Shown piece after piece: positions 1 through 64,000 of a stretch of DNA of 64,000 bases. The stretch covers positions 82,026 through 146,025 of the forward strand of contig CAIUKV010000251.1 in the NCBI GenBank assembly GCA_903899845.1. Direction: 5' to 3'. The position numbers and the translations under genes were made by a program. Below the pieces are notes generated by a model. The model saw only the letters and a program-made list of their open reading frames with translations, searched no databases and was not told where the DNA came from. The DNA comes from an uncultured Actinomycetes bacterium. GTDB lineage: Bacteria; Actinomycetota; Acidimicrobiia; IMCC26256; PALSA-555. Position 1 is the stretch's first letter, and each line of letters starts with the position of its first letter.

Positions 1-1320
1 GGTGACGACGGTCGCGACGAGGCCCGGGTGTTCGCCGAGGCGATGGAGCAGGCCGAGTTCTGTGACCGCCACGGCTTCGACTCGTTCTGGCTGGTCGAGC
101 ACCACTTCCTCGAGGAGTACAGCCACTCCTCGGCCCCGGAGGTGTTCCTCGCCGCCGTGTCGCAGCGCACCGAGCGCCTTCGGCTCGGGCACGGGATCAT
201 GCACTCCCCGGCCGCCATCAACCACCCCGCCCGCCAGGCCGAGCGCATCGCGACCCTCGACATCGTGTCGGGGGGCCGGGTCGAGTTCGGCACCGGCGAG
301 GGGTCGTCGGCCACCGAGCTCGACGCGTTCGGCATCGACCCCGCGGCCAAGCGCGAGCTGTGGGACGAGAGCCTCCGGGTCACGCTTCGCTGCCTGACCG
401 AGACCCCGTTCACCGGGTTCGCGGGCGAGCACGTCTCGATGCCGCCCCGCAACGTGGTGCCCAAGCCGCTCCAGCGCCCGCACCCGCCGGTCTGGGTCGC
501 CTGCACCCGGCGCGACACGATCCACATGGCCGCGCAACGGGGCATCGGAGCCCTGAGCTTCGCCTTCTTCGACCCCGAGGAGGCGCGGGCCTGGGTGGAG
601 GACTACTACACGACCCTCGCCACCGAGGGCGTGCCCATCGGCGACGCGGTCAACGCCAACCTCGCCTGCGTCACCGGCTTCATGTGCCACCCCGACCCCG
701 AGGAGGCGGTCCGGCGCGGCGCCGAGGGCTCCAACTTCATGGGGTACTCCCTCGGGCACTACTACGTGTTCGGGCACCACCGGCCCGGCCACACCGACCT
801 GTGGTCCGAGTACCAGCAGCGGCGCCGGGAGGCCGGGTACGACCCCGAGGCGGTCGCGCTCGCGGCCCGCAACGAGGACCGCCTCGGCGCCAAGGTCGTC
901 GCGTCCGGCACGAGCGGGCTGCGGGGCGCGATTGGAAGCCCCGACCAGGTGCGCGAGTACTTCCGGCGCTACGAGGAGTGCGGGGTCGACCTGCTCATCC
1001 TCTCGTCGGCCGCCGGGCGCAACCGCCACGAGGACATCATGGAGAGCTTCGAGCTGGTGGCCAAGGAGGTCATGCCGGAGTTCATCGAGCGCGACGAGCG
1101 CCTGCGCGCCGAGAAGGAGGTCCGCATGGCGCCGGTCGTCGACGCGGTGATGGCCCGCAAGCCGGCCTCCGACCACCCGCCACTCGACCCGGACTACGTC
1201 ATCCCCGCCTACCCGCGCCAGTCCGCCGCCGACGACGCCACGGGCAAGTTCAGCCGCTGGCTCGACGACTACCGCGACAAGATCGTGCGCGGCGAGGACG
1301 TCTCGAAGCGCCTGGCCTGA
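1..1320 (+). CDS. LLM-class (luciferase-like) flavin/F420-dependent oxidoreductase, 5'-truncated by window edge
   Basis: Frame is open to position 1. The GFDSFWLVEHHFLEEYSHSSAPEVFL motif is typical of luciferase-like monooxygenases. About 30 N-terminal residues are expected left of the window. Confidence 0.85.
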   Translation, partial: GDDGRDEARVFAEAMEQAEFCDRHGFDSFWLVEHHFLEEYSHSSAPEVFLAAVSQRTERLRLGHGIMHSPAAINHPARQAERIATLDIVSGGRVEFGTGEGSSATELDAFGIDPAAKRELWDESLRVTLRCLTETPFTGFAGEHVSMPPRNVVPKPLQRPHPPVWVACTRRDTIHMAAQRGIGALSFAFFDPEEARAWVEDYYTTLATEGVPIGDAVNANLACVTGFMCHPDPEEAVRRGAEGSNFMGYSLGHYYVFGHHRPGHTDLWSEYQQRRREAGYDPEAVALAARNEDRLGAKVVASGTSGLRGAIGSPDQVREYFRRYEECGVDLLILSSAAGRNRHEDIMESFELVAKEVMPEFIERDERLRAEKEVRMAPVVDAVMARKPASDHPPLDPDYVIPAYPRQSAADDATGKFSRWLDDYRDKIVRGEDVSKRLA

Positions 1321-1347
1321 GACCCGGGCCGGCCGGGACCCATGCTC

Positions 1348-1353
1348 TAGGTT
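1348..1353 (+). promoter_or_regulatory. -10-like TAGGTT, 6 nt before ATG 1360 (leaderless-type)
   Basis: TANNNT hexamer at fixed spacing from the start codon. No SD sequence. Confidence 0.5.
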
Positions 1354-1359
1354 CTCGGC

Positions 1360-3645
1360 ATGACCCGTCCCCGGATCCGCCGGTCCATCGCCGAGTCCAC
1401 CCCGGTCTTCGCCCCGGTGCGCCGGCCGCCCGACCGGGCACCCAACGTGCTGGTGGTCCTGCTCGACGACACCGGCTTCGCCCAGTTCGGCTGCTTCGGC
1501 GGTGACGTCGAGACCCCCACCATCGACCGCCTCGCGACCGGGGGCCTGCGCTACCACCGCTTCCACGTCACCGCGCTGTGCTCCCCCACCCGGGCCGCCC
1601 TGCTCACCGGACGCAACCACCACGCGGTGGGCATGGGCTTCCTCACCGACGTGCCCACCGGGTTCCCCGGCTACTGCGGCCGCATCCCCGAGTCGGCGGC
1701 CACGCTGCCCCGCATCCTGGGCGACGCCGGCTACCACACGATGGCCATCGGCAAGTGGCACATCGCCCCGCGCTGGGACCAGCAGCAGTCGGGCCCGTTC
1801 GATCGGTGGCCCCTCGGCCTCGGCTTCGACCGGTACTACGGCTTCCCCGCCGGCGACACCAACCAGTGGGCGCCCAACCTCATCCGCGACAACACCTACG
1901 TGGAGCCGCCCCGGACGCCCGAGGAGGGGTACCACCTCAACGAGGACCTCGCCGACGAGGCGATCCGCATGATCACCGAGCACCGCCAGACCACCCCCCA
2001 CCGACCGTTCTTCATGTACTACGCACCCGGGGCCATGCACGCGCCGCACCACGCACCGGCCGAGTTCATCGAGCGCTACCGCGGCCGCTTCGACGACGGC
2101 TGGGACGCCGCGCGCGCGCGGGTCTTCGCGCGCCAGGTCGCGGCCGGGATCGTGCCGCCCGGCACCGAGGACACGCCGCGGCCGCCGGGCATGGCCGCCT
2201 GGGCCGACCTCCCGCCCGAGGAGCAGCGGCTGTACGCGCGCCAGATGGAGGTGTTCGCCGGGTTCCTGGCCCACACCGACCACCACCTCGGCCGGGTGGT
2301 CGACGCGCTCGAGGAGCAGGGCGTGCTCGACGACACGATCGTCATGGTGTGCGCCGACAACGGTGCGAGCGCCGAAGGCGGCGCCCACGGGTCGTTCAAC
2401 GAGCACACGTGGGCGATGGGTCAGTCCGACGACCTCGCGGTGTCGTTGGCCCGCATCGACGAGCTCGGGGGGCACCGGGCCTACGGCCACTACTCGTGGG
2501 GCTGGGCCTGGGTGGGCAACACGCCGTTCCGCATGTGGAAGCGCTACGCGTGGCTGGGCGGGGTGCGCACCCCGCTCGTCGTGCACTGGCCCGGGGGCAT
2601 CGCCCCGGAGGCCCGGGGCCAGGTCCGCGGGCAGTTCTGCCACGCGATCGACCTCGCCCCGACCGTGCTCGACGCCGCCGGCGTCCCGGCACCCGCCGTC
2701 GTCCGCGGCGTCGACCAGATGCCCATGCACGGCACGAGCCTGCTCCCGTCGTTCACCGATCCCGACGCCCCCGCCCGGGAGACCCAGTACTTCGAGATGC
2801 TCGGGTCGCGCTCGATCGTCGACGGCCGCTGGAAGGCGACCACCGATCACCTCTCCCAGGGGGTGCCCGACGAGGCGGCCCTGCCCGGGAGCCGGGACTT
2901 CGCGACCGACCACTGGGCGCTGTTCGACCTCGACGCCGACTTCTCCGAGGCCCGCGACGTATCGGCCGACCACCCCGAGGTGGTGCGCCGCCTCGAAGAG
3001 CTCTGGTGGACCGAGGCGGGTCGCTACGACGTCCTGCCGCTCGACGACTCGCTCACCGGTCGGGTCGTGGCGATGGAGCCCTCTCCGCATCCGCCCCGCT
3101 ACCGGTGGACCTTCCGCCCCGGGGCGCCCACGGTCGAGGAGGGCACCCCGCCGCTCGCCGGGGGGTTCGCGTTGACGCTCACCACCGATCCGCTGCCCGC
3201 CGACGCGTCCGGCGTCCTCGTCGCCCAGGGCGACTGGAACGGCGGGTGGGCGCTGATCACGCGCGCCGGGCGACCCGTGTTCCTCGTCGCGCGCTTCGAC
3301 ACGCCGTTCCGACTCGAGGCCGACGCGATCCCGGCCGGCACGACCGCCGTGGGGGTGACCTACACGCGCGAGGGGCCCGCGGGCGGCACCGTGGTGCTCA
3401 CCGCCGACGGCGCGACCATCGGGTCGGGCCGCATCCCCCACGACCTGCCGTTCCGCTGGCAGATCGGCGGGTCGCGCCTCTACGTCGGCGAGGACCGGGG
3501 CTTCCCGGTGGGCGACGACTACCGACCGCCGTTCCCGTTCTCCGCGCGGATCCACCGGGCCGAGTTCACCCTGCCCTACCTCGCCTTCCTCGAGGACCGC
3601 CCCGACCCCCGCGCCGACCCCCGGGCGGACCTCGCGGTCGACTGA
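1360..3645 (+). CDS. Arylsulfatase (Cys-type, AtsA-like, 761 aa)
   Basis: VVLLDDTGF...LCSPTRAALLTGRNHH carries the C-x-P-x-R sulfatase signature. GKWH is present, with a long C-terminal extension. GC3-rich frame. Confidence 0.9.
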   Translation: MTRPRIRRSIAESTPVFAPVRRPPDRAPNVLVVLLDDTGFAQFGCFGGDVETPTIDRLATGGLRYHRFHVTALCSPTRAALLTGRNHHAVGMGFLTDVPTGFPGYCGRIPESAATLPRILGDAGYHTMAIGKWHIAPRWDQQQSGPFDRWPLGLGFDRYYGFPAGDTNQWAPNLIRDNTYVEPPRTPEEGYHLNEDLADEAIRMITEHRQTTPHRPFFMYYAPGAMHAPHHAPAEFIERYRGRFDDGWDAARARVFARQVAAGIVPPGTEDTPRPPGMAAWADLPPEEQRLYARQMEVFAGFLAHTDHHLGRVVDALEEQGVLDDTIVMVCADNGASAEGGAHGSFNEHTWAMGQSDDLAVSLARIDELGGHRAYGHYSWGWAWVGNTPFRMWKRYAWLGGVRTPLVVHWPGGIAPEARGQVRGQFCHAIDLAPTVLDAAGVPAPAVVRGVDQMPMHGTSLLPSFTDPDAPARETQYFEMLGSRSIVDGRWKATTDHLSQGVPDEAALPGSRDFATDHWALFDLDADFSEARDVSADHPEVVRRLEELWWTEAGRYDVLPLDDSLTGRVVAMEPSPHPPRYRWTFRPGAPTVEEGTPPLAGGFALTLTTDPLPADASGVLVAQGDWNGGWALITRAGRPVFLVARFDTPFRLEADAIPAGTTAVGVTYTREGPAGGTVVLTADGATIGSGRIPHDLPFRWQIGGSRLYVGEDRGFPVGDDYRPPFPFSARIHRAEFTLPYLAFLEDRPDPRADPRADLAVD

Positions 3646-3680
3646 GCCCCGACCGGGCGCCGGTGCGCGAGACTGTCGCA

Positions 3681-5399
3681 ATGGCTCCGAACCACGACCT
3701 CGTCGTCCGGGGCGCCACCGTCGCCGACGGCACGGGCGCCCCCCTCCGGGACGCCGACGTCGCCGTCGACGCCGGGTGCATCACCGCGGTCGGGTCCGTG
3801 CCCGGCCGGGGCCGCGAGGAGCTCGACGCCCGGGGCCTGCTCTGCACCCCCGGCTGGGTCGACGTCCACACGCACTACGACGGGCAGGTCACCTGGGACA
3901 CCCTGGTCGCCCCGTCCTCGCGGCTCGGCGTCACGACGGTGGTGACCGGCAACTGCGGCGTGGGCTTCGCCCCGGTGCGGCCCGACCGCCACGCGTGGCT
4001 GATCGAGCTGATGGAAGGGGTCGAGGACATCCCCGGCACGGCCCTGCACGAGGGCATCACCTGGGAGTGGGAGACCTTCCCGGAGTACCTCGACGCGCTC
4101 GACCGTCGCCGGTACGCCTGCGACGTGGGCACGCAGATCCCCCACGGCGCGCTCCGGGGCTACGTGATGGGCGACCGGGGCGGCGACCACGCCGAGGTCC
4201 CGACGGCCGAGGAGATCGCCCGCATGGGCGCGCTCGTCGCCGAGGCGGTGCAGGCCGGGGCGCTCGGCTTCTCCACTTCGCGCACCGTCAACCACAAGTC
4301 GGCCGGCGGCGCCTACACCCCGTCGCTCACCGCCGGTGCGCCCGAGCTGCTCGGCATCGCCCGGGCCCTGGGCGCGACCGGGCGGGGCGTCCTGGAGGTG
4401 GTCGCCGACCTCGACGACCTCGACGCCGAGTTCGCGCTGATCCGCACCCTCGCCGAGGTCAGCGGCCGCCCGACCTCGCTCACGGTGCTGCAGAAGCCGG
4501 TGCGGCCCACCGAGTACCGGGCCCTGCTCGACCGGATCGCCGCCGCGGTCGCCGACGGCGTCCCGCTCCGGGGCCAGGTGCCCACCCGGCCGGTCGGGCT
4601 GATCATGAGCCTCGACGGCCGCGTGCACCCGTTCGTGGCGTCGCCGACCTGCCGGTCGCTCGCCGGGCTCCCGGCACCCGAGCGCACCGCCCGCCTCGAG
4701 GACCCGGCCCTGCGGGACCGGATCGTCGCCGAGGCCGAGGCCCACGCCGCCCACAGCCCGCTCACCCACTTCGGTGCCGCCTTCCCGCTCGCCGACCCGC
4801 CCCGCTACGACCCCGCCCCCCACGAGTCGATCCAGGCCGAGGCGGCGCGGTCGGGCCGGTCGGTGTTCGCGGTCGCCCTCGACGTGCTGCGGGCCCCGGG
4901 CGGGCAGCTGTACCTCCCGGTGATGAACTACGTCGACGGCACGATGGCGGTCACCCGCGAGATGCTCACCGACCCCAACTGCGTCCCGGGCCTCGGCGAC
5001 GCCGGTGCGCACTGCTCGCTGATCTGCGACGCGTCGATGCCGACCTTCATGCTGTCGTACTGGGCGCGCGACGCCGCCCCCGAGATGCGGCTCCCGGTCG
5101 AGGTCGCGGTCAAGCGCCAGACGGCCGACACCGCGGACCTGGTGGGGCTCCACGACCGGGGGCGGCTGGTCCCCGGAGCCCGGGCCGACGTCAACCTGGT
5201 CGACCTCGACGCCCTCGCGCTCGACCGCCCCCACCTGGTGGCCGACCTGCCCGCCGGTGGCCGCCGGCTCGTGCAGGAGGCCGCCGGCTACCGGGCGACG
5301 ATCGTGGCGGGCACGGTCGTGCACCGCGACGGCGAGGACACCGGCGCCCGTCCCGGCCGGCTGGTCCGCGGACCCCAGCCCGCGCCGGCCGGCGTCTGA
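3681..5399 (+). CDS. N-acyl-D-amino-acid deacylase (D-aminoacylase) family amidohydrolase, copy 1
   Basis: DLVVRGATVADGTGAP...GWVDVHTHYDGQVTWD...GNCGVGFAP. Start taken at ATG 3681 inside a 1273-aa ORF whose upstream part is an artefact. Confidence 0.85.
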   Translation: MAPNHDLVVRGATVADGTGAPLRDADVAVDAGCITAVGSVPGRGREELDARGLLCTPGWVDVHTHYDGQVTWDTLVAPSSRLGVTTVVTGNCGVGFAPVRPDRHAWLIELMEGVEDIPGTALHEGITWEWETFPEYLDALDRRRYACDVGTQIPHGALRGYVMGDRGGDHAEVPTAEEIARMGALVAEAVQAGALGFSTSRTVNHKSAGGAYTPSLTAGAPELLGIARALGATGRGVLEVVADLDDLDAEFALIRTLAEVSGRPTSLTVLQKPVRPTEYRALLDRIAAAVADGVPLRGQVPTRPVGLIMSLDGRVHPFVASPTCRSLAGLPAPERTARLEDPALRDRIVAEAEAHAAHSPLTHFGAAFPLADPPRYDPAPHESIQAEAARSGRSVFAVALDVLRAPGGQLYLPVMNYVDGTMAVTREMLTDPNCVPGLGDAGAHCSLICDASMPTFMLSYWARDAAPEMRLPVEVAVKRQTADTADLVGLHDRGRLVPGARADVNLVDLDALALDRPHLVADLPAGGRRLVQEAAGYRATIVAGTVVHRDGEDTGARPGRLVRGPQPAPAGV

Positions 5400-5413
5400 C
5401 CGTCTCCGACGAC

Positions 5414-5441
5414 GGACGGGTCCGGCCCCCGGGACCCGTCC
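5414..5441. terminator. Perfect 10-bp-stem hairpin between convergent D-aminoacylase genes
   Basis: GGACGGGTCC-ggcccccg-GGACCCGTCC. No U-tract. Confidence 0.5.
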
Positions 5442-5457
5442 GGGCCCCAGGAGCCGA

Positions 5458-7212
5458 TCAGGCCCCCGGCACCGCCTGCGGGCCCCGCAGGAGCCGACCC
5501 GGCAGCGCGCCCGTGGTCTCCCCCGCCTCCACCACGGTCTCGCCGCCCACCAGCGTGGCCACGTACCCGGTCGAGCGCTGGATCATGCGGCCGGCGTCGG
5601 CCGGGAGGTCGAACACCATCTCCGGGGCCACGAGCCCGAGCCGGTCGAAGTCGATCACGTTGACGTCGGCGGCGTGGCCGGGGGCGAGCACGCCCCGGTC
5701 GTGGAGACCGTAGAGGCGGGCGGGATCGGCCGTGAGCCGCCGCACCGCGAGCTCGAGGTCGATGCGCGGACCCCGCGAGCGGTCGCGCACCCAGTGCGAG
5801 AGCAGGTACGTGGTCATGCTCGCGTCGCACACGATCCCGCAGTGGGCGCCGCCGTCGCCGAGCCCCTGCACGGTGACCGGATCGGTGATCATCTCGTGGA
5901 GCGCGTCGTAGCTCCCACCCCCGTAGTTGAGCAACGGGTACAGCAGGAGGGCCCGGCCGTCGTCGGCGAGCATGAGGTCGTAGGCGACCTCCTCGATCGA
6001 CCTTCCCTCACGTTCGGCGATCGCCCGCAGCCCGGCGTCGGCGGCGGGCTCGTAGTCGAGCGGATCGCCGAGCGGGTACAGCGCGGCGAACATCGACGAC
6101 TGCATCTGGGCGGACATCGTCCCCGGCGTGGGCGGGGGCGGGGCCTCGGCCAGGATCCGGGCCCGGACCTCGGGGTCGCGCAGCCGGGCGACGCGGTCCG
6201 TGAACGACAGGCCCATGAGCGCCTGGTACGAGGGCCGGTTCCGGAACGGGTTGGCCCGGGACTGGTGCCCGACGAGCATCCCGAAGCACCGGGACGCCAC
6301 CTGGGGGTAGACCGGCGTGCCCGCGGCGCGGGCCCGGCGGGCGGCCTCGATCTGGACGCGCCACCGGTCGGGTGCCACGTGCGACTGCATGACGAGGAAG
6401 GTCACCGGGACCCCGGTGGCCTCGGCGAGGCGCACCATCCAGTCGATCTCGGTCTCGTGCGCATCGGCGGGATCGCCCGCCGCCTCACCGCCGGTGCCCG
6501 CCGGGGCGAGCTCGAACACCCCGTGGCCCGCCGCGGCGATGGCCTGGCCGATGGCGAAGAGCTCGTCCTCGGCGGCGAAGGTCCCGGGGACGGGCTCGCC
6601 GTCGATCGCCCGGTGGCCGAGGGTGCGGCTGGTCGAGAAGCCGAGGGCCCCGGCCCGCAGGGCGTCGGTCACGATCGCCGCCATCGCCTCGATGTCCTCG
6701 GCGGTGCTCGCCTCGTTGCGGGCCCCGCGCTCCCCCATCACGTAGGCGCGTACCGCACCGTGGGGGACCTGGGCCCCGAGCGAGATCGCCCGGGGCATCC
6801 GGTCGAGCGCGTCGAGGTACTCGGGGAAGTGCTCCCAGTCGAACGACATGCCCTCGTGGAGCGCGGTCCCGGGGATGTCCTCGACCCCCTCCATGAGTCC
6901 GATCAGCCACTCGTGGCGCGTCGGGTCGGCGGGGGCGAAGCCCACCCCGCAGTTGCCGAGCACGGCGGTGGTCACCCCGTGCCAGCACGACGGGGTCAGG
7001 TACGGGTCCCAGGTGGCCTGGCCGTCGAAGTGGGTGTGCATGTCGACGAACCCGGGGGTGACGAGTGCGCCGTCGGCGTCGATCTCGCGCCGGCCGCGTC
7101 CGACCCGGCCCATCTCGGTCACGATGCCGCCGTCGATCGCCACGTCGGCGGTGACGGCCGGGGCGCCGGTGCCGTCGACGACGGTGCCGGCCCGGATGAC
7201 GAGATCGTGCAA
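5458..7212 (-). CDS. N-acyl-D-amino-acid deacylase family amidohydrolase, copy 2
   Basis: LHDLVIRAGTVVDGTGAP...GFVDMHTHFDGQATWD...GNCGVGFAP. TTG start at 7212 lies 6 nt after GAGGAGG. The upstream 70 codons of the ORF are Pro/Arg-rich and lie over a tandem repeat. Confidence 0.85.
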   Translation of the reverse strand: MHDLVIRAGTVVDGTGAPAVTADVAIDGGIVTEMGRVGRGRREIDADGALVTPGFVDMHTHFDGQATWDPYLTPSCWHGVTTAVLGNCGVGFAPADPTRHEWLIGLMEGVEDIPGTALHEGMSFDWEHFPEYLDALDRMPRAISLGAQVPHGAVRAYVMGERGARNEASTAEDIEAMAAIVTDALRAGALGFSTSRTLGHRAIDGEPVPGTFAAEDELFAIGQAIAAAGHGVFELAPAGTGGEAAGDPADAHETEIDWMVRLAEATGVPVTFLVMQSHVAPDRWRVQIEAARRARAAGTPVYPQVASRCFGMLVGHQSRANPFRNRPSYQALMGLSFTDRVARLRDPEVRARILAEAPPPPTPGTMSAQMQSSMFAALYPLGDPLDYEPAADAGLRAIAEREGRSIEEVAYDLMLADDGRALLLYPLLNYGGGSYDALHEMITDPVTVQGLGDGGAHCGIVCDASMTTYLLSHWVRDRSRGPRIDLELAVRRLTADPARLYGLHDRGVLAPGHAADVNVIDFDRLGLVAPEMVFDLPADAGRMIQRSTGYVATLVGGETVVEAGETTGALPGRLLRGPQAVPGA

Positions 7213-7228
7213 CGGGGGCCTCCTCGGT

Positions 7229-7270
7229 GGGGTGCGGAGTCTGGGGTGCGGAGTCTGGGGTGCGGAGTCT
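7229..7270. repeat. 14-bp tandem repeat x3 (GGGGTGCGGAGTCT), plus a degenerate 4th copy
   Basis: Read directly. Lies between the TauD stop (7290) and the SD/TTG of D-aminoacylase 2. Confidence 0.9.
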
Positions 7271-7289
7271 GGCGTGCGGTGGGGTTCGG

Positions 7290-8135
7290 TCAGGTGGGGG
7301 TCCGGAGCCGGGCCAGGCGGGTGCCCACGGGCACCCGGCGCAGGGTCCGGCGCCCGGTCACCGCGCTGCGGGCGTGGTGCAGGGCCAGGTTGTCCCAGAT
7401 CACGAGATCGCCTCCTGACCATACGTGCTCGTAGACGTTGCCGGGGGCGTAGAGCGCCGCCCAGCAGCGGGCGAGCAGCGCCTCGCTCTCGGCCTCGGGC
7501 AGGCCCACGACCGAGTCGGTCTGCATGGCGCTCGTGTAGAGCAGCGGCGCGCCGGTCACCGGGTGCTCGAGCAGGACGGGGTGCTCGGCACGCGCGGCGC
7601 CCGGGTCGACCTCGGCCAGGCGGTAGCGGCGGTCACCCCGGGCCTCGAGGAGGGGGAACACATGGAGCGCGCGGCGCCCGGCGAGCCGGTCCCGCAGGTC
7701 GGCGTCGAGGTGGGCCGCGGCCCGGGCGGTGCTCGCGAAGCGGGTGGCGGTCGGGGCCGCGGGCAGCTCGAGCGCGTACAGGCTCAGGACCCGGAGGGGC
7801 GCGTCGGTGAACTCGAGGTCCGAGTGGAACAGGAACTCCCCCTCGCCGAGGACGCCGCCGGGCTCGACGTTCGACACCAGCGTCCAGCCCGACCCGTCCC
7901 GGCTCTCGTCGACGATCGGACCGAACGCGCCGAGCAGCGCGAGCTGGGCCTCGGCCGACAGGCCGGGGACCCGGAGGACGAGCAGATGGTGGCGGGCGAG
8001 GAGCGGGGCGAGGGCTGCGCCCCACGCCGCCGGGTCGGCGCCCGACGCCGCGCCGAACCCGTGGACCTCGACCCCGAACGGGTGCAGAGGCGTGGTGGTG
8101 GGTGACGGGGCGCCGGCCACACCGCATGATCGCAC
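7290..8135 (-). CDS. TauD/TfdA-family Fe(II)/2-oxoglutarate dioxygenase
   Basis: FHSDLEF (H-x-D), ...VIWDNLALHHARS...RRTLRRV C-terminal pattern. Exact start uncertain (GTG 8135 or GTG 8120). Confidence 0.8.
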   Translation of the reverse strand: MRSCGVAGAPSPTTTPLHPFGVEVHGFGAASGADPAAWGAALAPLLARHHLLVLRVPGLSAEAQLALLGAFGPIVDESRDGSGWTLVSNVEPGGVLGEGEFLFHSDLEFTDAPLRVLSLYALELPAAPTATRFASTARAAAHLDADLRDRLAGRRALHVFPLLEARGDRRYRLAEVDPGAARAEHPVLLEHPVTGAPLLYTSAMQTDSVVGLPEAESEALLARCWAALYAPGNVYEHVWSGGDLVIWDNLALHHARSAVTGRRTLRRVPVGTRLARLRTPT

Positions 8136-8160
8136 GCCGGGACGATCGCCGGGCGGCCGC

Positions 8161-8946
8161 TCAGCCGCGCCGGGGCGGTCGGGGTACGAAGGGGCTCGTG
8201 CGCGCGACGTACTCCTCGTACCCCTCGCGCCGCTTCCGCAAGGACTTCTCGAGCAGGGTCACGCCCGACACCCGCCGCAGCAGCACGGTCATCACCACGG
8301 CGCCGGCGATGCCGACGGCCCCCAGGCCGCTCTCGGCCGCGACGAGCGCGATCCCCCACCACACGCAGGCATCACCGAAGTAGTTGGGGTGGCGCGTGTA
8401 GCGCCACAACCCGCGGTCCATCACCCGGCCCCGGTTCCCGGGGTCGGCCTTGAAGCGGGCCAGCTGCGCGTCACCGACCGCCTCGAACGTGAGGCCCACC
8501 GCCCACACGACCACCCCGAGAGCGGCGAGCACGCCGAGGCCCGGGGTCGCGGGGACCTGCCCGAGCTGCACGCCGATGGAGACCGACCACATCAGGACGC
8601 CCTGGAGCAGGAACACCGTGCCCAGGCTGACCCACCAGAACCGGGGGCCCCAGTGTCGCCGCATGGCCTGGTACCGGAAGTCCTCGCCCTGACCGTGGTT
8701 GCGCCAGGTGAGGTAGCCCGAGAGGCGCAGGCCCCAGACCGTGACCATGCCGACGAGGAGCCACTGCCGCGCGCCGTTGCCCTCGACGGTCAGGCGGACC
8801 GCCCAGGCCACCAGCACGAAGCCGAGACCCCAGATCAGGTCGACGATCGAGGCGTTGCGCAGGGGCAGGCTGATCAGCCAGGTGAGCACCATCAGCGCGG
8901 CGATCGTGCCCGCCGCGACGAGCATGGCGGTGGCGGTCGGGCTCAT
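8161..8946 (-). CDS. DUF1295 / steroid-5-alpha-reductase-like membrane protein
   Basis: Polytopic. Carries RGLWRYTRHPNYFGDACVWWG. GGAGG Shine-Dalgarno (SD) sequence before ATG 8946. ATGA overlap with the upstream gene. Confidence 0.8.
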   Translation of the reverse strand: MSPTATAMLVAAGTIAALMVLTWLISLPLRNASIVDLIWGLGFVLVAWAVRLTVEGNGARQWLLVGMVTVWGLRLSGYLTWRNHGQGEDFRYQAMRRHWGPRFWWVSLGTVFLLQGVLMWSVSIGVQLGQVPATPGLGVLAALGVVVWAVGLTFEAVGDAQLARFKADPGNRGRVMDRGLWRYTRHPNYFGDACVWWGIALVAAESGLGAVGIAGAVVMTVLLRRVSGVTLLEKSLRKRREGYEEYVARTSPFVPRPPRRG

Positions 8947-9947
8947 CGGTGCCTCCGTTCGGCCTCGGCGACGAGGGCGTCGCGCTCGCGCAGCAGGTCG
9001 TCGACGCGCTGGTCGACCCGCAGCCACTGCGCGTCGAGCCAGGCGATCTGGTCCGTGGGGTCGGTCGGGACCTCGGCGCGGGGGATGCGCTCGCAGTCGA
9101 GCAGGACCGGTGCGGTCCCCGGGATCGCGGTGAGGATGCCCCGGAACGAGTCGAGGCCCTCGAATCCGGCGTGGGCCATGAGGACCACGTCGGCCTCGGG
9201 GGCCCCGGCGAGCACGGCGAGCGTGCCCGCCGGACGCGGGGGGTTGCAGTGCCGCAGCCCGGCGAAGCGGGCGGCGCGCTCGGGGCTGCGCTCGGCGAGG
9301 CGGGCCAGGGCCCGGGCCTGCTTGGTCGGGTTGGCCCGGGTCCCCTCGGGGAAGATCACGATGCACTCGTCGGGGTCGCGCACCTCGCGGGCCAGGACCT
9401 CGATCGCGGCGAGCTCGGGACCTGCGTCGGCGGCGCTGCGATCGAGGAAGTGGTTGCGCAGCCGGTTGCCGACGATGTCGAGGCAGGGGTCCAGGAGCAG
9501 CTCGCGCTTGAGCACGTAGCGCGGCTCGAGCCCGGGCCGGGTCACGAACCACGCCGAGAGCAGGGCGTCGGCGAGGCTGGCGTGACGGGGCAGCACGATC
9601 ACCGGGCCGGGGACGAGCACGTCGAGGTTCCGCGCCTGCAGGGTCAACCGGCAGGTCCGGCGCAGTCCCACGACCAGCCCGTTGGCCCACCAGCGCTGCA
9701 GTCGGTAGTGGGGCCCGAGGTCGCGGGCCCGGCCGGTCACGAGCAGCCACCCGGCGACCAGCATCCCGATGGTCTCCAGCCACGCCCACCAGGTCGCGAA
9801 GGCCAGCAGGCGCACGTGGGCCCAGCGCCACCGGGCCCGCAGGCAGTCCCAGAGCGCGGCGGCCGGGATCCAGACGGGGCTCAGCACCACCAGGGCGAGG
9901 GCGAGCAGGGCGAGCGCGGGGACGCTGACGATCCGGCGGAGGACCAC
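8943..9947 (-). CDS. PlsC-family lysophospholipid/1-acylglycerol-3-phosphate acyltransferase
   Basis: N-terminal TM segments. VLPRHASLADA (H-x4-D-like block) and IFPEGTR motif. Confidence 0.8.
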   Translation of the reverse strand: MVLRRIVSVPALALLALALVVLSPVWIPAAALWDCLRARWRWAHVRLLAFATWWAWLETIGMLVAGWLLVTGRARDLGPHYRLQRWWANGLVVGLRRTCRLTLQARNLDVLVPGPVIVLPRHASLADALLSAWFVTRPGLEPRYVLKRELLLDPCLDIVGNRLRNHFLDRSAADAGPELAAIEVLAREVRDPDECIVIFPEGTRANPTKQARALARLAERSPERAARFAGLRHCNPPRPAGTLAVLAGAPEADVVLMAHAGFEGLDSFRGILTAIPGTAPVLLDCERIPRAEVPTDPTDQIAWLDAQWLRVDQRVDDLLRERDALVAEAERRHR

Positions 9948-9950
9948 GGG

Positions 9951-10622
9951 TCAGCCGCCCGCCCGGTCGGGGCCGAGGAGCTCGGCGGCGTGGACCTTGA
10001 AGCGTTCGACGTCGACCAGGATCATCAGGGCCTCGGCGGTGGCGAGGACGCGCTCGCCGAGGCGGGCCTCCCCCTGGACCTGGAGCTTGCGCCCCTCCTG
10101 GGGCCCGGTCGTCAGGCGGAACGCGATCTCCGGGCCCACCGGGACCGGCGCCCGGTAGTGCACGGTGAGCCGCCCGGTGAACCCGATCCCCTCGACCGCC
10201 GCCATCGCGGTGCCGAGGAGGTCGTCGAACACCGCGGCGACGATGCCGCCGTGGGCCCGGCCCGGGGCCCCCTCGAACGCCGGACCGAACACCACCTCGG
10301 CCTCGACGACCCCGTCGACGATCCGGCTGGTGAAGCCGACGCTCGTGGGGTTGGCCGGCCCGGCCACCGCCCGGTCGGCCATCACCTCCACCCCGGAGCG
10401 CTCGCGGTCGCGCCGGAAGCGGGCGAGGCGCTCGGGGTCGAACGGGGCCCGCGGCAGGTGCGGCACCTCGGCGAGGAGGGCGTTGGCCCGGGTCAGCAGT
10501 TCGGCGACCGCGGCGAAGGTCGTGTCGTCGGCGTCGGCGGCGACGAGCGCGTGGCCGAGCCGCCGGGCCTCGGAGGCGGCGGCGAGGCGCGTGGGCGTGA
10601 CCGGTCGGCGGTACTCGGTCAC
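9951..10622 (-). CDS. PaaI/hotdog-fold thioesterase
   Basis: GRAHGGIVAAVFDDLLG core. GTG 10622 overlaps the upstream stop (GTGA). Confidence 0.75.
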   Translation of the reverse strand: MTEYRRPVTPTRLAAASEARRLGHALVAADADDTTFAAVAELLTRANALLAEVPHLPRAPFDPERLARFRRDRERSGVEVMADRAVAGPANPTSVGFTSRIVDGVVEAEVVFGPAFEGAPGRAHGGIVAAVFDDLLGTAMAAVEGIGFTGRLTVHYRAPVPVGPEIAFRLTTGPQEGRKLQVQGEARLGERVLATAEALMILVDVERFKVHAAELLGPDRAGG

Positions 10623-11740
10623 GCGGGGACGCCGTCCCAGTAGGTCCCGGCGAGCATCGCCTCGAGCGCCGGGCGGTGGGTCACCAGGTCGTCGAGGGAC
10701 GCGGGCATCGTCGCCTCGCCGAAGTGCACGGACCGCAGGCCCACCCGGGTCATGATCACGGCGTGGCGCACGGCCGCATAGGTCGTGAACCAGTCGAGGT
10801 CGCGCAGGGTGCGTCCGGTCCGGGCCTCGTAGGCGCCCACGACGTCGCGGCGCCGGAGGAAGTCGGGCAGGCCCGGCAGACCGAACTGCACGGCGAGGTC
10901 GTCGAAGAACCGGTGCAGGAAGATGGTCCAGCTCACGTCGAGCTCGGGTGGACCGAGCGCGGCCATCTCCCAGTCGAGCACCGCCACCGGCGTGAAGTCG
11001 GCGAACAGGATGTTGCCGATGCGCGCGTCGCCCCAGGACAGGACCGTGTCGAAGGGCCCGGTCGGCCAGTGCGCCTCGAGCCAGGCGAACCCGGCCTCGA
11101 CGAGCCGGCCGGTGCGGCCGTCGAGCACCCAGTCGGCGAAGGCCCGCTGCCCGTCGACGTGGGCCCGCAGCGCGTCGCGACCGGGGTCGAGCCACGGGAA
11201 CGCGGCCCGGGCGTCGGGGACGGCGTGCAGCCCGGCCAGCACGCCGACCACGTGGTCCTGGAGCCGGGCCCGGTCGGCGGCGGCGGCCTCGGCCAGCCAG
11301 CCGGTCCCGAACGTGTACGGCGGGATGTCGGCGGGAACCACGCCGTCGACCCGACGCATCACGAGGAACTCGGTCCCGAGCCACGCCGGGTCGGCCTCGT
11401 GCGCGACGAGCGGCGGCACGGGCACCGGTGACCGGGCTGCGACCTCGGCCATCGTGCGGTACTGGTGGTCGAGCGCGTAGTCGGGGAACAGCGGCATGGC
11501 GTCGGGGTCGGGGGCGAGGCGGGCGACGTGGGGCGCTGCGACCCCGTCGGGCCCGGTCACGGTGAACAGCACCGTGTCGCTCGACATCCCGGTGCCCTCG
11601 GGGGCGTGGACGTCCCCGACCGTGACGGCGCCGCCGGTCCGGGCCACGAACCACGCCTCGAGCCGGGCCCGCACCTCGGCGGGGTCCCGGGTGCTGACCC
11701 GGGGTCGGGTCATCTCGGAGGGATCGGGGTCCGCGGCCAC
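10619..11740 (-). CDS. Phosphotransferase (APH/choline-kinase-like) family protein
   Basis: LSWGDARIGNILF...VLDWEMAALGPPELD (Brenner and DxD-like kinase motifs). TAGCGT-N6-GTG start context. Confidence 0.8.
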   Translation of the reverse strand: MAADPDPSEMTRPRVSTRDPAEVRARLEAWFVARTGGAVTVGDVHAPEGTGMSSDTVLFTVTGPDGVAAPHVARLAPDPDAMPLFPDYALDHQYRTMAEVAARSPVPVPPLVAHEADPAWLGTEFLVMRRVDGVVPADIPPYTFGTGWLAEAAAADRARLQDHVVGVLAGLHAVPDARAAFPWLDPGRDALRAHVDGQRAFADWVLDGRTGRLVEAGFAWLEAHWPTGPFDTVLSWGDARIGNILFADFTPVAVLDWEMAALGPPELDVSWTIFLHRFFDDLAVQFGLPGLPDFLRRRDVVGAYEARTGRTLRDLDWFTTYAAVRHAVIMTRVGLRSVHFGEATMPASLDDLVTHRPALEAMLAGTYWDGVPA

Positions 11741-11746
11741 GCCGGA

Positions 11747-11752
11747 ACGCTA
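11747..11752 (-). promoter_or_regulatory. -10-like TAGCGT, 6 nt before GTG 11740. Its TAG is the stop codon of the upstream gene.
   Basis: Read on the minus strand: TAGCGT tccggc GTG. Confidence 0.4.
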
Positions 11753-12517
11753 GCCCTCGGCCGGGTCGGGCCCGGCGGCCCGGTCCGGCGTCCGGGCCAT
11801 CAGCTCCGCGGCCAGGGCGACCTCGAGCACCCCCACCGCGGCGAGCAGCGTGCCCGCCAGGACCCACTCGACCGCGGCGTGCAGGAGCAGGCCCACGCCG
11901 TGCGCCGCCTCACGCACCGACTCCGACACCACCGCCTCGATCCACCACGGCACCACGACCAGACCGAGGACGAGGGGCCAGTGCGGCCGGGAGATCCGGG
12001 CCGTCCGCCGGAGGGCGTCGAGCGGCCGCCGGCGCTCGTGCACCACGACCGGACCCACCAACCCGAACAGGATCCCCACCACGATGCCGGGGACCACGGC
12101 TGCGGCGAGACCGACCACCAGCGCGAGCACGAGCAGCACGTCGACGACCACCAGCGCCCCCCAGGGCAGGGTGCGCAGCACGGTGCCGAGCGTGTGCGGA
12201 CGCCTCCGGAAGTAGTCGTCGCCGACCGCGAGGTCGAGGTAGCCCGCGAAGGCCACCACCCCGAGGGTCCAGGCCAGGTTGGCCCCGACGACCACCAGCG
12301 CGGCGAGCGCGACCCGCACGGGCAACGCCTCGTCGGGGGTCGGGCGGAACTCCTCGGCGGCGAACCAGACCAGGGCCGCGGGCACGAAGAACGCGGCCGC
12401 GGCCGCGGCGATGCGCCCACGGCGCCCTCGGGTCATGGCCCACGCGTGGCGCCCCACCAGGCGGGCGGTCAGCGGCCCGGTCCCCGGCGGCGCCGACACG
12501 TGGTCGGACCGGCCCAT
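11750..12517 (-). CDS. Hypothetical polytopic membrane protein
   Basis: Several hydrophobic spans (VVVGANLAWTLGVVAF, VVVDVLLVLALVVGLAAAVVPGIVVGILFGLV). TGATG junction with the upstream LLM gene. No family recognised. Confidence 0.6.
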   Translation of the reverse strand: MGRSDHVSAPPGTGPLTARLVGRHAWAMTRGRRGRIAAAAAAFFVPAALVWFAAEEFRPTPDEALPVRVALAALVVVGANLAWTLGVVAFAGYLDLAVGDDYFRRRPHTLGTVLRTLPWGALVVVDVLLVLALVVGLAAAVVPGIVVGILFGLVGPVVVHERRRPLDALRRTARISRPHWPLVLGLVVVPWWIEAVVSESVREAAHGVGLLLHAAVEWVLAGTLLAAVGVLEVALAAELMARTPDRAAGPDPAEG

Positions 12518-13341
12518 CAGGGCAGTCCGACGATCCCGGCCAGGAGGTCCATCGAGCGCAGCCAGTCGTCGGCCGTGGTCCGCCAGGGCGCGGCGACCAC
12601 GTGCTGGATCCCGGCGGCGGCGAACTCGTCGTGCTCACGCCGGATCACGTCGGGGTCCATGCCCTGGGGGTCCCAGCCCGTGCGCAGCGACAGCACGAAG
12701 TCGGATCCGGGCCGGTCGCGTCGCAGGCGCGCCACGTGGCCGGCGGCCTGCTCGGGCGTGAGACCGATGAGGTGGAACCCGTCGCCACGCGTGACGCCCC
12801 GCCGGAACGCCGCCTCGCTGCCGCCGCCCACCCAGATGGGGATCGTCCGGCCGGGCCGGGGCACGACCCGGATGTCGGTGAACCGGTAGTGGACGCCCGC
12901 GTACGACGCCGGGTCGTCGGTCCAGCACCGGCGCAGCACGTCGATCCCCTCGTCGAGCCGGGCGCCCCGGGAGGCGAAGTCGCTGCCCACCGCCTCGTAC
13001 TCCCCCGCCGACCAGCCCGCCCCGACCGCCACGGTGAGGCGCCCCCCGCTCATCACGTCGAGGCTGGCCAGGGCCTTGGCCGTCCAGACCGGCTCGTGGA
13101 GCGGCAGGACGAGCACACTGGTCCCGAGGCCGATCCGTGTGGTGACCGACGCGGCCCAGGCGAGGGTCACGAACGGGTCCAGCAGGTACGGCGAGGGGTA
13201 CGTCTGCTCCGCCGGATGGCACACGTGGTCGCTCACCCACACGTCGGCGAAGCCCCGCTCCTCGGCGGCGCGCGCGACGCGGTGCACGGCGTCGCCACCG
13301 AGGGCCGAGCCGTACTGGGGCAGGTGGATCCCGATCCGCAT
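12517..13341 (-). CDS. LLM-class F420/flavin-dependent oxidoreductase (short, 274 aa)
   Basis: MRIGIHLPQ...GFADVWVSDH...SLDVMSGGRLTVAVGAGW. GGGAGG SD sequence 8 nt before ATG. Confidence 0.85.
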   Translation of the reverse strand: MRIGIHLPQYGSALGGDAVHRVARAAEERGFADVWVSDHVCHPAEQTYPSPYLLDPFVTLAWAASVTTRIGLGTSVLVLPLHEPVWTAKALASLDVMSGGRLTVAVGAGWSAGEYEAVGSDFASRGARLDEGIDVLRRCWTDDPASYAGVHYRFTDIRVVPRPGRTIPIWVGGGSEAAFRRGVTRGDGFHLIGLTPEQAAGHVARLRRDRPGSDFVLSLRTGWDPQGMDPDVIRREHDEFAAAGIQHVVAAPWRTTADDWLRSMDLLAGIVGLP

Positions 13342-13345
13342 CGCG

Positions 13346-14383
13346 TCAGCCTCCCGTCGGTGCGGGCACCACGTTCACGAGGTCGTCACCGGCCAGCCAG
13401 CGGGCCACGTTGTCCACCCACAGCCGGTGGAGGCGGCCCGCCATCGACGGCGGGTGCGTGGAGCAGTGCGGGGAGATCGAAAGGTTCGGCGCGTCCCAGA
13501 GGGGGTGGTTGGCCGGGAGCGGCTCCTGGCTCGCGACGTCGATGGCCGCGCCGCGCAGGTGGCCCCGGGTCAGCGCGTCGACGAGGGCGGCCTCGTCGAC
13601 CAGCGTGCCCCGACCCACGTTGACGAAGAACGATCCCGGGGCCATGGCCGCGAAGGCGGCGGCGTCCATCCACCCGATGGTGTCGGGCGTCTCGGGGACC
13701 GCGGCGACCACGGTGTCGCAGCGCCCGAGGAGCGCGTGGAGCCCGTCCGGGGGCACGCACTCGGCGATGCCGGGCGGCGGCGCACCCTCGCCCGCCCGGC
13801 GGCGGCACACCAGCAGCGTCACCCCGAACGGGGCGAGCCGGGCCGCCACCGCCTGGTTGATCGCGCCGTAGCCCAGCAGCCCGACCGCGGCTCCTTCGAG
13901 CTCGGGCCCGAAGCGGGGCTCCCAGGCGTGGCGGCGCTGGCTCTCGCGCAGGGCGGCGAACGCCTTGCGCTCCTCGAGGATGCGGCCGACCACGAACTCG
14001 GCGATTCCCACGGCGTTGGTCCCCGCGCCCGAGGTGCACACGATCCCGGCCTCGGCGAGCCCGGCGGACTCGAGCTGCGCGGTCCCGGCCCCCACGCCCT
14101 GGACCCAGGCCAGGTTCGGGGCCAGCGTGGCCACGTCGAAGGGCAGGTCGATGGCGATCACGGCGTGGACCCGGGCGAAGCCGGCCGCCTGCTCGTCGGT
14201 CAGGGGCGCCGGATCGGAACGGGCCGCGGCCGCGCCCGCCGGGCTGCCGCGCCGGGTTCGGCGCTGCTGGCCCTCCTCGTAGACGAACTCCACGACCTCG
14301 ATGCGCGGGTCGAGCGCAGCCACCTCGGCGGCCACGCGCGCGCTGGCCTCGGGGCCGCCGAACCACGCGGGCGGGTAGCACAT
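13346..14383 (-). CDS. D-isomer-specific 2-hydroxyacid dehydrogenase family protein
   Basis: VGLLGYGAINQAVA (NAD fold), FFVNVGRGTLVDE, AAIDVASQEPLP, ISPHCS. Start ATG 14383 (GTG 14392 also possible). Confidence 0.8.
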   Translation of the reverse strand: MCYPPAWFGGPEASARVAAEVAALDPRIEVVEFVYEEGQQRRTRRGSPAGAAAARSDPAPLTDEQAAGFARVHAVIAIDLPFDVATLAPNLAWVQGVGAGTAQLESAGLAEAGIVCTSGAGTNAVGIAEFVVGRILEERKAFAALRESQRRHAWEPRFGPELEGAAVGLLGYGAINQAVAARLAPFGVTLLVCRRRAGEGAPPPGIAECVPPDGLHALLGRCDTVVAAVPETPDTIGWMDAAAFAAMAPGSFFVNVGRGTLVDEAALVDALTRGHLRGAAIDVASQEPLPANHPLWDAPNLSISPHCSTHPPSMAGRLHRLWVDNVARWLAGDDLVNVVPAPTGG

Positions 14384-14427
14384 CCCGAGCACGATCGGCC
14401 CGGTGGTGGGGGGACGGCGCACCGGGG

Positions 14428-14817
14428 TCAGCGGTCGATGTCGGGCTCGTCGGCCGTGAAGTAGCCCCGCTGGAGGTACACCTCCACCCGACGGATCAGA
14501 CCGTCGGGCCCGAGGTCGCAGACGATGGCCTCGTCGGTGCGCCGGGGTCGTCCGCCGACCTCCATGGTCTCCGACAGCTGGGCCACCGCCCGCTCGCCGT
14601 CGGACCAGACCCGCTGGAGGTCGAGGCGGTAGCCCTCGAGCGCGCCGATGGTGGTGGCGAGGAAGTCGCGGTAGTCCGCGCGCCCGACCTCGACGTCGCG
14701 GAACGGGCCGACCCGCACCACGTCGACGGCGAGGCACTCGGCCATGGCGTCCCACTCGCCGGCCGCCATCGCGGTGAAGAACCGGGTCACCGTGGCCCGG
14801 GCCACCTCGCGGTCCAC
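14428..14817 (-). CDS. SnoaL-like / NTF2-fold protein
   Basis: VTRFFTAMAAGEWDAMAECLAVDVV... is a typical SnoaL_2 N-terminus. GTG start 2 nt after the upstream stop. Confidence 0.7.
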   Translation of the reverse strand: MDREVARATVTRFFTAMAAGEWDAMAECLAVDVVRVGPFRDVEVGRADYRDFLATTIGALEGYRLDLQRVWSDGERAVAQLSETMEVGGRPRRTDEAIVCDLGPDGLIRRVEVYLQRGYFTADEPDIDR

Positions 14818-14819
14818 GC

Positions 14820-15992
14820 TCAGACCGGGGCCGGCAGCGGGATCCCGTACAGCTCGGCCGCGTTGTCCTGGAACATCCGTCGCACGGTGTCGTCGTCGAG
14901 CCCGGCGACCGCCTCGCCCGCCCGCTCGAGCGGGTCGGGGTACAGGCAGGTGGGGTGCGGGTAGTCGGTCTCGAACAACAGCCGGTCGGCCCCGAGTGCC
15001 TCCACGACCGCGCCGAGGCCGCGGTTCTCGAACCAGAAGCAGCCGTACACCTGGCGTCGGAAGTACTGCGACGGCAGCATCGACAGCTCGTCGACGGCCT
15101 GCGGCGCGCTCTCGTAGAGCTGGTAGTCGAGCGACTCGAGGAAGAACGGGATCCAGCCGACGCCGCTCTCCACCGACACGAAGCGCACGGTCGGGAAGCG
15201 CTCGAACACCCCGGAGAAGACGAGGTTGGCCAGGATGCGCGCGTTCGACAGGTACATCATCGCCGAGCCGATCGCGAGCTTGCGCTCGTCGTCGTGCGAG
15301 GGCCACGGCGACGTGCCGAACCAGGTCAGCGAGGTGTCGCTCGCCCCGATGTGGAAGTTCACCGGCATGTCGTGCTCGGCGCAGGCCGCCCAGAACGGGT
15401 CCCACGCGGGCTCACCGAGGTCGGGCATCCCCCGGAGGTGCGGGTCGCTGCACATGTTCACCCCGCGCAGGCCGTTGGCGGCAGCCCGGCCGACCTCGGC
15501 GATCGAGGCGTCGAGGTCCCACCACGGCATCAGGGCCATCGGCAGCAGGCGGCCACCGGACTCCTCCTGGATCTCCACCATCGCGTCGTTGTAGAGCGTG
15601 GCGCAGAGGCGGCGGAGCTCGAGGTCCTCGATCTCGCCGAACTTCTGGGCCCCGAAGCCCGCGGTGTTCGGGTAGAGGATCTGGGCGTAGATGCCCTGCC
15701 CGTCCATGACCGCGAGCCGGGCCTCCATGTCGTAGGAGGACTCGTCGATCTCGTCGGGCGCCCACTGCATGAACCCGAAGCCGGGGGCCTTCACACCGTT
15801 GCGCCGGATCACGCTCGAGCCCATGGCCCGGCCGATGGGGACACCGTCGACCACCCACTGCAGCGCGCCGTTGACCTCGACCGCCCGGGGCACCCGGTCC
15901 GCGTAGGCGGCCGGGGCGTTCCGGGTCCAGAGGTCGAGCGGCTCGGTGATGTGGGCGTCGACGTCGATGATCTGCAGCGCGCGGAGGTCCAT
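14820..15992 (-). CDS. Amidohydrolase_2 (PF04909, ACMSD-like) family metal-dependent hydrolase/decarboxylase
   Basis: IIDVDAHITEP...NFHIG...LFETDYPHP. Leaderless-type start (TAACCT-N7-ATG). Confidence 0.85.
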   Translation of the reverse strand: MDLRALQIIDVDAHITEPLDLWTRNAPAAYADRVPRAVEVNGALQWVVDGVPIGRAMGSSVIRRNGVKAPGFGFMQWAPDEIDESSYDMEARLAVMDGQGIYAQILYPNTAGFGAQKFGEIEDLELRRLCATLYNDAMVEIQEESGGRLLPMALMPWWDLDASIAEVGRAAANGLRGVNMCSDPHLRGMPDLGEPAWDPFWAACAEHDMPVNFHIGASDTSLTWFGTSPWPSHDDERKLAIGSAMMYLSNARILANLVFSGVFERFPTVRFVSVESGVGWIPFFLESLDYQLYESAPQAVDELSMLPSQYFRRQVYGCFWFENRGLGAVVEALGADRLLFETDYPHPTCLYPDPLERAGEAVAGLDDDTVRRMFQDNAAELYGIPLPAPV

Positions 15993-15998
15993 GGCCCC

Positions 15999-16005
15999 TA
16001 GGTTA
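15999..16005. promoter_or_regulatory. Overlapping divergent -10 boxes: TAGGTT (+, N6, ATG 16011) and TAACCT (-, N7, ATG 15992)
   Basis: Only 18 bp separate the two start codons. Each strand presents TANNNT at leaderless spacing. Confidence 0.55.
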
Positions 16006-16010
16006 CGCAC

Positions 16011-17435
16011 ATGGCGACCCTCCCCATGGGTGACCTCCTGGCCCACTGGGCCGACCGCGCCCCGGACCGGGTCGCGGTCGTGTTCGGCGACGAGACCCTG
16101 ACCTTCGCGGCGCTCGACGCCCGGGCCGACCGGCTGGCCCACCGCTTCCGGGCCCGGGGGGTCGGGGTCGGCGACCTGGTGACCGTCGCCCTGCCCAACT
16201 CGGTGGAGTTCTTCGCCGCCTGCTTCGCGGTCTGGAAGCTCGGCGCCGTCCCCCAGCCGCTCCCCCACCGACTGCCCCCGGCCGAGCAGGCCGCGTTGAT
16301 CGCGCTGGCGGCTCCGGCGCTCGTGGTCGACGCCGACCTCGCATCGGACCCCGGCGGGGCCGTCGATCCCGTCCCCGCCGTGGTGGGGCCGTCGTTCAAG
16401 GCGATGGCGTCCGGAGGCTCGACCGGGCGGCCCAAGCTGATCGTCGCGACGCAGCCGGCCGAGTTCGACCCCGACGTGCCCGCCGTGCAGATGGCACACG
16501 GCGACGTGCAGCTCGTCGCCGGACCGCTGTACCACAACGGCCCCTTCGGCTTCTCCATGATGGGGCTGTTCGCGGGGAGCACCCTCGTGGTGATGCCGCG
16601 CTTCGACGCGGCCGAGGCCCTGCGCCTGATCGAGACCCACCGGGTCACGTGGCTGTTCCTCGTCCCGACGATGATGCACCGCATCTGGAACCTCCCCGAC
16701 CGCGAGGCCTTCGACGTCTCGTCGATCCGGCAGGTGTTCAGCACCGGCGCCCCCTGGCCGGTCTGGCTCAAGGAGGCCTGGATCGGCTGGCTCGGGCCCG
16801 ACCGGATCCGCGAGGGCTACGGCGGGACCGAGGGCCAGGGCGGGACCTCGATCTCGGGCGCCGAGTCGCTCGCCCGCCCCGGGTCGGTCGGGCTGCCGGC
16901 GGGCGGGAGCGCGGTGCGCGTCCTCGACGAGGACGGCCGTGACGTCCCCGTCGGCGAGGTCGGCGAGATCCACTTCATGCCCGCCACGGGACCGGGCTCC
17001 ACCTACCGCTACATCGGCGCCGAGGCCCGGGGCCACGACGGGTGGGAGACCATCGGCGACCTCGGCTACCTCGACGCCGACGGCTACCTCTATCTCGTGG
17101 ACCGCCGGACCGACATGATCGTGAGCGGCGGCGCCAACGTCTATCCGGCCGAGGTGGAGGCCGCCATCGACCGCCACGCCGGCGTCCGGTCGAGCGCGGT
17201 GATCGGCCTCCCCGACGACGACCTCGGCCGGCGCGTGCACGCCGTCGTCGACCTCCCGACGCTCGACCGCACCGACCCCGTCGCGGTCGAGGGGGCCGCG
17301 TCGGCGCTCCTGGCCGACCTGCGCACCCAGATCGCGGGTTACAAGGTCCCGCGCACCGTGGAGTTCGTGGGCGAGCCCGTGCGCGACGACGCGGGCAAGG
17401 TCCGCCGGTCGGCGTTGCGCGACGCCCGGAGCTGA
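16011..17435 (+). CDS. AMP-binding acyl-CoA ligase (SGGSTGRPK P-loop subtype)
   Basis: ASGGSTGRPK, YGGTEG, DLGYLDADGYLYLVDRRTDMIVSGGANVYPAEVE, KVRR. TAGGTT-N6-ATG. Confidence 0.85.
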   Translation: MATLPMGDLLAHWADRAPDRVAVVFGDETLTFAALDARADRLAHRFRARGVGVGDLVTVALPNSVEFFAACFAVWKLGAVPQPLPHRLPPAEQAALIALAAPALVVDADLASDPGGAVDPVPAVVGPSFKAMASGGSTGRPKLIVATQPAEFDPDVPAVQMAHGDVQLVAGPLYHNGPFGFSMMGLFAGSTLVVMPRFDAAEALRLIETHRVTWLFLVPTMMHRIWNLPDREAFDVSSIRQVFSTGAPWPVWLKEAWIGWLGPDRIREGYGGTEGQGGTSISGAESLARPGSVGLPAGGSAVRVLDEDGRDVPVGEVGEIHFMPATGPGSTYRYIGAEARGHDGWETIGDLGYLDADGYLYLVDRRTDMIVSGGANVYPAEVEAAIDRHAGVRSSAVIGLPDDDLGRRVHAVVDLPTLDRTDPVAVEGAASALLADLRTQIAGYKVPRTVEFVGEPVRDDAGKVRRSALRDARS

Positions 17436-17441
17436 CGTGGC

Positions 17442-18416
17442 TCAGCCCGCGACGGCGGGCATCACCGCATCGACCACCCGCCGGAGGTACGGCCACGCCA
17501 CCGCGGGCGGCACCCCGCCGCACAGCGGGTGCAGGGGCAGCACGACGTCGGTGCGCACGAAGTCAACCGCCTCGGGGACGGTCATGATCCGGTGCGCGCC
17601 CCGCTCGGCCCGCAGGTCGGCGGCGGTCTTCGAGTACGACAGGCTGGCGACGTTGCGCGAGTCCTCGTTCCACTCGGCGTACGACAGCACGTCGTTCATG
17701 AGGTACTCGCCGAGCTCGGCCCAGGCGGCGTCCTCGTCGTCGGCCACGAACACGGTGAGCGGCGCGCCGGGCCGGGGCAGGCGGCACTGGCCCGGGGTGT
17801 GGCCCGCCGCCTCGGCCGCCGCCCGGTAGGCCTCCTCGACCCCGGGGGCGCTCCCCGACCCGAGGAGGTCGAGGCCACGCGCCCCGGCCCGGCGGGCCGC
17901 GGCGACCGAGGCCCCACCCCAGGAGACCGAGGGGCGGGGTCGGGTGAAGGGTGCGGGGGTGATCCGGACCCGGCCGGTCCCGACGGACGCGGCCTCGAGC
18001 GCGCCGAGGAGCGCATCGAGCTTCGCATCGGCGACCCGGCCGCGCTCCGCGTAGGGGACCCCGAACAGGTCGTACTCGTCGGCGCGGTAACCGAGCCCGA
18101 AGGTGTAGGAGACGCGCCCCCGGCTGATGTGGTCGAGGACGACGATCTCCTCGGCGAGTCGCACCGGGTCGTAGAGCGGGAGGAGCGCGGCACCGACCGC
18201 GATGTGCACGGTGCGGGTGCGGGCCGCCATCGCCGCGGCCAGGATGAGCGGCGCGGGCAGGTAGCCGTCGGGCGAGGCGTGGTGCTCCGACACCACGGCG
18301 GCCACGCAGCCCTTGTCCTCGGCCCACTCGACCATGTCGATCGCGGCGGCGTACTGGTCGGCGACCTCGGCCGGGCCCATGCCCGGTACCCGCAGGTCGA
18401 AGCGCATCGTGAACAC
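17442..18416 (-). CDS. LLM-class flavin-dependent oxidoreductase
   Basis: MRFDLRV...AAVVSEHHASPDGYLP...LDHISRGRVSYTFGLGY. GAGGGGGG sits 6 nt before GTG 18416. Confidence 0.85.
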   Translation of the reverse strand: MFTMRFDLRVPGMGPAEVADQYAAAIDMVEWAEDKGCVAAVVSEHHASPDGYLPAPLILAAAMAARTRTVHIAVGAALLPLYDPVRLAEEIVVLDHISRGRVSYTFGLGYRADEYDLFGVPYAERGRVADAKLDALLGALEAASVGTGRVRITPAPFTRPRPSVSWGGASVAAARRAGARGLDLLGSGSAPGVEEAYRAAAEAAGHTPGQCRLPRPGAPLTVFVADDEDAAWAELGEYLMNDVLSYAEWNEDSRNVASLSYSKTAADLRAERGAHRIMTVPEAVDFVRTDVVLPLHPLCGGVPPAVAWPYLRRVVDAVMPAVAG

Positions 18417-18494
18417 GCAGATCCCCCCTCGTGCGGCCCCGCCATCCGCGGCCCGCCAACCCCGACCCCGGTGCGGCGACGGGTCCCGTCAGCC

Positions 18495-18500
18495 TAGGGT
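18495..18500 (+). promoter_or_regulatory. -10-like TAGGGT, 6 nt before ATG 18507
   Basis: TANNNT-N6-ATG. No SD sequence. Confidence 0.5.
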
Positions 18501-18506
18501 CTTGCC

Positions 18507-19397
18507 ATGTTCTGCCCCGCCGACAAGCTGATCATCGAAGCCGCGATCAACGAGCAGTCGCCCAAGGCGGCCAACCCCCACGTGCCGATCACCGCCGAGG
18601 AGTGCGCCGCCGATGCGCTGGCGGTGGCCGAGGCGGGCGCGGCGATCGTGCACTTCCATGCCCGCCACCCCGAGACCGGGGCGCTGCTGTCCCCCGGCAC
18701 CGAGACCTACGCGACGGCCATGCGGATCGTCCGGGCCGAGCGCCCCGACCTGCTCGTCTACCCGACCTACACCGGCGGTGAGGTGGCGGCCGAGCGCTTC
18801 GCCTTCCTCGCCGAACTGGCCGACGACCCGACGGTGCGGCTGGGCGCGGCCACCATCGACCCGGGCGGATTGATCTTCGCCTTCGCCGACGAGCGCACCG
18901 GCGCGATCCGCGGCGACGGCATCTTCGGCGTCACCCTCGACCACTTCCGCTACTTCCTGGACCTCGCCACCGCCAAGGGGATCCAGTACAGCGTCGTCGT
19001 CCGCGAGCCCGGTCACGTGCGCATCACGGTGGCCGCCCACCGGCTCGGCTGGATGACCGGGCCGATCCTGTTCAAGCTCAACCTCGCCGACCACGGGCTG
19101 TGGGGCCTGCCCCCTTCGGCCGCCGCGGTCGACGCCTACCTCGGGATCGTCCCCGACGACATCCCGTTCACGTACATGGCCTACACCTACGGCCCCAGCC
19201 ACTGGGACATGGCCCGCCTCGCGATCGAGCGCGGCGCGCACGTGCGGGTGGGCCTCGGGGACAACCCGGTCGAGGCCGACGGGTCGCAGCCGACCAACGC
19301 CGAGCTCGTCGCCCGGGTCGTGGACCTCGCCGCCGCGGCGGGACGCACCCCGGCCACGCCCGACGAGGCCCGGGCGATCCTCGGCGTCGGCGCCTGA
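18507..19397 (+). CDS. BKACE (3-keto-5-aminohexanoate cleavage enzyme-like, DUF849) family protein
   Basis: KLIIEAAINE...PITAEECAADA...AGAAIVHFHARHPETG (Zn His pair). TAGGGT-N6-ATG. Confidence 0.85.
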   Translation: MFCPADKLIIEAAINEQSPKAANPHVPITAEECAADALAVAEAGAAIVHFHARHPETGALLSPGTETYATAMRIVRAERPDLLVYPTYTGGEVAAERFAFLAELADDPTVRLGAATIDPGGLIFAFADERTGAIRGDGIFGVTLDHFRYFLDLATAKGIQYSVVVREPGHVRITVAAHRLGWMTGPILFKLNLADHGLWGLPPSAAAVDAYLGIVPDDIPFTYMAYTYGPSHWDMARLAIERGAHVRVGLGDNPVEADGSQPTNAELVARVVDLAAAAGRTPATPDEARAILGVGA

Positions 19398-19401
19398 GCC
19401 C

Positions 19402-19425
19402 GCATCCCCGCATCCCCGAATCCCC
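19402..19425. repeat. 8-bp tandem repeat x3 (GCATCCCC, GCATCCCC, GAATCCCC)
   Basis: Read directly, just after the BKACE stop. Confidence 0.85.
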
Positions 19426-19428
19426 GAC

Positions 19429-19454
19429 GCGCCGGCGGGCCCGGGGCCCGGCGC
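19429..19454. terminator. GC hairpin between convergent BKACE and ligase genes
   Basis: GCGCCGG-12 nt-CCGGCGC. Confidence 0.35.
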
Positions 19455-19455
19455 C

Positions 19456-20955
19456 CTACCCCGTGACCTGCGCCTGGACCTGCTCGGCCAGCAGCGCCCG
19501 CTGCACCTGCCGGGTGGCGGGCGTCCGGGGGATCTCCGCGACGACCACGACCCGCCGCGGCAGCTTGAAGCGGGCCAGGCGCTCGCCGGCGTGGCGGCGG
19601 AGCGCCTCGACGTCGGGTGCGACGGCACCCGGGTGCACGACGACCGCCGCACACACCGTCTCGCCCCACTCCGGGTCCGGGAGTCCGACCACCGCGACGT
19701 CGGCCAGCGCCGGATGGTCGGCGAGGACGAGCTCGACCTCCACCGGCGCGACCGACTCGCCACCGGTCCGGATCACCTGGGCGGCCCGGCCGACGATCGA
19801 GTAGAAGCCGTCGGCGTCGACGCTCGCCAGGTCGCCGGTGCGGAACCAGCCGTCGGGGGTCAGCGCTGCGGCGGTGGCCTCGGGATCCTCGAAGTACCCG
19901 TCGAACAGCAACGGCCCCTGCACCTGCAGCTCCCCCGTCGCCGGGTCGAGCCGGACCCGCACCGAGTGCTGGGGGGTCCCGCAGGCGCCGGGCCGGTCCT
20001 CCATGTCCTCGTCGCGCAGCAGGCACACCGCGCCCGCCTCGGTGGAGCCGTAGAACACCCGCCGCGCCGCCCCGGGTACCCGGGCCTTGATCCCGAGGAG
20101 CAGGTCGGGCGGGGTGGCCGACGTCCCGGAGTCCACGATCCGCAGCGATGCCAGCCCCGCCGCCGCCCCGGGGTGCGCGTCGACGTGCTCGAAGATGCGC
20201 CGCCACACCGCCGGGATGGCGTTGAACCGGGTGGCCCGCCACCGCGCGATCTCGCCGCACAACACGTCGGCGTCGGCCCGCTCCACGAACACGGCGGTGG
20301 ACTGCTGCTGCCACGCCGAGAGCGCCATCGTCCACGCCCCCATGTGGAACAGGGGGTACATGCACACGGTCGCGCCGCGGGGCTCGAGCTGCGAGCCCGG
20401 ATGACTGCGCAGGTAGTTCACCCGGTGCGACAGCACGACGCCCTTGGACCGTCCCGTGGTGCCGCTCGTGAAGAACAGCACGTGCGGGTCGGTCTCGCGG
20501 AGCTCCGGCACCACGGGGTCGGGCGCCGGAGGACCGGGCTCGGCGATCGCGCCGAGGACGGCGAGGTCGCAGCCGAGCCGAGCCGCGATCTCGGTGCCGG
20601 GCCCGGCCCGGACCGGGTCGACCACCAGCAGGGTGGGCCGGGCCAGCGCGGCCATGGCCGTCGCCTCGTCGGCCCCGAGCAGCGCGTTGGCGGGCGCGAA
20701 CACCGCCCCGAGCTTGGCCAGGGCGGCGAAGAGCGGCACGGCGTCGACGGCGGTGGCGCTCCAGAGGACGACCCGGTCGCCGTGCCCGATCCCCCGGGCC
20801 GCCAGGGCGGCGGCGTGCGCGTTCGCAGCGAGGTCGAGCTCGGCGAAGGTCAGGGACCGGTCCCCCAGCGCGACCGCCACCCGCCCGGGCACCGCCGCGG
20901 CCCCGGCCCGGAAGACGTCGCCGATCAGCAGGTCCCGGGACCGGACGGTGCTCAC
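19456..20955 (-). CDS. AMP-binding acyl-CoA ligase (3rd of tandem trio)
   Basis: FFTSGTTGRSKGVVLSH, YGSTEAG, FRTGDL, KLPR. GTG 20955 overlaps the upstream stop (GTGA). Confidence 0.85.
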   Translation of the reverse strand: MSTVRSRDLLIGDVFRAGAAAVPGRVAVALGDRSLTFAELDLAANAHAAALAARGIGHGDRVVLWSATAVDAVPLFAALAKLGAVFAPANALLGADEATAMAALARPTLLVVDPVRAGPGTEIAARLGCDLAVLGAIAEPGPPAPDPVVPELRETDPHVLFFTSGTTGRSKGVVLSHRVNYLRSHPGSQLEPRGATVCMYPLFHMGAWTMALSAWQQQSTAVFVERADADVLCGEIARWRATRFNAIPAVWRRIFEHVDAHPGAAAGLASLRIVDSGTSATPPDLLLGIKARVPGAARRVFYGSTEAGAVCLLRDEDMEDRPGACGTPQHSVRVRLDPATGELQVQGPLLFDGYFEDPEATAAALTPDGWFRTGDLASVDADGFYSIVGRAAQVIRTGGESVAPVEVELVLADHPALADVAVVGLPDPEWGETVCAAVVVHPGAVAPDVEALRRHAGERLARFKLPRRVVVVAEIPRTPATRQVQRALLAEQVQAQVTG

Positions 20956-22535
20956 CGCCGGTCCCCGAGCCGCTCCGGGTGACCGGCCAGCCAGGCCCGC
21001 AGCTCGGCCTTGACCACCTTGCCGGTGGCGTTCTTCGGGAGCACGTCGACCACCACCACGTGGCGGGGCGTCTTGTACCCGGCGAGCTCGGCCCGGACCG
21101 CGGCGACGACCGCGTCGGCGTCGACCACGGCGCCGGGTCGGGCGACCACCACCGCGCACACGTTCTCGCCCCAGCGCGGGTCGGGGACGCCCACCACGGC
21201 GACCTCACCGACCGCGGGCACGGTGTGGATCACCTGCTCCACCTCGAGCGACGACACGTTCTCACCGCCGGTGACGATCACGTCCTTCTTCCGGTCGACG
21301 ATCGTGAGCAGGCCGTCGGGAGCGAGGCGCCCGACGTCGCCCGTGCGCAGCCAGCCGCCGGCCAGCGTGGACGCGGTGGCCTCGGGCTCCTCCCAGTACC
21401 GGTCCATCACCTGGTCCGCCCGCACCTCGATCTCGCCGGGCGACCCGGCGGGGAGCGGCGCCCCGGCGTCGTCGACGATCCGCACGGCCACCCCGGGTGC
21501 CGGTCGCCCCGCGGCACGCAGGAGCGCGTCGTCCCCGGCCAGGCCCGCGCGGTGGGCGGCGGCGTCGAGGAACACCGCGTTGCCCGAGAGCTCGGTCATG
21601 CCGTAGCCCTGCGAGAAGTCGACGCCGAGCCGCTCCCGTGCCGCCCGGAGGACCGGGCTGGGCATCGGGGCGGCGCCGTAGTGGATCTGGCGCAGCGAGG
21701 CGAGGCCGTCCACCGCCCCGGGGTGCTCGTCGAGGTACCCGAGCAGGGCGTGCAGCATGGTCGCGGCCAGGGAGGCGCTGGTCACGCGTCGCCGGGCCAC
21801 CGTGGCCACGAAGTCGGCCGGGTCGAACCGGGCCAGCAGCACCACGGGCACCCCGCGGGCGTGGTGGTGCACGACGTTGTAGCCCGCGATGTGCGCGAGC
21901 GGGAACGGCAGCAGGTACACCTCGTCGGGTGGGACCGTGCGGCAGGCGTCGCTCGCCCGCACCGCCGCGAGCACGCTCGCGTGCGTCAGCACAGCACCCT
22001 TGGACCGACCGGTCGTCCCCGACGTGTAGATGATCCAGGCGTCGGCCCCGGCGTCGGCGCCCGCAACGGGGGGCGCCGGGGCCGCGGCGGCGAGGCCCGC
22101 CTCCCAGGCGTCGAGGTCGACGCGCACCACCCCGGACGGCGGGTCGATCCGGTCGAGCTCGGCGGCCGGCCCGACCAGGACCCGGGCCCCGGAGCGCGCG
22201 AGCACCGACCGCAGCTCGGGGGCGGCGAGGCGGTGGTTGCCGAACACGAGGATGCGGCCCGCCCGGGGCACGCCGTAGTAGGCGTCGACCCAGGAGCGGT
22301 GGTTCTCGCCGACCACTGCGATGCGATCGCCGGGCGCGCTGGAGGCGGCGACGAACGCCGTGGTCCGGGCGACCCGGTCGGCGAGCCCGGCGAAGGTGGT
22401 CTCGTGGTCACCGTCGACCAGGGCGGGCGCGGCGGGCGCGGCCGCGGCGAGCCGGTCGACCACGCCGTGCAGGCGGAGGCCCGCCGTCCACGCCAGCGCG
22501 TCGTCGGGGCCGGTGGGCCCGGATGCGGTCGCCAC
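20952..22535 (-). CDS. AMP-binding acyl-CoA ligase (2nd of tandem trio)
   Basis: IYTSGTTGRSKGAVLTH, QGYGMTE, LRTGDVG, GYKTPR. Confidence 0.85.
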   Translation of the reverse strand: MATASGPTGPDDALAWTAGLRLHGVVDRLAAAAPAAPALVDGDHETTFAGLADRVARTTAFVAASSAPGDRIAVVGENHRSWVDAYYGVPRAGRILVFGNHRLAAPELRSVLARSGARVLVGPAAELDRIDPPSGVVRVDLDAWEAGLAAAAPAPPVAGADAGADAWIIYTSGTTGRSKGAVLTHASVLAAVRASDACRTVPPDEVYLLPFPLAHIAGYNVVHHHARGVPVVLLARFDPADFVATVARRRVTSASLAATMLHALLGYLDEHPGAVDGLASLRQIHYGAAPMPSPVLRAARERLGVDFSQGYGMTELSGNAVFLDAAAHRAGLAGDDALLRAAGRPAPGVAVRIVDDAGAPLPAGSPGEIEVRADQVMDRYWEEPEATASTLAGGWLRTGDVGRLAPDGLLTIVDRKKDVIVTGGENVSSLEVEQVIHTVPAVGEVAVVGVPDPRWGENVCAVVVARPGAVVDADAVVAAVRAELAGYKTPRHVVVVDVLPKNATGKVVKAELRAWLAGHPERLGDRR

Positions 22536-22548
22536 GGGACCGTTCGGC

Positions 22549-24111
22549 TCAGGCGTCCCGGAGCAGACGCCGGAGGATCTTCCCGCTCGGCGACTTCGGG
22601 ATCGCCTCGGTGAACTCGACGATCCGGATCTGCTTGTACGACGCCACGTGCCCGGCGACGAACTCCTGCAGGTCCTCGGTGGAGACCTCGGCCCCGGGCT
22701 TCAGCACCACGAAGGCCTTGGGCAGCTCGCCCGCCTCCTCGTCGGGGACGCCGATCACCGCGCAGTCGGCCACCGCGGGGTGGGTCAGCAGGAGCGCCTC
22801 GAGCTCCGCCGGTGGCACCTGGAAGCCCTTGTACTTGATCAGCTCCTTGAGGCGGTCGACCACGTACCAGAAGCCGTCGGCGTCGACGTGGCCGATGTCG
22901 CCGGTGTGGAGCCACCCGTCGGCGTCGATGGTCTCGGCGGTGGCGTCGGGGCGACCCAGGTATCCGAGCATCACCATCGGGCCCCGGCACCAGATCTCGC
23001 CGTCGGCGCCGACCGGGAGGTCCGCCCCGGTCTCCGGGTCGACGACGCGGGCCTCGGCGTTGGCGACCAGGATGCCGATGGAGCCGGGCCGGTCGTCGTC
23101 GAAGCGCGACGCGTGCGACACCGGGCTCATCTCGGTCATCCCGTAGCCCTGCACGGTGGGCGCACCGATGCGGGCCCGGGCCTCCTCGGCGAGCTCCGGC
23201 CCGAGGGGCGCCGCCCCCGAGAACAGGGTCTGCACCGACGACAGGTCGTAGTCGTCGACGACCGGGTGCTTGGCCAGCGCGAGCACCATCGGCGGCACCA
23301 CGAACAGCCGCGTGGCCCGGTACCGCTGGATCAGCTCGAGGAACTCGGGCAGGTCGAAGCGGGGCATGGTGACGAGCGTGGTCCCACGGCGCAGGCCGTC
23401 GTTCATGATCACCTGCATGCCGTAGATGTGGAAGAACGGCAGCACCGCCATGAGGACCTCGTCGACGGCCTCCATGTCGAGGTGCCGCTCGAGCTGGGCG
23501 AGGTTGGCCACGAGGTTGCGGTGGGTGAGCATCACGCCCTTGGGCAGGCCGGTGGTCCCGCTCGAGTACGGCAGGGCCGCGAGCGCGTCGGGCGCCACCG
23601 CGACCGGCGCGATCGGCGGGCCGGTGAGCAGCGCGGCGAACGGGGCCACGATCTCCGGCGCACCCTCGGGGACGTCGCCGATCACGAAGACGCGCCGCAC
23701 GCCGCTCCCGGTGGCTGCGGCCACCGCGGTGTCGCAGAACATCCCGACCGTCACGAGGAGCTCCGCGCCGGCGTCGCGGAGCTGGAAGGCGGTCTCCTCG
23801 GCGCCGTAGGTGGGGTTCACCGACGTCACGACGCCCCCGGCGGCCACCGTGCCGTGGAAGGCGATCGCGTACTCGGGCACGTTGGGCGCCATCACCGCCA
23901 CCACGGTCCCGGGCCCGACCCCGGCGGCCTGCAGGCCCCCGGCCGCCCGGCCGATCAGGTCGTGGAGCGCGCCGTAGGTGTAGCTGCGCCCGGTCGGACC
24001 GTCGATCATCGCGATCCGGTCCCGGAACCGGTCGACGTGCTCGAACACGTGGCCGGTGATCGACGCCTCGGGGATCTCGACGTCGGCGAGCGGGCTGCGG
24101 TGGACGATCAC
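22549..24111 (-). CDS. AMP-binding ligase, 4-coumarate-CoA-ligase-like (1st of tandem trio)
   Basis: PYSSGTTGLPKGVMLTH, QGYGMTE, WLHTGDIG, ELIKYKGFQVPPAELE, SGKILRR. GGGAGG SD sequence. Confidence 0.9.
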   Translation of the reverse strand: MIVHRSPLADVEIPEASITGHVFEHVDRFRDRIAMIDGPTGRSYTYGALHDLIGRAAGGLQAAGVGPGTVVAVMAPNVPEYAIAFHGTVAAGGVVTSVNPTYGAEETAFQLRDAGAELLVTVGMFCDTAVAAATGSGVRRVFVIGDVPEGAPEIVAPFAALLTGPPIAPVAVAPDALAALPYSSGTTGLPKGVMLTHRNLVANLAQLERHLDMEAVDEVLMAVLPFFHIYGMQVIMNDGLRRGTTLVTMPRFDLPEFLELIQRYRATRLFVVPPMVLALAKHPVVDDYDLSSVQTLFSGAAPLGPELAEEARARIGAPTVQGYGMTEMSPVSHASRFDDDRPGSIGILVANAEARVVDPETGADLPVGADGEIWCRGPMVMLGYLGRPDATAETIDADGWLHTGDIGHVDADGFWYVVDRLKELIKYKGFQVPPAELEALLLTHPAVADCAVIGVPDEEAGELPKAFVVLKPGAEVSTEDLQEFVAGHVASYKQIRIVEFTEAIPKSPSGKILRRLLRDA

Positions 24112-24121
24112 GGGGCCTCCC

Positions 24122-25582
24122 TCAGGCGGGGTCGGTGAACGGGCTCGGGTAGGGCCGGGCCGGGGCCGTCGCCAGGAACGGCCGGACGTGGGCGTCCATG
24201 AGCGCGTCGACCAGGCCTGCGTACTGCGGGTCGGCGACCACGTTGTGGTCCTCGGCCGGGTCCTCGGCCCGGACGAACAGCGCGCAGGGCACGAGCGCGT
24301 CCTCGTCGACGACGAGCTTGTGGTCCCCGGTGTCGAACGAACCGAAACCCCAGTTCTCGCTGATGGACACCGTCCGGGGTTCGGGGTCCGTCCCGGTCAC
24401 GTACCCGAGGAGGGAGCGCCCGTCGCTACCGGGGAGGCCCGGCGCCCCCGCGATCGCCCGGACGGTCGCGGGGACGTCGAGGTGCTCCACGAGGTCGTCG
24501 ACCACGCGGCCCGGGCGACCACCGGGCGGCCGCACGATCAGCGGGACCTGCACGGCGGGGTCGAACAGCACGCACTTCGACATCATCGAGTGGTTGCCCC
24601 CCATCTCGCCGTGGTCGCTCGTGTAGACGATCCAGGTGTCGTCGAGCATCCCGCGCGCCTCGAGCGCGGCGACGATGCGTCCGACCTGCGCGTCGATCAC
24701 CGACACGCTCGCCGCGTAGGCCCGGCGCATGTTCCGGATCGCGTCGTCGTCCATGGTGTCGGTGTCGGACAGGCGCAGGAACGCGTCCAGCAGTCGACCG
24801 TAGGAGCCCGCCGCCTGCCGGTCGGGCCGACGGGTCGAGATCGGGAACGACGTCTCCCCGCTCGCGTAGGCGTCGATCGCCTCCTGCGGCGCGTCCCACG
24901 GGTCGTGGGGTCCGGGGAAGCCGACGAAGGCGAAGAACGGGGCGTCGCCGTCGTAGCCGGTGATCCAGTCGACGGCGAGGTCGCCGTGCCAGGGGTCGAT
25001 GTAGTCCTCGAGCGGCAGCGGCATCGGCGTGGTGTCCCACATGGGGATGCGCTTGGTGGGGTTGTCGCCCCGGCCGGACTTCCCCTGGTACGCCCGGTCC
25101 TCCATGTGCCGGAGGTAGGTGTCCCAGAGTCCCTTCGCCGCGAGGTGGTCGGAGTACCGGGTGGGCACCGCCAGGGTGAACTTGTCGCCGGTCTCGTGCA
25201 CCTCGGCGAACCCGCGCTCCACGAGGCGCGGGGCCAGCGTGTCCATGTGCGGCGCGGGCTCGTCCTCCTTCGTGAGGTGGTGCTTGCCCAGGGCCACGGT
25301 GTGGTACCCGGCCTCGCGCAGGGCGTGGAGGTAGGTGGGCGTGCCCGGTGTCACCGCGTTCCAGTTCGTGTAGACGCCGTGGTCGCGCACGTAGCGCTCG
25401 GTCAGGAACGACGCCCGCGCCGGCATGCACAGCGGCCCCTGGCACGAGGTCCGCCGGAAGCGGACCCCCTCGGCGGCGAGGCGGTCGAGGTGCGGGGTGT
25501 GGACGAAGGGGTCGCCGGCGCACCCGAGCACGTCGGCCCGGTGCTGGTCGGCCATGATCACCACGACGTTCGGGCTGCCCAC
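24122..25582 (-). CDS. Sulfatase (Cys-type), no signal peptide seen
   Basis: PNVVVIMADQHRADVLG...GPLCMPARASFLTERY (C-x-P-x-R), GKHH. Start GTG 25582 follows GGGGGGAG; GTG 25627 is the longest alternative. Confidence 0.85.
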   Translation of the reverse strand: MGSPNVVVIMADQHRADVLGCAGDPFVHTPHLDRLAAEGVRFRRTSCQGPLCMPARASFLTERYVRDHGVYTNWNAVTPGTPTYLHALREAGYHTVALGKHHLTKEDEPAPHMDTLAPRLVERGFAEVHETGDKFTLAVPTRYSDHLAAKGLWDTYLRHMEDRAYQGKSGRGDNPTKRIPMWDTTPMPLPLEDYIDPWHGDLAVDWITGYDGDAPFFAFVGFPGPHDPWDAPQEAIDAYASGETSFPISTRRPDRQAAGSYGRLLDAFLRLSDTDTMDDDAIRNMRRAYAASVSVIDAQVGRIVAALEARGMLDDTWIVYTSDHGEMGGNHSMMSKCVLFDPAVQVPLIVRPPGGRPGRVVDDLVEHLDVPATVRAIAGAPGLPGSDGRSLLGYVTGTDPEPRTVSISENWGFGSFDTGDHKLVVDEDALVPCALFVRAEDPAEDHNVVADPQYAGLVDALMDAHVRPFLATAPARPYPSPFTDPA

Positions 25583-25664
25583 GCGGCTCCCCCCGGTCCC
25601 CGACCCGAGCGGTCGGCCCAGGCGCACCCTACGCGCGCCGCGTCGCGCCCGCGGGCGACCGGCC

Positions 25665-25670
25665 TACGCT
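25665..25670 (+). promoter_or_regulatory. -10-like TACGCT, 6 nt before ATG 25677
   Basis: TANNNT-N6-ATG. No SD sequence. Confidence 0.45.
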
Positions 25671-25676
25671 CCGGGC

Positions 25677-26720
25677 ATGCTCGACCTCGACGTGATGGCC
25701 TTCCCCGGCCCGCTGCCCGGCATCGCCGACCTGGCTCGGCGCGCCGAGGCGGCGGGCTTCGGCACCCTGTGGTTCACCGAGTCCGGCCGCACGCCCTACC
25801 TCAGTGCCGCCACCGCCGCGCTCGCCACCGAGCGGATCGGCCTCGGCACCGCGGTCGCGGTGGCCTTCCCCCGCAGCCCCATGGTCACGGCCAAGATCGC
25901 CTGGGAGCTCCAGGAGGCGAGCCGGGGCCGCTTCACCCTGGGGCTCGGCACGCAGGTCAAGGCCCACGTCGAGCGGCGCTACTCGGCGGAGTACCTGCCA
26001 CCCGGACCCCGGATGCGCGACTACGTCGGTGCGTTGCGGGCGATCTTCGCCGCCTTCCGCGGTGCACCACTCGCCTACGAGAGCGAGCACTACACGTTCT
26101 CCCTCCTCACCCCGCAGTGGTCCCCCGGCGACCTCCCCTTCCCCGATCCGCCGGTCTACGTCGCCGCGGTGCTGCCGTGGATGTCGGCCATGGCGGGCGA
26201 GTGCTGCGACGGCGTGCACGTGCACCCGTTCCACTCGCCCGAGTACCTCCGCGACCAGCAGGTCCCGAACGTCACCGCCGGTGCAGCCCGCGCCGGTCGG
26301 ACCCTGGCCGACGTCACCCTCGAGATCCCGGTGATGACGGCCACGGGTGCGACCGAGGCCGAGATCGCGGCGACCCGTGAGCACGCTCGCGGGATGATCG
26401 CGTTCTACGGGTCGACCCGGACCTACGCCCCGGTGTTCGACCAGCACGGCTTCACCGGCCTGTCCGACCGCCTCCACGAGCACCAGCGGGCCGGTGAGGT
26501 CGCCGCGATGGTCGCCTGCATCACCGACGAGGTGCTCGACCACTACGTGGTCACGGCACCGTGGGACGATCTCGCCGACGTGCTCGCCGCCCGCTACCGC
26601 AGCGTCGCTCCGTCGGTGCGCCTCATGAGCTACACCGCCATCCACCAGCTGCGCACCGATCCCGACGTGTTCGACCGCTGGCACGACGTCGCCCGCCGGC
26701 TCCGGGAGGTCACCGCATGA
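25677..26720 (+). CDS. LLM-class F420-dependent oxidoreductase
   Basis: AGFGTLWFTESGRTPY...TLGLGTQVKAHVERRY. TACGCT-N6-ATG. Confidence 0.85.
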   Translation: MLDLDVMAFPGPLPGIADLARRAEAAGFGTLWFTESGRTPYLSAATAALATERIGLGTAVAVAFPRSPMVTAKIAWELQEASRGRFTLGLGTQVKAHVERRYSAEYLPPGPRMRDYVGALRAIFAAFRGAPLAYESEHYTFSLLTPQWSPGDLPFPDPPVYVAAVLPWMSAMAGECCDGVHVHPFHSPEYLRDQQVPNVTAGAARAGRTLADVTLEIPVMTATGATEAEIAATREHARGMIAFYGSTRTYAPVFDQHGFTGLSDRLHEHQRAGEVAAMVACITDEVLDHYVVTAPWDDLADVLAARYRSVAPSVRLMSYTAIHQLRTDPDVFDRWHDVARRLREVTA

Positions 26721-27589
26721 GCACCGACGCACCGGACGGGGCCGACACGCCGGGCGGGGCCGACGCGCCGCAGGTCCGGCTCGAGGTCGCCGACGGCGTC
26801 GCCGTGGTGACGCTCGACCGGCCCGAGGTGCTCAACGCGTTCAGCACGCGCATGGGCCTCGAGCTCGAGGCCGCCTACCGCGAGTGCGACGGGCGCGACG
26901 ACGTCCGGGCGGTGGTCCTCACCGGGGCCGGTCGGGCCTTCTGCGCCGGCGCCGACCTGCGCCGGGGCGGCGACACCTTCGGCGCGCCCGACCCGGCCGA
27001 CTTCCGCTCCGACCCGTTCACGGTCCACGCCTGGGACGTGCGCAAGCCGGTGATCGCCGCGATCAACGGCCACGCGATCGGTCTCGGCCTCACCCTGGCG
27101 CTGCAGACCGACATCCGGCTCGTGGCGCAGGATGCGAAGTGCGGCGTCGTGCAGACCCGGCGCGGCGTGCTCGGGGACCTCCGGTCGCACTGGACGCTGG
27201 TGCGCGCCGTCGGGCAGGCCCGGGCCGCCGAGATCCTCCTCACGGGCCGCACCTTCTCGGGCCGCGAGCTCGCCGACCTCGGGGCGGTCAGCCGGGCCCT
27301 CCCCGCGCCCGAGGTGCTCCCGGCCGCGCTCGACCTCGCCCGGGACATCGCCGTCCACACCGCGCCGGTGTCGGTGGCGGTGAGCAAGGCGATCCTCTGG
27401 GCCGATCCGGCGCCGAGCGGCGCCGAGGTCGATCGGCTCGAACGCCTGGCGCACCTCCACCTCATGGGCCGGGACGACGCGCGCGAAGGCCCCCTGGCGT
27501 TCCTCGAGCGGCGCACGCCCGAGTGGCGCCTCACGGTCGGCGCGGACTTCCCCGCCGATCTGTTCCCCGACGCCGGGACGGCGCCGTGA
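26717..27589 (+). CDS. Enoyl-CoA hydratase/isomerase (crotonase) family protein
   Basis: VVTLDRPEVLNAF...VVLTGAGRAFCAGADL...PVIAAINGHAIGLG. ATGA overlap with the upstream LLM gene. Confidence 0.85.
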   Translation: MSTDAPDGADTPGGADAPQVRLEVADGVAVVTLDRPEVLNAFSTRMGLELEAAYRECDGRDDVRAVVLTGAGRAFCAGADLRRGGDTFGAPDPADFRSDPFTVHAWDVRKPVIAAINGHAIGLGLTLALQTDIRLVAQDAKCGVVQTRRGVLGDLRSHWTLVRAVGQARAAEILLTGRTFSGRELADLGAVSRALPAPEVLPAALDLARDIAVHTAPVSVAVSKAILWADPAPSGAEVDRLERLAHLHLMGRDDAREGPLAFLERRTPEWRLTVGADFPADLFPDAGTAP

Positions 27590-27592
27590 GGG

Positions 27593-28075
27593 TCAGACCT
27601 TGCCGATGACCGCCTCGCAGGTGCTGACCTCCATCTTGCCGGGGGCCTCCACCTCCAACGCGGTGATCACACCGTCCTCGATGACCGCGGCGTAGCGCTG
27701 CGAGCGCTTCCCGAGGCCGAAGCCGGTGCCGTCCATGACGAGGTCCATGGCCTCGGCGAAGGCGCCGTTGCCGTCGGCCAGCATGACGATCTTGCCGGTC
27801 GCACCCTGCGCGTCGGCCCACGCCCCCATGGTCCAGGCGTCGTTGACGGCGACGCAGGCCACGGTGTCGATGCCCTTGGCCTTGAGCTCGTCGAAGTTCT
27901 GCACGTAGCCGGGGAGGTGCACCTTCGAGCAGCCCGGGGTGAACGCCCCCGGCACCGCGAACAACACGACCTTGCCGGATCCGAGGACCGACGTCGTGGT
28001 GACGGCCTCGGGGTTGCCCTCGGCGTCGAGGACGCGGACTTCGACGTCGGGGATGCGGTCGCCGACCTTGGCCAT
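27593..28075 (-). CDS. Prx5-type (atypical 2-Cys) peroxiredoxin
   Basis: VVLFAVPGAFTPGCSKVHLPGY...VACVAVNDAWTMGAW. GAGGAG SD sequence 5 nt before ATG 28075. Confidence 0.9.
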   Translation of the reverse strand: MAKVGDRIPDVEVRVLDAEGNPEAVTTTSVLGSGKVVLFAVPGAFTPGCSKVHLPGYVQNFDELKAKGIDTVACVAVNDAWTMGAWADAQGATGKIVMLADGNGAFAEAMDLVMDGTGFGLGKRSQRYAAVIEDGVITALEVEAPGKMEVSTCEAVIGKV

Positions 28076-28131
28076 GGGGACTCCTCGGAGCGCTCGGCCC
28101 GGGCCTGGGGTCACCCGGGAACGACCGGATG

Positions 28132-29187
28132 CTACCCGGAGGCTCCCGGGTCGGCGGGCGGCTCGGGGGGCGGGTCGGCGGGCGGCTCGGCGACCGGCGT
28201 CACGAAGGTCCGGCGCCCGCGGCGCATCAGCGTCCGGCGCCGGGCGACCCAGGTGTGGACGTCGGAGTCCCCGACCGCGGCGTTGCGCGCCTGCTCCCAC
28301 GCAGCCCACGACGCGACCTCGAGCGCCGTGGTGACCGTGACCCCCTCGCCGACCCCGGCGGGGGTCCGCCAGCACGCGGCGAGGGTCAGGCCCCGCCGCC
28401 GGGCGCCGGGGAGGTACCAGCGGTGGAACCCGTCGAGGTAGGCGTCGGCGTCCGCGTCGGCCACCACGACGGTGTCGACGACGAGCACCGGTCCCGGTGC
28501 GGCGGGCCCCGGGTCCGGGCCGGCGGCGGGCGAAGTGGGCGGAGCGGGCGGGGCGGGCTCGATCTCGTACCACAGGTCGATCCAGCGCTCGAAGGGTCCG
28601 GCGGCCAGGCGGGTGGCCTCGGTGGGGAGGGCCGACCGCATCGCCGCCTCGTCGGCGTAGACCCGCTCCCACACGTGGGTCCACCCGTCGGGGAACCACT
28701 CGAGGCCCATGGTGTTGGGTGCCGCCACCGAGGCGGTCGCGGGGTCGTCGTCGACGGTCCCGCCGAGCCCGGCGACGAAGGCGTCGACCTCGGACGCGAC
28801 CGCGTCGGCCGGCGGGCGGAGGGCGAGGATCCGCCGGATCCCGGCGTCGGCCCGGAAGGGCGTGCCCGGCACCTCGTAGCCGAACAGGCCGAGCCCGAGG
28901 TCGCGGCGCGAGGCGGTGATGCACTCGGGGTTCTCGGGCAGGAGGTAGCGGTCGAGGACGCAGACGTGGAACGGGTGGCACATGTAGCGGGCGTAGGCAC
29001 CGGGCGCGTCGTAGGCGTGCTCCCAGACCAGGTCGACGGCCGCCTCGGAACGGTTCCAGCCGGTGGCGCCGTGGCCCACCTCGGGGATGTACCACCCGGT
29101 CTCGCGCAGGACCCGCGCGAGCTCCGCCCGGGCGTCGGGCGGAGCGTCGTCGGCGAAGCCGTAGGACTCGAACCGCCGGAGGGTCAC
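28132..29187 (-). CDS. Hypothetical protein, apparently three tandem ferredoxin-like (Dabb/EthD-like) modules plus Pro-rich tail
   Basis: Three ~100-aa segments begin VVTLRRFE..., IRRILALRP... and VLVVDTVVV.... GTG 29187 overlaps the upstream stop (GTGA). The fold assignment is a guess. Confidence 0.6.
   Translation of the reverse strand: MTLRRFESYGFADDAPPDARAELARVLRETGWYIPEVGHGATGWNRSEAAVDLVWEHAYDAPGAYARYMCHPFHVCVLDRYLLPENPECITASRRDLGLGLFGYEVPGTPFRADAGIRRILALRPPADAVASEVDAFVAGLGGTVDDDPATASVAAPNTMGLEWFPDGWTHVWERVYADEAAMRSALPTEATRLAAGPFERWIDLWYEIEPAPPAPPTSPAAGPDPGPAAPGPVLVVDTVVVADADADAYLDGFHRWYLPGARRRGLTLAACWRTPAGVGEGVTVTTALEVASWAAWEQARNAAVGDSDVHTWVARRRTLMRRGRRTFVTPVAEPPADPPPEPPADPGASG
28147..28190. 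repeat. Direct duplication, 24-bp period (CGGGTCGGCGGGCGGCTCGG x2), in frame at the 3' end of CDS 28132-29187
   Basis: 20/20 identical cores. Encodes the EPPADPPPEPPADP tail. Confidence 0.85.
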
Positions 29188-29606
29188 GACGGCACCGCCG
29201 GCTCCCCGGGCCACCGCAGTCCCGCGGCGCGCAGCGCGTCGGCCACGGCCGCGGTCAGGGCCGCCACCGAGCCGCCGCACCGCTCGAGGTCGGCGGGGCC
29301 GAGCAGGAGCCGGAACCCGGCGGGGGTCTCCACCGCCACCAGGGGCGGAGTCCCGAGCGCCCGGACCGCGTCGGGCTGGTCGTCGCGGTGGAAGGTCGCG
29401 AACGGCACGGGCAGCGCCGCACAGGAGGCACGCCACTCCCGGGTGGGCCGCAGGACGCCGTGGGTGATGTCGCACAGCGCGCAGTGCGCCCGCCCCAGCC
29501 GGGCCCCGATCCAGTAGGCGAGCTCCCCGCGCAGGGTGTGGTCGGCGTCGTAGACACCCACCAGGCCGGTCACGGTCGTGGGGTCCGCCGGACCGGTCCC
29601 GCTCAC
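29184..29606 (-). CDS. Small thioredoxin-fold-like protein with C-A-L-C motif (140 aa), family unknown
   Basis: LVGVYDAD...GRAHCALCDITHG...PPLVAVETPAGFRLLLGP shows a beta-alpha-beta pattern, a CxxC and a cis-Pro-like pattern. GTGA overlaps at both ends. Confidence 0.6.
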   Translation of the reverse strand: MSGTGPADPTTVTGLVGVYDADHTLRGELAYWIGARLGRAHCALCDITHGVLRPTREWRASCAALPVPFATFHRDDQPDAVRALGTPPLVAVETPAGFRLLLGPADLERCGGSVAALTAAVADALRAAGLRWPGEPAVPS

Positions 29607-30535
29607 CCGGTCACGGCCCGGAACCGCTCGACCATCGTCGCGAGCACGTCGAGCGCGGCGTCGTACCCGCGGGGAGGCGCGATGGTGACGCGCACGTCGG
29701 TGACGCCCGCGGCGACCAGCGCGGGCACCGCCCCGATCGCCGGATCGAGGTCGTAGCCGGCGTCGGTGCGGCGGACGGGCGGCGCGTTGCCCACGACCCC
29801 GATGCCCGCGGGGTCCCGACCGAGGCCCTCGACCGCGGCGCGCATTCGCGCGATGCCCGCGGCGACGTCGTCGGCGTCGTCGCCCCAGGGGATCCAGCCC
29901 GCACCGAAGCGGGCCAGGCGGGCCATCGCGCGCGGGTTCACCGTGCCGCTCACCCACACCGGCACCCCGCCGGGCTGGAGGGGCTTGGGCATCTGGTGGA
30001 TCCGGGCGAACTCGAGCCCGGGCCCGGAGTACGCGGCCGCCTGCTCGCGCCACAGCCGGCCGCACACCTCCAGGGTCTGGTCGAGGAGTGCGCCCCGGCC
30101 CGCGAAGTCGAGCCCGGCCGCCTGGTACTCCTCCTCCTGCCAGCCCACCCCGACCCCGAGGTCGATGCGCCCGCCCGAGAGCACGTCCATGGTGGCGAGC
30201 TGCTTGGCCAGGGTCACGGGGCGGCGCAGGGCCGCGATGAGGATGTTGGTGCCGAGGCGGACCCGATCGGTCAGCGCCGCCACGTGGGTGAGGGTGGTCA
30301 ACGGGTCGAGCCAGTGCCCGTCGGGGCCGGTGGGCTGCTTCCCACCCCGGGCCCCGCCGCGCGCCGGGTCGCCGTAGGCCTCGAGCCGCTCGCCGAACAC
30401 CACGTGGTCGCTCACGACGACCCGGTCCACGCCGGCCGCGTCGGCGGCGCGTGCGAGGTCGAGGACGTGGTCCCAGCCCCCGGGGTCGTCGGGGGCGAAG
30501 GTGCGGAGCATGATCGAGCACTGCGGGGTGGTCAC
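29603..30535 (-). CDS. LLM-class F420/flavin-dependent oxidoreductase
   Basis: VVVSDHVVF...TMDVLSGGRIDLGVGVGWQEEEY. Start GTG 30535 (ATG 30511 alternative). Confidence 0.8.
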   Translation of the reverse strand: MTTPQCSIMLRTFAPDDPGGWDHVLDLARAADAAGVDRVVVSDHVVFGERLEAYGDPARGGARGGKQPTGPDGHWLDPLTTLTHVAALTDRVRLGTNILIAALRRPVTLAKQLATMDVLSGGRIDLGVGVGWQEEEYQAAGLDFAGRGALLDQTLEVCGRLWREQAAAYSGPGLEFARIHQMPKPLQPGGVPVWVSGTVNPRAMARLARFGAGWIPWGDDADDVAAGIARMRAAVEGLGRDPAGIGVVGNAPPVRRTDAGYDLDPAIGAVPALVAAGVTDVRVTIAPPRGYDAALDVLATMVERFRAVTG

Positions 30536-30585
30536 CGCTGCATCATGCCTCGCCCCCGGCGCGCGCCGCCCGGGTCCGGGCACCC

Positions 30586-30591
30586 TATGCT
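30586..30591 (+). promoter_or_regulatory. -10-like TATGCT for amidohydrolase 30625 (leadered, GGAGG SD sequence downstream)
   Basis: TANNNT about 34 nt upstream of ATG. Overlapped by a 16-bp palindrome. Confidence 0.35.
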
Positions 30592-30605
30592 GACGTCCAC
30601 GTCAG
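30590..30605. promoter_or_regulatory. Perfect 7+2+7 palindrome CTGACGT-CC-ACGTCAG (candidate operator)
   Basis: Read directly. Lies in the 89-bp divergent LLM/amidohydrolase intergenic region and overlaps the putative -10. Confidence 0.45.
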
Positions 30606-30624
30606 GGAAATCCCGGAGGTCCCG

Positions 30625-31854
30625 ATGGAACTGCCCAAGATCATCAGCGTCGACGACCACGTGGTCGAGCCGCCCCACGTGTGGCAGACCTGGCTGCCCG
30701 AAAAGCACCGGGCCGCCGGGCCCCGGGTCCAGCGGGACCGCTTCGCCCCGTTCGTGCACATGCCCGGCGCCCGCTACACCAACACCATCGACCCCGACGG
30801 CGAGCTGGCCGACTACTGGATGTACGAGGACCGCCTCATCTACGTCCACAAGAAGTTCGTGGCCATCCCCCGCGAGGCGATCTCGGAGGAGGCCGACGGC
30901 ACCCGGGTCTTCGACCGGTCGCGCATGCAGATGGTGCCCTCCACCTACGACGACATGATCCCGGGCTGCTACGACCGCGACGCCCGGGTGCGGGACTTCC
31001 TCGACAACTGGACCGACGGCTCGCTGCCCTTCCCCACCTTCCCGCGCTTCTGCGGCCAGACGTTCATGGAGGGCAACGACAAGGACCTCGGGCTCGCCTG
31101 CGTCGAGGCCTACAACAACTGGATGATCGAGGAGTGGTGCGCCCCCTCGCAGGGCGTGAACATCCCGCTGTGCATCCTGCCGCTCTGGGACGTCGACCTC
31201 GCGGTGGCCGAGGTTGCCCGCATCTCCGAGAAGGGCGTGCACGCCGTGTGCTTCTCGGAGATCCCCTCGAAGCTGGGCCTGCCCTCGATCCACACCGGCC
31301 ACTGGGACCCGCTGTTCGCGATCTGCGACGAGCGGGCCGTGACCCTCAACATGCACATCGGCTCGTCGTCGTCGATGCCGGCGGCGTCGCCCGACGCTCC
31401 CGAGGCCGTGGGCTCCACCCTCCAGTTCAACAACGCCTTCGCCTCGATGATCGACTGGCTGTTCTCGGGCAAGCTGATCGCGTTCCCGAACCTCAAGCTC
31501 GCCTACTCCGAGGGCCAGATCGGCTGGATGCCCTACGCGCTCGAGCGGGCCGATCGCGTCTGGGAGATGCACGAGCCCTGGACCCACGCCAAGGCGATGA
31601 TCCCGGAGCCGCCCTCCACCTACTTCACGGGCCGCATCTTCGGATGCTTCACCGACGACCAGCACGGGCTCGCGAGCCTGGGCGAGCTCGGGACCGACAA
31701 CATCTGCTTCGAGGTCGACTACCCGCACTCCGACACCACCTGGCCCCACAGCAAGGACTACGTCGAGAAGCTCGCGGCGAACCTCGACCCCGACGTCCTC
31801 TACAAGATCCTCCGGGGCAACGCGATCCAGATGCTCAGCCTCGACCGGGTCTGA
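30625..31854 (+). CDS. Amidohydrolase_2 (PF04909) family protein
   Basis: IISVDDHVVEPPHVW...NMHIGSS...CFEVDYPHSDTTWP. GGAGG SD sequence 6 nt before ATG. Confidence 0.85.
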   Translation: MELPKIISVDDHVVEPPHVWQTWLPEKHRAAGPRVQRDRFAPFVHMPGARYTNTIDPDGELADYWMYEDRLIYVHKKFVAIPREAISEEADGTRVFDRSRMQMVPSTYDDMIPGCYDRDARVRDFLDNWTDGSLPFPTFPRFCGQTFMEGNDKDLGLACVEAYNNWMIEEWCAPSQGVNIPLCILPLWDVDLAVAEVARISEKGVHAVCFSEIPSKLGLPSIHTGHWDPLFAICDERAVTLNMHIGSSSSMPAASPDAPEAVGSTLQFNNAFASMIDWLFSGKLIAFPNLKLAYSEGQIGWMPYALERADRVWEMHEPWTHAKAMIPEPPSTYFTGRIFGCFTDDQHGLASLGELGTDNICFEVDYPHSDTTWPHSKDYVEKLAANLDPDVLYKILRGNAIQMLSLDRV

Positions 31855-31863
31855 CGCGCACGG

Positions 31864-33393
31864 TCACCCCGCGCGCTCGGCGACGAGCGCACCCCGGTTG
31901 ACCTTCCCCGCGTCGGTGCGCGGGATGCGCCCGCCGATCTCGTAGCCCTTCGGCACCTTGTACGCCGCCAGGCGCGCCCGCGCGAACGCGTCGAGCTCCC
32001 CGGCGGTCGGCGGCGCGCCGGGATCGACCGGCTCGACCAGCGCGTGGACCCGGTGCCCCCATTCCGCGTCGGGCAGGCCGATCACCACCACGTCGTGCAC
32101 ACCCGGGTGCTCCGACAGGGCGGTCTCGACCTCGGCCGGGAACACGTTGGCGCCGCCGGACACGATCATGTCCACCCGACGGTCCGCGATGTAGAGGAAC
32201 CCGTCCCCGTCCAACCAGCCGAGGTCGCCGATGGTCGTGTACCCGTCGTCGGTGGTCGGCGGCGCGTCGGCACCCACGTACTCGAACGTCGGCCCGGTCT
32301 CGCCCGGCCGTCGGAGGTAGATCTCGCCGATCTCGCCGGGCGGGAGGTCGCGCCCGTCGGCGTCGAGGATGCGGATCTCGGTCTCGAACGGGCGTCCGCA
32401 GCTCCCCCGGTGGTCGAGCCAGTCGAGGCCGCGCATGATGGTGAGGCCCACCCGTTCGGTGGAGCCGTAGGTCAGGAAGAACCGATCGGGCCCGACGAGG
32501 TCGTTCCACGCCTCGACCACCCAGTCGGGGCAGGCCGATCCCCCCTGCATCACGTACACCAGGCTCGACAGGTCGCGGTCGGCGATGCCCTCCACCCGGG
32601 CCATGCGGGCGAGCATCGTGGGCACCGCGGTGAAGCAGCCGATGCGGTGGCGCTCGATCAGGTCGACCGCCTGCGCGGCGTCGAACTTCTCCATGAGCAC
32701 CATCGCCCCGCCGGCCATGAGCATGCCCTGGCAGATCGAGAATCCGTTGGTGTGGTAGAGCGGCGCCGGCACGAGCTGCGAGATGCCGAGCGGTAGGTCG
32801 ATCCACTCCGACACCATCGGCGGCGTCGTCGCCGGTGCCCACACGCCGGGCAGTGGGCTCACGATGACCTTCGGGCGTCCGGTGGAGCCGCTCGACGCGA
32901 CCGCCACCGCCGGCAGCGCCACCACGTCGGGGAGCGGCGCCGCGGACCGGTCGACGGACGCGGCGAGGTCGGCGGTGGTGACGACGGGGACCGCCGACTC
33001 CCCCACGTCGCCCACCACCAGGGCGACGCCGGCGACCTCGAGGAGCCGCTCGCGCTCCCAGGCCGGGAGGTCCGCCCGCACGGGCAGGACCCCGGCACCC
33101 GCCTTCCAGGCACCGATCGACACGAACAGGTGCTCCGGGGAGTTCGGGAGCGCGAGCGCGAGGAGCGTGCCCGGTCCGGCTCCCCGAGCGGAGAGGAGGC
33201 GTGCGACCTGCGTGGAGCGGTCGTCGAGGTGCCGACGGGTGATCGCGACGTCGGGCCCGGCGCGCGGCGCGAACACGACGGCGGTGCCGTCGGGGTCGGC
33301 CGCGGCGAGGTCGCGGATGCGCTGCCCGTACGACACCTCGGCGATCGCCTGGCGTTCCGTCCCCACGGTCGGACCGCTCCCGTCTCCCTGCAC
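31864..33393 (-). CDS. AMP-binding acyl-CoA ligase (SSGSTGRPK subtype, paralog of 16011-17435)
   Basis: ASSGSTGRPK, YGSTE, DLGWLDGDGFLYIADRRVDMIVSGGANVFPAEVE. Start GTG 33393 after GGGAGGGGG. The longer ORF would overlap the divergent gene. Confidence 0.8.
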   Translation of the reverse strand: MQGDGSGPTVGTERQAIAEVSYGQRIRDLAAADPDGTAVVFAPRAGPDVAITRRHLDDRSTQVARLLSARGAGPGTLLALALPNSPEHLFVSIGAWKAGAGVLPVRADLPAWERERLLEVAGVALVVGDVGESAVPVVTTADLAASVDRSAAPLPDVVALPAVAVASSGSTGRPKVIVSPLPGVWAPATTPPMVSEWIDLPLGISQLVPAPLYHTNGFSICQGMLMAGGAMVLMEKFDAAQAVDLIERHRIGCFTAVPTMLARMARVEGIADRDLSSLVYVMQGGSACPDWVVEAWNDLVGPDRFFLTYGSTERVGLTIMRGLDWLDHRGSCGRPFETEIRILDADGRDLPPGEIGEIYLRRPGETGPTFEYVGADAPPTTDDGYTTIGDLGWLDGDGFLYIADRRVDMIVSGGANVFPAEVETALSEHPGVHDVVVIGLPDAEWGHRVHALVEPVDPGAPPTAGELDAFARARLAAYKVPKGYEIGGRIPRTDAGKVNRGALVAERAG

Positions 33394-33447
33394 GCGTCCC
33401 CCTCCCGGACCGCCACCCGCCCGCGGCGCCCCACGGTGGACGGACGA

Positions 33448-33453
33448 TAACCT
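33448..33453 (+). promoter_or_regulatory. -10-like TAACCT, 7 nt before ATG 33461
   Basis: TANNNT-N7-ATG. No SD sequence. Confidence 0.45.
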
Positions 33454-33460
33454 CCGCCCC

Positions 33461-33928
33461 ATGTCCATCCAAGCGGTCTCACACATCGCCGTCGGCGTCC
33501 GCGACATGGAGGTCGCCCTCGGCTTCTACCGGGACGTGCTCGGCCTGCGGGTCACGGCCGACAAGGTCGAGGAGTTCCCCCAGGGCCCGGGGCAGCCTCC
33601 CGCCCGCCGCCGCGCCTGCTACCTCCGCTGGCAGGACGGTCCGCACGCGAGCTTCATCGTCCTCGACCAGCAGCTGACCAACGAGATCGTCGGGGAGCCG
33701 GCCCGGCTGTTCCAGATGGGCGTGCACCACTTCGCGTTCTGGGTCGACGACCTCGCCGGGATGATGGCGAAGGTCCGCGCCGCCGGCGTGACCGTCTTCA
33801 TGGGCAACGACGGCGACGGCGCCGGGGCCGACACCGAGATGTACGGCGAGCCGCCCGGCGGCCGGGTCAAGAGCGTGTTCCTGCGCGACCCCGAGGGCAA
33901 CTTCGTCCAGCTCGACCAGCGGGCCTGA
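33461..33928 (+). CDS. VOC (glyoxalase/bleomycin-resistance/dioxygenase) family protein
   Basis: VSHIAVGVRDMEVALGFYRDVLGL...HHFAFWVDD...FLRDPEGNFVQL. TAACCT-N7-ATG. Confidence 0.85.
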   Translation: MSIQAVSHIAVGVRDMEVALGFYRDVLGLRVTADKVEEFPQGPGQPPARRRACYLRWQDGPHASFIVLDQQLTNEIVGEPARLFQMGVHHFAFWVDDLAGMMAKVRAAGVTVFMGNDGDGAGADTEMYGEPPGGRVKSVFLRDPEGNFVQLDQRA

Positions 33929-33940
33929 GCCCGCGCCCGC

Positions 33941-34900
33941 TCAGCCGGGTGCGGCGAACCGGTCCCGCAGCCACGCCCCGGTCCGGGCGTGGGCGAGGTC
34001 GGCGGCCGGGAGCCGGAAGTTCACGAACCCGTGGGGCTGCCCCGCGTAGGTGACCTCGTCGACCGGGACCCCGGCCCCGGCCAGGCGGGCCGCGTAGGCC
34101 CGGCCCTCGTCGCGCAGCATGTCGCAGCCGCCGAGCACGACCAGGGCCGGCGGCAGCCCGGCCAGCGACGACGCGGCGAGGGGCGCCGCGCCCGGCTCGG
34201 CGGTGAGGTCCCGGCCCCCCGCGTAGGCCCGCCAGTAGGCGTCACCCGCGGCCGTGCTGATGACGAGGCCGTCGAACTCGACCCGCGACGGGAACGGCGT
34301 GTTGCCCCCCGCCCCCGGGTAGATCAGCACCTGGGCGACCGGCGCCGGGCCACCCGCGTCACGCCGCCGGAGCGCGACCGCGGCGGCCAGGGTGCCACCG
34401 GCGCTCTCCCCGGCCACGGCCACCGGGCCGTCACCGCGCGCGAGCAGCGCCGTCGTCACCGCGTCGCAGTCGTCGAGCCCGGCCGGGTACGGGTGCTCGG
34501 GCGCGAGGCGGTACTCCACGGACACGACCGTGGCCACCGCGTGGTGGGCGAGCTCACGGGCCACGTGGTCCATCAGGCCGATGCTGCCGACGCAGTAGCC
34601 GCCGCCGTGGAAGTAGGCGACCACGCCCTGCGTGGGTGCGTCCGGGCGGTAGACGCGCACGGGGACCCCCGCCATCTCGGTGTCGGTCACCTCGGCCATC
34701 GGGCGGGTCGGCGGGGCACCCACCGGCCCCCGGGCGAGGGCGAGGATGTCCGGGTCGAGCACCTCCAACGGCGTCGCGTACACGGGGTTGGCGTCGAGCC
34801 ACGTGCGCACCTCCGGGTCGAGCCGACCCTCGGGATCGCCGGGCGCGCCACCCGGGGCGGCGACCACCTCGACCCGGTGGTGCGGACCGATCGCGCTCAC
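33941..34900 (-). CDS. Alpha/beta hydrolase, HSL-type esterase/lipase
   Basis: VAYFHGGGY (HGGG oxyanion), GESAGG nucleophile elbow, ...HGF. GTGA overlap with the upstream gene. Confidence 0.85.
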   Translation of the reverse strand: MSAIGPHHRVEVVAAPGGAPGDPEGRLDPEVRTWLDANPVYATPLEVLDPDILALARGPVGAPPTRPMAEVTDTEMAGVPVRVYRPDAPTQGVVAYFHGGGYCVGSIGLMDHVARELAHHAVATVVSVEYRLAPEHPYPAGLDDCDAVTTALLARGDGPVAVAGESAGGTLAAAVALRRRDAGGPAPVAQVLIYPGAGGNTPFPSRVEFDGLVISTAAGDAYWRAYAGGRDLTAEPGAAPLAASSLAGLPPALVVLGGCDMLRDEGRAYAARLAGAGVPVDEVTYAGQPHGFVNFRLPAADLAHARTGAWLRDRFAAPG

Positions 34901-35826
34901 CCGAGCTCTCCGGCGAGGCGCGCGGCACGTGCGAACGGGGAGGCCACCTCGTCGACCACCTGCGCGGTGGCCCCGGTCCCGACGAGGCCGATCGCGTCGT
35001 AGAGGCGGGCCTCCGAGTGCCCGATGCCGTCGCCCGCGACGTGGGCGACGGCGTCGACGGCGATCCACTCGCCGACCGGCTCACGCAGGACGTACAGCGA
35101 GACGTCGGCGTTGATCGACGACCAGCGGTCGACCGGGAGGAAGTTCGCGGTCCCACTCGTGAAGTCGGCCATGGCGGCGAGGCGCTCGAACGGGGTCGCG
35201 GGCTCCCCCGCCACCACCGGGACGTGGAGGCGGAACCACGTGCACGCCGGCGCACCGAGGCCGAGGCCGCCGGTGACCCGGTGCATGTCGAGCGCGCGGA
35301 GGAACCCGGGCACGGGCAGGCCCGCCCGGGCCAGCACCGACTCGTCGGTCCCGGTGGGGGGCGGGGGCGGCGACTCGTCGGGGCGACGGGGGTGGTCGAG
35401 CGCGTCGGCGCTGTCGGCGACACGGATCCGCAGGGCGCAGGCCCGGGCCACTTCGGTGCCGTCGTGGAGGAGCGCCGCCTCGACCACCTGCACCCGCTTG
35501 CCCTCGCGCACGACCCGGGTCACCCCCTCGAGGCGGGCCACGGGCACCGCCCGCATCAGGTCGACGGTCAGGCGCCCGCACCGCATGGGCACCAGGGTCG
35601 GGACGCGCCCGACGAGGTGCGCGAGCAGGGCCGAGACCGGACCACCGTGCTGGTGCGCCGGGTTCCACGGCCCCTGGGTGAGGTGGGTCGCGACGTAGGC
35701 CGTCCCCTCCCGCACGAACAGGGCGTCGGTGCCGCCCGAGCCCGCCTGCCGGCCCGCCTGCCGGTCCGCCCGGTCGTCCGCCCGGTCGTCCGCCCGCTGG
35801 TCCGCCTGCTGGTCCGCCCCCACCAC
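34897..35826 (-). CDS. Thioesterase-like superfamily (TesB-like double hotdog) protein with repeat-encoded N-terminal extension
   Basis: ...THLTQGPWNPAHQHGGPVSALLA.... The N-terminal ADQQADQRADDRADDRADRQAGRQAG comes from a 12-bp tandem repeat. No ATG or GTG lies closer to the conserved core. Confidence 0.7.
   Translation of the reverse strand: MVGADQQADQRADDRADDRADRQAGRQAGSGGTDALFVREGTAYVATHLTQGPWNPAHQHGGPVSALLAHLVGRVPTLVPMRCGRLTVDLMRAVPVARLEGVTRVVREGKRVQVVEAALLHDGTEVARACALRIRVADSADALDHPRRPDESPPPPPTGTDESVLARAGLPVPGFLRALDMHRVTGGLGLGAPACTWFRLHVPVVAGEPATPFERLAAMADFTSGTANFLPVDRWSSINADVSLYVLREPVGEWIAVDAVAHVAGDGIGHSEARLYDAIGLVGTGATAQVVDEVASPFARAARLAGELG
35741..35820. repeat. Degenerate 12-bp tandem repeat, about 6.5 copies, in frame at the 5' end of CDS 34897-35826
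   Basis: CCCGCCTGCCGG x2, TCCGCCCGGTCG x2, TCCGCCCGCTGG, TCCGCCTGCTGG. Confidence 0.9.
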
Positions 35827-35902
35827 CGCTCCCCGTCGTCCGGCCCGCGCGCAGGATACGCGCGCCGCCGACCCCGGCCCGGCGACCCCGCCCCGCGCGA
35901 TC

Positions 35903-35908
35903 TAGGGT
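35903..35908 (+). promoter_or_regulatory. -10-like TAGGGT, 7 nt before ATG 35916
   Basis: TANNNT-N7-ATG. Confidence 0.45.
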
Positions 35909-35915
35909 GCGCGGG

Positions 35916-36941
35916 ATGCTGATCCCCGACCCGTCGGTCTTCGGCCCGGCCCGGCCGACCACCCCCGCCCCCGCCCGCCCGGCCGGGTCGGTCCGACGGA
36001 CCACGACCATCGACACCCACCGCCCCGAGGGACTCCTCGGCCCGCCCGTGGTCGAGGCCCGGGGTCGCGACCTCGTGACCCGCCCCGACGGCACGGTCGG
36101 CGCCGTGGCCGTGGCCCACGTCGCCGCCCGCCTCGACGGGCCCGCCCACACCCTCCTCACGATCGGGAGCGACCCCGAGGTCGCCGGTCTCGACGACCTG
36201 GTCGGCGCCACCGTCGGGCCGGGGTTCCGGGCCAAGGTCGACCGGGCCGCCCCTGCGCTGGTCGGCACCGGGGCGCTCGTGTACCTCCTGCTCGACGACC
36301 TGCCCGGCGCGACGCTGGTGTCGGGCTACGCCATGCTGCACGCGGGCCTGCTCGGCGACGCCGTGCCCGACGAGTACATGCTCGCCCGGGGCGACCTCTG
36401 CGCCGGCTGGGCGGTCGACGCGTCGATGATGACCCTGATCCGCGAGCACGGCGTGAACCCCACGCCCCTCGGGCCCGATGCGCCCCCGCTCACCGACGGC
36501 GACGACCTCGCCGTACACCCCGCCGAGGACCTCGGACCGTTCGGCATGCGGCGGTTCCGCCGGCTCGACGTGGTGGCGCCCGCCGCGCCAGGCGGCCACC
36601 AGACCGTCGCCGCGTTCTTCCGAGACTCCCACGTCGACGCCGACGGACGCGAGTCGATCGTGCACGAGTACCGGGTCGACGCGGTCCTCGACCCCGACGC
36701 CGAGACCCTCGTCGCCATCACCGCCACCGCCGACGTGCTGCCCTGGCGGGAGTGCCCGGGCGCGCTCGCCAGTGCCGAGCGCCTGGTCGGGCACCCCCTC
36801 GCCGACCTGCGCCCGTGGGTGCGCCGGACCTTCGTCGGCACGTCCACGTGCACGCACCTCAACGACGTGCTCCGGGGCCTCGCCGACCTCGGCCACCTCC
36901 GGGACCTGCTGGCCGCCGACGACGCGTCCGACGCGAGATAG
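35916..36941 (+). CDS. DUF2889 domain protein
   Basis: C-terminal ...LPWRECPGALASAERLVG...GTSTCTHLNDVLRGL. TAGGGT-N7-ATG 35916 (GTG 35907 alternative). Confidence 0.7.
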   Translation: MLIPDPSVFGPARPTTPAPARPAGSVRRTTTIDTHRPEGLLGPPVVEARGRDLVTRPDGTVGAVAVAHVAARLDGPAHTLLTIGSDPEVAGLDDLVGATVGPGFRAKVDRAAPALVGTGALVYLLLDDLPGATLVSGYAMLHAGLLGDAVPDEYMLARGDLCAGWAVDASMMTLIREHGVNPTPLGPDAPPLTDGDDLAVHPAEDLGPFGMRRFRRLDVVAPAAPGGHQTVAAFFRDSHVDADGRESIVHEYRVDAVLDPDAETLVAITATADVLPWRECPGALASAERLVGHPLADLRPWVRRTFVGTSTCTHLNDVLRGLADLGHLRDLLAADDASDAR

Positions 36942-36944
36942 GTT
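36939..36944 (+). promoter_or_regulatory. -10-like TAGGTT, 6 nt before GTG 36951. Its TAG is the stop codon of the DUF2889 gene.
   Basis: TANNNT-N6-GTG. Confidence 0.4.
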
Positions 36945-36950
36945 CCGGCC

Positions 36951-37751
36951 GTGCGGTTCACCGGCAAGGTCGCGATCGTCACCGGTGCCGGCTCCGGCAT
37001 CGGGGCCGCCACCGCCCGCCTGCTCGCCGGCGAGGGCGCCGCGGTCACCGTCGCCGACCTCGACCCCGCCGCCGCGGCGGCCGTGGTCGCCGAGATCGTC
37101 GACGTCGGGGGGACGGCGCGGGCCCAGACCGTCGACGTCGCCGACCCCGAGGCGGTCGCGGCCGTGGTCGCCGACACCGTGGCCGCGTTCGGCGGCCTCG
37201 ACGTGCTGCACAACAACGCGGCGACGATCGCGGACAACGCCCGGGACCAGGACGTCGTCACCGGCGACCTCGAGACCTGGCACCGGGTGCTCGACGTCAA
37301 CCTGACCGGGGTGATGCTCGGGTGCCGGTTCGCCATCCCGGCCCTCCTCGAACGGGGCGGCGGTGCGATCGTCAACACCGCCTCGGCCGCCGCCTTCTAC
37401 GGCAGCCGCACCATGGCGGCCTACGGCGTCTCCAAGGCCGGGGTGGTGGCGCTCACGCGCTACGTCGCCACCGCCTACGCCGACCGGGGCATCCGGGTCA
37501 ACGCGGTGGCGCCCGGCGTGGTGGTGCCCCGGGCCCGCCAGGACGCCGACGCCGCGTCCCCCGCACCGCGGCTCGCGCCCTACGTGGCCGGGCACCCGGT
37601 GGGACGACTCGGCTACCCGGAGGAGATCGCCGCCGCGGTCGCCTACCTCGCGTCCGACGACGCCGCGTTCGTGACCGGCGAGTGCCTCCGCGTCGACGGC
37701 GGGCTGACGGTCCCGTCGACACTGCACCGCGGCGACCGACCGGGGGGCTGA
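36951..37751 (+). CDS. SDR-family oxidoreductase
   Basis: KVAIVTGAGSGIGAA (TGxxxGxG), NNAA, Y-x3-K (AAYGVSKAG). Confidence 0.9.
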   Translation: MRFTGKVAIVTGAGSGIGAATARLLAGEGAAVTVADLDPAAAAAVVAEIVDVGGTARAQTVDVADPEAVAAVVADTVAAFGGLDVLHNNAATIADNARDQDVVTGDLETWHRVLDVNLTGVMLGCRFAIPALLERGGGAIVNTASAAAFYGSRTMAAYGVSKAGVVALTRYVATAYADRGIRVNAVAPGVVVPRARQDADAASPAPRLAPYVAGHPVGRLGYPEEIAAAVAYLASDDAAFVTGECLRVDGGLTVPSTLHRGDRPGG

Positions 37752-37780
37752 CCCATCGGGGCGCAGGCCCCCGGGCGCGC

Positions 37781-37786
37781 TACCGT
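37781..37786 (+). promoter_or_regulatory. -10-like TACCGT, 6 nt before ATG 37793
   Basis: TANNNT-N6-ATG. Confidence 0.4.
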
Positions 37787-37792
37787 CGGCAC

Positions 37793-39028
37793 ATGGCCGA
37801 CCTCCCGCCGCCCACCCCCGGAGCCCCCGCGGCGCCCATGCGCTTCGGCGTGTTCATGGCACCGTTCCACCCGCTCCCCTCGAACCCCACGCTGGCACTG
37901 CAGCAGGACCTGCAGGTCGCGACCCACCTCGACGCCCTGGGCTTCGACGAGCTGTGGGTCGGGGAGCACCACTCGGGCGGGCTCGAGACCATCGCGTCGC
38001 CCGAGGTGTTCCTGGCCGTGGCCGCCGAGCGCACGACGCGCATCCGCCTCGGCACGGGCGTGAGCTCGCTGCCCTACCACCACCCGTTCATCCTCCTCGA
38101 CCGGATGGTGCTCCTCGACCACCTGACCCGGGGTCGGGTCATGTTCGGGTGCGGCCCGGGCCAGCTCCCCTTCGACGCCCACGTGCTCGGGATCAACCCC
38201 GACGACCAGCGCCGGATGATGGAGGAGAGCCTCGACGTCATCATGGCGCTGCAGCGCAGCACCGAGCCGGTGACGGTGAAGACCGACTGGTTCACCATCC
38301 AGGACGCGGTGCTGCAACTGCGGCCGTACAGCCACCCCCACATCGAGATGGCGGTGGCCGGGTCGTTCTCGCCCGCCGGGCCGAAGCTGGCGGGCAAGCA
38401 CGGCATCGGTCTGCTGTCGATCAGCGCCACCTCCCCGGAGGGGTTCGAGCGCCTCGCCTCGCACTGGGAGGTCGCCACCACCGAGGCCGACCGCCACGGA
38501 CAGACCGTGTCGCGGCGCGACTGGCGTCTCCTCGGGCCGATGTTCCTCGCCGACACCGAGGCCGAGGCCCGCGCCGCGCTGCGCTTCGGGTACGAGCAGA
38601 TCTCCGACTACCTCACCCACGTGATGCCGGTGCCCCGCCCACCCGACATGAGCCTCGACGAGCGCATCGACGCGGCCAACGCGAGCGGCGCCGTCGTCAT
38701 CGGCACCGCCGACCGGGCGGTCGAGCAGATCCGGCGCCTGGTCGAGCAGTCCGGCGGGTTCGGCACCTTCCTGTGCAACGGGGGCTACTGGGCCGACACC
38801 GAGGCCACCATGCGCTCGTACCAGATCTTCGCCGAGCAGGTGATGCCGCACTTCAACGGCCAGCTCGCCGCCCCGACCCGCTCCTACGAGTGGACGATGG
38901 GCGACGACAAGGACTGGGACGGCCAGGCCCGGCGGGCGGTGGCCAAGGCGATGCAGGACTACGCCAAGGAGAACCCCGACTACGTGGCCAAGGCGCCCGC
39001 CACCCCGAGCGCCCCCACCGGCCTCTGA
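37793..39028 (+). CDS. LLM-class flavin-dependent monooxygenase (LimB-like, 411 aa)
   Basis: MRFGVFMAPFH...GFDELWVGEHHSGG...LLDHLTRGRVMFGCGPG. TACCGT-N6-ATG. Confidence 0.85.
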   Translation: MADLPPPTPGAPAAPMRFGVFMAPFHPLPSNPTLALQQDLQVATHLDALGFDELWVGEHHSGGLETIASPEVFLAVAAERTTRIRLGTGVSSLPYHHPFILLDRMVLLDHLTRGRVMFGCGPGQLPFDAHVLGINPDDQRRMMEESLDVIMALQRSTEPVTVKTDWFTIQDAVLQLRPYSHPHIEMAVAGSFSPAGPKLAGKHGIGLLSISATSPEGFERLASHWEVATTEADRHGQTVSRRDWRLLGPMFLADTEAEARAALRFGYEQISDYLTHVMPVPRPPDMSLDERIDAANASGAVVIGTADRAVEQIRRLVEQSGGFGTFLCNGGYWADTEATMRSYQIFAEQVMPHFNGQLAAPTRSYEWTMGDDKDWDGQARRAVAKAMQDYAKENPDYVAKAPATPSAPTGL

Positions 39029-39074
39029 TCCGGACGCGGCCGGCCCGCCACCGGCCCGGGGCCGGGGGCGCGGG

Positions 39075-40322
39075 TCAGGGCAGCTGCAGGTCCGCGGGCA
39101 CCGGGTGGCGGAACAGCTCCGAGGCGTTCTGCCAGGTGATCCGGCGCACCTCGTCGGGCGTGAGGTCGGCGAGGCCCCGCCGGGCGTTCGCCTGGGTGTC
39201 GGGCCAGGTCGAGTCGGCGTGCGGGTAGTCGCTCTCGATCATGATGTGGTCGATCCCGAGCCGGTCGCGCAGGGCGAGCGTCGGCGGGATGTCGATCGTG
39301 CAGAACCAGAAGTTCCGGCGCATCACGTCGGCGGGCGACAGGTCGGGGTCCTTCCAGGCCGAGTACCCGGAGCCCGAGTGGTCCATGACCCACTCGACCC
39401 GGTCCATGAGCACGATCGCCCAGGCCAGGCCTCCCTCGGAGAACGCGAGCTTGATGTCGGGGAAGCGCACCGGGACCTGCGCCCACAGCCAGTCGGCCGC
39501 GGTGGCCAGCGGGTTCGCGGTGAACAGGGTGCTGTAGAGCTCGAGCGGCGCGCCCGGCGACCGGGCGGCCGACCACCGCGACGAGCCGTTGTGCAGGCAG
39601 ATGACGGTCCCGGTCTCCTCGCAGGCCCGCAGGAACGGGTCCCAGTGGTCGGTGTGCATCGACGGCAGGCCGAGGTCGACCGGGTTCTCGGCCATGCTCA
39701 CCGCCTTGAACCCGCGGGTCGCGTTCTCACGGATCATCGCCGCTGCGATCTCGGGGTCCGAGAGCCACGGGATCTGCAGCGGGATGATCCGATCGGGGTG
39801 CGGCCCGGCCCACTCCTCGATGTGCCAGTCGTTCCAGGCGCGCACGCACGCCAGCCCGAGCTCCTGATCCTTGCTCTGGGAGAAGACCGTGCCCGCGAAG
39901 CCCGCGATGAGCGACGGGAAGCACAGGGAGGCCTGCACGCCGTCGAGGTCCATGTCGGCCACCCGGGCCTCGACGTCCCAGCAGCCCCGGCGCATCTCGT
40001 CGAAGCGGGCGGGCTCCATGTTCCACTGGTCCTTGGGCCGACCGGAGATCGCGTTGAGGCCGATCTGGGGGTACAGCACGTCCTCGTACGCCCACAGCTC
40101 CTGGCCGGCGTCGTTGGTGATCACCCGCGGCGCGGCGTCGGCGAGGTGCGCGGGCATGCGTCCCTCGAACAGGTGCCGGGGCTCGACCAGGTGGTCGTCG
40201 ACCGAGATGATCGTGTAGGTGCGCGCCCGGGGCTCGGGGTCGGGCAGGAGCGCGGGCGAGCCCTCGGCGCGGGGCCGGGACTGCTCGACCCACGGGTGGG
40301 CGGGTTCGCGGACGGTCGTCAT
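39075..40322 (-). CDS. Amidohydrolase_2 (PF04909) family protein (close paralog of 30625-31854)
   Basis: IISVDDHLVEPRHLF...CLHNGSS...MIESDYPHADSTWP. Confidence 0.85.
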   Translation of the reverse strand: MTTVREPAHPWVEQSRPRAEGSPALLPDPEPRARTYTIISVDDHLVEPRHLFEGRMPAHLADAAPRVITNDAGQELWAYEDVLYPQIGLNAISGRPKDQWNMEPARFDEMRRGCWDVEARVADMDLDGVQASLCFPSLIAGFAGTVFSQSKDQELGLACVRAWNDWHIEEWAGPHPDRIIPLQIPWLSDPEIAAAMIRENATRGFKAVSMAENPVDLGLPSMHTDHWDPFLRACEETGTVICLHNGSSRWSAARSPGAPLELYSTLFTANPLATAADWLWAQVPVRFPDIKLAFSEGGLAWAIVLMDRVEWVMDHSGSGYSAWKDPDLSPADVMRRNFWFCTIDIPPTLALRDRLGIDHIMIESDYPHADSTWPDTQANARRGLADLTPDEVRRITWQNASELFRHPVPADLQLP

Positions 40323-40412
40323 CGGGTCCCCCAGGGCGGTCCGGGTCGGCCACCCGTGCCGGCGGCCGACGCTGCGTCCTAGATTGCCACCCCGACGGGA
40401 GGAGGGCCAGCG

Positions 40413-41228
40413 ATGGTGGACGGCACGCACGTCGAGCTCGGGCACGCGCTGATCACCCTGGTCGAGCCGACCCGCGACCCGGAGCGCCTGGCCGAGTACC
40501 ACCGGTGGTACGAGCACGACCACGCCATCGCCGGGGTCCGGGAGGGCGTCGGCGCCTTCGCCTACCGCCGATTCGTCGCGACCCACGACCTCAAGGCGCT
40601 GCGCCACGCCACCCGGCCCACCGTGGCCGACCCGCTCGGCACCGGCACGTTCCTCGCGGTCTACTGGTTCGTCGCCGGCTCGGTCGCCGCGCACTACGCG
40701 TGGGCGTTCCCGCGCACCCAGGCGCTCGCCGAGCAGGGCCGGATGAACGCCGACCGCACCCATGTCTCCACCTCGCTCCACGACGTGCACGGCGGCGGCG
40801 CACGTCCCGGGTGGCCGGTGCCCGCCGAGCTCGCGCTCGACCACCCCTACGGCGGACTCGTCGCCACCTGGCTCGAACGTGCGCCTGGCGCCCCGCTCGC
40901 CGAGAGCGTGGCCTGGGCTCGCGACGTGTGGGTGCCCGACGCGTGCGCCGACGGCGGCCCGGTGGCCCAGGCCGTGGTCACCACCCCCCGCGACTACCCG
41001 GGCGTCGCGGGCTCGGGCGCCGGGGTGGGCGAGCAGGTCTGCGTCCTGTGGTTCCTCCACGACGACCCGCGCGCCGACTGGTCGACGACCGCGGCCCGGC
41101 TCCTGGCCCCGTGGGACTCCGACCCGGGCGGGAGCCGCCCCGACCTCGCCTTCCTCGGACCGTTCGTCCCCGTGGTGCCCGGCACGACCACCCACCTCGA
41201 CGCGCTCTGGGGTCCCGCGGATGCCTGA
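40413..41228 (+). CDS. Conserved hypothetical protein (family not recognised)
   Basis: GC3-rich frame. GGGAGGAGGG SD sequence. 8-nt overlap with the downstream LLM gene. LAEYHRWYEHDH resembles the FHRWY motif of 28132-29187. Confidence 0.55.
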   Translation: MVDGTHVELGHALITLVEPTRDPERLAEYHRWYEHDHAIAGVREGVGAFAYRRFVATHDLKALRHATRPTVADPLGTGTFLAVYWFVAGSVAAHYAWAFPRTQALAEQGRMNADRTHVSTSLHDVHGGGARPGWPVPAELALDHPYGGLVATWLERAPGAPLAESVAWARDVWVPDACADGGPVAQAVVTTPRDYPGVAGSGAGVGEQVCVLWFLHDDPRADWSTTAARLLAPWDSDPGGSRPDLAFLGPFVPVVPGTTTHLDALWGPADA

Positions 41229-42162
41229 CGATCCGATCCGGGTCGGGATCTACGTGCCCCAGCTCCAGTTCACGTACGACGACCTCGTGGCACGCGCCCG
41301 CGTCTGCGACGAGCTCGGGTTCGACTCGTTCTGGCTGTTCGACCACCTCTACGGCGCGATGCTGCCCGACCTCCCGGCGTTCGAGGGCTGGACCCTCGCG
41401 ACCGCCCTGCTCACCGAGACCACCCGCCTGCGGATCGGGCACATGGTCCTGTGCGCCACATTCCGGCACCCCGCCCTCCTCGGCAAGATGGCCACCACGC
41501 TCGACGTGATCTCGGGGGGCCGCCTCAACCTCGGGCTCGGCAGCGGATCGGTCGAGCGCGAGCACCGCGAGGCCGGGATCCCCTGGGGCACCCTCGCCGA
41601 GCGCACCGAGATCCTCGAGGAGACGCTCGAGATCGTGACCCGCATGTTCGCGGGGCCCCGCACCACGTTCGCCGGCCGCCACTTCTCGGTCGACGACCTC
41701 CCCAACCTGCCGCCGCCCGTGCAGGTGCCGCGCCCGCCGATCTACGTCGGCGGCGTCGGGGAGCGGTTCACCCTTCCGCTCGTGGCGCGCTTCGCCGACG
41801 TGTGGAACGTGCCGACGTACGCGCTCGACGCGCTCCCCGGGAAGGCGGCCGCGCTCGACCGGGCCTGTGCGGCGGTCGGGCGCGATCCCGCCACGATCCG
41901 ACGGTCGCTCGAGGCCGTGGCCGTGGTCGGCGCCGACGACGCGGCGGTCGCCGACGCGCTCCCCGCCGCCGAACGCCGGTTCGGCGGGGCGGGCTTCGGC
42001 CTGCACGCCGGGGGCTACATCGGCACGCCGGCCGCGATCGCCGACCGCATCCTCACCCACCGCGAGCTCGGGTTCACCGAGTTCGTGCTCTTCTGCGCCG
42101 ACCGGGCCGCCCGCCCCACCCTCGAGCTGCTCGCCGAGGGCGTGCTCCCCCGCCTGCGCTGA
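41221..42162 (+). CDS. LLM-class F420-dependent oxidoreductase
   Basis: IRVGIYVPQ...GFDSFWLFDHL...TLDVISGGRLNLGLGSG. Confidence 0.85.
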   Translation: MPDDPIRVGIYVPQLQFTYDDLVARARVCDELGFDSFWLFDHLYGAMLPDLPAFEGWTLATALLTETTRLRIGHMVLCATFRHPALLGKMATTLDVISGGRLNLGLGSGSVEREHREAGIPWGTLAERTEILEETLEIVTRMFAGPRTTFAGRHFSVDDLPNLPPPVQVPRPPIYVGGVGERFTLPLVARFADVWNVPTYALDALPGKAAALDRACAAVGRDPATIRRSLEAVAVVGADDAAVADALPAAERRFGGAGFGLHAGGYIGTPAAIADRILTHRELGFTEFVLFCADRAARPTLELLAEGVLPRLR

Positions 42163-42193
42163 CACGGGCGGTCCGACGGAGGGGGCCGGGGCG

Positions 42194-42199
42194 TAGGGT
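42194..42199 (+). promoter_or_regulatory. -10-like TAGGGT, 6 nt before GTG 42206 (nei)
   Basis: TANNNT-N6-GTG. Confidence 0.45.
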
Positions 42200-42205
42200 C
42201 GTGCC

Positions 42206-42970
42206 GTGCCCGAGGGCGACACCATCGCGAACGCCGCGGCCCGCCTCCGCCCGGCCCTGGTCGGCCGCGAGGTCCGAGCCTGCCGGATCCCCCGGTGGAG
42301 CGGCCCGGTGCCCGAGCCGGGCGAGCGGGTCGAGGCCGTGCGGGCCGTGGGCAAGCACCTGCTCGTGGACTTCTCCGGCGGCCTCACCCTCCGCACCCAC
42401 CTGCGGATGAGCGGCCGGTGGGACGTCTACCCGGTGGGGGCGCCGTGGCGTCGGCGCCCGAGCGCGGCCCGGGTCGTGCTCGAGGTGCCCGACTGGGTGG
42501 CGGTGTGCTTCTCCGCCCCCGACGTCGCGGTGTCCCGTCGGGGCCGGGTGGCAACCGGCCACCTCGGGCCCGATCTCGCCGGGCCCGATCCCGACCTCGC
42601 CGACGTCGTGGCGCGCGCCGTCGCCCGGGCCGACGCCCGGACCCCGGTCGTCGACCTCCTGCTCGACCAGCGGGTCGCGGCCGGCATCGGCAACGTGTTC
42701 AAGTCCGAGACGCTGTTCCTCGAGGGGCTCGACCCCCGCACCCCGGTCGCGGCGCTCGACCCCGAGCGCCTCACCGCGCTCTTCGACCGGGCCCACCGCC
42801 TGCTACGCGCCAACCTGCGGCCCGGACCCCGGCGCACGGTGCCCGAGGGCCTCGCGGTCTACGGGCGGGCCGGCCGGCCGTGCCGGCGGTGCCGCACGCG
42901 GGTCGAGCGGTTCGTGCACGGGGAGCCGCCCCGGTCGACCTACTGGTGCCCCACCTGCCAGTCCGCCTGA
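42206..42970 (+). CDS. nei: Fpg/Nei-family DNA glycosylase (endonuclease VIII-like)
   Basis: N-terminal (M)PEGDT with catalytic Pro2/Glu3, GIGNVFKSE H2TH motif, C-terminal CRRC...CPTC zinc finger. TAGGGT-N6-GTG. Confidence 0.85.
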   Translation: MPEGDTIANAAARLRPALVGREVRACRIPRWSGPVPEPGERVEAVRAVGKHLLVDFSGGLTLRTHLRMSGRWDVYPVGAPWRRRPSAARVVLEVPDWVAVCFSAPDVAVSRRGRVATGHLGPDLAGPDPDLADVVARAVARADARTPVVDLLLDQRVAAGIGNVFKSETLFLEGLDPRTPVAALDPERLTALFDRAHRLLRANLRPGPRRTVPEGLAVYGRAGRPCRRCRTRVERFVHGEPPRSTYWCPTCQSA

Positions 42971-42986
42971 GGCGGGACGGCCCGGG

Positions 42987-43448
42987 TCAGCCCTGGGCGG
43001 CGACGGCCTTGGCGACCAGCTCGAGCAGCGTCCGGCGCTCCGGGCCGCGCAGCGGCTCCAGCACGACCGCCTCGGCCTCGGCCGCCACCGCGTCGAAGCG
43101 CCCCAGGACCCGCCGACCCTCGGGCGTGATCGTCAGCTGGTAGCGCCGACGGTCGACCGGGTCCCGGCGTCGCTCCACCCAGCCCTGGCGCTCGATGAGG
43201 TCCATGTGGTCGACCATGTCGGAGGGGTGCACGCCCAGCACGTCGCAGACCTCACGCTGGGAGACCGGTCCCCGCTGCCCGACCACGTTGAGCACGCCGT
43301 AGGTCGCGGGCTTGGCCCCGCTCTCCACCACCCAGGGCTGGCGGCCGAGCAGGTCCGTGAACGTGCGCCGGTACAGCCCCACCAGGCGCACCAGCGCGGT
43401 GAGGTTGTCGTGGGTGACGTCGAGGGTGGTGGCCCCGCCGGACTCCAT
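42987..43448 (-). CDS. MarR-family transcriptional regulator
   Basis: VSQREVCDVLGVHPSDMVDHMDLIERQGWVERRRDPVDRRRYQLTITPEG (winged HTH). TATGCT-N6-ATG. Confidence 0.85.
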   Translation of the reverse strand: MESGGATTLDVTHDNLTALVRLVGLYRRTFTDLLGRQPWVVESGAKPATYGVLNVVGQRGPVSQREVCDVLGVHPSDMVDHMDLIERQGWVERRRDPVDRRRYQLTITPEGRRVLGRFDAVAAEAEAVVLEPLRGPERRTLLELVAKAVAAQG

Positions 43449-43454
43449 GGACAC

Positions 43455-43460
43455 AGCATA
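43455..43460 (-). promoter_or_regulatory. -10-like TATGCT, 6 nt before ATG 43448 (marR)
   Basis: Minus strand reads TATGCT gtgtcc ATG. Confidence 0.5.
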
Positions 43461-43471
43461 CCGCAGTGCCG

Positions 43472-43515
43472 ACCAATCGTTTGGTAAACCTATCGTTCCC
43501 GCTACCATCGGTTGG
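43472..43515. promoter_or_regulatory. Two copies of the pseudo-palindrome ACCA(A)TCG(N)TTGG (43472-43485 and 43504-43515); candidate MarR operators
   Basis: ACCAATCGTTTGGT and ACCATCGGTTGG, 32 bp apart, in the marR/ABC divergent region. The second overlaps a TACCAT -10-like box. Confidence 0.45.
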
Positions 43516-43588
43516 CAGCACCACTCGTTCCCCGTTCCCACGATCCCCGATCGGCCCCCATGCCCCGACCCGCCCCCCACCGACCCCG

Positions 43589-45322
43589 ATGCTGATCCGT
43601 CTCCTGCGTACCTTCGGTCGGCCCTACGTCCGGCCCCTGCTCCTCGTCCTCGCGCTGACCTGCGTCCAGGTGGTCGGGCAGCTGCTGCTCCCCTCGCTCA
43701 ACGCCGACATCATCGACCGCGGGGTGCTGGCCGGCGACACCGCCTACATCTGGCGGGCCGGCGGGGAGATGCTGCTCATCACGGTGCTCCAGGCCGGGAT
43801 CGCGATCGTGGCCGTGTTCTACGGCAGTCGCGTCGCCATGGCCTTCGGGCGCGACGTCCGCCAGGCGCTGTTCCACCAGGTCACCGGCTTCTCGGCCCAG
43901 GACGTCGCCCGGTTCGGGGCCCCGTCGCTCATCACCCGGATCACCAACGACGTCTCCCAGGTCCAGATCCTGGTGCTGATGTCGTGCACCCTCCTGCTCG
44001 CCGCACCCATCACCATCGTCGGCGGGGTCGTGATGGCCCTGCGCGAGGACCCGCCCCTGACCCTGATCCTGGTGGTGGCGGTCCCGGTGCTGCTCGTCGC
44101 CATCGGTGCGGTGATCGCCCGGATGATCCCCCAGTTCCAGGTCATGCAGGTCCGCATCGACCGCATCAACGAGGTCCTGCGCGAGCAGATCACCGGCATG
44201 CGGGTCGTGCGGGCCTTCGTGCGCGAGCCCGAGGAGACCGAGCGCTTCGGGGCGGCCAACGCCGACCTGACCGAGACCTCGCTCGTCACCGGGCGGCTGA
44301 TGGCCCTGATGTTCCCGACCGTGATGCTGGTCGTGAACTCCGCCAGCGTCGCCGCGGTCTGGGTCGGTGCCGACCGGATCGAGGCCGGGGTCATGCCGGT
44401 GGGCGCGCTCGTCGCCTTCATCAGCTACCTGATCCTCGTGCTGATGTCGGTGATGATGGCGACCTGGGTCGCGTTCCTCACCCCACGCGCCGCGGTGAGC
44501 GCCGAGCGCATCGAGGAGATCCTCGGTGCCCCTTCGACCATCGCCGCCCGTCCCGGGGCGCGCACGTCCCTGACCGGCGAGACGACGGTCGAGTTCCGCG
44601 ACGTCGAGTTCCGCTACCCGGGCGCCGAGCACGCCGTCCTCGACGGCATCACGTTCTCGGCGCGTGCGGGCGAGACCGTCGCCGTCATCGGGAGCACCGG
44701 TGCCGGCAAGACCACCCTCTGCAACCTGGTGCCCCGGCTCTACGACGTGACCCGCGGGGCGGTGCTGGTCAACGGGGTCGACGTGCGCGACATCGAGCCC
44801 GAGACCCTCTGGGCCCACATCGGGCTCGTCCCCCAGAAGCCGTACCTGTTCTCCGGGACCGTGGGGACCAACCTGCGCCACGCCGACCCCGAGGCGACCG
44901 ACGAGGACTGCTGGTGGGCGCTGGGCATCGCCCAGGCCGCCGAGTTCGTCGCCGCGATGCCCGACGGGCTCGCGGCCCGCATCGCCCAGGGCGGCTCGAA
45001 CGTGTCGGGCGGCCAGCGCCAGCGCCTCGCCATCGCCCGGGCCCTGGTGCGCCGCCCCGCGGTCTACCTCTTCGACGACTCGTTCTCGGCCCTCGACCTG
45101 GCCACCGACGCCCGCCTCCGGGCCGCCCTCGCCCCGGTCACGCGTGACGCGGTCACCCTGGTCGTCGCCCAGCGGGTCTCGACCATCCGCCACGCCGACC
45201 GGATCCTCGTCCTCGAGCACGGCGAGCAGGTCGGCCTCGGCACCCACGAGGAGCTGCTCGACTCCTGCCCGACCTACGCCGAGATCGTCGAGTCCCAGCT
45301 CACCCGGGAGGAGGCCCGATGA
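43589..45322 (+). CDS. ABC exporter, fused permease/ATPase subunit 1
   Basis: Six TM segments, then GSTGAGKTT (Walker A), VSGGQRQR (signature) and LFDDSFSALD (Walker B). Confidence 0.9.
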   Translation: MLIRLLRTFGRPYVRPLLLVLALTCVQVVGQLLLPSLNADIIDRGVLAGDTAYIWRAGGEMLLITVLQAGIAIVAVFYGSRVAMAFGRDVRQALFHQVTGFSAQDVARFGAPSLITRITNDVSQVQILVLMSCTLLLAAPITIVGGVVMALREDPPLTLILVVAVPVLLVAIGAVIARMIPQFQVMQVRIDRINEVLREQITGMRVVRAFVREPEETERFGAANADLTETSLVTGRLMALMFPTVMLVVNSASVAAVWVGADRIEAGVMPVGALVAFISYLILVLMSVMMATWVAFLTPRAAVSAERIEEILGAPSTIAARPGARTSLTGETTVEFRDVEFRYPGAEHAVLDGITFSARAGETVAVIGSTGAGKTTLCNLVPRLYDVTRGAVLVNGVDVRDIEPETLWAHIGLVPQKPYLFSGTVGTNLRHADPEATDEDCWWALGIAQAAEFVAAMPDGLAARIAQGGSNVSGGQRQRLAIARALVRRPAVYLFDDSFSALDLATDARLRAALAPVTRDAVTLVVAQRVSTIRHADRILVLEHGEQVGLGTHEELLDSCPTYAEIVESQLTREEAR

Positions 45323-47265
45323 CCGACGACGACGCCTCCCGCGGGAGCACCGGGAACGGCGCCGGGCGACCCGCCCCCGCCCCGCCGCAGCCCGCGTCGC
45401 CGCCGGCCGTGGCGGGCGACCAGACCGACGAGGAGATGATCCGGGGCGCCCGCCCCGAGATGGGCAAGCTCACCGCAGCCGCGATGCCGCTCGAGAAGTC
45501 GAAGGACTTCCGGACCGCGTCGCGGCGCCTCCTGAGCCGGCTCGCGCCCGAGCGGATCCGGGTCGGCTTCGTGCTCGTGTGCGGGGTGGCGAGCGTCGCA
45601 CTGATGGTGGCCGGACCCCGCATCCTCGGGCACGCCACCAACCTCGTGGTCGACGGAGTGACCGACGGCGGGGTCGACTTCGGCGCCCTGCACCGGACGC
45701 TCGGCGTCGCGCTGGCGGTGTACGTCGGCGGATCCCTCCTCGCCGTCCTGCAGAACCGCACGCTCGCGGGGGTCGTGCAGCGAGCCATGGGCGTCCTGCG
45801 CGGTGACGTGGAGGCGAAGCTCCACCGGATGCCGCTGGCCCACGTCGACCGTCAGCCCCGCGGCGACCTTCTGAGCCGGGTCACCAACGACATCGACAAC
45901 CTCGCTCAGAGCCTCCAGCAGACGCTGAGCATGATGCTCACCTCCACGCTGACCCTGCTCGGCGTCACGGTGATGATGTTCACGATCTCGCCCATCCTCG
46001 CGGTGATCGCGCTCGTGACCATCCCCCTGTCGATGCTCACCCTCAAGCAGATCACCAAGCGCTCCAAGCGGCTGTTCATCGACCAGTGGCGCCACACCGG
46101 CATGCTCAACGCGCAGATCGAGGAGGCCTTCACCGGGCACTCGCTCGTGAAGGTGTTCGGTCGGCAGGCCGACACCGAGGCGAAGTTCGACGCCAAGAAC
46201 GACGAGCTCTTCACCGCCAGCCACGGCGCGCAGTTCGTGTCGGGGATGGTGCAGCCGATCATGATGCTGTTCGGCAACCTGAACTACGTCGCCATCGCCC
46301 TGATCGGCGGGCTGCGGGTCGCGTCGGGCCAGATGAGCATCGGCGACATCCAGGCGTTCATCCAGTACTCCCGGCAGTTCACCCAGCCGCTGACCCAGCT
46401 CGCCTCGATGGTCAACATCATGCAGTCGGGGATCGCCTCGGCCGAGCGGGTCTTCGAGCTGCTCGACGCCCCCGAGGAGGTCGAGGGCGACGTGCGTCCC
46501 GTCCCCACGGCCGGCTTCCGGGGTCGGGTCGTGTTCGACCGGGTCTCCTTCGCCTACGACCCGGCCCGGCCCCTGATCCAGGACCTCTCCCTCGTCGCCG
46601 AGCCCGGACAGACGGTGGCGATCGTGGGCCCGACCGGCGCGGGCAAGACGACGCTGGTCAACCTCGTCATGCGCTTCTACGACGTGATCGCGGGCGCGAT
46701 CACCCTCGACGGCATCGACATCGCAACCCTGCGCCGCGCCGACCTGCGGGCCCAGATCGGCATGGTGCTCCAGGACACCTGGCTGTTCGGCGGGACGATC
46801 CGCGACAACATCGCCTACGGGAACCCGGCGGCGACCGACGAGCAGATCCAGGCCGCGGCCCGGGCGACCTACGTCGACCGCTTCGCGCGCTCGCTCCCCC
46901 TCGGCTACGACACCGTCCTCGACGACGAGGGCGGTGCGGTCAGCGCCGGCGAGAAGCAGCTCATCACGATCGCCCGGGCGTTCCTCGCCGACCCGACCAT
47001 CCTCATCCTCGACGAGGCCACGAGCTCCGTCGACACCCGCACCGAGGTCCTGATCCAACGGGCCATGGCCGCGCTGCGCTCCAACCGGACCTCGTTCGTG
47101 ATCGCCCACCGCCTCTCGACCATCCGCGACGCCGACACCATCCTGGTGATGGAGCACGGCCGGATCGTCGAGCAGGGCACCCACGACCAGCTCCTGCTGC
47201 GCGAGGGTGCCTACGCCCGGCTCTACCAGGCCCAGTTCTCGGCGCCGGCGGTCGAGGTCGCCTGA
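45319..47265 (+). CDS. ABC exporter, fused permease/ATPase subunit 2
   Basis: GPTGAGKTT, SAGEKQL, ILILDEATSSVD. ATGA overlap with subunit 1, so a heterodimeric exporter is likely. Confidence 0.9.
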   Translation: MTDDDASRGSTGNGAGRPAPAPPQPASPPAVAGDQTDEEMIRGARPEMGKLTAAAMPLEKSKDFRTASRRLLSRLAPERIRVGFVLVCGVASVALMVAGPRILGHATNLVVDGVTDGGVDFGALHRTLGVALAVYVGGSLLAVLQNRTLAGVVQRAMGVLRGDVEAKLHRMPLAHVDRQPRGDLLSRVTNDIDNLAQSLQQTLSMMLTSTLTLLGVTVMMFTISPILAVIALVTIPLSMLTLKQITKRSKRLFIDQWRHTGMLNAQIEEAFTGHSLVKVFGRQADTEAKFDAKNDELFTASHGAQFVSGMVQPIMMLFGNLNYVAIALIGGLRVASGQMSIGDIQAFIQYSRQFTQPLTQLASMVNIMQSGIASAERVFELLDAPEEVEGDVRPVPTAGFRGRVVFDRVSFAYDPARPLIQDLSLVAEPGQTVAIVGPTGAGKTTLVNLVMRFYDVIAGAITLDGIDIATLRRADLRAQIGMVLQDTWLFGGTIRDNIAYGNPAATDEQIQAAARATYVDRFARSLPLGYDTVLDDEGGAVSAGEKQLITIARAFLADPTILILDEATSSVDTRTEVLIQRAMAALRSNRTSFVIAHRLSTIRDADTILVMEHGRIVEQGTHDQLLLREGAYARLYQAQFSAPAVEVA

Positions 47266-47285
47266 TCCCCGGACCGGGCCGCGGG

Positions 47286-47291
47286 TAGCGT
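47286..47291 (+). promoter_or_regulatory. -10-like TAGCGT, 7 nt before GTG 47299
   Basis: TANNNT-N7-GTG. Confidence 0.4.
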
Positions 47292-47298
47292 CGCACCC

Positions 47299-47991
47299 GT
47301 GGCCGACGTCGTCCTGGTCCCCGGCGCCTACCACGGGGCGTGGTGCTGGCGGAAGGTGACCCCGCACCTCGAGGCGGCCGGGCACCGGGTCCACCCCCTG
47401 GCCCTCACCGGGCTCGGCGAACGCGCTGCGGACCTCGGTCCCGTCGTCGACCTGTCGACCCACGTCGACGACGTGGTGGCCGCCCTCCACGCGACCGGAT
47501 CCGACGCGGTCGTGCTCGTCGCCCACTCCTACGGCGGCGCCCCGGCCGTGGGTGCCGCCGACCGCTGCGCCGACCGGATCGCCGCCCTGGTGCTGCTCGA
47601 CGCGTTGCTGCCCGTCGACGGTTGCTCGTTCGACGACCTGCGGGAGCGGGCGACGCCCGGCTGGGCGATGGACCGCTCCGATCCCGTCGCGATCCCGGTG
47701 CCGTCGTCGGCGGTCTTCGGCATCCCCGAGGCCGACCGGGCCGAGGTGGAGGCACTCCTCACCCCCCACCCGGCCGCCACGCTGCGCGAACCCAGCGTGC
47801 TCACCGGGGCCTACGACCGGATCGCGGTGCGTCACCACCACCGGGCCCTCGGCTACCCGGCGCCGTACTTCGACGATTCCTCGACCCGGGCCGCCGCCGC
47901 CGGATGGGTCGTCGCCCACCACGACCTCCCCCACGACATGATGTGGACGCACCCCGACTGGACCGCCGCCGCGATCCTGGCCGCCGCCTGA
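47299..47991 (+). CDS. Alpha/beta hydrolase (methylesterase/SABP2-like)
   Basis: VVLVPGAYHGAWCW...VLVAHSYGG nucleophile elbow. TAGCGT-N7-GTG. Confidence 0.75.
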   Translation: MADVVLVPGAYHGAWCWRKVTPHLEAAGHRVHPLALTGLGERAADLGPVVDLSTHVDDVVAALHATGSDAVVLVAHSYGGAPAVGAADRCADRIAALVLLDALLPVDGCSFDDLRERATPGWAMDRSDPVAIPVPSSAVFGIPEADRAEVEALLTPHPAATLREPSVLTGAYDRIAVRHHHRALGYPAPYFDDSSTRAAAAGWVVAHHDLPHDMMWTHPDWTAAAILAAA

Positions 47992-48016
47992 GCCCGCCCG
48001 AGCCCGCCCGAGCCCC
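47990..48016. repeat. 10-bp tandem repeat, about 2.7 copies (GAGCCCGCCC)
   Basis: Starts inside the stop codon of the alpha/beta hydrolase gene. Confidence 0.8.
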
Positions 48017-48027
48017 GTCCCACGGGG
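48013..48027 (+). terminator. Small hairpin after the alpha/beta hydrolase gene
   Basis: CCCCGT-ccc-ACGGGG. Confidence 0.25.
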
Positions 48028-48089
48028 GCGACAGCGGCCCGTCCGGGATGCCAAGATCACCCGGAGCCCGCACGCCCCGAGGAGGCCTC

Positions 48090-49115
48090 ATGCTCGCAGC
48101 CCGCATGGACGAGGGCACGCTCCGGATCGGCGAGGTCGACACGCCGGCCCCCGGCCCCGACCAGGCGCTGGTCCGCCTCACCGCCGCCGGGGTCTGCCAC
48201 TCCGACCTGCACCTCGCCCGCGGCGACTGGATCGGCGTGCCCGGCACCGGCCCGCTCGGCCACGAGGGCATCGGCACGGTCGAGGCGCTCGGACCCGGCG
48301 CGGAGCGGTGGGTCTCCCCCGGCGACCGGGTGATCCTCGGCCTCGGCGGGGCGGGCGGGGCGTACTGGTGCGGTGCCTGCGAGTACTGCCTCGGCGGCGA
48401 GCCCCGCCTCTGCGACCACGCCCAGGCCCTGATGGGCACCTTCGCCGAGTACCTCCCGGTCCACGCCCCCGCCCTGGTGCGACTGCCCGACGGGGTCGGC
48501 GACCACGAGGCCCCGCTCGCGTGCGGTGGCCTCACCGCCTACGGCGCGGTGAAGAAGCTGATCGACCACCACGTGATGCCGGGGCGACGGGTCGCGATCA
48601 TCGGCGCCGCCGGTGGCCTCGGGCACTATGCGGTGCAGATCGCGCACGCCTTCGGGTACGAGGTGGTCGGCGTCGACGTCGGGGCCGACCGCCTCGACTT
48701 CGTGAAATCGATCGGCGCCGACCTCGCGGTCGACGCCACCGACGCCGCGGCGACGATCCTCGGGCTCGGCGGGGTCGACGCGTCGATCGTGTTCTCGGCG
48801 AAGATGGCCGGCTTCGACCTCGGCTTCAACGTGTTGCGCAAGGGCGGCCTGTTCGTGGCCGTCGCCCTGCCCGCCTCGAGCGAGGGGAACTTCTCGGTCA
48901 ACCCGTTCGCCTTCTTCGCCAAGGGGGCCACGCTCATCTACTCCGCCGTGGGCACGGTGGCCGACATGCGCGACCTGGTGCGGCTCGCGGCGGCCGGGAA
49001 GGTCCGCACCCACGTCGGCCGCGTCGGGACCCTCACCGAGCTCGACGCGATCTTCGACGAGCTCGAGACCGGCGCCTACGTCGGTCGCGCGGTGATCACC
49101 GACCTGGGCCGCTGA
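48090..49115 (+). CDS. Zn-dependent alcohol dehydrogenase (MDR family)
   Basis: GVCHSDLH, GHEGIGTV, CGACEYCLGGEPRLC (structural Zn), IIGAAGGLGH. GAGGAGG SD sequence. Confidence 0.9.
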   Translation: MLAARMDEGTLRIGEVDTPAPGPDQALVRLTAAGVCHSDLHLARGDWIGVPGTGPLGHEGIGTVEALGPGAERWVSPGDRVILGLGGAGGAYWCGACEYCLGGEPRLCDHAQALMGTFAEYLPVHAPALVRLPDGVGDHEAPLACGGLTAYGAVKKLIDHHVMPGRRVAIIGAAGGLGHYAVQIAHAFGYEVVGVDVGADRLDFVKSIGADLAVDATDAAATILGLGGVDASIVFSAKMAGFDLGFNVLRKGGLFVAVALPASSEGNFSVNPFAFFAKGATLIYSAVGTVADMRDLVRLAAAGKVRTHVGRVGTLTELDAIFDELETGAYVGRAVITDLGR

Positions 49116-49143
49116 GCCGGACGGCGCGCCGGCCCGGTCCGGG

Positions 49144-49605
49144 TCACCAGACCCGGTCGGGCGGGGGCGCCTGCATCGTGGGCGGCGGACGCCATCCGCT
49201 GGCCCGGATCTGGGCGCCGAGATTGCTCTCGCTGAAGTGGTCGACCTCGCGCGAGAACCGACCGTCACCGGCGTAGTCGAGGACCGAGACGCCGTCGACG
49301 TCCCAGTGGCCGCCGTCGGGGCGTCGCCCCGGGAGCCGGTTCGCGAAGCCGAGCACGACCCGGTCACCGTCGATCATCTGCCACTGGTGCGGGAAGTCCC
49401 AGTCCTCCAGGCCCGCCATCGAGTCCCGGAGGAACGTGATCACCCGGTCGCGGCCTTCGTGGCGTCCCCAGACGGCGTCCACGAACACGACGTCGTCGGT
49501 GAAGACCTCGGCGAGGTCGCTCCACGGTCGCTCGCCGGCGCACGCGCCGCGGCGGATCTCCAGGTACCGCGCGATCGCGGCCTCGACCTCGGCTCGCTCC
49601 CCCAT
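49144..49605 (-). CDS. SnoaL-like / NTF2-fold protein
   Basis: IARYLEIRR...DVVFVDAVWGRHEGRDRVITFL. AGGAGGAG SD sequence. Confidence 0.7.
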   Translation of the reverse strand: MGERAEVEAAIARYLEIRRGACAGERPWSDLAEVFTDDVVFVDAVWGRHEGRDRVITFLRDSMAGLEDWDFPHQWQMIDGDRVVLGFANRLPGRRPDGGHWDVDGVSVLDYAGDGRFSREVDHFSESNLGAQIRASGWRPPPTMQAPPPDRVW

Positions 49606-49651
49606 CGGGCTCCTCCTGCCGTTCGTCGGACTCCGGCCCGGACCGGGCCCC

Positions 49652-50452
49652 TCAGGTCACCACCTCGGTCGCCCCGCCGTCCACCCGCAGGTGCAGGCCG
49701 TTGCAGTGCCAGGCGGGCTCCGACACGAGGAAGGCGACCACCCGCCCGATGTCGGTGGGGTGGGGCACGCGTCCGGTCGGGTTCCCCATCCGGCGCAGGA
49801 TCTCGGCCTCCACCGCGTCGGCGTCGGCGGGCGCGCCCCGGGCCCTGAGGCGCTCGGCCGCCCCGGCGACCACCTCGGCCGTCGCGATCACGCCCGGGCT
49901 CACGCAGTTCACCGTGATGCCGGTGCCCGCGAGGTGCTTGGCCAGGCTCACCGTGACCGACGGCAGCGCCCCCTTGGCCGCGTAGTACTCGGGCAGGCGG
50001 TCGCCCGGCCGGGTCGCGCCGATGGTCGAGACGAACACCACCCGCCCCCAGCCCGCCGCCCGCATGTCGGGCAGGAAGGCCTGCGTGACCCGGACCGCGC
50101 TCACCACGTTGTGCTCGTAGCTCCCGTGCCACGACGCGGTGTCGGAGTCGTCCCAGTCGCTCCCCTCGGGCACGCCGTAGTTGTTCACGACCACGTCGAC
50201 CCGGGGGACGACGGCCCGCACCGCCGCGACCAGGGCCGCGGTCCCCGCCTCGGTCCGCACGTCCCCGGTCACGGCGTGGGCCACGCCCCCCGCCGCGGTG
50301 AGCGTCGCCACGACCGGTGCCGCCGGGCCCGGCTCGTGCTCCTGGACGAGCACGGTCGCCCCTTCGGCCGCGAGCACCTCGGCGATCCCCGCCCCGGTCC
50401 CCCGGAACGCACCGGTCACGAGGGCGGTCCGTCCGCCGAGGCCGAGATCCAC
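49652..50452 (-). CDS. SDR-family oxidoreductase
   Basis: TALVTGAFRGTGAG, NNYG, YYAAKGAL (Y-x3-K), ITVNCVSPG. Confidence 0.85.
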   Translation of the reverse strand: MDLGLGGRTALVTGAFRGTGAGIAEVLAAEGATVLVQEHEPGPAAPVVATLTAAGGVAHAVTGDVRTEAGTAALVAAVRAVVPRVDVVVNNYGVPEGSDWDDSDTASWHGSYEHNVVSAVRVTQAFLPDMRAAGWGRVVFVSTIGATRPGDRLPEYYAAKGALPSVTVSLAKHLAGTGITVNCVSPGVIATAEVVAGAAERLRARGAPADADAVEAEILRRMGNPTGRVPHPTDIGRVVAFLVSEPAWHCNGLHLRVDGGATEVVT

Positions 50453-50554
50453 GTCCCTTCTCTAGCCGATCACGCCGCCGGGCTCCACTAGGGTTCGCGC
50501 CGTCACGCCGCACACCGGGCACACCCGGGCCGGACGCACCAGGGGGGTCGCACG

Positions 50555-52273
50555 ATGCTGGACGTGGTCATCAGGGGTGGCGAGGTCGTCGACGGCACGG
50601 GGGCACCCCGCCGCCGGGCCGACGTCGGGATCAAGGACGGTCGCATCGTCCAGATCGGCACGGTCGACGCCGAGGCCGCCGTCACCGTCGACGCCACCGG
50701 CAAGCTGGTCGCTCCCGGGTTCGTCGACGTGCACACCCACTTCGACGCCCAGGTGTTCTGGGACAACGCCCTCACCCCGTCGCCCCTCCACGGGGTGACC
50801 ACGGCGTTCGCCGGCAACTGCGGCTTCACCGTCGCCCCGCTGTCCGACGACCCGGCCGACGCCGACTACCTCCTGCGGATGCTGGCCCGGGTGGAGGGCA
50901 TGCCGGTCGAGACCCTGCGCACCGGGGTGCCGTGGAACTGGGTGTCGACCGCCGAGTACTTCGACCGCATCGAGTCGGCCGGCGTCGGGATCAACCTCGG
51001 CTTCATGGTCGGGCACTCGGCGATCCGCCGCGTGGTGATGGGCGCCGACGCGACCCGCCGCGAAGCCACCCCCGACGAGGTCGGCCGGATGCAGGCGCTC
51101 CTGCGGGCCGGCCTGGAGGCGGGCGGCATCGGCTTCTCGTCGTCGTACGCCCGCACGCACAACGACGCCGACGGCAACATGGTCCCGTCGCGCCACGCGA
51201 CGCTCGCCGAGCTCGTGGAGCTGGCCCGGGTCGCCGGTGAGTTCGAGGGCACCTCGCTCGAGATCATCCCGCAGGTCGGACCGTTCGACCAGTGGGCGAT
51301 CGACCTCATGGTCGACATGTCGGTCGCGGCCGGCCGTCCGATCAACTGGAACGTGATGGCCGTGTCGCCGTTCAACCGCGACGAGAACCAGGCCAAGCTC
51401 GCGGCGGGCGACCTCGCCCGGGCCCGGGGCGGGAAGGTCGTGGCCCTCACGATCCCGATCAGCCTCGGGACCCGCCTGTCGTTCGCCAGCGGGTTCATCC
51501 TCGACGCCATGCCCGGCTGGGAGGAGGCGATGGGCGCACCGCGCGACGCCAAGCTGGCCCTCCTCGCCGACGCCGACGCCCGGCGGGCGCTCGACGCCAG
51601 GGCCCAGGACCCGGCCAACCCCCTGCGGATGCTCGCCGACTGGAAGACCAAGATCGTGTTCGACGTCGTCGCCCCCGAGAACCAGCAGTACCGCGGGCTC
51701 TCGGTGGGCGAGATCGCGGCGCAGACCGGTCGCGACCCGTTCGACGCGCTGTGCGACATCGCCGTCGCCGACGAGCTGCTCACGAGCTTCGGCACGCCGA
51801 CCCCGGTGGAATCGGTCGACGACTGGAACGCCCGACTCGAGGTGTGGCGCGACGAGCGCGCCGTCATCGGGGCCTCCGACGCCGGCGCCCACTTCGACCT
51901 CCTCGGCTCCTTCAACTACACGACCGGGGTGCTCGGGCGGGCGGTGCGCCGCCACGGAGTGCTGTCGTTCGAGGAGGCGATCCACCTGATGACCCAGGTG
52001 CAGGCCGAGCTCTACGGGCTGCGCGAGCGCGGCGTGCTGCGCGAGGGATGGTTCGCCGACGTCATCGTGATCGACCCCGAGACGGTCGGCACCGACGACA
52101 TCGCGATGCGCTTCGACCTCCCGGGCGGTCAGGGTCGGCTCTACGCCGAGAGCACCGGCATCGACCACGTCCTCGTCAACGGCACGCCGATCGTCACCGA
52201 CGGCGTCCTCACGACGCAGCGGCCCGGCACGCTCCTGCGGGCCGGCCGCGACACCGCCACCCCGGCGCTCTGA
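50555..52273 (+). CDS. N-acyl-D-amino-acid deacylase family amidohydrolase, copy 3
   Basis: DVVIRGGEVVDGTGAP...GFVDVHTHFDAQVFWD...GNCGFTVAP. Confidence 0.85.
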   Translation: MLDVVIRGGEVVDGTGAPRRRADVGIKDGRIVQIGTVDAEAAVTVDATGKLVAPGFVDVHTHFDAQVFWDNALTPSPLHGVTTAFAGNCGFTVAPLSDDPADADYLLRMLARVEGMPVETLRTGVPWNWVSTAEYFDRIESAGVGINLGFMVGHSAIRRVVMGADATRREATPDEVGRMQALLRAGLEAGGIGFSSSYARTHNDADGNMVPSRHATLAELVELARVAGEFEGTSLEIIPQVGPFDQWAIDLMVDMSVAAGRPINWNVMAVSPFNRDENQAKLAAGDLARARGGKVVALTIPISLGTRLSFASGFILDAMPGWEEAMGAPRDAKLALLADADARRALDARAQDPANPLRMLADWKTKIVFDVVAPENQQYRGLSVGEIAAQTGRDPFDALCDIAVADELLTSFGTPTPVESVDDWNARLEVWRDERAVIGASDAGAHFDLLGSFNYTTGVLGRAVRRHGVLSFEEAIHLMTQVQAELYGLRERGVLREGWFADVIVIDPETVGTDDIAMRFDLPGGQGRLYAESTGIDHVLVNGTPIVTDGVLTTQRPGTLLRAGRDTATPAL

Positions 52274-52290
52274 CCCCGGTCCCGTCCCGG

Positions 52291-52362
52291 CCCCGATTCT
52301 TCGCCCCCGAACCCCGCCCCGAACCCCGCCCCGATTCTTCGCCCCCGAACCCCGCCCCGAAC
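52291..52362. repeat. Direct repeat x2, 38-bp period, with a 34-bp identical core (CCCCGATTCTTCGCCCCCGAACCCCGCCCCGAAC)
   Basis: 34/34 identity, read directly. Ends 3 nt before the SD sequence of the ABM gene. Confidence 0.9.
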
Positions 52363-52376
52363 CGCAGGAGGATCCC

Positions 52377-52673
52377 ATGGTGATCGTCGCCGGCCACTTC
52401 GTCGTCGACCCGGCCGACCAGGCCGCCTTCGTGGCCGGCCGGGTGGAGGCCATGCGGGTGACCCGGGAGGAGCCCGGCTGCCTGGAGTACGTCATGGCCG
52501 CCGACCCGCTCGACCCGGGCCGGGTGGTGCTCTACGAGCGCTGGGCCGACCAGGCGGCACTCGACGCCCACCTCGCCCTCCTGGCCGCCGGCGGGTCGCG
52601 GGCCACGGGTCCGGCGCCGCTCGGGTTCGAGGTCCGGGTCTACGACGTGGCGGGCGAGCGCAGCCTCGGCTGA
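52377..52673 (+). CDS. Antibiotic-biosynthesis-monooxygenase (ABM) domain protein
   Basis: 98 aa. EEPGCLEYVMAADPLDPGRVVLYERWADQAALDAHL. AGGAGGA SD sequence. Confidence 0.8.
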   Translation: MVIVAGHFVVDPADQAAFVAGRVEAMRVTREEPGCLEYVMAADPLDPGRVVLYERWADQAALDAHLALLAAGGSRATGPAPLGFEVRVYDVAGERSLG

Positions 52674-52676
52674 GCC

Positions 52677-52731
52677 GGCCCGGGGCCCCCGGGCCTCCAC
52701 CCACCGGCGCCCGCCCGCCGGTAGCCTTTTT
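52677..52731 (+). terminator. Two tandem hairpins, the second followed by TTTTT (intrinsic-terminator-like)
   Basis: GGCCCGG-ggccc-CCGGGCC (52677-52695), then ACCGGCG-cccgcc-CGCCGGT (52703-52722), then agccTTTTT. Confidence 0.55.
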
Positions 52732-52737
52732 GCCCTG

Positions 52738-54018
52738 ATGTCCGGGCGTACCGGTCGACGGTCCCGAGCGCGCGTGCGGCCCCGGTGGCTCCCGGGGTCC
52801 CGGTGGCCCGTGGTGCCCGTGGTGCTCGTGGTGCTCGTGGTGCTGGCGTCGACGCTCGGTCCGGTCGCCCCTCCGGCCGGTGGCCAGTCCCTGGGCGAGC
52901 TGGTCGACGACCTGGGGCGGGTCCGGGCCTCGCTCGACACGGCCAACGCCCAGTTGATGACCACCCGCGAGCAGCGGATCGTGCTGCAGGGACAGATCGC
53001 CGAGGTCGGCACCCAGATCGACGGCCTGCGAGGTCGCATCGCCGCCGCCCAGGCCGAGATCGACCGCCTCGTGGCTGAGCGCGAGGCGATCCGCCAGGTG
53101 GTGCGGGCCCGGGCCCTGGTGCTCTACCAGCAGCGTCGTCCGGCCGTCCCCACCGCGACGCTCGACTTCGACGCCCCGATGGACCTGGCCCGCCGCCAGG
53201 TGCTGGGTCGGGCCGCCGCCCGCCAGGACGAGGACGCCCGCAGCGCGCTCGCCGCGGCGGGCGACGCGCTCGCGACCGCCCGTGACCAGCTGGCCGCCGA
53301 GCGGGCCCAGCTCGAGGGCCAGGAGGCCGAGCTCGCCGCCCGCCGCCGCCAGCTCGACGAGATCGACGTCCGGATCCGGGCCCAGCAGGCCGAGCTCGAT
53401 GCCCGGGCCCGGGACCTCCAGGGGCGGATCCAGGCCGCCATCGCGGCCGGGGTGATCGCCGCCGGCGGACCGAGCCTGGTCGGACCCACCGCGCTCAGCG
53501 CTGCGCAGATGGCCGCCTGGTGGCGCTCGGTCGGGTACTCCGGGTACAGCGTGTCGGTCCCCATCGAGACCCTGGCCCAGATCTACGTGGCCGAGGGCAC
53601 CGCCGAGGGCGTCCGGGGGGACCTCGCCTTCGCCCAGGCGGTCGTGGAGACGGGCGGCTTCCGCTACACGAACCCCGGCAACAACTTCGCGGGCATGGGC
53701 TGGTGCGACTCGTGCAGCAACGGCCGCCGGTTCCCCACCCCGACCGACGGCGTCCGGGCCCAGATCCAGCACCTCCGCAACTACGGCGACCCGGCGTCGC
53801 GCGCCGCGAACCTGGCCCGGCCGCCGTCGCCCTACTGGTACGCGCCGACCAGCCTCGACCCGGCGGTCGCCGCGGCCAACTTCGACTCGTTCTTCGCGAA
53901 GGGGTGGGCGCTGACCTGGAACCAGATGGGCCGCGGTAACTGGGCCACCGATCCCAACTACGCCCAGAAGGTCCTCACCGTCTACAGCCGGATGGTGGCG
54001 TTCGCCTCGGGCACCTGA
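52738..54018 (+). CDS. Secreted/anchored coiled-coil protein with C-terminal glucosaminidase-type peptidoglycan hydrolase domain
   Basis: Basic N-terminus plus a hydrophobic anchor. About 200 aa are heptad-like and Q/E/R/A-rich. C-terminal FAQAVVETGGF...NNFAGMG. Confidence 0.8.
   Translation: MSGRTGRRSRARVRPRWLPGSRWPVVPVVLVVLVVLASTLGPVAPPAGGQSLGELVDDLGRVRASLDTANAQLMTTREQRIVLQGQIAEVGTQIDGLRGRIAAAQAEIDRLVAEREAIRQVVRARALVLYQQRRPAVPTATLDFDAPMDLARRQVLGRAAARQDEDARSALAAAGDALATARDQLAAERAQLEGQEAELAARRRQLDEIDVRIRAQQAELDARARDLQGRIQAAIAAGVIAAGGPSLVGPTALSAAQMAAWWRSVGYSGYSVSVPIETLAQIYVAEGTAEGVRGDLAFAQAVVETGGFRYTNPGNNFAGMGWCDSCSNGRRFPTPTDGVRAQIQHLRNYGDPASRAANLARPPSPYWYAPTSLDPAVAAANFDSFFAKGWALTWNQMGRGNWATDPNYAQKVLTVYSRMVAFASGT
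52809..52844. repeat. 9-bp tandem repeat x4 (CGTGGTGCY) inside the signal-anchor coding region
   Basis: Encodes PVVPVVLVVLVVL. Confidence 0.8.
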
Positions 54019-54028
54019 GGCGGCGCGC

Positions 54029-54991
54029 TCACCAGTGGTGGTGACCGTCGGCGGGGTCGGCGGGCGCCTCGACCCCGAAGCGGCGGCGGACCTCGGCGAG
54101 CGCGAGCGGGGCCAGGGCGAAGTGGTCGGCGGTGGAGCAGTCGGCGGTGCACCGCGCTCCGCGGGCGAGCTCCTCGCCGAGCAGTCGTGCGGCGTCGGCG
54201 TCGGCGAGGACGCGTGCCTCGGTCCCGAACGTCGGCGACGACCCGAGCCCGGCCTCGTGCACGACGAGCGAGCACAACAGGGCGCCGACGTTGGTCGGGG
54301 TGTCGTCCATCGCCATCTGGAACGCGCTGAGCGCGATCTCCCCCGCGGCCGTGGGCTCGATCCCGGCGATGACGTGGGTCATGTCGTGGGCCACGAAGAA
54401 GTGGTTCATCGAGTGCGCCACCGCTCCGGGGAGACCGATCCCGTGCCGCTCGTAGAACGCGAGGTACGCCCGCCCGAGGGACCCGTCGGGCAGGTCGGCG
54501 AATGCCGCCACCCGCGCCGCGAGGCCCGGCTCGGGCCGGTCGGCGCTGGCCCGTGGCGTCAGGCCCGCCTCGTGACGGGCCTCGATGCTCGCGTCGAGGA
54601 ACCGGGCGAAGTCGGCTGCGGCGCGCTCGGTGCCCTCGGCGACCGCGGTCCGGAACAGCGCGAGGTCGGGACCGGTCACGGCGAGCGCGGTGCAGTACTC
54701 CTCCACCCGGTCCACCTGCTCGGATGTGAGCGGGTGTCGGCACGCCTCGAGCGTGAACAGGATCTCGTGGAAGCGCCGACGCGCAGCCCGGTCGACGATC
54801 GCGGTCGCGGTCGCGGCCGGGTCGGTACCCACCAGCGCGGCGGGGTCGAGGTCCGGGCGCTCCCAGAGGTGGACCGTCACCGCCCGGAGCACGGTCAGCT
54901 GCTCGGTGGTGGGCCCGTCGCCCACGTCGATCGCGCCGACGAGGCCCCGCACGACCGGCTCGACCAGGGCGGGCGGCACGAGACGGGGCAC
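54029..54991 (-). CDS. Coq4-family-like protein (HDxxH-x11-E motif)
   Basis: FFVAHDMTHVIAGIEPTAAGEIALSAF matches the Coq4 Zn-ligand pattern. Start GTG 54991 chosen from the TAGCGT-N7 context (GTG 55000 alternative). Confidence 0.6.
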   Translation of the reverse strand: MPRLVPPALVEPVVRGLVGAIDVGDGPTTEQLTVLRAVTVHLWERPDLDPAALVGTDPAATATAIVDRAARRRFHEILFTLEACRHPLTSEQVDRVEEYCTALAVTGPDLALFRTAVAEGTERAAADFARFLDASIEARHEAGLTPRASADRPEPGLAARVAAFADLPDGSLGRAYLAFYERHGIGLPGAVAHSMNHFFVAHDMTHVIAGIEPTAAGEIALSAFQMAMDDTPTNVGALLCSLVVHEAGLGSSPTFGTEARVLADADAARLLGEELARGARCTADCSTADHFALAPLALAEVRRRFGVEAPADPADGHHHW

Positions 54992-54998
54992 GACCGGC

Positions 54999-55004
54999 AC
55001 GCTA
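54999..55004 (-). promoter_or_regulatory. -10-like TAGCGT, 7 nt before GTG 54991
   Basis: Minus strand reads TAGCGT gccggtc GTG. Confidence 0.35.
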
Positions 55005-55098
55005 TCGGGACGCCCACCCGTCCTACACTCACCGAGGCACTCGTCCCGGGGCCGGACCCGGTCCGCGTCCCTGCCGCCCGACCCCGACGGAGCACCCG

Positions 55099-56493
55099 AT
55101 GGCCGCGACCCCCGGTACGACGGAGCCACGCGGGCACGCGACGCGTCGCCTCGATCCCCGCCGCTGGCGGGTGGGCACCCGGATCGCCGTCGCGATGGTC
55201 CTGTTCGCGACGGTCCCCCTCATTCTCCTCGCCGACGCCGGGGCCGACCGGCTCCGGAACGAGGCGGAACGCGACGCCCGGACCCAGCTCAGCGGCCTCG
55301 CGGCGGCGGTGGCCGCCGGCCTCGACGCCGAGGTGCAAGCGAACCTCGATCTGGTGGAGGCGACCGCCCGGAGCCGGGCCGTCGTCGACTTCGCCGCCGA
55401 CCCGACCCCGGCCCGCACCGCGGCGGTCCAGGCCGAGCTCGACACGCTGAAGGCGACGCACGCCTCGGCCGGGATCTTCTTCGTGCTCGACCCCGCCGGC
55501 ATCGCGGTCGCCAGCTCCGACCGGGCGATCCTCGGCGGCTCCTACGCCTTCCGCCCGTACTTCCAGGACGCCGTCGCCGGAACCACGAACGTGAGCGAGG
55601 TCTACCTCCCCATCGGGACGACCTCGGGCGTGCCCGGCACCGCCTTCGCCACCCCGATCCGGGCCGGCGGGACGACCGGGCCGGTCACGGGCGTGATGGT
55701 CATCAAGAGCGACGCCCTGACCGTGTCACGCTCCCTGACCACCGGCCCGGGCCAGCGCGCCTTCATCGTGGAGTCCACCGGGATCGTCTCGGCCCACCCC
55801 GATCCGGCGATCCGCTTCTCGAGCCTGGCCCCGCTGACCGACGCGCAGCAGGCCGACGCCGCCGCCGCCCGTCGCTTCGACGGACCCGTCGCCACCGTTG
55901 CGGGCACCCCGGAGGTCAGAGCCCTCGTCGGGGCCACCGAACCCGGGATCGCGACCGGCACCCTCGCCGGGTCCGACGTCGTCGTGGCCTGGCGCCCCAT
56001 CCCGTCGACCGACTGGGTCGCAGCCGTGAGCGAGCCGACGTCGGCGTACACGGAAGCCGGCGACCGGGCCCGCCGCGACGCCCTCCTGGTCGCGGCCGCC
56101 GTGGCGGTCGTCGTCGCGCTCCTCGCCGTCGTCGTGGCCCGTCGTATCGGTCACCCGATCACGACGCTGACCGCGGCCGCCGACGCGCTCCAGTCGGGGG
56201 CCGAGGTCGACGAACCTGCGCTCGCCCGCGTGGCCCGGCGGCCCGACGACCTCGGCATCCTCGCCGGTCGGCTCACCGAGGCGGTCCGGGAGACCCGGGC
56301 GCGCGAGGCCCGGCTCGAGGCCCAGGTCGCCGCCCTCCGGGTGGAGGTCGACCAGTCCCGGCGGGCCCAGGACGTGGCCGCCGTGGTGGAGTCGGAGGCG
56401 TTCACCGACATCGCCGCCTGGGCCGCCGACCTGCGCCGCCGGACCCGGGCCGCGGACGCAGGCGACCAGACGGACGGGGAGGTCGGGCCGTGA
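55099..56493 (+). CDS. Membrane sensor: TM - Cache-like periplasmic domain - TM - HAMP - coiled coil, with no recognisable output domain
   Basis: TM1 IAVAMVLFATVPLILLA. Cache-like block YAFRPYFQDA...VSEVY...ATPI...GVMVIKSD. TM2 LLVAAAVAVVVALLAVVVA. HAMP RRIGHPITTL...DDLGILAG. The protein ends about 100 aa later. Confidence 0.75.
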   Translation: MAATPGTTEPRGHATRRLDPRRWRVGTRIAVAMVLFATVPLILLADAGADRLRNEAERDARTQLSGLAAAVAAGLDAEVQANLDLVEATARSRAVVDFAADPTPARTAAVQAELDTLKATHASAGIFFVLDPAGIAVASSDRAILGGSYAFRPYFQDAVAGTTNVSEVYLPIGTTSGVPGTAFATPIRAGGTTGPVTGVMVIKSDALTVSRSLTTGPGQRAFIVESTGIVSAHPDPAIRFSSLAPLTDAQQADAAAARRFDGPVATVAGTPEVRALVGATEPGIATGTLAGSDVVVAWRPIPSTDWVAAVSEPTSAYTEAGDRARRDALLVAAAVAVVVALLAVVVARRIGHPITTLTAAADALQSGAEVDEPALARVARRPDDLGILAGRLTEAVRETRAREARLEAQVAALRVEVDQSRRAQDVAAVVESEAFTDIAAWAADLRRRTRAADAGDQTDGEVGP

Positions 56494-57257
56494 CCCGGTT
56501 CGTGGTCGTCCACGGGTTCACCCGCCGGGTCGGGGCCAGCACGCTGGCCGCGAACCTCGCGCTCGTCCTGGCCCGGTCGGGCCTGCGGGTCGCGCTCGTC
56601 GACACGCACCGCCAGCGCGACAGCATCGGCCCGGCCCTCGGGGTCCGGGCGCAGACGCGGGCGTTCATCGACGCCTGCCGGCTCCCGGGCGCCCCGGAGC
56701 TCCTCGACGACCGGTCCGCCGACTTCCGCCTGCCCGCCGGTGCGCTGGTCGTCCTCCCCGGCGGCCACGACGCCCCCCGGCCCCACGCCGATCCGACCGT
56801 CAGCGCCGACGAGATCACCGCCCTCCTCGGTGCGGTGACGGCGGCGTCGTCCGCCGACTTCGTGGTCCTCGACGGCGAGGCGGGCCTCCACCTCGAGACC
56901 ATGGCCCTGCTCGCGGTGGCCGACGTGCTCGTCGAGGTCATCGAGCCCGAGCCCGCCGGGCACCAGGGCAGCGCGGTCACCCTCGACGTGGCCGAGCGCC
57001 TCGGTGTCCCCCGCCGCCGGATCGTGATGAACCGCGCGCCCGAGGCCCCGGTCCCCGACGTGGACCGCGTCGTGCTCGAGTCCGCGTTCCGCGTGCCGCT
57101 CCTCGGCGCCCTGCCCGAGGCGCCCGAGCTGGACCCGCCGGGCGAGGGCGCGTTCGTGCTCGGGCATCCCGCGCACCCCTGGTCGGCCGCGCTCTACGCC
57201 GTCGCGTCGGCCCTGCTCGACGACGAGATGACCGCGCGCGGGGTCGTCGGCCCCTGA
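56490..57257 (+). CDS. MinD/ParA-fold protein with degenerate Walker A (probable pseudo-ATPase)
   Basis: RFVVVHGFTRRVGASTLAANLALVLARSGLRVALVD aligns by eye with MinD RIIVVTSGKGGVGKTT.... Both P-loop lysines are absent. The Walker B-like FVVLDGEAG is retained. GTGA overlap with the sensor gene. Confidence 0.7.
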   Translation: MTRFVVVHGFTRRVGASTLAANLALVLARSGLRVALVDTHRQRDSIGPALGVRAQTRAFIDACRLPGAPELLDDRSADFRLPAGALVVLPGGHDAPRPHADPTVSADEITALLGAVTAASSADFVVLDGEAGLHLETMALLAVADVLVEVIEPEPAGHQGSAVTLDVAERLGVPRRRIVMNRAPEAPVPDVDRVVLESAFRVPLLGALPEAPELDPPGEGAFVLGHPAHPWSAALYAVASALLDDEMTARGVVGP

Positions 57258-57303
57258 CCGGCCCCTGACCGGCCCCTGACCGGCGACGGTCCGGCGACGG
57301 TCA
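57249..57303. repeat. 11-bp-period tandem array: GGCCCCTGACC x3, then GGCGACGGTCC and GGCGACGGTCA
   Basis: Spans the whole convergent junction. Includes the stop codons of both flanking genes. Confidence 0.9.
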
Positions 57304-58407
57304 GCCGGCGAGTGCCGTGGCCGCGGCGTAGGAGAGCGGGATGCCGACCGCCACGTTGATCGGGAAGGTGATGCCGAGGGCGAGGGTGAAGTAGCGGCTC
57401 GGGCGCGCCTCGGGGATGGCGTAGCGCACCACCGCGGGCACCACGATGTAGCTCCCGCTCGCCGCGAGGACGGCGAGCAGGGTGAGGTCCCCCACCCCGA
57501 GGCCCAGGGCGCTGCCGAGGGCGAGCGCGGCGGCGCCGTTCACGAACGGCACCACGACGCCGAAGCCGATCAGGAACGGGCCGACGTCGCGGACCTCGCG
57601 CAGCTGCCGCGCCACCAGCAGGCCCATCTCGAGCAGGAAGAAGGCGAGCAGACCCTTGAACAGGTCCTCGGTGAAGGGCGCCATCGCACGCCCGCCGGCG
57701 TCGCCACTGACCGCGCCCACCACCAGCGATCCGATGAGGAGGAGGTGCGCACCGTCGGTGAACGCCTCGCGCAGCACCTCCCCGATCGACAGCGGCGTCC
57801 CGGACCCGGCGTGGCCGGTCTCGTCGGGGCCCGGCTGCCCCGACGGGTGCGCCGCCTCGGGGACGATCGTCCCGGCGTCGATCGACGCCAGACCCGCCGC
57901 CGGGCCGGCGACCCCGTCGGCGAGACCGTGCGGGGCCACGCCGGACCGGGACCGGACCCACGTGGCCAGGAGGACGGCCATCACGATCGCGGGCGACTCC
58001 ATGATCACCAGGGCGACGGTGAGGTAGCCGCCCGCCGGGTCACCGCGGCCGGCCACGAACTGGGAGGCGGTCACGAACGTGACAGCGCTGACCGACCCGT
58101 AGGTGGCGGCGATCGCCGCAGCGTCGAACGCGTTCACCCGCTTCCGCAGCACGACGAACCAGACCGCCGGGATCACCAGGGCGAGGAGCAACGCGGCGCC
58201 GAGGACCTTCACGGCGTCGCCGCCGATGCCCGCGTCGGCGAGCGCCTGGCCACCCTTGAAGCCGAGCGCCATGAGCAGGTAGAGCGAGAGGAACTTGGCG
58301 ATCGCGGCCGGGATCTCGAGGTTGGAGCGGACCAGGCCGATCACGAGACCGAGGAAGAAGAACAGGACGGCCGGGTCGGTCAGGTTCTTCAGGACGTCGG
58401 CGTCCAC
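57301..58407 (-). CDS. SbtA-like (sodium-dependent bicarbonate transporter family, PF05982) permease
   Basis: LTDPAVLFFFLGLVIGLVRSNLEIP...KFLSLYLLMALGFKGG. Two 5-TM halves are separated by a Gly/Pro-rich loop. Confidence 0.8.
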   Translation of the reverse strand: MDADVLKNLTDPAVLFFFLGLVIGLVRSNLEIPAAIAKFLSLYLLMALGFKGGQALADAGIGGDAVKVLGAALLLALVIPAVWFVVLRKRVNAFDAAAIAATYGSVSAVTFVTASQFVAGRGDPAGGYLTVALVIMESPAIVMAVLLATWVRSRSGVAPHGLADGVAGPAAGLASIDAGTIVPEAAHPSGQPGPDETGHAGSGTPLSIGEVLREAFTDGAHLLLIGSLVVGAVSGDAGGRAMAPFTEDLFKGLLAFFLLEMGLLVARQLREVRDVGPFLIGFGVVVPFVNGAAALALGSALGLGVGDLTLLAVLAASGSYIVVPAVVRYAIPEARPSRYFTLALGITFPINVAVGIPLSYAAATALAG

Positions 58408-58442
58408 GGCTGCCCCCGCTGCGTCGTCGGACTGGGCCCCGA

Positions 58443-58448
58443 ATCATA
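58443..58448 (-). promoter_or_regulatory. -10-like TATGAT upstream of the SbtA-like gene
   Basis: Lies in the most AT-rich patch of the window, about 35 nt upstream of GTG 58407. Confidence 0.35.
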
Positions 58449-58524
58449 GGACCTTAGTTACCGGAAAGCCGGTTCTATTGTCCGCGCCCTGCCGCCCGCC
58501 CCGCCTGCGGCCTCGTTCGCCGCC

Positions 58525-59508
58525 TCACTCGCAGCCGACCCCGTCGCCGTCCCGGTCGAGGGCGGCCCGGTAGCCCGGGTCACCGACCCGGACCGGCGCA
58601 GCCCCGGCGAGGCGGGCCGCCGTGCAGTTGGCGTAGTAGACGCTGCCGTCGCCCGCCGGCGGGGCGGGCGCCGGGCCGGGCGGCGCGGCCGGGGCGGCGG
58701 GGACCGGGGTCACCGGGGCGCCGGCCGGGCACCCGGCGAGCATGTTGGCGAGGGCGTTGCGCTCGGCCGGGTCCACCGTGAGCCCCCACCGCACCTTGGT
58801 CGCGATCCAGGCGTCGGCGAACTCGCACCACGCCGAGCGGTTCGGCGGCTGCCACTCGGCCGGGTCGCGGTCGGACTTCGACCGGTTGGTCGATGCCGTG
58901 ACCGCGATGAGCGCCCGCGGGTCCCCGAGGTCGTTGGCGAACGCCCGCCGCCGCCCTGCGTCCCACGCCCAGGCCCCGGAGTCCCACGCCTCGGCGAGGG
59001 CCACCACGTGGTCGACGTCGAGCTCCGAGGAGCTGTCGGTCGAGTACCCGTCGTAGATCGACAGCCACCCCACGGTCAGGCCCGGCAGATCGGTTCGCCG
59101 CTCGGCGGCCAGCACCTCGCAGCGGGTGTCGCAGCCGTCGCCGTCGTCGTCGACCCAGTGCACGAACAGCCCCCGGTCGTAGCCGGGGCGGGGACCCTCG
59201 GCCTCGACCACGAGCCGGTCGAGGTCGGCGGCGGCCGCGGCCACGACGGGCGCCCGGGCCGGGGCCGGAGCCGTCGGCCGCACGGTGGGGGGCACCGTCG
59301 ACGGCGGGACGGTCGCTCGCGTGGTGGGCGGGACCGTGGGCGGGGAGGTCGCGACCGGTGCCGGACGCTCGGCGCTGCGCACCTCGGGGTCCGTCCCGCC
59401 GCACTGCTCGAGCACCACCGCCAGCACCAGGACGGCCCCGGCCACGAGGGCGACCCGGCGCCAGCCGACGCGCGCGCCGAGCCGGGACGGCGACCCTGGG
59501 GAATTCAT
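58525..59508 (-). CDS. Secreted DUF1524 (HNH/GmrSD-C-like) nuclease fused to an Excalibur Ca-binding domain
   Basis: Signal anchor, Pro/Thr linker, DVDHVVALAEAWDSGA...NRSKSDRDPAEWQPP, and C-terminal DRDGDGVGCE. Confidence 0.8.
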   Translation of the reverse strand: MNSPGSPSRLGARVGWRRVALVAGAVLVLAVVLEQCGGTDPEVRSAERPAPVATSPPTVPPTTRATVPPSTVPPTVRPTAPAPARAPVVAAAAADLDRLVVEAEGPRPGYDRGLFVHWVDDDGDGCDTRCEVLAAERRTDLPGLTVGWLSIYDGYSTDSSSELDVDHVVALAEAWDSGAWAWDAGRRRAFANDLGDPRALIAVTASTNRSKSDRDPAEWQPPNRSAWCEFADAWIATKVRWGLTVDPAERNALANMLAGCPAGAPVTPVPAAPAAPPGPAPAPPAGDGSVYYANCTAARLAGAAPVRVGDPGYRAALDRDGDGVGCE

Positions 59509-59587
59509 GTCCTCATTGTTCCATTTCGGAGGCTCCGGCAGGGGGCATCGGAGGACGTCGACCCCCGGGAGGAGACCCGACGGCACC

Positions 59588-59614
59588 CACCGCCCCCACC
59601 GCCCCCACCGCCCC
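59588..59614. repeat. 9-bp tandem repeat x3 (CACCGCCCC)
   Basis: In the 209-bp divergent intergenic region. Confidence 0.85.
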
Positions 59615-59674
59615 GGCGAGACCCCGGCGCAAGGTCCTGTCAAGGTCGCCTCCGTACCCTCCCTCCCGACCGAC

Positions 59675-59707
59675 CGATCGAGGGGCGATCGGGGGGCGAC
59701 CGAGGGG
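59675..59707. repeat. 11-bp tandem repeat x3 (CGATCGAGGGG, CGATCGGGGGG, CGACCGAGGGG)
   Basis: Lies immediately upstream of, and merges into, the SD sequence of CDS 59718. Confidence 0.85.
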
Positions 59708-59717
59708 GAGGACCACC

Positions 59718-60710
59718 GTGCCGACGACCGGAACGACCGACGCCGTGCAGCTCCGGACGGACCGGGGCCGGCGTCGCCGACGTCACGGCCTGGCGGCGGT
59801 GCTCGTCGTCCTGTCCACCGGGGTTCTGGTCCCGGCCGTCCCGGCCGGTGCCCAGTCGGCCACCGCAACCACCCAGGGGAAGTCCTGGAAGGTCGGTGAC
59901 TGCTTCGCCAAGGCGGACCTCGAGGCCGACTCGGTCGTGCTCTCCTCGAAGGTCTCGTGCGACAAGCCGCACTCCGTGCAGATCCTGCACGGCGCGCCCC
60001 TCGCCTCGTTCGGCGCGCCCCTGGCCACCGCGTCGATCAAGACCCTGCAGCGGCAGTCGGGGCCCGAGTACACGGCGCTCCAGGCCGCCGCGGCCAGGAC
60101 GTGCACCACCGCCAACGTCCTCGCCGGGGCGTACCCCCAGAAGGGGTCGGCGCTCGCGACCGCACTCGGGTCGGCGCAGAGCGTCAGCCCGGGGACGTTG
60201 GGCCAGAACGGGTGGGTCGTGCCCGACCCCCGATCCTTCAACGCGGGCAACCGCGACCTGCTGTGCGTCTACTCGACCAACCCGGGCGACTACGGCGAGC
60301 GGGGCGACCTCCGTCGGCTCGAGACCACCGCGGTGCTGCCCGACACCCGGCTCTGCGCGAACTGGGGCGCGTCCCAGCGTTCGTCCTGTGCCCGCCCGCA
60401 CGACATCGAGACGCTGCTGTTCTTCGAGACGCCCCTCGCCGGACGACCCCAGACCCTCGGCGCCTGGGGCACCACCGACTACTCCACCCCCGAGGAGCGC
60501 CAGGCCTGCGCCGCGGCCGCCCGCGTCCTCATGGGTGCCGAGCGACCGGACGTGACGACCGGGGTCTTCCCCAACACCTTCGCCACCCGCGACGGTGCGC
60601 CGATCGTCCTCCTCGAGTGCCAGGTCTACACCGCCGACGAGACGCTGCGGTTCCCGCCGGGGACGCTCACCGGGATCGGGTCGGGACCGATCACGTTCGG
60701 GAAGGTCTGA
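59718..60710 (+). CDS. Secreted Cys-rich protein, possibly septum-formation (PF13845-like) family
   Basis: Arg-rich N-terminus plus a signal (AVPAGAQSA). Two copies of the C...SC(D/A)(K/R)PH...(E/Q) pattern. The family call is tentative. Confidence 0.6.
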   Translation: MPTTGTTDAVQLRTDRGRRRRRHGLAAVLVVLSTGVLVPAVPAGAQSATATTQGKSWKVGDCFAKADLEADSVVLSSKVSCDKPHSVQILHGAPLASFGAPLATASIKTLQRQSGPEYTALQAAAARTCTTANVLAGAYPQKGSALATALGSAQSVSPGTLGQNGWVVPDPRSFNAGNRDLLCVYSTNPGDYGERGDLRRLETTAVLPDTRLCANWGASQRSSCARPHDIETLLFFETPLAGRPQTLGAWGTTDYSTPEERQACAAAARVLMGAERPDVTTGVFPNTFATRDGAPIVLLECQVYTADETLRFPPGTLTGIGSGPITFGKV

Positions 60711-60725
60711 CCACCCCGGTCACCG

Positions 60726-61520
60726 TCACCCGGACCCGGTCGCGATCGCCGCGAGGTAGGCCTCGAGGTCCGCGCCCCGTGTCGCCAGCTCGACCGGGAC
60801 GGCGGCGTCGGTCACGATCAGGAACCGGTCCGCCACCACACCGTCGACGACGGCGCGGGCGGCCGTGTCGGCATCGACGACCGCGAAGGCCGGACCCCGC
60901 GGCGGGGCCACCGTGCCGTAGGCCGTGACCTGCTCGAGGATGTTGGTGGCCACCCCGGCCGGACAGAAGCACGACACCCCGACCCCCCGGGGCCGCAAGG
61001 CGACCGCGAGCGACTCCGACAGGCCCACCACGGCGTGCTTCGACGCGGTGTACGGCAGGCGGTCGAACCCGTACGGGAACAGACCGGCGGTGGACCCCGT
61101 GGTCACGACGTGGCCCGATCCCTGGGCGAGCAGGTCGGGCAGGAACGCGCCGAGGACCCGCACCGTCCCGAAGACGTTCACGTCGAACACCCGCTCCCAG
61201 GCCTCGACCGGAATGGCCTCGACCGGCCCGACGGCGAGGATCCCGGCGTTGCTCATCACGACGTCGACCCGACCGAAGTGCGCCAGGGTCGCCGCCCGCA
61301 CCGCCGCGACGTCATCGGCCCGGGTGACGTCGGCCCGCAGGCCGACGGCGGTCCCACCGGAGGCGCGGATCCCGTCGGCGACCGCGAGTGCCCGACCCTC
61401 GTCGAGGTCGGTGACCACGACCCGGCCGCCGCGCCGCGCGAACTCCTCCGCGCAGGCCCGCCCGATCCCGCTCCCGGCCGCCGTGATGACCACGACGGCG
61501 GTCTCCAGTTCGACCGCCAC
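60726..61520 (-). CDS. SDR-family oxidoreductase
   Basis: VVVITAAGSGIGRA, SNAG, YTASKHAV (Y-x3-K). GGGAGGG precedes GTG 61520. Confidence 0.85.
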   Translation of the reverse strand: MAVELETAVVVITAAGSGIGRACAEEFARRGGRVVVTDLDEGRALAVADGIRASGGTAVGLRADVTRADDVAAVRAATLAHFGRVDVVMSNAGILAVGPVEAIPVEAWERVFDVNVFGTVRVLGAFLPDLLAQGSGHVVTTGSTAGLFPYGFDRLPYTASKHAVVGLSESLAVALRPRGVGVSCFCPAGVATNILEQVTAYGTVAPPRGPAFAVVDADTAARAVVDGVVADRFLIVTDAAVPVELATRGADLEAYLAAIATGSG

Positions 61521-61593
61521 GGTCCCTCCCCCCGGTCGCGTCGGGGTCGGTTCTACACTCCCGCCCGCAGCGACCGCGTCCCGAGGAGCGTCC

Positions 61594-62274
61594 GTGGGTC
61601 CCGACACCACCCGCCCGCCGGCCACCGGCCCGGAAGCGCTCGGGCGCCGCGAAGGGCGGCTGGTCACCCTGGCGTGCGTCGCCGACGCGATCACCGGCGA
61701 CCGGATCGTCGCCGAGGTGCGGGCGGCGCTCGAGTCGGGTGACCTCACCGTCGACGAGATCCTCGAGGCCGTCCTGCACTACGCGGTCTACTGCGGGTGG
61801 CCGAGGGCGTCCAACCTCGAGATGCACGTCCGCCGGGCCCGGGCCGAGATCGACGCCGCCCGCGGGTCGACGCCGACACCGTTCCCGGCCCGCCCCGACG
61901 ACGCCTCCGAGCTCGGGCCCGGGGACTGGCCCACCCGCATCGCCGGTGGTGCCGCCGAGTTCGCCGACGTCAACCTGATCCCCGCCCCACCCGGTGACAC
62001 CCCGTACCAGCACGCCGGGATCCTGGGCTTCGTGTTCGGCCACGTGTGGCAACGCCCGGGCCTCCCCCGGCGGGACCGGCGGTTCCTCACCGTCGCCTGC
62101 GTGGGCCTCGCCGGCGCCCCGGTCCCCATCGCGGCGCACGTCGGCGCAGCGCTCGCCTCGGGTGAGATCACGCCCGCGGAGATGGACGCGGTCGTCGTCC
62201 GCTTCCGGGCGGAGGTCCCCGATGCACGGGCCGAGGCGCTCGCGGCGGCCGTGGTCGCCGCCCGGTCCGGCTGA
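61594..62274 (+). CDS. Carboxymuconolactone decarboxylase (CMD/AhpD-like) family protein, two repeats
   Basis: LTVDEILEAVLHYAVYCGWPRA and a second half with ...GEITPAEMDAVVV.... GAGGAG SD sequence before GTG 61594. Confidence 0.75.
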   Translation: MGPDTTRPPATGPEALGRREGRLVTLACVADAITGDRIVAEVRAALESGDLTVDEILEAVLHYAVYCGWPRASNLEMHVRRARAEIDAARGSTPTPFPARPDDASELGPGDWPTRIAGGAAEFADVNLIPAPPGDTPYQHAGILGFVFGHVWQRPGLPRRDRRFLTVACVGLAGAPVPIAAHVGAALASGEITPAEMDAVVVRFRAEVPDARAEALAAAVVAARSG

Positions 62275-62286
62275 TGCCGGTCCGGG

Positions 62287-64000
62287 TCACCGCGGCGGGG
62301 CGAGGGCACCGAGGAACGCGAGGGCATCGTCGATCGACACCGTCTTGCCCATCGTCGGCAGACACTGCTGCAGGTCGGGTCCGTAGCGTTTGCGGGCGAG
62401 CCGCGGGTCCATGAGCGCGACGACCCCCCGATCGGTCCGGGTCCGGATGAGCCGCCCGGCACCCTGGGCGAGGTGGGTCGCCGCGTGGGGCACGTCGACG
62501 CTGGTGAACGCGGCCGATCCGGCGGCGTCGCGGCGGGCGGCGTGGAGCGGATCGTCGGGCACAGGGAACGGGATGCGGTCGATGACGACCAGGCGCAGCG
62601 GATCCCCGGGCACGTCGATGCCGGCCCAGAACCCCCGCGTCGCGGCGAGCACGCTCGTCTCGTCGGCACGGAACGCCTCGAGCAGCGCGTGCTTGTCCAT
62701 CTCGCCCTGCCGCAGCACCCGGTACGGAGGCGTGTCGGCGAACGCGGTCGCCAGGGTCTCGTCGAGGCCCGCCCAGGAGGTGAACAGCAACAGGGCCCGC
62801 CCGCCCGCCGCGTCGACGAGGCGCCGCGTGGTGGCGGCGGCGCTCGCCCGCCACTGCGGGTCGCTCGGGTCTGGGAGGTCGCGCGCCACGTAGAACAGGG
62901 CCTGGGCCCGGAAGTCGAACGGGCTCGCGACCCGAAGGACGTCGACGTCGATCGCGACCTTCGGACCGAGGCCCGGCGGCACCGTGGCCGAGGTGCACAC
63001 GACGGGCCGCTCACGCCAGTAGCCCCCCAACCGCTCGGCGACGGCGAGAGACGCGATCCGAACCCGCCGGGAGCCGGGTCGCCCCTCCACCCACACCACG
63101 TCGCCGGGCTGGGGCTCGAGCGTCCGGGCCAGCGCCGACGTGAGGCGCGACAGGGCCTTCACCGCACGCTCGGCCCGGACGGTGGTCTCGGGGGCGCCGC
63201 TCGCGCGCGCCGCCTGCGCGCCGACGGCGTTGCACCGCTCGATCAGCGCGGTGACCAGGCCCCCGAGGCGGGCGTCGACACCGAGGCCGTCGGGAAAGCG
63301 CCGGGTGCGTGCCCGGGGCCCGAACTCGATCGCGTCGAGCGCGTCGGCGAACCGGTCCGCGGCCGTACGGGCGTCGGCGCCGCGCGCGTCGCGGTCGGCG
63401 AGCAGGTCGGTGGCGGTCCCGAGGACGCGCCGGATGCGGCCGCCGCCGACGTCCTCGCCCAGGGCCTGGGCCATCACGTCCTCGAGCTCGTGGGCCTCGT
63501 CGACCACGAGCAGGTCCCAGTCCGGGAGCACGGCTCCGTCGGCCTCCACGTCGGCGGCGAGCAGGTGCTGGTTGACCACGACCACCTGGGCCGCGTCGGC
63601 CCGGGCCCGGGCCGCATTGGCCCGGCAGTCGTCCGCGCGCGGGCAGCGGGCCCCGGTGCACTCGTCGGACGCAGTCACGAACCGGGCGAGGGTGGCGGCG
63701 TCGAAGCGGTGCTCGAGCTCGGCGATCTCGCCGGTCGGGCTCGCCTCGGCCCACGCCGCCACCTCGGTGACGACCGCCTCGTCCGCGAAGAGCCCGCCGC
63801 CGACCCGGAGCTCGTCGAGCTTCTGGTGGCAGACGTAGTTCTGGCGCCCCTTGAGGACGGCGAAGTCCACGGCCCCGAGGACCGACGCGAGGCGCGGGAG
63901 GTCCTTGGCCGCGAGCTGGTCCTGGAGGGCCTTCGACGCGGTCGCCACGACCACCCGGCGGTCCAGCACGACGGCGGGCACCAGGTAGGCGAGGGACTTG
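62287..64000 (-). CDS. dinG: DinG/XPD-family ATP-dependent DNA helicase with Fe-S cluster cysteines, 5'-truncated by window edge
   Basis: The frame stays open to 64000 and reads ...KSLAYLVPAVVL (end of a GTGKS Walker A). VVDEAHELED (DEAH). Cys quartet NYVC/DEC/ARC/DDC. Confidence 0.85.
   Translation of the reverse strand, partial: KSLAYLVPAVVLDRRVVVATASKALQDQLAAKDLPRLASVLGAVDFAVLKGRQNYVCHQKLDELRVGGGLFADEAVVTEVAAWAEASPTGEIAELEHRFDAATLARFVTASDECTGARCPRADDCRANAARARADAAQVVVVNQHLLAADVEADGAVLPDWDLLVVDEAHELEDVMAQALGEDVGGGRIRRVLGTATDLLADRDARGADARTAADRFADALDAIEFGPRARTRRFPDGLGVDARLGGLVTALIERCNAVGAQAARASGAPETTVRAERAVKALSRLTSALARTLEPQPGDVVWVEGRPGSRRVRIASLAVAERLGGYWRERPVVCTSATVPPGLGPKVAIDVDVLRVASPFDFRAQALFYVARDLPDPSDPQWRASAAATTRRLVDAAGGRALLLFTSWAGLDETLATAFADTPPYRVLRQGEMDKHALLEAFRADETSVLAATRGFWAGIDVPGDPLRLVVIDRIPFPVPDDPLHAARRDAAGSAAFTSVDVPHAATHLAQGAGRLIRTRTDRGVVALMDPRLARKRYGPDLQQCLPTMGKTVSIDDALAFLGALAPPR

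Follow-up and report, generated by a model that had tools for sequence, protein, structure and literature searches.

ATPases of the ParA/MinD type organise cell space, from chromosomes and the divisome to flagella, carboxysomes and secretion machines. In TadZ/CpaE and FlhG/FleN, signalling or regulatory modules are joined to a MinD-like domain or acted on by it, examples being the receiver-like N-terminal domain of TadZ and the binding of FleQ by FleN. Sensors coupled through HAMP or S-helix segments to histidine kinase, GGDEF, cyclase, PP2C or NtrC-type AAA+ outputs share the input-helix-output layout of the arrangement described here, and their output depends on dimer geometry, conveyed by a dimeric signalling helix. 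A MinD/ParA-fold output is not listed in the S-helix census (PMC1592074), and the words receiver, sensor and signal transduction are not used in a recent review of ParA/MinD proteins (PMC11407121). BcsQ has the MinD fold, with the signature lysine changed to arginine, the P-loop lysine to threonine and the catalytic switch-I aspartate replaced as well (PMC7840130; Walker A table in PMC9178275). With R, T and C at the equivalent positions, the E. coli protein nevertheless forms a stable ATP-bound dimer, a scaffold held by a small helical partner (PMC7840130).

The stretch of DNA analysed here (the window, 64,000 nucleotides) carries a membrane sensor gene overlapped by the gene of a MinD/ParA-fold protein. 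We consider the pair, with a probability of about 0.7, to be the split form of a widespread unit built of a sensor, a helical module and a MinD/ParA protein, in which the ATPase has here lost its catalytic residues. Both the unit and the clade of MinD-like proteins to which it leads, designated by its canonical Walker A motif, HSFRGGTGKS, are defined in this analysis, and the clade has no curated model.

The sensor and its C-terminal module

The positions of the two genes and their parts are collected in Table 1. An earlier note on this DNA had described the sensor as a TM-Cache-TM-HAMP protein with a short tail, and this layout is borne out by Pfam and hydropathy. The dCache_1 domain scores 66.7 bits (E=2.9e-18), above the gathering score of 45, and lies between the two transmembrane segments; the N-terminus is rich in arginine and therefore presumably cytoplasmic. 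HAMP reaches 20.2 bits against a cut-off of 25 (E=7.5e-4), and the tblastn-aligned HAMP segments of relatives exceed that cut-off, e.g., 38.3 bits in L027 and 31.3 bits in L044. As the note had also stated, the sensor has no kinase, cyclase, GGDEF or MCP module and no phosphotransfer output: Pfam gave no match at E<=1 for HisKA, HATPase_c, GGDEF, cyclase or MCPsignal, and the NCBIfam kinase matches (11-25 bits) are confined to the HAMP region.

Table 1. Features of the sensor/MinD-like gene pair and its divergent neighbour (coordinates in the window).
Feature	Position	Strand	Basis or remark
Coq4-like gene, divergent	54029..55000	-	Pfam Coq4, 26.5 bits; context only
Sensor gene, 464 aa	55099..56493	+	TM1, dCache_1, TM2, HAMP, C-terminal coupling module; ORF and Pfam
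TM1, residues 29-47, IAVAMVLFATVPLILLADA	55183..55239	+	Kyte-Doolittle, 19-residue window, score 2.35
Extracytoplasmic dCache_1, residues 55-310	55261..56028	+	Pfam PF02743
TM2, residues 328-346	56080..56136	+	Hydropathy score 3.23
HAMP, residues 345-395	56131..56283	+	Pfam, sub-threshold taken alone
Conserved coupling module, residues 400-449, RAREARLEAQVAALRVEVDQSRRAQDVAAVVESEAFTDIAAWAADLRRRT	56296..56445	+	Window-free profile
GTGA stop/start overlap	56490..56493	+	Sensor TGA overlaps GTG of MinD-like ORF
MinD/ParA-fold protein, 255 aa	56490..57257	+	Degenerate member of HSFRGGTGKS clade
Degenerate P-loop HGFTRRVGAS	56511..56540	+	Family HSFR[GR]GTGKS; MinD TSGKGGVGKT
Switch I DTH	56601..56609	+	Family DTD; MinD DFD; second Asp replaced by His
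Walker B FVVLDGEAG, kept	56859..56885	+	Asp128 and Gly132 nearly invariant across family

The description of the sensor as output-less, in contrast, has to be given up. Its tail holds a conserved module of about 50 residues (consensus RExxLxQQVxELRIEIDExKRxxQVxEIxETDYFxxLQ), to which a profile built from 18 other proteins, with the window left out, assigns 52.4 bits (E=2e-12 at Z=1e6). Nineteen modules can be aligned without gaps. The pattern RExxL...IEID...V...F..L..A...R occurs in the sensor right ahead of the MinD-like gene, and 44 nt separate the end of the module from the overlapping start. Sensor residues 396-464 fall outside every Pfam and NCBIfam model, and the only PDB entries recovered by a profile search with the module, at E>0.05, were a designed helical scaffold and GCN4. 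HalX recurred as a weak match (E=0.02 in four of the 19 modules) and was taken as noise of helical composition.

Hundreds of sensor C-termini are found by the module profile. The module is C-terminal in proteins with REC, cNMP_binding, HAMP or dCache-HAMP inputs, as well as after CHASE3-HAMP-GAF, 7TMR-DISM-GAF and GAF inputs. When the sensor was used in tblastn, most of the distant loci matched residues ~325-464 only, and in the best cases this tail match lay directly upstream of the locus's own MinD-like gene. The profile search of a set of 5.8 billion proteins returned mainly short fragments of little use for a census of architectures; stand-alone module proteins of 55-80 aa exist in that set. 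The module is predicted to form a helix that runs on from the HAMP-like helix. In an AlphaFold2 model of a natural fusion (P0204; overall pTM 0.57) the domains are folded and the module extends as a long helix at pLDDT 58-71, with no confident docking onto the ATPase.

The sensor gene starts with ATG preceded by GGAG and is called at the same place on public contigs. The four-nucleotide overlap reported earlier was recovered at the same position, with GGGGAGG ahead of it, and from it we infer translational coupling of the two genes. The neighbours named in the note were likewise recognised by Pfam, namely the Coq4-like gene, a peptidoglycan hydrolase (glucosaminidase, E=3.8e-10) and an SbtA-like permease (Sbt_1, E=8.5e-104). 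No promoter or terminator was detected in a scan, as expected at 75% GC, and neither protein of the pair matched the anti-phage defence models of PADLOC. Carboxysome positioning of the McdA type, which the SbtA-like neighbour had brought to mind, was rejected because the synteny with this gene is restricted to close relatives and the MinD-like clade is defined by its sensor linkage.

The MinD-like protein and its nucleotide site

The MinD/ParA topology that the note had read from the translation was corroborated in three ways. A profile made from the window protein together with four relatives aligns with archaeal MinD (1hyq) along residues 1-240 at E=1.8e-17; the AlphaFold2 model has a pLDDT of 94.3 and a pTM of 0.93; and the best Foldseek matches of this model are MinD, FlhG and FleN (TM-scores 0.72-0.83, probability 1.00), the FleN-related entries 8pb9 and 7ejw being among them. 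The protein thus belongs to the MinD/ParA (SIMIBI) fold superfamily.

The curated families of this fold that were scored do not accommodate it. The two MinD models give 50.3 bits (TIGR01969, cut-off 201.75) and 26.5 bits (TIGR01968, cut-off 212.9), there are no min genes among the called neighbours of the pair, and the C-terminal amphipathic membrane-targeting helix is absent, the last predicted helix (230-249) being part of the core and followed by six residues. The score for the ParA partition ATPase is 31.2 bits (NF041546, cut-off 180), and the context is not that of ParA either, the gene being flanked by the Cache sensor and the SbtA-like permease. For BcsQ the scores are 31.9 bits against 157.85 (TIGR03371) and 17.7 bits against 21.3 (PF06564), with no bcs genes among the called neighbours, and for TadZ/CpaE/Ssd 15.9 bits against 154.45 (TIGR03815). 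On the other hand, an exhaustive phmmer search with the protein gave 716 representatives at E<=1e-3, and all the inspected ones were of the HSFRGGTGKS type. No NCBIfam model reaches its cut-off on this clade: minD_arch remains well below its own, and AAA_KGGVGR gives 59-77 bits on canonical members against a cut-off of 90. The window protein keeps the clade motifs H8, F10, D38, D128-x3-G132, Q159-G160, N181, P209 and P227-x-H229.

Neither the G-K-[ST] P-loop nor the D-x-D switch I of the clade is intact in the window protein. Alignment to E. coli MinD sets GFTRRVGAS against SGKGGVGKT, with K11 replaced by threonine and K16 by alanine, which agrees with the loss of the signature and P-loop lysines and the retention of Walker B noticed at first. 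The P-loop position is alanine in the window and threonine in three sister lineages (G-A-S versus G-T-S), and Gly13 has become arginine. The substitutions cluster at the nucleotide site (G13R, K16A/T, P44D, D157G and DTD to DTH), and the change from DFD in MinD to DTH removes the water-activating aspartate. With this aspartate, the lysine and the glycine lost, the protein is most likely hydrolysis-dead.

Whether it is also nucleotide-independent, as the note proposed, is a separate matter. The catalytic lysine and aspartate are indeed gone; however, the Mg-binding Ser17, switch-I Asp38, Walker-B Asp128 and base-contacting Asn181 are kept, and loss of nucleotide binding need not follow, since E. 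coli BcsQ binds ATP with comparable substitutions. Among 152 family representatives the P-loop position is lysine in 121, arginine in 17 and another residue in ~11. Moreover, the nearest relatives, at 40-42% identity, retain the lysine (P0126, FRRGVAKS; P0128, FRRGVGKS). Judged from these alignments, its loss is recent and local, limited to the small clade of the window.

Linkage, fusions and alternative explanations

The pair is conserved as neighbours in related genomes. The overlapping arrangement is kept in every close relative (L004, L005/L006 and L008, the 4-nt overlap being seen in L004 and L005), and it extends to distant actinobacterial pairs, with a 4-nt overlap in L126 and overlapping genes in L125. 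The loci of P0126 and P0128 show a dCache-HAMP-module sensor upstream of, and overlapping, the MinD-like gene. In a wider survey, the module was present in 27 of the 36 genome loci collected with the MinD-like protein as seed, directly upstream and on the same strand in 17. Long metagenome loci seeded with the module held a MinD-like gene of the HSFRGGTGKS clade in 14 of 23 cases, in a scan that used four close modules and is biased to Chloroflexota-type sequences. The partner was not found nearby in about a quarter of the MinD-seeded and ~40% of the long module-seeded loci; therefore, coupling may often occur in trans, or the module may be no more than a helix for dimerisation, adjacent to the MinD-like gene because the two are co-regulated.

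More than 90 proteins, mostly cyanobacterial, join a REC domain, the module and the MinD-like domain in one chain, most of them with an N-terminal HisKA. Other fusions have dCache_1-HAMP (P0384 and P0390), cNMP (P0381) or PAS (P0234 and P0274) ahead of the module and the MinD-like domain. P0384 is collinear with the two genes of the window, and its junction falls at their boundary. Such sensor-module-ATPase units span Cyanobacteria, Chloroflexota and Actinomycetota, and the module is a recurrent connector of many input domains to the HSFRGGTGKS clade. The suggestion of a two-protein signalling pair is supported by the conserved overlap and by these collinear fusions. The accompanying statement that no characterised system has this architecture stands in so far as neither the module nor the clade nor the fusions were found described in full-text literature searches, but the pair does not stand alone and belongs, as a degenerate member, to a large uncharacterised family. 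Clustering of the ORFs of 121 loci revealed no conserved downstream effector, and the recurrent neighbours (SBP_bac_5, D-Ala-D-Ala ligase, SET, GNAT and SDF) resemble lineage-specific synteny.

Three other explanations of the pair have been weighed. The sensor could be truly output-less, with a generic coiled coil for a tail and a nucleotide-independent MinD-like scaffold beside it, in an architecture unique to this lineage. Such a reading agrees with the lack of a catalytic output domain, the absence of both lysines and the finding of only four close homologues of the MinD-like protein among 5.8 billion sequences. Nevertheless, it is quite unlikely, given that the tail is a specific module recognisable in so many other sensors, that both split and fused versions of the architecture occur widely, and that, as BcsQ illustrates, loss of the lysine need not mean loss of nucleotide binding. 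It is very unlikely that the MinD-like gene is a decaying relic, encoding a pseudo-enzyme that nears loss and leaves the sensor without a working partner. Besides the loss of catalytic residues, its faster evolution points that way: compared with L004 and L008, the MinD-like protein shows 74% identity and a dN of 0.16-0.18, and the sensor 88-90% and 0.06-0.07. This difference, together with dN/dS values that are only moderately low, could reflect relaxed constraint. However, these values (0.25-0.38, over four lineages with both ORFs intact) are similar in the two genes and indicate that both are under purifying selection. Full-length ORFs and the 4-nt overlap persist in four lineages ~26% apart in protein, the degenerate P-loop is itself conserved in all four (F-T-R-R-V-G-[AT]-S), of the 41 positions conserved across the family, 27 are retained by one or more lineages of the window's clade, and the AlphaFold2 model is very confident.

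Adjacency could also mean co-expression only, with the MinD-like protein working alone in positioning or in the cell envelope, for instance with the neighbouring coiled-coil glucosaminidase, and the sensor tail acting as a dimerisation helix. The synteny of the glucosaminidase, Coq4-like and SbtA-like genes across all close relatives is consistent with this possibility, as are the common role of MinD/ParA proteins in positioning envelope machines (PMC11407121) and the undocked module in the AlphaFold2 model. Yet we regard it as unlikely, since that synteny is missing from L125, L126 and all distant loci, and since different inputs have been fused repeatedly and independently, always via the module, to the HSFRGGTGKS clade. 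These fusions argue for direct functional coupling.

Proposed mechanism and comparison with known systems

If the pair is a split sensor-module-MinD-like unit, its layout would be one or more input domains, a HAMP-like helix, the ~50-residue helical module and the MinD/ParA-fold ATPase of the HSFRGGTGKS clade. In this proposed path, of which the sequence itself shows the domain content and topology, the dCache_1 domain would bind a small ligand outside the cytoplasm, and the resulting change would pass through TM2 and HAMP to a dimeric C-terminal helix. This helix may recruit the MinD-like protein or alter its dimer or partner-binding state, and owing to the overlapping start codon the two proteins are probably made together. 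The module would probably serve its ATPase as MinE, the ParB N-terminal peptide, PomX or BcsR serve theirs. In many fusions a disordered linker separates module and ATPase, so the module probably binds the latter rather than acting as a rigid lever. The intact GKS P-loop of canonical members implies that ATP-dependent dimerisation and hydrolysis would provide a switch or timer. The window protein may instead be a receptor-controlled adaptor, either permanently loaded with nucleotide like BcsQ or nucleotide-free.

On a broader view, for which we see about even chances, diverse inputs feeding MinD/ParA ATPases via the module would make up an undescribed, phylum-spanning signalling class, with the window pair as a degenerate member. 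REC domains fed by hybrid kinases, Cache/HAMP, GAF, PAS and cNMP-binding domains would then act, in one polypeptide or from an adjacent gene, on an ATP-dependent dimerisation or positioning switch and not through phosphorylation, a second messenger or DNA binding; the lineage of the window would represent a natural 'locked' variant, a switch without catalytic residues. A connector from sensory domains to a dedicated MinD-like clade would add a new type of output to bacterial signalling, and it would open a route to asking how signals from the environment are passed on to spatial organisation. Being short and having sharp limits, the module could be turned into a domain model. Proteins that could be tested experimentally are the fused cyanobacterial 'response regulators' of named strains, e.g., WP_072218021.1, and the Pseudonocardia pairs, such as the REC-module protein and its GKS-bearing partner in Pseudonocardia oceani (L015).

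Unlike the outputs of S-helix and HAMP-coupled sensors, the MinD-like output is in many cases made as its own polypeptide or attached through a disordered linker. TadZ/CpaE and FlhG/FleN lack a dedicated helical module after HAMP, REC, GAF or PAS, which the family of the window has; the window protein also scores far below their cut-offs, and no pilus or flagellar genes are nearby. MinD-MinE/MinC, ParA with the ParB N-terminal peptide, and PomZ-PomX/PomY share the fold, archaeal MinD being the best solved match, and in these systems a short helical or peptide partner acts on an ATPase dimer, which is the logic proposed for the module. The window protein differs from them in lacking both lysines of KGGxxK[ST] and the membrane-targeting helix, in having no adjacent minC, minE or parB, and in having the tail of a signal receptor as its partner. 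BcsQ differs in its partner, which is BcsR and not a transmembrane Cache/HAMP receptor, and in lacking the change of Gly13 to arginine seen in the window protein; the window protein also falls below the BcsQ cut-offs and has no bcs genes nearby. Nevertheless, the clade of the window carries TRRVG[AT]S and DTH at the very positions substituted in BcsQ, and as in BcsQ, this variant is a natural experiment on which parts survive once the chemistry of the ATPase is gone.

The sensor and its conserved C-terminal module

Two hydrophobic segments flank a dCache_1 domain in the sensor, a sub-threshold HAMP segment follows, and kinase, MCP, GGDEF and cyclase models of Pfam and NCBIfam gave no match. 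The TGA of the sensor overlaps the GTG of the MinD-like gene as GTGA. These features, like the MinD/ParA fold and the dead Walker A of the partner discussed below, had been read from the sequence in the earlier note, and everything seen there is present. The reading of the tail differs: taken in that note for a mere coiled coil of about 100 residues lacking any output, it holds a conserved module that is recognised by a profile built without the window sequence.

Features of the sensor/MinD-like locus and its neighbours (window coordinates; residues are those of the sensor)
Feature	Position	Details
Glucosaminidase gene	52738-54018 (+)	secreted protein, 426 aa (gene calls on public contigs give 414 aa); long coiled coil, C-terminal glucosaminidase domain; weak NCBIfam match to hormogonium morphoprotein TftA (62 bits, cut-off 500)
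Sensor ORF	55099-56493	464 aa; ATG start, GGAG before it
Hydrophobic segments	residues 29-47 and 328-346	
dCache_1	between the hydrophobic segments	66.7 bits, E=2.9e-18
HAMP	residues 345-395, past the second hydrophobic segment	20.2 bits, sub-threshold
Module	residues 400-449 (nt 56296-56445)	52.4 bits, profile from 18 other sequences
MinD-like ORF	56490-57257	255-aa product
SbtA-like permease gene	57301-58407 (-)	Pfam Sbt_1, E=8.5e-104; convergent with MinD-like gene, gap 43 bp
ORF of probably secreted nuclease-like protein	58525-59868 (-)	HNH/GmrSD_C-like and Excalibur-like sequence at C-terminus; orthologues in loci L004 and L005 annotated PF07510 and PF05901

When 37 genome loci fetched via the MinD-like protein were searched with the sensor by tblastn, most matches outside close relatives spanned only sensor residues ~325-464, and in many loci (L015, L016, L022, L027, L031, L032, L036, L037) the MinD-like gene followed them immediately. 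The shared C-terminal stretch of the matched ORFs aligns gap-free (alignment A2), with the consensus RExxLxQQVxELRIEIDExKRxQQVxEITETDYFxxLxxxAxxLR. Inputs preceding it, as identified with Pfam, are REC, cNMP_binding, HAMP alone, dCache_1-HAMP, CHASE3-HAMP-GAF, 7TMR-DISM-GAF and GAF; in L022 a hybrid kinase of 1487 aa (PAS-GAF-HisKA-HATPase-REC-REC-Hpt) precedes the REC-module protein. Pfam has no model for the module and no relative was found in the PDB, while AlphaFold2 predicts a helix running on from the preceding HAMP-like helix.

Four proteins of 55-80 aa, encoded on contigs of 34-194 kb (P0090, P0116, P0119, P0120), comprise little beyond the module and could be free regulators of MinD-like ATPases. 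In some sensors (L023 4581-5948, L033 115-2562, L038 180-2606) the protein does not end with the module: a conserved C-terminal extension (~130 aa, no Pfam match) bearing the motif ...MTLSELA..L....EAR..G..LV.KGFL... comes next, and the MinD-like gene after it.

Linkage and fusion of the module to a MinD-like clade

The MinD-like proteins of these loci carry an unusual Walker A, HSFR[GR]GTGKS, in which the first Gly is replaced by Phe and the signature Lys by Arg, with the P-loop Lys intact. An exhaustive phmmer search with the window protein matched only 716 proteins (E<=1e-3) among 1.84 billion representatives, and all inspected members were of this type. HMMs placed the module within 6 kb in 27 of the 36 MinD-seeded genome loci, and in 17 it directly precedes the MinD-like gene on the same strand; reciprocally, of 23 metagenome loci seeded with the module and at least 7 kb long, 14 carry a MinD-like gene from this clade. 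Since two sensors, or two to three tandem MinD-like paralogues, are present in some loci, the wiring may be many-to-one.

Such tandem paralogues are frequent (11/36 genome loci; examples from Chloroflexota and metagenome loci are L007, L010, L011, L014, L017 and L094), which suggests that they form hetero-dimers or that one sensor set serves several switches. In L126, clade genes lie on both sides of an actinobacterial dCache sensor (3-275, cut by the contig end, and 1684-2463). The clade, or a close relative bearing HSYKGGTGKT, was also seen in an archaeal MAG (L043 3881-4621, Bathyarchaeia) and in a MAG labelled as CPR (L032, 'Patescibacteria'). The near-identity in layout between the L032 locus and Chloroflexia locus L031 raises the possibility of a binning error. 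The 706-aa, high-GC protein P0185 joins an N-terminal canonical HSFRGGTGKS domain to a long Ala/Pro-rich C-terminal half with an apparent second, degenerate MinD-like region (…WAVHAPKGNSGCTRLVAGLAAALAEGGWRVLAVDG…).

In several family representatives, module and ATPase form one chain. With P0204 as query, a search retrieved over 90 fused proteins, each about 700-750 aa long and all source-named ones cyanobacterial, in the order REC, HAMP-like helix, module, 50-80-residue linker and MinD-like domain, most with an N-terminal HisKA; their sole annotation is 'response regulator' (e.g., WP_072218021.1, Leptolyngbya sp. NIES-2104). The same search returned dCache_1-HAMP-module-MinD-like (P0384, P0390, P0388), cNMP-module-MinD-like (P0381) and module-MinD-like fusions (P0391, P0368). 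P0384 is collinear with the two window genes: its residues 354-504 match sensor residues 306-458 (31% identity, E=8e-20), residues 509-759 match MinD-like residues 3-244 (27%, E=1e-23), and the junction coincides with the gene boundary. To judge from sequence, what is a single protein elsewhere is thus split between two genes in the window.

Loss of P-loop chemistry in the window lineage

The 255-aa MinD-like protein scores below cut-off with all MinD/ParA-type models of Pfam and NCBIfam. Combined with four relatives into a profile, it aligns full-length with archaeal MinD 1hyq (E=1.8e-17), and its AlphaFold2 model (pLDDT 94.3, pTM 0.93) has MinD, FlhG and FleN as best structural neighbours. 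Neither score nor motif places it with MinD, ParA, BcsQ or TadZ/Ssd, and it is a member of the fold superfamily only. GFTRRVGAS stands in place of MinD SGKGGVGKT, and in switch I DFD has become DTH.

The dead P-loop is common to four lineages only (window, L004, L005/L006 and L008), which share F-T-R-R-V-G-[AT]-S and D-[TAS]-H and are about 74% identical overall. The next relatives, P0126 (FRRGVAKS, 40% identity) and P0128 (FRRGVGKS, 42%), keep the Lys, and an orthologous dCache-HAMP-module sensor overlaps the start of each (by 4 nt in L126); the pairing is conserved. This residue pattern marks the dead P-loop as derived and local to the four lineages. Sporadic loss has occurred elsewhere too: of 152 family members, 121 have K at the Lys position, 17 have R and about 11 some other residue. 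In 75% or more of the family, 41 positions are conserved; all four lineages have replaced 14 of these, mostly conservatively. The non-conservative changes are G13R, K16A/T, P44D (switch I) and D157G, to which the change of DTD to DTH is added; Ser17, Asp38, Asp128, Gly132, Asn181 and Pro209 are retained. Both genes are intact in all four lineages with pairwise dN/dS of 0.25-0.38; the MinD-like protein is therefore maintained, though changing faster than the sensor.

Between the window and L004 or L008, sensors are 88-90% identical (dS about 0.25) and the overlapping MinD-like genes only 73-74% (dS 0.47-0.61), a gap that could reflect faster MinD-like evolution or recombination within the operon. 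The window has ~75% G+C throughout, and contigs as long as 157 kb in ENA, NCBI and Logan carry identical or near-identical copies of the locus; the nearest species-representative genome is an Actinomycetota MAG (VGBI01000070, L008; MinD-like protein 73% identical). The glucosaminidase gene is syntenic with the pair among close relatives, and the SbtA-like permease gene is so in all of them, though not in more distant pairs.

Possible mechanism and relation to known systems

Domain order, topology, the module, its genetic and fusion linkage to the clade, and the loss of catalytic residues are established. Ligand binding to the dCache domain would be passed on by TM2 and HAMP to a dimeric module, which would then bind or re-arrange the MinD-like protein, an action comparable to that of MinE, the ParB peptide, PomX or BcsR on their ATPases. 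The module-ATPase linker is long in many fusions (disordered in the P0204 model) and only about 12 residues in the dCache fusions; the module seems more likely to act by binding than as a rigid mechanical coupler. Through ATP-dependent dimerisation and hydrolysis, canonical members would work as resettable switches. When the genes of 121 loci were clustered in search of an effector, only lineage-specific neighbours emerged.

E. coli BcsQ has R10, T15 and C39 where MinD has K11, K16 and the catalytic Asp (PMC7840130; Walker A table in PMC9178275), and on purification is a stable sandwich dimer that holds ATP and has very weak ATPase activity (PMC7840130). The window lineage has likewise lost the signature Lys, the P-loop Lys and the catalytic Asp; as BcsQ remains ATP-bound without the equivalent residues, the window protein may, by analogy, carry nucleotide permanently instead of being nucleotide-free.

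The outputs given in the S-helix census are kinases, cyclases, PP2C, GGDEF/EAL/HD-GYP and NtrC ATPases, with no MinD-like domain among them (PMC1592074), and a 2024 review of ParA/MinD ATPases nowhere mentions receivers, sensors or signal transduction (PMC11407121). The earlier note knew of no characterised system with this architecture; our full-text literature search, in which subscription papers are thinly covered and a prior description is thus possible, likewise found none of the module or its fusions. Modular sensors are known already, as are MinD/ParA ATPases with peptide partners, and the window pair is a variant of both; the whole family has a fair chance of being an undescribed output class.
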